Notes: a model not told the origin generated them from the letters alone. 14,416 bases of DNA from Chlamydiia bacterium (GCA_038257035.1 JBBSJT010000060.1:1-14416), one strand, 5' to 3'. Counted from the stretch's first letter, positions 1 through 14,416 are shown. Numbers and translations are program-made.

Positions 1-107
1 CAGGATAATATCAACCTCTAGGATATATTAGAGGTTGATATTATCCTGCCGCTTTAGCGATCCTGCCGCGAAGCGAAGCGGAGCGATCTTGCATATCCTG
101 TAAAAAA
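1..107. repeat. Long palindromic element (CAGGAT unit), left arm probably cut by the window edge
   Basis: Perfect 20-bp stem 1-20/29-48 with an 8-nt loop. The right arm continues with ATCYTG at 43, 60, 86 and 95 and ends in A6 (102-107). Confidence 0.8.
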
Positions 108-190
108 TTATAGAAGTTATATCAAATAGATTTTTTGGCATTGAAGTTTTCACTTTCAAGTAGAACCTTGTGTATACATATTCACAAATA

Positions 191-2995
191 CTAATGAAGG
201 TAATCGGCTTCTATTAGAAGCTCAAGGGCACCCATTTCATTAATTAAACAGGCATCCTTGTCCATAAAGAACTTATCATCAAGAAGTACAAATTGAAGGG
301 CATTCCTTACATCATTTGGGGCACTATTAAGATTTTGAACCAAATTTTCTACCACAACTTTTGGTGTGACATGTTTAAAGAATACCTCAAGCATTTCTTC
401 AGCTGTTTTTTCAAAGAGTTGATCTAAAATCAATGCTGTAAACCAATCAAATGAAGGTTCTTCACTCACACCTACATGATGCCCGATTACATTTTGTATG
501 TAGAGAGATTGATGCACGCTTTGTAAAATTTGAGAAGCACCTGTCAGCTCGTTCATGATTTCGTTTTCACCAAGAAATTGTGCTTGCAACAAACTTTTTA
601 CAGCTTGATTCGCAAATGAAGTGATTTTTTCTTGGGCCACTGGGCTTGTCATAACAGTTAAAGCTCCTTTATCGTTAATCTGCGGATAGATAAAATCAGA
701 ATCAAATTCGTAATCGTTAAAAAAATCGTCCCATTCCCAATATTCTTTACTTTTTGGCAAAATGTTTGCAGCATGAGAGGATAATTTCCCACCCTTGTTA
801 ATACTCTCTTTGACTGCATCAAATGTGTTATTCGGATTCTCAAGAATGAAATCCTTAATAAATTTCAGTGCTTCAATTTTTTCATTCTGTGTCGCTTTAT
901 CTTCTGCTGATTCCCATTTTGAAAGGTTAATTTTGTAGCGAAATTTTGGATTCATAATTTCATAGGCAGCGGCAATCCCTTCGTTTCTTTTTGGAATACA
1001 ATGCCCAATCCCTTTAAGTGTTGTGATCAGGGATCTTTCTTGATTGGTAAAATAGCACTCATTTTCAGTCTCGTTAGTTTCATTTAAAATGCTATTTAGA
1101 ACAGCTCTCCATTTACTTTCAGGTTCGGTTACAGTTTCACCGCTTAAAAGTAATAATTCTTTAAGGTAAGAGATAGGGGCTTTAAGATCATCAAGGGTGG
1201 CTTCCAAGTTTTTTAGAAAGGCATCTGTTTTATCTTTATCTTGATTAAATTTTTTGGACAAAGAGGATATTAATTGAGTAAAAGCCTCTAAGTTAGCATT
1301 TTCAGGCAAGTCTTCTCTTTTAAGTGCTGTTGCTTTTTTTAATTTTTTTAGCTGATCCATATTGATGGCATATTCACGCCCATGAATAATCATCGAAGGT
1401 GTTTGAAAATTTATTTCTTGTTTTGAAAATACTTTTAAATGGTTAAATAATCTGATGGGGTTTTTATCGCCTGTCGTCATGTTAGCGTAAAGATTTTGTT
1501 CTGCTGTTCTAGCTGTTTCATTATCAAAAACAAATCGATGTTGAAAATCCCGAATGAATTCGGACAGAAAAATTTGCATCTCAGGAGATGACGCCTGGCT
1601 CATAAGCTTTTCTTTTATCTTAATAGCGATAAATCTATTAAGACCTCCTTGATTTGCTACTCCAAATGTATTTAGTTTATAAACCCAATAACAAAAATCC
1701 CGGTCGAGTAAAGACGTTAAAATCCTCAGGCGATAACCATCAGCAATTTTTTGGCATTCACAGAAATTAAGTTCTTCCAATTGATCAAGATCCATCTTTG
1801 GTAATCTAGTTATCTCATGACACCCTTCAATATGAAGAGTTTTTAATTTTGCAAGAGGGTGTAATTGAGGAAGTTCTTTTAATTGTGAACACCCTCCAAG
1901 AAATATCTCAACAAGTTTTTGAAGCTTAACTAAGCCTTTTATAGACGACAAATTAAGGCAACCATGAAGGTTAAGCGCTTTTAAATGTTTAAATCCACTT
2001 ACATCAATCTCTAACAAATTTGTCCATTCTTCTAAGTGAAGTTCTTCCAAGTTTATAAGATCTGTTAAGTCAAAAGTTGTTAATTTACTGCAGTTTGAAA
2101 GATTAAGTGCTTTCAAATGAGTTAACGCTTTTAAAGAGGGCAGTTCTCGTAATTCTTCGCAATTTAGCAATATCAACTCTTCCAATTTCGTTAAATTGTC
2201 TATTTCAGGCAGATATTCCAAGTTAGTACATTCTGAAAGTTCTAGTGCTGTAAGCTCTTTTAGAGTGTTTAAATTATCCAAACCACTTCCCTTTATATCA
2301 TCTGACGTCAGGGTTAACGATTTAAGATTTGGACAATAACAGATGATTTTATTTGTAATCTCATCATCAACATAAATATAACTTGCACATAAGGTGTGGA
2401 TGCTTTGTCCATATTCTTTAATGAAATATTCAAATGTTTCAGATTTCATCGAAATGTCTGGAGTGACTTTTAGCGAAATGTCAGCATAAATAGCAAAAAG
2501 AGAACTTAAGTGATCAAGGATGTCTTCGTAAGATGTTTCTAGTTCAGTTCCAATTTCAATTGATAATGCATGATTAATTCTTACTATTTTCATTCCGGTT
2601 ATTTCATTGATAAATGAAATGCATTCGTCAATACATTTTTCATTATGATCATCTTTTGCAAGTTTAAAACATTCATAAACGTTTTCGGAGTTCATATGTA
2701 AGATCAAAAAATCCAAAGTTTGGTTTTTCATCTCCACCTCAATAGACGAGTAAATACTCAACATGATCTTCATGATTTTATTGGTTTGGTCAGGATCGAA
2801 TTCATGATTCAGATCGGCGTTTCTGATTTTTTCAAATAGGATTTCAAAATTCTCATCGGGCCCATTTTCCTGCCAGTGATCACTGTTGTCGTGTGCCAGA
2901 GCAAATAGATTTACTAACTTAGATTCAAATTTTTCTAAATTTTTAATTAATCTTTCTGTGTGTACGATATTTGATCTGTTATAATCAATTTCCAT
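191..2995 (-). CDS. 934-aa leucine-rich-repeat protein with degenerate BTB/BACK-like N-terminus; candidate secreted effector
   Basis: About 9 LxxLxLxxCxxLxxLP-type repeats at aa ~221-418. The aa ~46-131 pattern resembles a BTB-BACK junction. AAGGGA SD-like motif before the ATG. Confidence 0.85.
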   Translation of the reverse strand: MEIDYNRSNIVHTERLIKNLEKFESKLVNLFALAHDNSDHWQENGPDENFEILFEKIRNADLNHEFDPDQTNKIMKIMLSIYSSIEVEMKNQTLDFLILHMNSENVYECFKLAKDDHNEKCIDECISFINEITGMKIVRINHALSIEIGTELETSYEDILDHLSSLFAIYADISLKVTPDISMKSETFEYFIKEYGQSIHTLCASYIYVDDEITNKIICYCPNLKSLTLTSDDIKGSGLDNLNTLKELTALELSECTNLEYLPEIDNLTKLEELILLNCEELRELPSLKALTHLKALNLSNCSKLTTFDLTDLINLEELHLEEWTNLLEIDVSGFKHLKALNLHGCLNLSSIKGLVKLQKLVEIFLGGCSQLKELPQLHPLAKLKTLHIEGCHEITRLPKMDLDQLEELNFCECQKIADGYRLRILTSLLDRDFCYWVYKLNTFGVANQGGLNRFIAIKIKEKLMSQASSPEMQIFLSEFIRDFQHRFVFDNETARTAEQNLYANMTTGDKNPIRLFNHLKVFSKQEINFQTPSMIIHGREYAINMDQLKKLKKATALKREDLPENANLEAFTQLISSLSKKFNQDKDKTDAFLKNLEATLDDLKAPISYLKELLLLSGETVTEPESKWRAVLNSILNETNETENECYFTNQERSLITTLKGIGHCIPKRNEGIAAAYEIMNPKFRYKINLSKWESAEDKATQNEKIEALKFIKDFILENPNNTFDAVKESINKGGKLSSHAANILPKSKEYWEWDDFFNDYEFDSDFIYPQINDKGALTVMTSPVAQEKITSFANQAVKSLLQAQFLGENEIMNELTGASQILQSVHQSLYIQNVIGHHVGVSEEPSFDWFTALILDQLFEKTAEEMLEVFFKHVTPKVVVENLVQNLNSAPNDVRNALQFVLLDDKFFMDKDACLINEMGALELLIEADYLH

Positions 2996-3026
2996 AACGT
3001 CCCTTAATAAATTTTATGTTAAATAT

Positions 3027-3070
3027 ATTATAACAAATAAAAGTTAAGGGGTTGTTAAGGTGGAGTTAAG
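3027..3070 (-). promoter_or_regulatory. Extended -10 (TGtTATAAT) with three CTTAAC direct repeats at 11-bp period
   Basis: + strand GTTAAG at 3043, 3054 and 3065; ATTATA at 3027-3032. The nearest repeat lies 10 nt upstream of the -10. Confidence 0.55.
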
Positions 3071-3071
3071 T

Positions 3072-3101
3072 TTGCATCAAATAGGCCGTATATCGTATAC
3101 T
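3072..3101 (+). promoter_or_regulatory. Putative sigma70/sigma66-type promoter of holA
   Basis: TTGCAT (3072-3077), 18-nt spacer, TATACT (3096-3101); 42 nt before the GTG start. Confidence 0.4.
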
Positions 3102-3143
3102 AGCATCTAATATATCGACCAAAAAATACGCACAAATCCTAGA

Positions 3144-4178
3144 GTGTTCCAATTGAAATACACAAACGTTAAAGCTTTTGAAAAACATCTTCTCGATGCA
3201 TACCCTAAGAATTTTGCAGATGTCTATGCCGTTATTGGCAAAGAATCCTACGAGGTAAAGGCAGCTGTTGATGAATTGGTCAAGATTTTGCTTAAAACTT
3301 TAAAAAACCCTGAATTTGCACTAAAAACTTACGATGGGCAAAAGCTTATCATCCAAGAGTTGATGCAAGAGTTAAATTCTTTGCCTTTTTTTTCTGAGAA
3401 ACGAGTTGTCCTGATTTCCAACGCAGAGGAGCTTAACAAAGCCGATATAGCCAAGTTGGAAGAGTATTTTTCCCGTCCAAACGAAACATTAACCTTGATC
3501 ATCTCAGCATCGGCAATCAATCGGGCAACAAACTTTTATAAAAAAATGGAAAAAGTAGGTGTTCTTCTTGATTTTGCAGAAGAAAAGCAATGGGAGAAAG
3601 AAAAATCCTCAAAAGAATGGATTTTCGTTAAAGTTGCAAAAGAGAATAAACGGATAAACGAAGATGCTGCACTTCTTCTTCACAGCCAAATTGGAACGGA
3701 TTTATCTACTCTTAATCAAGAAATTGAAAAACTCATTTGTTTTATCGGCGATAGAAACGAGATCACTCAAAAGGATGTTGCAGCTGTTTGCACCCTTTTA
3801 CACACTGAGAATGGCTGGCAACTTGGCGAAGCTATTTTTGCAAGAAATGGCTCTTCTGCCTTTCGCATTACAAAAGGGTTACTTGAATCGGGCGTTCCTT
3901 TTTTGGCACTCATTCGTCAAATACGCTCCCAGGTACAAACAGGCTTTCAAATTTGTACGATTTTAGCCAATGGTGGGCTGGCCGCTGACGTTACTTCAGA
4001 ATTTCCATTTATGAGAGGCAGAATTTTAGATACTAACATGCAATCTGCAACAAATTATGGTTTGGTACGTTTTAAGAAGGCCATGTTAAAGATCGACGAA
4101 ACCGAATCTGCCGCTAAAAACGGCCTCGGCAGCGATGAGTACTTAAGCGATCTCCTGATCGCCCACCTCGTCATGTGA
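3144..4178 (+). CDS. holA: DNA polymerase III subunit delta
   Basis: 344 aa with HolA-like motifs (ELNSLPFFSEKRVVLI; IGTDLSTLNQEIEKL; ITQKDV). Same position as chlamydial CT047. GTG start. Confidence 0.9.
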   Translation: MFQLKYTNVKAFEKHLLDAYPKNFADVYAVIGKESYEVKAAVDELVKILLKTLKNPEFALKTYDGQKLIIQELMQELNSLPFFSEKRVVLISNAEELNKADIAKLEEYFSRPNETLTLIISASAINRATNFYKKMEKVGVLLDFAEEKQWEKEKSSKEWIFVKVAKENKRINEDAALLLHSQIGTDLSTLNQEIEKLICFIGDRNEITQKDVAAVCTLLHTENGWQLGEAIFARNGSSAFRITKGLLESGVPFLALIRQIRSQVQTGFQICTILANGGLAADVTSEFPFMRGRILDTNMQSATNYGLVRFKKAMLKIDETESAAKNGLGSDEYLSDLLIAHLVM

Positions 4179-4277
4179 GCGTTTGTGATTTTTTAACACA
4201 GAGCACACCGAGAAGCAAATGAGAGAAATGAGAGAAGCTAAAAACCCATTTACCTTCAGGCACATATCGTATTTGAT

Positions 4278-4403
4278 TTTTTCAACGCAAAGAAGCTGCA
4301 GAAGACGCAAAGGCGCAAAGATTAAAAAGGCTCTTTGCACGCTTAAAGGGTCTTTTTAATCTTTGCGCCTTTGCGTCTTCTGCAGCTTCTTTGCGTTGAA
4401 AAA
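4278..4403. repeat. Palindrome with 52-bp perfect arms (CGCAAAG unit)
   Basis: 4278-4329 is the exact reverse complement of 4352-4403. The 22-nt centre pairs further with G:T wobbles. Confidence 0.95.
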
Positions 4404-4444
4404 TCTGAAACTTTTATTAAGGAGCGTCGTTATATACCCAAAGC

Positions 4445-4694
4445 TCAAGTTTTGTGATCGTAGTGATTTTGAAGGTTTAGCCAAAATTCAGCTGATGTTC
4501 CGAAGGCAATAGAAAAGTCTAAGGCGATATATTCAGTAATTCTTCTTTTCTTATTAATGATTTCACTGATTTTAACTTTAGTCCATGAATCTCCAAGATT
4601 AACAACGAGCTGTTCTTGAGAAAGCTTAAGAGGTTTAAGAAATTCTTCTAACAAAATTTCTCCGGGGTGTGGGGGGTCTATTTTTTGGAAGCAT
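4445..4694 (-). pseudogene. higA: HigA/VapI-family HTH antitoxin, frameshifted near codon 8-9, with no adjacent toxin
   Basis: AAGGAG-aatt-ATG(4694) gives MLPKNRPPT. The continuation HPGEILLEEFLKPL...FGTSAEFWLNLQ is in another frame. The shift lies at the G6 run 4671-4676 or the adjacent GTGT. Confidence 0.8.
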
Positions 4695-4836
4695 AATTCT
4701 CCTTCTCATTTGATACTAATATACAAAATAATACATTTCCACTTTATTCAGTGGGTTGGAGAGCATTAACCCCCCATCTCTTATTCTTCCTCTGTGGCCT
4801 CTGTGTTAAAAAATCATGTTCCATAAAGCCTCGTTA

Positions 4837-4845
4837 TGCTATACT
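4837..4845 (+). promoter_or_regulatory. Putative extended -10 for the RsmI-like gene
   Basis: TG-c-TATACT, 27 nt before ATG 4873; no clear -35. Confidence 0.35.
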
Positions 4846-4872
4846 AAGATACCAAAATAGAAGGATTTGATC

Positions 4873-5607
4873 ATGACAGAACCAAAAGCTGCTTTATTAC
4901 TTTTACCCAATCTTTTAGGCGATTTTGCCCATCATGAACCTTTTTTGCCAAGTAGTGTGGATAAAGTTGTGAAAACTTTGGACGGACTCATCGCCGAAAG
5001 TCACCAGGCAGGAAGACGTTTTATCAGTAGGTTTGAAACAAAAAAACCGGCAAATGAAATGCCGATTGCTTTATTTAACGAACACACGCCCGATGCTGAT
5101 ATTGACTTTTTGCTAGAGCCAATCAGAAAAGGGGAGCGTTGGGGTTTTGTTTCCGATGCAGGCTTGCCTTGCATTGCAGATCCCGGCGCAAAACTTGTTC
5201 GCCGCGCAAGACAAACAGGCGTTGTTATTCAGGCTTTTGTTGGGCCATCCTCTATTATGTTATCTTTGATGTTATCGGGACTTCCAGGTCAGAGCTTTAA
5301 TTTTCATGGTTATTTAAATTCAAAACCTGAAAATCGAAAAACGGCAATTTTTGAACTCGAGCAATCTTCAAAGAAAAGCGGAAATACAGAAATTTTCATA
5401 GAAACTCCTTACCGTAATAAACATATGCTAGAAACACTTCTTGCAACTTTGGATGATGAGACTTGGTTGTGTGTAGCATCTGATTTAACATTGAATACAC
5501 AAAGCGTTGTTTCCCAACCGATCGCATTGTGGAAAAAAAGCCCTTTGCCAAACTTAGACAAAAAAGCTGCCATTTTCTTAGTTAATGCCAAAATGAAGGA
5601 TGAATAG
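4873..5607 (+). CDS. rsmI: SAM-dependent methyltransferase, tetrapyrrole methylase superfamily, RsmI-like (CT048 homologue)
   Basis: Motifs SDAGLPCIADPG, VGPSSIMLSLMLSGLPGQSFNFHGYL and IFIETPYRN. ATG 4873 is preferred over TTG 4867 because AAGGA lies 7 nt upstream. Exact RsmI activity is not provable from sequence. Confidence 0.75.
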   Translation: MTEPKAALLLLPNLLGDFAHHEPFLPSSVDKVVKTLDGLIAESHQAGRRFISRFETKKPANEMPIALFNEHTPDADIDFLLEPIRKGERWGFVSDAGLPCIADPGAKLVRRARQTGVVIQAFVGPSSIMLSLMLSGLPGQSFNFHGYLNSKPENRKTAIFELEQSSKKSGNTEIFIETPYRNKHMLETLLATLDDETWLCVASDLTLNTQSVVSQPIALWKKSPLPNLDKKAAIFLVNAKMKDE

Positions 5608-5626
5608 TTAATTAAGCTTTAATAAA

Positions 5627-5677
5627 TTATATATTGTTATTATAATAAGTAATGTATTATAATAAAACAATATATAA
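5627..5677. promoter_or_regulatory. AT-rich inverted repeat overlapping TATAAT boxes upstream of the hydrolase gene
   Basis: 5627-5647 pairs with 5655-5677 with a 2-nt bulge. TATAAT at 5641 and 5658; AAGGAG SD follows. Confidence 0.45.
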
Positions 5678-5691
5678 AAGTTAAGGAGCCT

Positions 5692-6804
5692 ATGGCATAT
5701 TCAGTTGATTCAGCTTACTTGGAGTACTATAAATGTGCTCTTAAAGGAAAATATAAAAAAGCCGACTCTTTTTTCAAAGAAAGAGTTACGGCTTTTTCTA
5801 TTTCAATCATTACCTGTCTAATTGCTGTTCTTTTTCTTTTTAGTCGTCTGATCACTCTTCCCTTTAAAATATTAGCCGTTCTTTTTTCTTTACTGTCACC
5901 CACTAGTTTTATAAATCAGACCAAACTGCTGACCCTATCCCTTATTATTTTGATTTATCAGCCTGTTCAATTGATTGTTCATTTACTAAGTGGAGCTGTT
6001 GGGCTTCTTCATCCACTTATTGCCTATCAACTGATGCAAGAGGCTTCCATACCGCTTGTTTTTCTATTAACTTATGAGAAAAAACTAAAGGAAAACAGAA
6101 AAACAGCCCTATCTTATATTAGAATCACACGATTTTTTAAGGAAAAACTCACCAGAAATTTTGATAAAACCCCTTGGCCTATTCAAATTGCTATAAAAAC
6201 CATGATCAATGAATTTTCAGAATCGATGAACGCAGGTATTGTTGCACCTCTTGGATGGATGGAAAAGTTTCATCTTTTTAATGCAAATCCTGCTGTTTTA
6301 AAAGAAGAGCAAAAAGAACTAGTCCCCATTTTGTTGTTAAACGGCAATTACAGCCATCAAGCAACATTTTTGCCCCTTCTTTATGCACTCGAAAACTCCG
6401 GCAACAAAAGGCCCGTCTACACCGTCAATCTACCTCCAAATTGCAGAGATAATCGCTTGATTATTGAAAAGGTAGAAGAAATTAAAAAGCAATTTGGCAA
6501 AGAAAATGATGTCACTTTTAAAATTGATGCAATTGGCCATTCGATGGGATCTCATTGTATTCAAGAAGTGTTAATGGCAGACATCAGTTTTGAAATCAAT
6601 CGACTGATTACAGTCGGAACACCATTCAAAAATAAAACTTCGGTTAATAAAGTCTTTGATATTACGGCAAAAAATGATGTAATCATTTTAGAAAGAAGTC
6701 GTCTAGCTTCAATAAAAGATCGTGTAGAAATAGATACCGGTCACCTCGGGCTACTCTTTCACCGCGAAAGCCTGAACGCAATGCTCACCTTCCTCAAATC
6801 CTGA
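5692..6804 (+). CDS. Alpha/beta-fold hydrolase (esterase/lipase-like) with long hydrophobic N-terminal region
   Basis: GHSMG nucleophile elbow (S284), candidate D329 and H351 (GHLGLL), oxyanion segment LLLNG. Hydrophobic aa ~34-115. AAGGAG SD. Confidence 0.85.
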   Translation: MAYSVDSAYLEYYKCALKGKYKKADSFFKERVTAFSISIITCLIAVLFLFSRLITLPFKILAVLFSLLSPTSFINQTKLLTLSLIILIYQPVQLIVHLLSGAVGLLHPLIAYQLMQEASIPLVFLLTYEKKLKENRKTALSYIRITRFFKEKLTRNFDKTPWPIQIAIKTMINEFSESMNAGIVAPLGWMEKFHLFNANPAVLKEEQKELVPILLLNGNYSHQATFLPLLYALENSGNKRPVYTVNLPPNCRDNRLIIEKVEEIKKQFGKENDVTFKIDAIGHSMGSHCIQEVLMADISFEINRLITVGTPFKNKTSVNKVFDITAKNDVIILERSRLASIKDRVEIDTGHLGLLFHRESLNAMLTFLKS

Positions 6805-6829
6805 TTGACCACCGTCTTGAACAGGTTTC

Positions 6830-7056
6830 TACCGATAAGGGGGATCTTTTTACCGCGAAGAACGCGAAGAAAGACGCGAAGAGGCGCGAAGAAGCGCGCT
6901 AAAGCGCGAAAAATTGCAACCATAAGAAAACAATAACCTGAGGGAAACTTTTTTTCTTTTCTTTTCGCAGCATAGCTGCGCTTCTTCGCGTTTCTTCCCG
7001 CAGCAAAGCTGCGCTTCTTCGCGCTCTTCGCGGTAAAAAAGTCCCCATTAACGGTA
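6830..7056. repeat. Imperfect palindromic element (CGCGAAG unit) between convergent genes
   Basis: Outer arms 6830-6871 and 7015-7056 match at 37/42 as reverse complements. CGCGAAG occurs four times on the left and CTTCGCG three times on the right; internal mini-hairpins. Confidence 0.9.
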
Positions 7057-7080
7057 AAGTAAAAAATGTAAACGTAGACG

Positions 7081-8193
7081 TTAGATGATGTCGACGGCGA
7101 CTGTGTCGTAAAAGAGTATTCCTCTTCTAGTCAACTTAATAACATCCCCGTTCTTCTCTATAAAACCGTCTTTGACAAGCTTATCGATTGAGGCCCACAC
7201 ATCCTTTTCTAAAGAACCATGCAACTCTTGAAATTTAGTAAGGTCAACCCCTTTAATCAATCGAAGATTGATTGCAAGAAGCTCTTTTCGTCTACTTTGA
7301 GGGTCAAGTTCTTCCTTAAAGTCTACAGGGGAGTTGTTTTCTAAGAGTAGTTTGTGGTAATGGCTTAAATTGGATATGTTTTGAAAGCGTTTATTTTTGT
7401 AGTAACTAAATGCTGAAGGGCCAAGCCCCAAGAATGTGCGTCCTATCCAATAACCTACATTATGTAATGAATGGAGTCCGGGGAGGGAAAAAGCAGAAAT
7501 TTCATATTGATTAAGTTTTGTCGTAATGATCTCAACAGCCATCTCATACATGCGAAGACTAGTTTCTTCATCAGGCAATAATTTTTCTAGCTGGTTTTTA
7601 TTTTTAAAGAAAACTGTATGTGGCTCAATGGTTAAATTGTAGAGAGATAAATGGGTGATTGGAAGCTCAACAACTTGTTTTAAGGTGTTTTCCCACATGA
7701 TCAAATTTTGGCTTGGCAGATCATACATCAAGTCGATGGAAATATTATGAATTCCAGCATGATGTGTTTCATAAACGGCTTCGATTGCTTTTTGTCCTGA
7801 ATGTAGGCGTCCCAATGTTTTAAGAAGCTGCGGATCAAGAGATTGAATGCCGATGCTCACTCGGTTAACACCTGCATCTTTATAGGCACTCATCAATTCT
7901 CTTGTGATGTTTTCAGGATTTGCTTCAAGAGTTACTTCAATTGGTTTTGGTAACCAGCTTAAAATTTCGGCGATGGCTTCTGCCCCAAGAAGAGAAGGGG
8001 TGCCGCCCCCAAAGTAGACGGTCACAAGCTGTTTTGATTCAACAATGGCTTGAAGCCTTTTCCATTCAAGACGAAAACCCTCCATCAATTGCTTTTTAAG
8101 AGGGTCTTTATCGGGAAGGACATAAAAATGACAGTAGGAACATTTTTTTGTGCAAAAAGGAATGTGGAAATATAAACTAATCTCTTCTTTCAA
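7081..8193 (-). CDS. hemW: Radical SAM heme chaperone HemW (HemN-like)
   Basis: LYFHIPFCTKKCSYC (CxxxCxxC), YFGGGTPS, EVTLEANP, YEISAF, HNVGYW. The TTG start abuts the upstream stop codon. Confidence 0.9.
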   Translation of the reverse strand: MKEEISLYFHIPFCTKKCSYCHFYVLPDKDPLKKQLMEGFRLEWKRLQAIVESKQLVTVYFGGGTPSLLGAEAIAEILSWLPKPIEVTLEANPENITRELMSAYKDAGVNRVSIGIQSLDPQLLKTLGRLHSGQKAIEAVYETHHAGIHNISIDLMYDLPSQNLIMWENTLKQVVELPITHLSLYNLTIEPHTVFFKNKNQLEKLLPDEETSLRMYEMAVEIITTKLNQYEISAFSLPGLHSLHNVGYWIGRTFLGLGPSAFSYYKNKRFQNISNLSHYHKLLLENNSPVDFKEELDPQSRRKELLAINLRLIKGVDLTKFQELHGSLEKDVWASIDKLVKDGFIEKNGDVIKLTRRGILFYDTVAVDII

Positions 8194-8688
8194 TTACCAC
8201 TCATCTGCATCGGGGTCTACAATACCGCCACGTTTCCAGCGATTTTTATCGCTAAAGTAGGAGTCATCACTGTCTGAATCATCATCGTCATCATCATCAT
8301 CGCTATCGCCACTGGATCCATTTTCTGTTTCATCTCTTTCTTCAATAACAGAGGATTCAACGTCAGCAGCTTCTGAATCCATGTCAAATCCTGAATCGGC
8401 AAAGGATCCACCGGTTTCGCCGATGTCGATATCGGGAATAGTGGGCATTTCTGTATAGCCTGTTCTTGCTGATTGGCGCTTTGGTGTAATGTATTCTTCG
8501 GTTTCGCCGCTTTCTTTAAGGAATTGTAGGCGTTCTTTTTCTTCTTCGATTTTAAGCTTTACACCAACGATTTCTTCTTTATGCTTTTCTATATCTTTTT
8601 TAGGAACTAGTCCAAGTTTTAGCCATTGCTCGAGATCGTTTAATTCTCCCTCAAGTTTTTTTAGCCTTTCACTTTTAACATGTCTCAT
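8194..8688 (-). CDS. Chlamydiae-conserved protein, CT053 homologue (coiled-coil N-terminus, acidic C-terminus)
   Basis: KSERLKKLE..L.DL.QW..LGLVPKK and FSD.NRW.RGGI.DPDA.EW match my recollection of C. trachomatis CT053, which also lies next to the hemN-like CT052. Confidence 0.8.
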   Translation of the reverse strand: MRHVKSERLKKLEGELNDLEQWLKLGLVPKKDIEKHKEEIVGVKLKIEEEKERLQFLKESGETEEYITPKRQSARTGYTEMPTIPDIDIGETGGSFADSGFDMDSEAADVESSVIEERDETENGSSGDSDDDDDDDDSDSDDSYFSDKNRWKRGGIVDPDADEW

Positions 8689-8755
8689 TTTATTTACCCA
8701 AAGCGTTAAATTTGATTTTCAAAAATTTCATTACTCTTCATATCACATACTTACA

Positions 8756-10534
8756 TTACATTTCAACTCTTTTCGGTAAAGCAATATTTTTATGTTTGAT
8801 AAAAACTATCGTCAAAAAAATTAATTCTGCTATTAAAAAAAAGTAATAGTATATTTCTCCCCCACTTCCAAAACCATAACTATGAAGACCTGTTCCTAAT
8901 ATATAGTTTACACCATACCAGGTAAAGCTAATAGCCAGTAAACCGATAACGGAACCAACGCACAAACCAAAGTTTTTAACTTTATTAAAGCGATGGGCGT
9001 GAATGAAAATCATGTAAATGCAGCAAGAAATAAAAGCCCAAGATTCTTTTGGATCCCAGTCCCAAAAACGCCCCCAACTTTCTGCAGCCCAAACGCCGCC
9101 TAAAATTGTACCGGGAATAAGCATGAAGCAGCCAACATACATTGTTTTTAAAACAGAATCAGCAACAGCATTCATTTCTTTGTTTTCCTTTTTAGTAAAA
9201 AGAAAAGAGCCTAAATAGATGTGTCCTAAAATTCCTGATAAACAAAAAATACCATAGCTTCCAACTATCAACAACACATGTACCGTCAACCAGTATTGCG
9301 AATCTAAAACAGCCTGAGGCTGTTCGAGCTGTCTACTTAAATTGGTCACTTCTAAAAGAATAAGAAGGGTAAGGGCTGAAAAGCTAGAAGCAATCAAAAG
9401 CAGTGCATTTTTAGTCATATAATAAAAGACAATGCCGGCAATAATTGCAATCCAAGGCACATAAATAACAGTTTCAAACATATTAGAAACAGGAGGGCGT
9501 TCTAATATATAACAGCGCAAAGCCAAAATAAAGGTGTGAAGAATGAAACCTGCAGAAAAAATAAGAATGCTCAATAATTTTATTTTAGAATTCTTCAACG
9601 TTTTTGCAAGCAAAAAACCAATGAGTGCGATTCCATAAAGAAAAATTGCTCCTTCAATAAGTGGGTAATGAGTGTAATAATATTCCATTCTAAGCTGTAG
9701 ATAAGTTGGATAGCGGTAATTTTTTTGAAAGGCCTGCAGTGCGCTATTTTGTGAAATTGAGGCATAAGGCTCATTTAAAGCTTTTCCTAAAGCTTCAAGG
9801 CTTTTATTAATATGATTCATGTCTTTAGCGATATAAGCTTGTTCCAGGTCAAAATAGGCGTTTCTTAAGGTATTGAAACTTTCATCCTTATAGGGTGTGA
9901 AGTTACTTATCCCTTTTAAAACACCGCTTTTATCTTTAATTTGGATTTTTAATGCATGGAGCGACACCCAATTTCCTAGTTTCTTTGTAGGTAAGGCCAA
10001 GAACTTTACCCCTAAATTTTCCAAATGCGACATGAGGGGAGTTTCATGAAGAGAAAGTTTTAAATCTTTTACTATTACCCCGGTCCAAGCATGGAAGTCA
10101 TTAAGTTGTGCAATTAAGATGTTGGCGGCATTTTCATGATTCTTATCTTGCATTTCTATAAAATTCATCTTCCCTATTTTTTCAAGTGCAGGCTTTAATT
10201 CGTTATAGGAAAAATGATCTTCTTTTAAATTTAAGCTAAAAAGCCTTTTTATTTCTGCGTGGGAAATTCGAAATAAGGGTGCATCATGAAAGGGCTTTGA
10301 ACCTAAAAAATAAAATTTTAGAAAGAAGGGGAGTGGATCTGTTGTGGACATCTCAAATCGGGAAAGGTGTGACTTTTTTATTTTTTCTTTGCCGTAGAAT
10401 TCCTGTAAAAAATTCCCCGCATAGACATCCAAGGGGATAAATCTTCCCTTATACGCGACAGGCACTATTTTATATTCCTCAAACGCGCATAAAGAGCCGC
10501 ACATCAAAAAGATCATCAGCAATATCTTATACAT
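8756..10534 (-). CDS. ccsA: System II cytochrome c biogenesis protein CcsA/ResC with large N-terminal extracytoplasmic region
   Basis: WWD motif WAAESWGRFWDWDPKESWA, PVSNMFE, WLTVHV, GLHSYG and multiple TM segments. ATG 10534 (GAGGGA SD, signal-peptide-like start) is preferred over 10552. Confidence 0.88.
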   Translation of the reverse strand: MYKILLMIFLMCGSLCAFEEYKIVPVAYKGRFIPLDVYAGNFLQEFYGKEKIKKSHLSRFEMSTTDPLPFFLKFYFLGSKPFHDAPLFRISHAEIKRLFSLNLKEDHFSYNELKPALEKIGKMNFIEMQDKNHENAANILIAQLNDFHAWTGVIVKDLKLSLHETPLMSHLENLGVKFLALPTKKLGNWVSLHALKIQIKDKSGVLKGISNFTPYKDESFNTLRNAYFDLEQAYIAKDMNHINKSLEALGKALNEPYASISQNSALQAFQKNYRYPTYLQLRMEYYYTHYPLIEGAIFLYGIALIGFLLAKTLKNSKIKLLSILIFSAGFILHTFILALRCYILERPPVSNMFETVIYVPWIAIIAGIVFYYMTKNALLLIASSFSALTLLILLEVTNLSRQLEQPQAVLDSQYWLTVHVLLIVGSYGIFCLSGILGHIYLGSFLFTKKENKEMNAVADSVLKTMYVGCFMLIPGTILGGVWAAESWGRFWDWDPKESWAFISCCIYMIFIHAHRFNKVKNFGLCVGSVIGLLAISFTWYGVNYILGTGLHSYGFGSGGEIYYYFFLIAELIFLTIVFIKHKNIALPKRVEM

Positions 10535-10556
10535 TAATCCCTCACATACCATTAAT

Positions 10557-10748
10557 AAAATTTGCTAATTTGGAGTGCTGTGGCCTGACACAGCTTTGTA
10601 GCTCAAATCGACCTGGCGATTTGCAAGCCCGATTTATCGGGATTAAAGCCTTTTATTAAATAAATCGAACTTGTCGATTTAGCAGCCCGCCAGGTCGGGC
10701 TGAGGGCAAAGCGGAGCCAGGTCTCCGCACTCCAAATTAGCAAATTTT
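10557..10748. mobile_element. REP doublet (REPIN-like) with 22-bp perfect terminal inverted repeats and TGGA-type REP hairpins
   Basis: AAAATTTGCTAATTTGGAGTGC (10557-10578) and its reverse complement (10727-10748). Each end reads TGGA-GT, 6-bp stem, RCCTGR loop, stem, TTTG. Confidence 0.75.
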
Positions 10749-10771
10749 CTCATTCTTTCGTTGTGCTCTCA

Positions 10772-11758
10772 CTACCTTGTCACCACCCAAACCCGAACAC
10801 CATCGTAGCGCTCTTTAACACTTTCTATCCATTTGGTTGCATCGTCAGTTTCATCAAATAACATTAAAGTTGTTGCTAATGCATCCGCAACAAGGCAGCT
10901 TTTGGCGATAACGCTTGCGCTTGCAATCGAATTTTCTTTTATTTCTGCCAAATAGCCCGTTTTTGGATTGACGATATGAAAATAAGTTTTATTTTTTTCA
11001 ACAGACCAATTTTGTAAATAGTCTCCACTTGTTGCAATGGCCTCATTTTCAAGGTCAAGATGGGCAATGGCATCTTCAGGATTTGTATTTTGAAAGCGAC
11101 TAATGAAAATATGCCAAGGGCGATTGTCGGGATGTTGTCCCGTTGCTTTAATTTCACCGCCCCATTCAACGAATGTATTTTCATAGCCTAAATCGTTTAA
11201 TCGGGATGTTAATAAATCGACGGCGTATCCTTTTGCAATGCCACCAAGATCTAAACTTGTCTCGTCAAAATCTTTGTAAAATGTGCCATTTTCAAAATGA
11301 ATTTTATCAAAACCCACTAATTGCATTTTCTCTTGAATTTCAGTTTCAGATGGAGTAGTGCCTATTTTTAAATGTTTTTTCCATAGTTTTTGTAAAGGTT
11401 CAATGGTCGGATCAAAAAGCCCATTACTTAAAAAAACAAGTTCTTTAGTTTCGACTAAAAAAGTTTCAAGCTCTTTTGAAATGTGAACCACTGTTTTTTT
11501 TGTTAATCGATTAAGGACTGAAATTTCTGAATTTGGGTTCCATTTGTTATAGATGGCATCAATTTCATCAAAGGTTGTAGCAATAAGATTTAGGATAGTT
11601 TCATTTTGGCTTGGATCTACTGAATTTCCGACGATGATCTTATAATTCATGGTCATGGCCTGACCTTCAAATAGTGTGGATCTATTTTTTGTTTTATTTG
11701 TCGATGAGCAGCTGCAGATAATGAAACAAATAAAAAGGATATTAAGGTTTTTTCGCAT
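10772..11758 (-). CDS. apbE: FAD:protein FMN transferase, lipoprotein
   Basis: Lipoprotein signal ending ICSC; FDPTI, DLGGIAKGYAVD, ATSGDY, HIVNPKTG, ADALAT. Overlaps the folD end by 17 nt. Confidence 0.93.
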   Translation of the reverse strand: MRKNLNILFICFIICSCSSTNKTKNRSTLFEGQAMTMNYKIIVGNSVDPSQNETILNLIATTFDEIDAIYNKWNPNSEISVLNRLTKKTVVHISKELETFLVETKELVFLSNGLFDPTIEPLQKLWKKHLKIGTTPSETEIQEKMQLVGFDKIHFENGTFYKDFDETSLDLGGIAKGYAVDLLTSRLNDLGYENTFVEWGGEIKATGQHPDNRPWHIFISRFQNTNPEDAIAHLDLENEAIATSGDYLQNWSVEKNKTYFHIVNPKTGYLAEIKENSIASASVIAKSCLVADALATTLMLFDETDDATKWIESVKERYDGVRVWVVTR

Positions 11759-12620
11759 GTCTCATTTCATAGCTTAAAAGTGTGTTAGAGAGAAGCATGG
11801 CGATTGTCATTGGGCCAACTCCTCCTGGAACCGGCGTAATGAAAGAGCATTTTTCTTGCACGTTTTCAAAATCGACATCGCCAACCAGGCGGTAGTTTGA
11901 TTTTTTGGAAGAGTCTGAAATTTTATTGATTCCTACATCAATGACCACAGCACCATCTTTAACCATATCAGCCTTAATAAATAATGGTTTTCCAATTGCA
12001 ACGATTAAAATATCGGCAAGTCGGCACACTTGATCGAGGTTTTGAGTTTTTTGATGGGCAATTGTCACTGTTGCATTCCCAAAACCTCTATTTTGAACAA
12101 GCATTGCGGCTATTGGTTTGCCGACAATATTGCTTCGGCCAACAACAACCACATGTTTGCCTTCCAAATGAATTCCATAACGTTCTATTAAGACTTTTAT
12201 ACCAAGAGGTGTGCAGGGGAAAAATCCTTTAGTTTCGCCGAGCAATAAATTACCAATATTTAAAGGATGTAAGCCATCTACATCTTTTTCAGGAGAGATT
12301 TTTCGCATGATTTTTTCAGGATTAATATGAGCCGGCAATGGCAACTGTACTAAAATCCCATCGATAAGAGGATTTTGATTTAGTTTTTCGATTTCTTCAA
12401 GCAGTAGCCCTTCTTCAAAATTTTCGGGAAATTCTTTTTTTAAGGATTCCATTCCAACGAACTGGCACATTTCAACTTTTCTTGAGGTATAAACGATTGA
12501 GGCAGGGTGATTACCAACCAAGATAACGGCAAGGCAGGGTTTGCGACCGTTTATTGCGGCGATTTTTTCTTTAAGCTCTAATTCGATTTCTAATGCGACT
12601 TTTTTTCCATCAATGATCAT
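11742..12620 (-). CDS. folD: Bifunctional methylenetetrahydrofolate dehydrogenase/cyclohydrolase
   Basis: IIDGKK, DGILVQLPLP, KDVDGLHP, PCTPLG, GRSNIVGKP, TPVPGGVGPMT. GGAG SD 7 nt upstream. Confidence 0.97.
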   Translation of the reverse strand: MIIDGKKVALEIELELKEKIAAINGRKPCLAVILVGNHPASIVYTSRKVEMCQFVGMESLKKEFPENFEEGLLLEEIEKLNQNPLIDGILVQLPLPAHINPEKIMRKISPEKDVDGLHPLNIGNLLLGETKGFFPCTPLGIKVLIERYGIHLEGKHVVVVGRSNIVGKPIAAMLVQNRGFGNATVTIAHQKTQNLDQVCRLADILIVAIGKPLFIKADMVKDGAVVIDVGINKISDSSKKSNYRLVGDVDFENVQEKCSFITPVPGGVGPMTIAMLLSNTLLSYEMRHAKKP

Positions 12621-12700
12621 AGCATAACTCCTTGCACAAGTCTAGTCATGCTAAATCAATTCACATTTATTTTGTAGTTTAAAAAGGTAAGAGCCACAAA

Positions 12701-12730
12701 TATAAAGCAGGCCTTCAGGCCTGCTTTATA
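12701..12730 (-). terminator. Probable intrinsic terminator of the 534-aa gene
   Basis: 13-bp stem TATAAAGCAGGCC/GGCCTGCTTTATA with a 4-nt loop, 19 nt after the stop; T-rich tail on the minus strand. Confidence 0.65.
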
Positions 12731-12749
12731 ATAGATATAATTTCAAGCC

Positions 12750-14354
12750 TTAACCCTCTAATCTTTTGATTTCGATGGCTGCAAGTTTTAATAAACTTTC
12801 AGTTTCTGTTGTTTGTACTTTTAAAGCATTTTGAAGTTTGGGTTTATCTATTTCAATTTTTGCTTGCTGTTTTTGAATTTCTAAAGGTATTTCTTTTTGG
12901 CGTTTGGTAAGTATTTCAAGTTCACTATTTAACTTTATGTTTTTCTCTGCATCTTCATTTTGATCAATATCAGTACGTTTAATCTTTATCTTAAGCGGCA
13001 GGGTAGGTAACTCTTTTTCAAGACGGATAATAGCTTGATGGGCTGTCTTGATACTACCCGATAAGTTTTTTAAATTCTGAATGAAAAGTTGCAATTCTCT
13101 TTGTTGAACGCTTTCTGCTGTTTCAATTTTTTTTGCAACCGGCTGATTTTTAATGGATTCTAGATGTTTAATTTCATCATTAAAGGCATTAATTTTTTCC
13201 TTTAATTTAGTGACAAAAACATTTTTGTATTCATTCAACTTCACCACGTCAAAGTCCTTTTCATTTTCAGGAAAAAGCAACTCAGCTAGTTTTTTTTGAG
13301 AATTCAATCTTTCTGTTTTGGCAGACTTATATCGATCAAAAGCGGCGTCTATTTGCGGATCACTGACTTCAACAGGTTTAGCTGAAGATTTCATGGGTGC
13401 CGGGCCTCCACGTGCCTTTAAGGGTGCCGGACCCCCACGAGAACCTCCCCGAAGTCCTGTGCCTTGAGGGGATAATTTATCAAGTTCTGATTTGCTAATT
13501 GTTTCTAATTCTTTTGAACTTACGAACTTTTCTAAATTTTCTTCGAAATCATCGAATTTTTCTTTATAATCTTTTAGAATGCCCTTGAGGGTAAAAAGGT
13601 TTCTGCCGGCAAATAGGGTGGCTTCCTTAGTTTCTTCTTTTTCACTAGCAATAAGTTTTGCTTCATCCTTACTGATCGGAAATTCATAGCCTTTAGGGAC
13701 TTTAATTTCAACGACGTTTGGAGAGCGTTTCTGCTTAACCGAAAAGTCAGATTCTTGGGACTCAGATTCTTGTTTAATCGAGGGTGGCAATGTACTCGGT
13801 TTTTTAGATTCAACTTCAGGGCCTGAAACAAACGATTCTACTTTTTCTTTTGTGCCTACAAATGGTTGCTTATATTCCGCTTGACCCTCTTGAAGAGTAA
13901 ATGGAAGGGGAGGAGGAAGATCACTTGGTGGGAAATAATTTAAACAGGTCTTTTTCAAATCTCTATATACTGACGCAATTAAAATTGCTTCAGGTTCTAA
14001 TCCTGCAGAATTGTAAGTAGGAATAACTTTTTTACTAATGACAGTCTGTGCGCTATTGATTAAATTTTTCATTTCATCAATTTTTAATGCAAGATTGGCT
14101 ACTTCTTCAGGGTCCGCTTTTTGAAAATGCACACTAAAATCTATAATTCTGTTTTTCAGTCTGGTAAGGCCTGTTAGTGCAGTTTCATGATCTCCTTTAT
14201 AACTGAAAAGATTTGTAACTGTTGACAGTGTGCCGATTCTTTGGAAAAGATTTTGATTGGCATTATAATCGATTTTCCCACTGACTTGATTTAATGAAAG
14301 AAGAGTGTTAATAATACTATCTACTTCGTTGTTTAGATTAATAGGTGCTTCCAT
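12750..14354 (-). CDS. Hypothetical 534-aa Lys/Glu-rich coiled-coil protein with Pro-rich and RGG segments
   Basis: Long ORF with AAGGAG SD, its own -10 box and terminator. No family recognised. Confidence 0.8.
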   Translation of the reverse strand: MEAPINLNNEVDSIINTLLSLNQVSGKIDYNANQNLFQRIGTLSTVTNLFSYKGDHETALTGLTRLKNRIIDFSVHFQKADPEEVANLALKIDEMKNLINSAQTVISKKVIPTYNSAGLEPEAILIASVYRDLKKTCLNYFPPSDLPPPLPFTLQEGQAEYKQPFVGTKEKVESFVSGPEVESKKPSTLPPSIKQESESQESDFSVKQKRSPNVVEIKVPKGYEFPISKDEAKLIASEKEETKEATLFAGRNLFTLKGILKDYKEKFDDFEENLEKFVSSKELETISKSELDKLSPQGTGLRGGSRGGPAPLKARGGPAPMKSSAKPVEVSDPQIDAAFDRYKSAKTERLNSQKKLAELLFPENEKDFDVVKLNEYKNVFVTKLKEKINAFNDEIKHLESIKNQPVAKKIETAESVQQRELQLFIQNLKNLSGSIKTAHQAIIRLEKELPTLPLKIKIKRTDIDQNEDAEKNIKLNSELEILTKRQKEIPLEIQKQQAKIEIDKPKLQNALKVQTTETESLLKLAAIEIKRLEG

Positions 14355-14384
14355 GAATTATCTCCTTTATGTAGTACATGTTTT

Positions 14385-14393
14385 ATTATAGCA
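14385..14393 (-). promoter_or_regulatory. Putative extended -10 (TGcTATAAT) for the 534-aa gene
   Basis: + strand ATTATAGCA, 30 nt upstream of ATG 14354; the context is AT-rich, so a chance match is possible. Confidence 0.4.
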
Positions 14394-14416
14394 TTAATTA
14401 ATATAATTTATAATAA

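What the first reader, a model, noticed from the sequence alone, without database searches (positions are those of the whole stretch)
1..7056. Family of intergenic palindromic elements with one layout but four different repeat units
Seen: four inverted-repeat elements within 7 kb, each read inward from its end as a T5-6 run then a short tandem unit. (1) 1-107, minus strand: TTTTTT-ACAGGAT-ATGCAAGAT...GCAGGAT...GCAGGAT. (2) 4186-4816: TTTTTT-AACACAGAG-CACACCGAG on the left and -AACACAGAG-GCCACAGAG on the right. (3) 4278-4403: TTTTT-CAACGCAAAG...ACGCAAAG-GCGCAAAG. (4) 6830-7056: TTTTT-ACCGCGAAG-AACGCGAAG... All lie just past a gene 3' end, and the unit regions are more GC-rich than the surrounding intergenic DNA. 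Inference: a non-autonomous element or protein-recognition-site family with diversified specificity words, served in trans. From memory, unverified: similar ~9-nt periodic words flank GxxExxY-family (PD-(D/E)XK-like) genes in many prokaryotes. No such gene is in this window, and I know of no described mechanism.
Basis: partly seen in the sequence, partly recalled or inferred. Interest (0 to 1): 0.8.

Follow-up and report, generated by a model that had tools for sequence, protein, structure and literature searches.

The report
Word-repeat palindromes tied to GxxExxY nuclease genes
The four odd palindromes are copies of a large family of selfish DNA repeats that fill the gaps between genes in this chlamydia-like genome. 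Their full-length relatives carry a small, uncharacterised nuclease gene (GxxExxY), which gives that gene family a testable role.

Summary
They are not single-copy. A T-run/18-mer/inverted-copy/A-run scan of the 2.37-Mb genome gives 208 hits against 0 and 0 in shuffles. These make 191 distinct elements in 7 word families.

The genome's only two GxxExxY genes both sit among such arms. One lies inside a complete CGCGAAG element. The other lies between a decayed CGCAAAG-type left arm and a complete CGCAAAG palindrome.

Across the order:
- 52 of 72 GxxExxY genes have inward-facing word arrays within 300 nt.
- Protein clades follow the words.
- Array-rich genomes hold the gene in 42 of 48 cases, array-poor ones in 10 of 102. 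The same comparison for an IS5-type transposase gives 19/48 against 38/102.

My reading is that these are gene-less derivatives of GxxExxY cassettes. Mobilisation by the nuclease itself is inferred, not shown.

Caveats:
- In three relatives the cassette rides inside, or beside the remains of, a DDE insertion sequence.
- The true element ends lie outside the T-runs.
- No target-site duplication was found.

This scan has reported the same class on other DNA. I found no description in the literature I searched.

The parts
1..107 (-). CAGGAT-family element: central 20-nt perfect hairpin (1-48) plus the right arm, which on the minus strand reads T6-ACAGGAT... . The left arm is lost because the contig starts inside the element.
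   Evidence: (inverted repeat I7). There are 34 T-run-anchored family copies genome-wide. Homologous arms bracket GxxExxY genes in relatives (L074, L088).
108..172 (.). Possible outer module of element 1: a T-run followed by a ...CACTTTCAAGTAG... segment.
   Evidence: It resembles flanks that recur next to CAGGAT, CAGTGAG, CGCAGAG and CGCAAAG elements elsewhere in the genome. The assignment is tentative.
4186..4816 (.). CACAGAG/CACCGAG-family element. Arms 4186-4212 and 4790-4816 (T6 + AACACAGAG CACACCGAG, then the inverted copy + A6). It encloses a nested element and a higA remnant.
   Evidence: inverted repeat I4, 27 nt, 89%. Seven family copies. The extended left arm matches the right arm of the 1190-nt copy on contig C34.
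4278..4403 (.). CGCAAAG-family palindrome with 59-nt arms, nested inside the CACAGAG element.
   Evidence: I1, 97%; z -17.6. Copies at 82-92% identity lie on contigs C7, C17, C4, C24, C143, C5 and C122. The C17 copy abuts a GxxExxY gene.
4445..4696 (-). Solo, C-terminally shortened higA (antitoxin-type HTH) gene between the arms of the CACAGAG element.
   Evidence: TIGR02607 scores 78.6 bits against a cut-off of 47.7. Relatives have higB-higA pairs with longer HigA and no word arrays. Congener G002 has a decayed higA remnant at the same spacer without recognisable arms, and G001 has a 5-nt spacer.
6830..7056 (.). CGCGAAG-family element between the converging ends of the 370-aa ORF and the hemN-like gene. 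T5 at 6847-6851, A6 at 7035-7040, with an outer inverted-repeat layer 6830-6846 / 7041-7056.
   Evidence: I2, I8, I23; z -11.4. There are 79 distinct family copies. The copy at C7:926-1588 carries an intact GxxExxY gene between the same arms.

Best explanation
The four window elements belong to a genome-wide superfamily of selfish 'tandem-word' palindromes. In this 2.37-Mb chlamydia-like genome there are at least 191 copies in at least 7 word families. Each arm reads, from outside in: a family-specific outer module, a T5-7 run, A(A/C)C, then 2-5 tandem 8-9-nt words. The other arm is the inverted copy and ends in an A-run.

They are gene-less or decayed relatives of small cassettes whose full-length form carries a GxxExxY gene between the same arms. 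GxxExxY (TIGR04256, PDDEXK_3) is a roughly 125-aa PD-(D/E)XK-fold nuclease.

Proposed mechanism, which is inferred: each clade of GxxExxY protein recognises its own word array on both arms. With its intact D...ExK centre it cuts at or near the arms. It thereby copies or maintains both its own cassette and, in trans, the gene-less copies. This would parallel the way RAYT transposases are thought to serve REPINs.

The T-run-first layout is the reverse of an intrinsic terminator, so elements can sit behind and between genes without stopping transcription.

Shown here: repetition, intergenic and nested placement, absence from orthologous spacers in congeners, gene-within-arms linkage, agreement between word and protein clade, and genome-level co-occurrence.

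Inferred: binding of the words, cleavage, service in trans, and whether movement goes through DNA.
For: Copy number and chance:
- 208 hits against 0 and 0 in shuffled genomes.
- 191 distinct copies in 7 word families.

Behaviour as inserted DNA:
- Only 5.7% overlap crude ORF calls by more than 30%.
- 57 of 172 lie in converging spacers, which make up 235 of 1651 of all spacers.
- Elements nest in one another. The nested CAGTGAG element on C12 brings its outer modules with it.
- The orthologous holA-rsmI spacer is 5 nt in congener G001.
- The C7 cassette is missing from the G002 orthologous spacer.

Link to GxxExxY in this genome:
- One of the genome's 2 GxxExxY genes lies inside a complete CGCGAAG element, C7:926-1588.
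- The other lies between a decayed CGCAAAG-type left arm and a complete CGCAAAG palindrome.

Link across the order (150 genomes scored, 72 genes examined):
- 52 genes have an inward-facing array of at least 2 words within 300 nt, and 24 have one on both sides.
- Wrongly oriented arrays number 4 upstream and 7 downstream.
- Word class changes 15 times on the protein tree, against 26-32 in 300 shuffles.
- The CGCGAAG, CGCAAAG and GCAGGAT word classes each fall in one protein clade, spread over different families of the order. The GCAGGAT clade also holds one CACAGAG-labelled row and four unlabelled rows.

Co-occurrence by genome:
- Array-rich genomes hold GxxExxY in 42 of 48 cases, array-poor ones in 10 of 102.
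- For the IS5-type DDE_Tnp_1_5 domain the figures are 19/48 against 38/102.
- For Y1_Tnp they are 35/48 against 37/102.
- The four genomes richest in CGCGAAG arrays (341, 240, 128, 53) hold three intact members of the CGCGAAG-linked clade and one broken one. The next four (29, 25, 16, 13) hold none.

The protein looks like a working nuclease:
- D76, E86 and K88 are conserved in at least 90% of 57 sequences.
- The AlphaFold2 model has pLDDT 92.3.
- Its best structural matches are all PD-(D/E)XK nucleases.

Layout: a T-run of 5 or more lies within 12 nt on the 5' side of 496 of 801 arrays, and on the 3' side of 3 of 801.
Against: - In G104/G126, the 16-18 near-identical GxxExxY copies lie inside a 1563-bp IS5-family insertion sequence whose roughly 65-nt terminal repeats include the words.
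- In G029 the multi-copy cassette sits beside a degraded DDE_Tnp_1 gene within a larger repeated unit. In these genomes amplification needs no GxxExxY activity, and the gene could be a passenger.
- Only 2 of at least 7 word families have a cognate gene in this assembly.
- The copies are old. Best-partner identity has medians of 82-92%, and only 2 copies reach 97%. Current activity in this genome is therefore not shown.
- No target-site duplication and no nucleotide-exact empty site was found.
- Other genes occur between arms: the higA remnant and a 159-aa ORF of no known family. Relatives' higBA pairs have no arrays.
- 6 array-rich genomes show no GxxExxY, and 10 genomes with the gene show fewer than 5 arrays under my word pattern.
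- The genomes compared are kin, so the Fisher values overstate the support.
- Gene and arms inherited together as one unit would also give the agreement between word and clade.
Confidence: 0.5

Rival explanations
1. The elements are ordinary MITEs moved by a DDE transposase (IS5 family or similar) that binds the outer modules or subterminal words. GxxExxY is only a passenger or addiction-type gene that rides in them.
For: In G104/G126 the repeated unit is an insertion sequence holding DDE_Tnp_1_5 and DDE_Tnp_1 ORFs together with a GxxExxY gene. Word arrays lie just inside both ends. In G029 the cassette lies between the end of a repeated unit and a degraded DDE_Tnp_1 gene. In this genome the conserved element ends lie outside the T-runs, as terminal inverted repeats would. 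Two CAGTGAG copies have a GG(C/T)(A/G)TTGTTGCAA motif about 35 nt outside the T-run, resembling that insertion sequence's end.
Against: This genome has no DDE_Tnp_1_5 hit. It has one DDE_Tnp_1 hit, on a contig without arrays, and three rve hits, yet it carries 191 elements. Across 150 genomes the IS5-type domain does not track arrays: 19/48 against 38/102, odds ratio 1.1. The free-standing C7 cassette is 663 nt, which leaves no room for a transposase. The assembly is fragmented (210 contigs), so a missing insertion sequence cannot be excluded.
Confidence: 0.2
2. The elements are REPIN-like and are moved by the genome's RAYT-type Y1 (HUH) transposases acting on single-stranded hairpins.
For: The genome has 9 Y1_Tnp matches and no TnpB. 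The elements are hairpin-forming inverted doublets placed between genes, like REPINs (abstract of PMC3116915). Y1_Tnp is commoner in array-rich genomes: 35/48 against 37/102.
Against: Of the 7 Y1_Tnp loci inspected, 5 are flanked on both sides by their own REP-type palindromes, most of them containing GTAG. None of the 7 is flanked by the word arrays of these families. 13 array-rich genomes lack Y1_Tnp, including one with 225 arrays. The association is much weaker than for GxxExxY (odds ratio 4.7 against 64).
Confidence: 0.08
3. The elements are kept mainly for a host function as structured RNA or DNA, such as RNase III processing sites, 3'-end stabilisers or protein-binding arrays. They are not currently mobile.
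For: The stems are very stable. Placement is enriched at gene 3' ends. The layout is strictly non-terminating. Copies are old yet still well paired. The related 23S rRNA intervening sequences are cut out by RNase III (PMC4990558, passages read).
Against: Elements are not at orthologous positions in congeners. They nest inside each other. Their distribution across the order is patchy: 48 of 150 genomes are array-rich. No Rfam family reaches its threshold. The words differ between copies that sit in equivalent positions.
Confidence: 0.07
4. The word arrays arise locally by replication slippage, as simple-sequence or heptamer repeats do, and the palindromes arise by local inverted duplication. 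No element transfer is involved.
For: The number of words per arm varies from 2 to 5. Heptamer repeats of unexplained origin are known in Xanthomonas and Nostoc (abstract of PMC4692102).
Against: Copies share 100-200 nt of non-repetitive interior and outer modules at 82-92% identity on different contigs. The same arms occur at 88-92% identity in other genera, whose genes are 64-75% identical.
Confidence: 0.05

Closest known systems
REPIN-RAYT systems (REP doublets forming hairpins, served by a single-copy REP-associated Y1 transposase; Bertels and Rainey 2011, PMC3116915, abstract read)
   Same: Short, gene-less, hairpin-forming inverted doublets spread through the space between genes. There are several families per genome. 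Each family is tied to a small gene that is itself flanked by the family's repeats.
   Different: The associated gene is a PD-(D/E)XK-fold GxxExxY protein, not a Y1/HUH transposase. The arms are tandem 8-9-nt words behind a T-run, not a GTAG-type REP. This genome also has classic RAYT/REP sets, and they are distinct from these elements.
23S rRNA intervening sequences carrying an S23p / 23S_rRNA_IVP ORF (Coxiella, Leptospira; PMC4990558, passages read)
   Same: An inverted-repeat stem encloses an optional small ORF. The element is regarded as selfish and of unknown mobility. Its distribution is patchy. This genome has one 23S_rRNA_IVP gene outside rRNA, flanked by short tandem words.
   Different: The window elements lie between protein-coding genes, not in 23S helices. 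Most have no ORF. The linked gene is GxxExxY. Cutting by RNase III is not tested here.
MITEs derived from DDE insertion sequences (for example Correia elements or IS5/IS630-derived MITEs; recalled, not read here)
   Same: Small, non-coding, inverted-repeat-bounded, multi-copy and intergenic, with longer gene-bearing relatives.
   Different: No target-site duplication was found. No matching transposase is in this assembly. The internal arms are built of diversified tandem words. The gene-bearing relative encodes a nuclease of unknown function. In some relatives the cassette does lie inside an IS5-family insertion sequence.
Heptamer repeats of Xanthomonas and Nostoc (Rehm et al. 2015, PMC4692102, abstract read) and cyanobacterial STRR repeats (recalled)
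   Same: Tandem 7-9-nt words enriched in non-coding DNA close to gene ends, with unknown origin.
   Different: Those are described as direct tandem arrays and discussed as G-quadruplex formers. They are not described as paired inverted arrays around a nuclease gene.

Membership tests
GxxExxY protein family (TIGR04256 / Pfam PDDEXK_3), for the genes at C7 and C17, not in the window | Score above NCBIfam's curated cut-off over the full model | tested here: met
   138.4 and 141.3 bits against a cut-off of 35, covering model positions 2-116 and 1-116.
GxxExxY protein family (TIGR04256 / Pfam PDDEXK_3) | PD-(D/E)XK fold with the acidic/lysine centre retained | tested here: met
   D76, E86 and K88, and the G32/G34/E37/Y40 motif, are conserved in at least 90% of 57 sequences. 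The model has pLDDT 92.3. The top structural matches are PD-(D/E)XK nucleases, but only at Z of 7.8 or below, so no close solved relative exists. There are no PDB sequence hits.
MITE | Short, non-coding, multi-copy, with terminal inverted repeats | tested here: met
   191 copies with median lengths of 108-290 nt by family, bounded by inverted repeats.
MITE | Target-site duplication flanking each copy | tested here: inconclusive
   No consistent direct repeat was seen at the flanks of aligned copies. The true ends are not fixed to the nucleotide, because no exact empty site was available.
MITE | A parent element in the same genome encoding a transposase with the same ends | tested here: not met
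   No DDE_Tnp_1_5. One DDE_Tnp_1 without arrays. The gene-bearing relative encodes GxxExxY instead. The assembly is incomplete (95.8%, 210 contigs).
REPIN / RAYT | The RAYT gene is flanked by the same repeats that are dispersed as doublets | tested here: not met
   At the 7 Y1_Tnp loci inspected, the flanking palindromes that are present are GTAG-type REPs of their own kind. None of the 7 carries the word arrays.
23S rRNA intervening sequence | Inserted in a 23S rRNA helix and removed from the rRNA | tested here: not met
   The window elements lie between protein-coding genes. Rfam finds no rRNA in the window.
Intrinsic (Rho-independent) terminator | G+C-rich hairpin followed by a T-run on the transcribed strand | tested here: not met
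   The T-run precedes the hairpin and the A-run follows it, on both strands. A T-run of 5 or more lies 5' of 496 of 801 arrays and 3' of 3 of 801. The opposite layout gives 20 hits against 208.
HigA antitoxin (TIGR02607), for the ORF at 4445-4696 | Score above the cut-off, with a partner higB upstream | tested here: inconclusive
   The HMM criterion is met (78.6 bits against 47.7). No higB is present, and the protein is shorter than in relatives that have higBA pairs. It is therefore a likely remnant.

The most novel reading that the evidence does not exclude
GxxExxY proteins are a so far unrecognised class of element-specific nucleases. Each clade reads its own tandem 7-9-nt word. The nuclease mobilises or maintains a cassette and a cloud of gene-less palindromic copies. 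This would be a PD-(D/E)XK counterpart of the RAYT-REPIN partnership. On this reading, the intervening sequences of 23S rRNA and many unexplained 'heptamer repeats' of bacteria belong to the same class. The agreement between words and protein clades would then be a readable protein-DNA recognition code.
Probability: 0.33. Interest if true: 0.85.

Novelty: new variant of a known kind. Interest (0 to 1): 0.66.

Why it matters
GxxExxY/PDDEXK_3 is a very large family listed as 'Unknown' in the PD-(D/E)XK survey (PMC3424549, table row read). Tying it to a defined DNA partner, tandem words that differ by protein clade, gives a direct bench test of binding and cleavage on cognate against non-cognate arrays.

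If that test holds, it would explain a widespread class of intergenic repeats that break assemblies. This contig starts inside one. It would add a second enzyme class to the REPIN idea. It would also offer natural pairs of small nucleases and short recognition words.

For chlamydia-like genomes it shows that about 190 such elements, together with classic REP/RAYT sets, shape the spacers, and that they sit in a form that avoids terminating transcription.

Tried and rejected
- **Sequencing runs.** No RNA holder was listed. Laying two DNA runs, kept as short contigs, gave only depth spikes over the elements and a few low-support joints. It gave no clean empty site.
- **Homodimer prediction for GxxExxY.** No answer: score 0.00 against a mark of 0.42 (after two queue refusals).
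- **Fold-back or arm-homogenisation idea.** Arms match each other better than arms re-paired at random within a family (for example 502 of 869 against a mean of 382). However, an arm is usually closer to an arm of another copy than to its own partner (own better in 4 of 78 for CGCGAAG, 8 of 33 for CAGGAT). Rejected.
- **T-run as the target or the element end.** Rejected, because nested inserts carry conserved modules outside the T-run.
- **Rfam.** Only four microRNA-precursor models matched, all far below their thresholds.
- **PDB by sequence.** No hit at E up to 1.
- **The search for related loci.** The single protein found one locus only. I therefore could not test generality beyond this order myself.
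- **Literature.**
  - 'GxxExxY': 3 papers, none about repeats.
  - 'PDDEXK_3 / PF13366': 2 papers.
  - Chlamydiae with miniature inverted-repeat: nothing relevant in the 15 listed.
  - STRR/heptamer: nothing relevant in the 12 listed.
  - Supplementary files were not opened.
- **Exact orthologous comparison with congeners.** Spacers are not alignable, because genes are only 66-75% identical.

Full report
**The window.** It is contig C60 of a 2,366,241-base, 210-contig genome with 36% G+C and 95.8% completeness. Its genes are ordinary for a chlamydia-like organism:
- an LRR protein (191-2995, minus strand)
- holA (3144-4178)
- an rsmI-like methylase (4867-5607)
- a 370-aa ORF of no known family (5692-6804)
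- a hemN-like radical-SAM gene (7081-8193, minus strand)
- ccsA-, apbE- and folD-like genes

The closest named relative of one of its GxxExxY proteins is in a record titled Simkania negevensis.

**Observation.**
- 4278-4403 has 59-nt arms, 97% complementary.
- 6830-7056 has 42-nt outer arms (88%) plus inner repeats.
- 4186-4212 / 4790-4816 has 27-nt arms (89%), 577 nt apart.
- 1-48 is a perfect 20-nt hairpin followed by a word arm that ends in the run at 102-107.

Read inward, each shows T5-6, then A(A/C)C, then tandem 8-9-nt words. As RNA they fold at -102.2, -117.5 and -43.6 kcal/mol, with z -17.6, -11.4 and -6.1. None of 200 shuffles does as well. The arms hold 41-59% G+C, against 14-38% in other spacers of the window.

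Three corrections apply. Element 1 is cut by the contig start. The T-runs are not the element ends (see Anatomy below). There are more than four word families.

**Genome-wide census.**
- A mechanical scan looked for a T-run of at least 5, an 18-mer, its reverse complement within 1.5 kb with at most 3 mismatches, and AAAA. It gives 208 hits.
- Two block-shuffled genomes give 0 and 0. The opposite layout (A-run first) gives 20.
- By word, the hits are CGCGAAG 81, CAGGAT 34, CAGTGAG 33, CGCAAAG 24, CGCAGAG 12, CACAGAG/CACCGAG 7, CACGAAG 3 and other 14.
- Merging hits that share a right end leaves 191 distinct elements in 7 families.
- An eighth family is built of AAAGGAC 9-mers.
- Without asking for a T-run, 801 arrays of at least 2 words are found on the two strands. 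496 have a T-run of 5 or more within 12 nt on the 5' side. Only 3 have one on the 3' side.
- Only 5.7% of elements overlap crude ORF calls by more than 30%.
- Their contexts are converging 57, co-directional 91, diverging 24 and contig edge 22. All spacers of the genome split 235, 1143 and 273.
- Copies are diverged. Best-partner identity has medians of 82-92%, and only 2 copies reach 97%.

**Anatomy.**
- Alignments anchored on the T-run show conserved sequence further out.
- CGCGAAG copies carry a ...TA(C/T)CG(C/T)TA...GGG(A/G)(C/T)C layer.
- CAGGAT copies carry a module of about 50 nt. Of 49 matches to its last 22 bases, 40 are clearly followed by T-run + CAGGAT, 2 by variants, and the rest by other cores or other sequence.
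- The CAGTGAG element nested in a CACAGAG element on C12 brings such outer modules with it. The mobile unit is therefore larger than T-run to A-run.
- Nested insertions are frequent. In the window, 4278-4403 sits inside 4186-4816. Other examples are on C31, C143, C12, C34 and C100.
- No consistent direct duplication was seen at the flanks.

**Link to GxxExxY.**
- The genome has two TIGR04256 genes and none in the window.
- C7:1145-1492 lies inside a 663-nt CGCGAAG element whose arms match those of window element 4.
- C17:14847-15203 lies between a decayed CGCAAAG-type left arm and a complete CGCAAAG palindrome of the window-element-3 type.
- The one four-helix-bundle (23S_rRNA_IVP) gene, between rimM and a methyltransferase gene, is flanked by tandem ATTCCAA-type words.
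- In 150 scored genomes of the order, 52 have TIGR04256 matches.
- I examined 72 genes in 71 loci: the 30 loci offered plus 40 that I chose as full-length, diverse matches, plus the two of this genome.
- 52 have an inward-facing array of at least 2 words of the form C[AG][CG]N[AG]AG within 300 nt, and 24 have one on both sides.
- Outward-facing arrays number 4 upstream and 7 downstream.
- Several of the 20 misses have words outside my pattern (CAGGAT, CGCCGAC, 7-nt-period CACGGAT).
- GCAGGAT-type cassettes in relatives have arms homologous to window element 1.

**Word against protein.**
- I built a quick maximum-likelihood tree of 67 proteins, 51 of them with a word label in 10 classes.
- The label changes 15 times, against 26-32 in 300 shuffles.
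- The CGCGAAG, CGCAAAG(+CGGTAAG), GCAGGAT, CACTGAG and CACAGAG labels fall largely in separate clades that span different families of the order.
- This is what co-inheritance of gene and arms predicts, and it is compatible with specific recognition. It does not prove recognition.

**Genome-level co-occurrence.**
- 48 of 150 genomes have at least 5 three-word arrays.
- 42 of these 48 have GxxExxY, against 10 of the other 102 (odds ratio 64).
- For the IS5-type DDE_Tnp_1_5 domain the figures are 19/48 against 38/102 (odds ratio 1.1).
- For Y1_Tnp they are 35/48 against 37/102 (odds ratio 4.7).
- The genomes are kin, so the p-values overstate the support. The contrast between the three gene families is the useful part.
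- CGCGAAG arrays are concentrated in four genomes (341, 240, 128, 53). Three hold an intact member of the CGCGAAG-linked clade. The fourth holds a 62%-identical C-terminal fragment with a stop codon.
- The next four genomes (29, 25, 16, 13) hold no clade member.

**The protein.**
- 57 aligned sequences keep G32, G34, E37, Y40, D76, E86, K88, Q100 and Y104.
- The AlphaFold2 model is confident (pLDDT 92.3).
- Foldseek finds only weak matches (best E 2e-3). The wide VIA-align search gives Z of 7.8 or below.
- Most of the top matches are PD-(D/E)XK nucleases: the BpuSI nuclease domain, Cas4 SSO0001, CinB, SwaI, BglII, BamHI and Hjc.
- It has no sequence match in the PDB.
- It therefore looks like an active small nuclease without a characterised close relative.

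**Rivals.**
- The genome holds 9 Y1_Tnp matches without TnpB. At the 7 loci inspected, the flanking palindromes that are present are GTAG-type REPs of their own kind. None of the 7 carries the word arrays. Classic REP/RAYT sets therefore coexist with the word elements and are distinct from them.
- More serious is the DDE rival. In G104/G126 the 16-18 near-identical GxxExxY copies are part of a 1563-bp IS5-family insertion sequence (DDE_Tnp_1_5 + DDE_Tnp_1) whose roughly 65-nt ends include word arrays.
- In G029 the cassette sits next to a degraded DDE_Tnp_1 gene inside a longer repeated unit. In those genomes copy number is explained by the insertion sequence, and GxxExxY may be a passenger.
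- In the window's genome no such transposase was found, but the assembly is fragmented.

**Orthologous sites.**
- In congener G001, holA and rsmI are separated by TAA-TTTTT-ATG.
- G002 has a decayed higA remnant there without recognisable arms.
- Relatives of other genera have intact higB-higA pairs without arrays.
- The window's higA is therefore a shortened solo remnant. Whether it entered as cargo of the CACAGAG element or predates it is not resolved.
- The C7 cassette is not present in the orthologous G002 spacer.
- CGCAAAG arms occur at 88-92% identity over about 50 nt in several other genera whose genes are 64-75% identical to the window's. This fits transfer or constraint.

**Known and new.**
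- Rfam has nothing for these elements.
- The literature I could search does not describe the link. 'GxxExxY' occurs in 3 papers, none on repeats. PDDEXK_3 is listed as 'Unknown' in PMC3424549.
- 23S intervening sequences are described as selfish elements of unknown origin, bounded by inverted repeats and cut by RNase III (PMC4990558).
- REPINs are the nearest concept (PMC3116915 abstract).
- Earlier agents of this scan reported the same class in this genome (e1-7717913) and in other phyla (e1-1147052, e1-4988615, e1-756962, e1-4817739, e1-2096826, e1-2430501). I treated these as leads. Here I tested the GxxExxY link for this genome and its order only.

**Verdict.**
- The elements are a selfish repeat superfamily related to GxxExxY cassettes (about 0.85).
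- The nuclease itself reading the words and serving the gene-less copies is the best mechanism on offer, but it is unproven (about 0.5 for the whole statement).
- A DDE-transposase/passenger reading is the main rival.

Noticed in passing
window 10557-10748: A 42-nt-arm inverted repeat (86%) between the ccsA-like and apbE-like genes. Its sequence resembles the palindromes flanking the RAYT-like Y1_Tnp gene at C68:12300-12539. A copy also lies inside the long CACCGAG element on C34. It is probably a REPIN-type doublet of a classic REP/RAYT system.
   Followed up: partly
G000 contigs C29, C119, C105, C7, C25, C48, C68: Nine Y1_Tnp (IS200/RAYT-like) matches and no TnpB. Several of the genes are broken. 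Most of the 7 loci are flanked by their own GTAG-containing palindromes, and the C105 gene sits between T-run/A-run-bounded inverted repeats.
   Followed up: partly
G000, e.g. C3:9612-9700, C4:6509-6600: A further tandem-word family built of 9-nt AAAGGAC(N2) units after a T-run, with inverted GTCCTTT units on the other side. There are 36 arrays of at least 2 units on one strand.
   Followed up: no
L035 1430-2992 (relative G126) and L033 (G104): A 1563-bp IS5-family insertion sequence that carries a GxxExxY gene next to its two transposase ORFs and has word arrays inside both ends. It is present in about 16-25 copies per genome.
   Followed up: partly
window 5692-6804: A 370-aa ORF with no Pfam or NCBIfam match. 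It is missing from the syntenic region of congener G002, where rsmI and hemN converge directly.
   Followed up: no
window 6800 / 4188 (run X2): A contig from a roughly 90%-identical relative in a second soil run joins the end of the 370-aa ORF to a CACAGAG-type element end. In that relative a different word family may occupy this spacer. Support is low: one contig at depth 4.3.
   Followed up: no
window 1 (contig start) and many contig ends: The contig begins inside a CAGGAT element, and several elements lie within 200 nt of contig ends. These repeats evidently break the assembly, so copy numbers are a floor.
   Followed up: no
G000 C34:9699-10178 (L097 400-879, minus strand): A 159-aa ORF with a coiled-coil-like C-terminus and no significant family. 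It is enclosed by a 1190-nt CACCGAG/CACAGAG element together with a REPIN-like doublet and a nested CGCAGAG element.
   Followed up: partly
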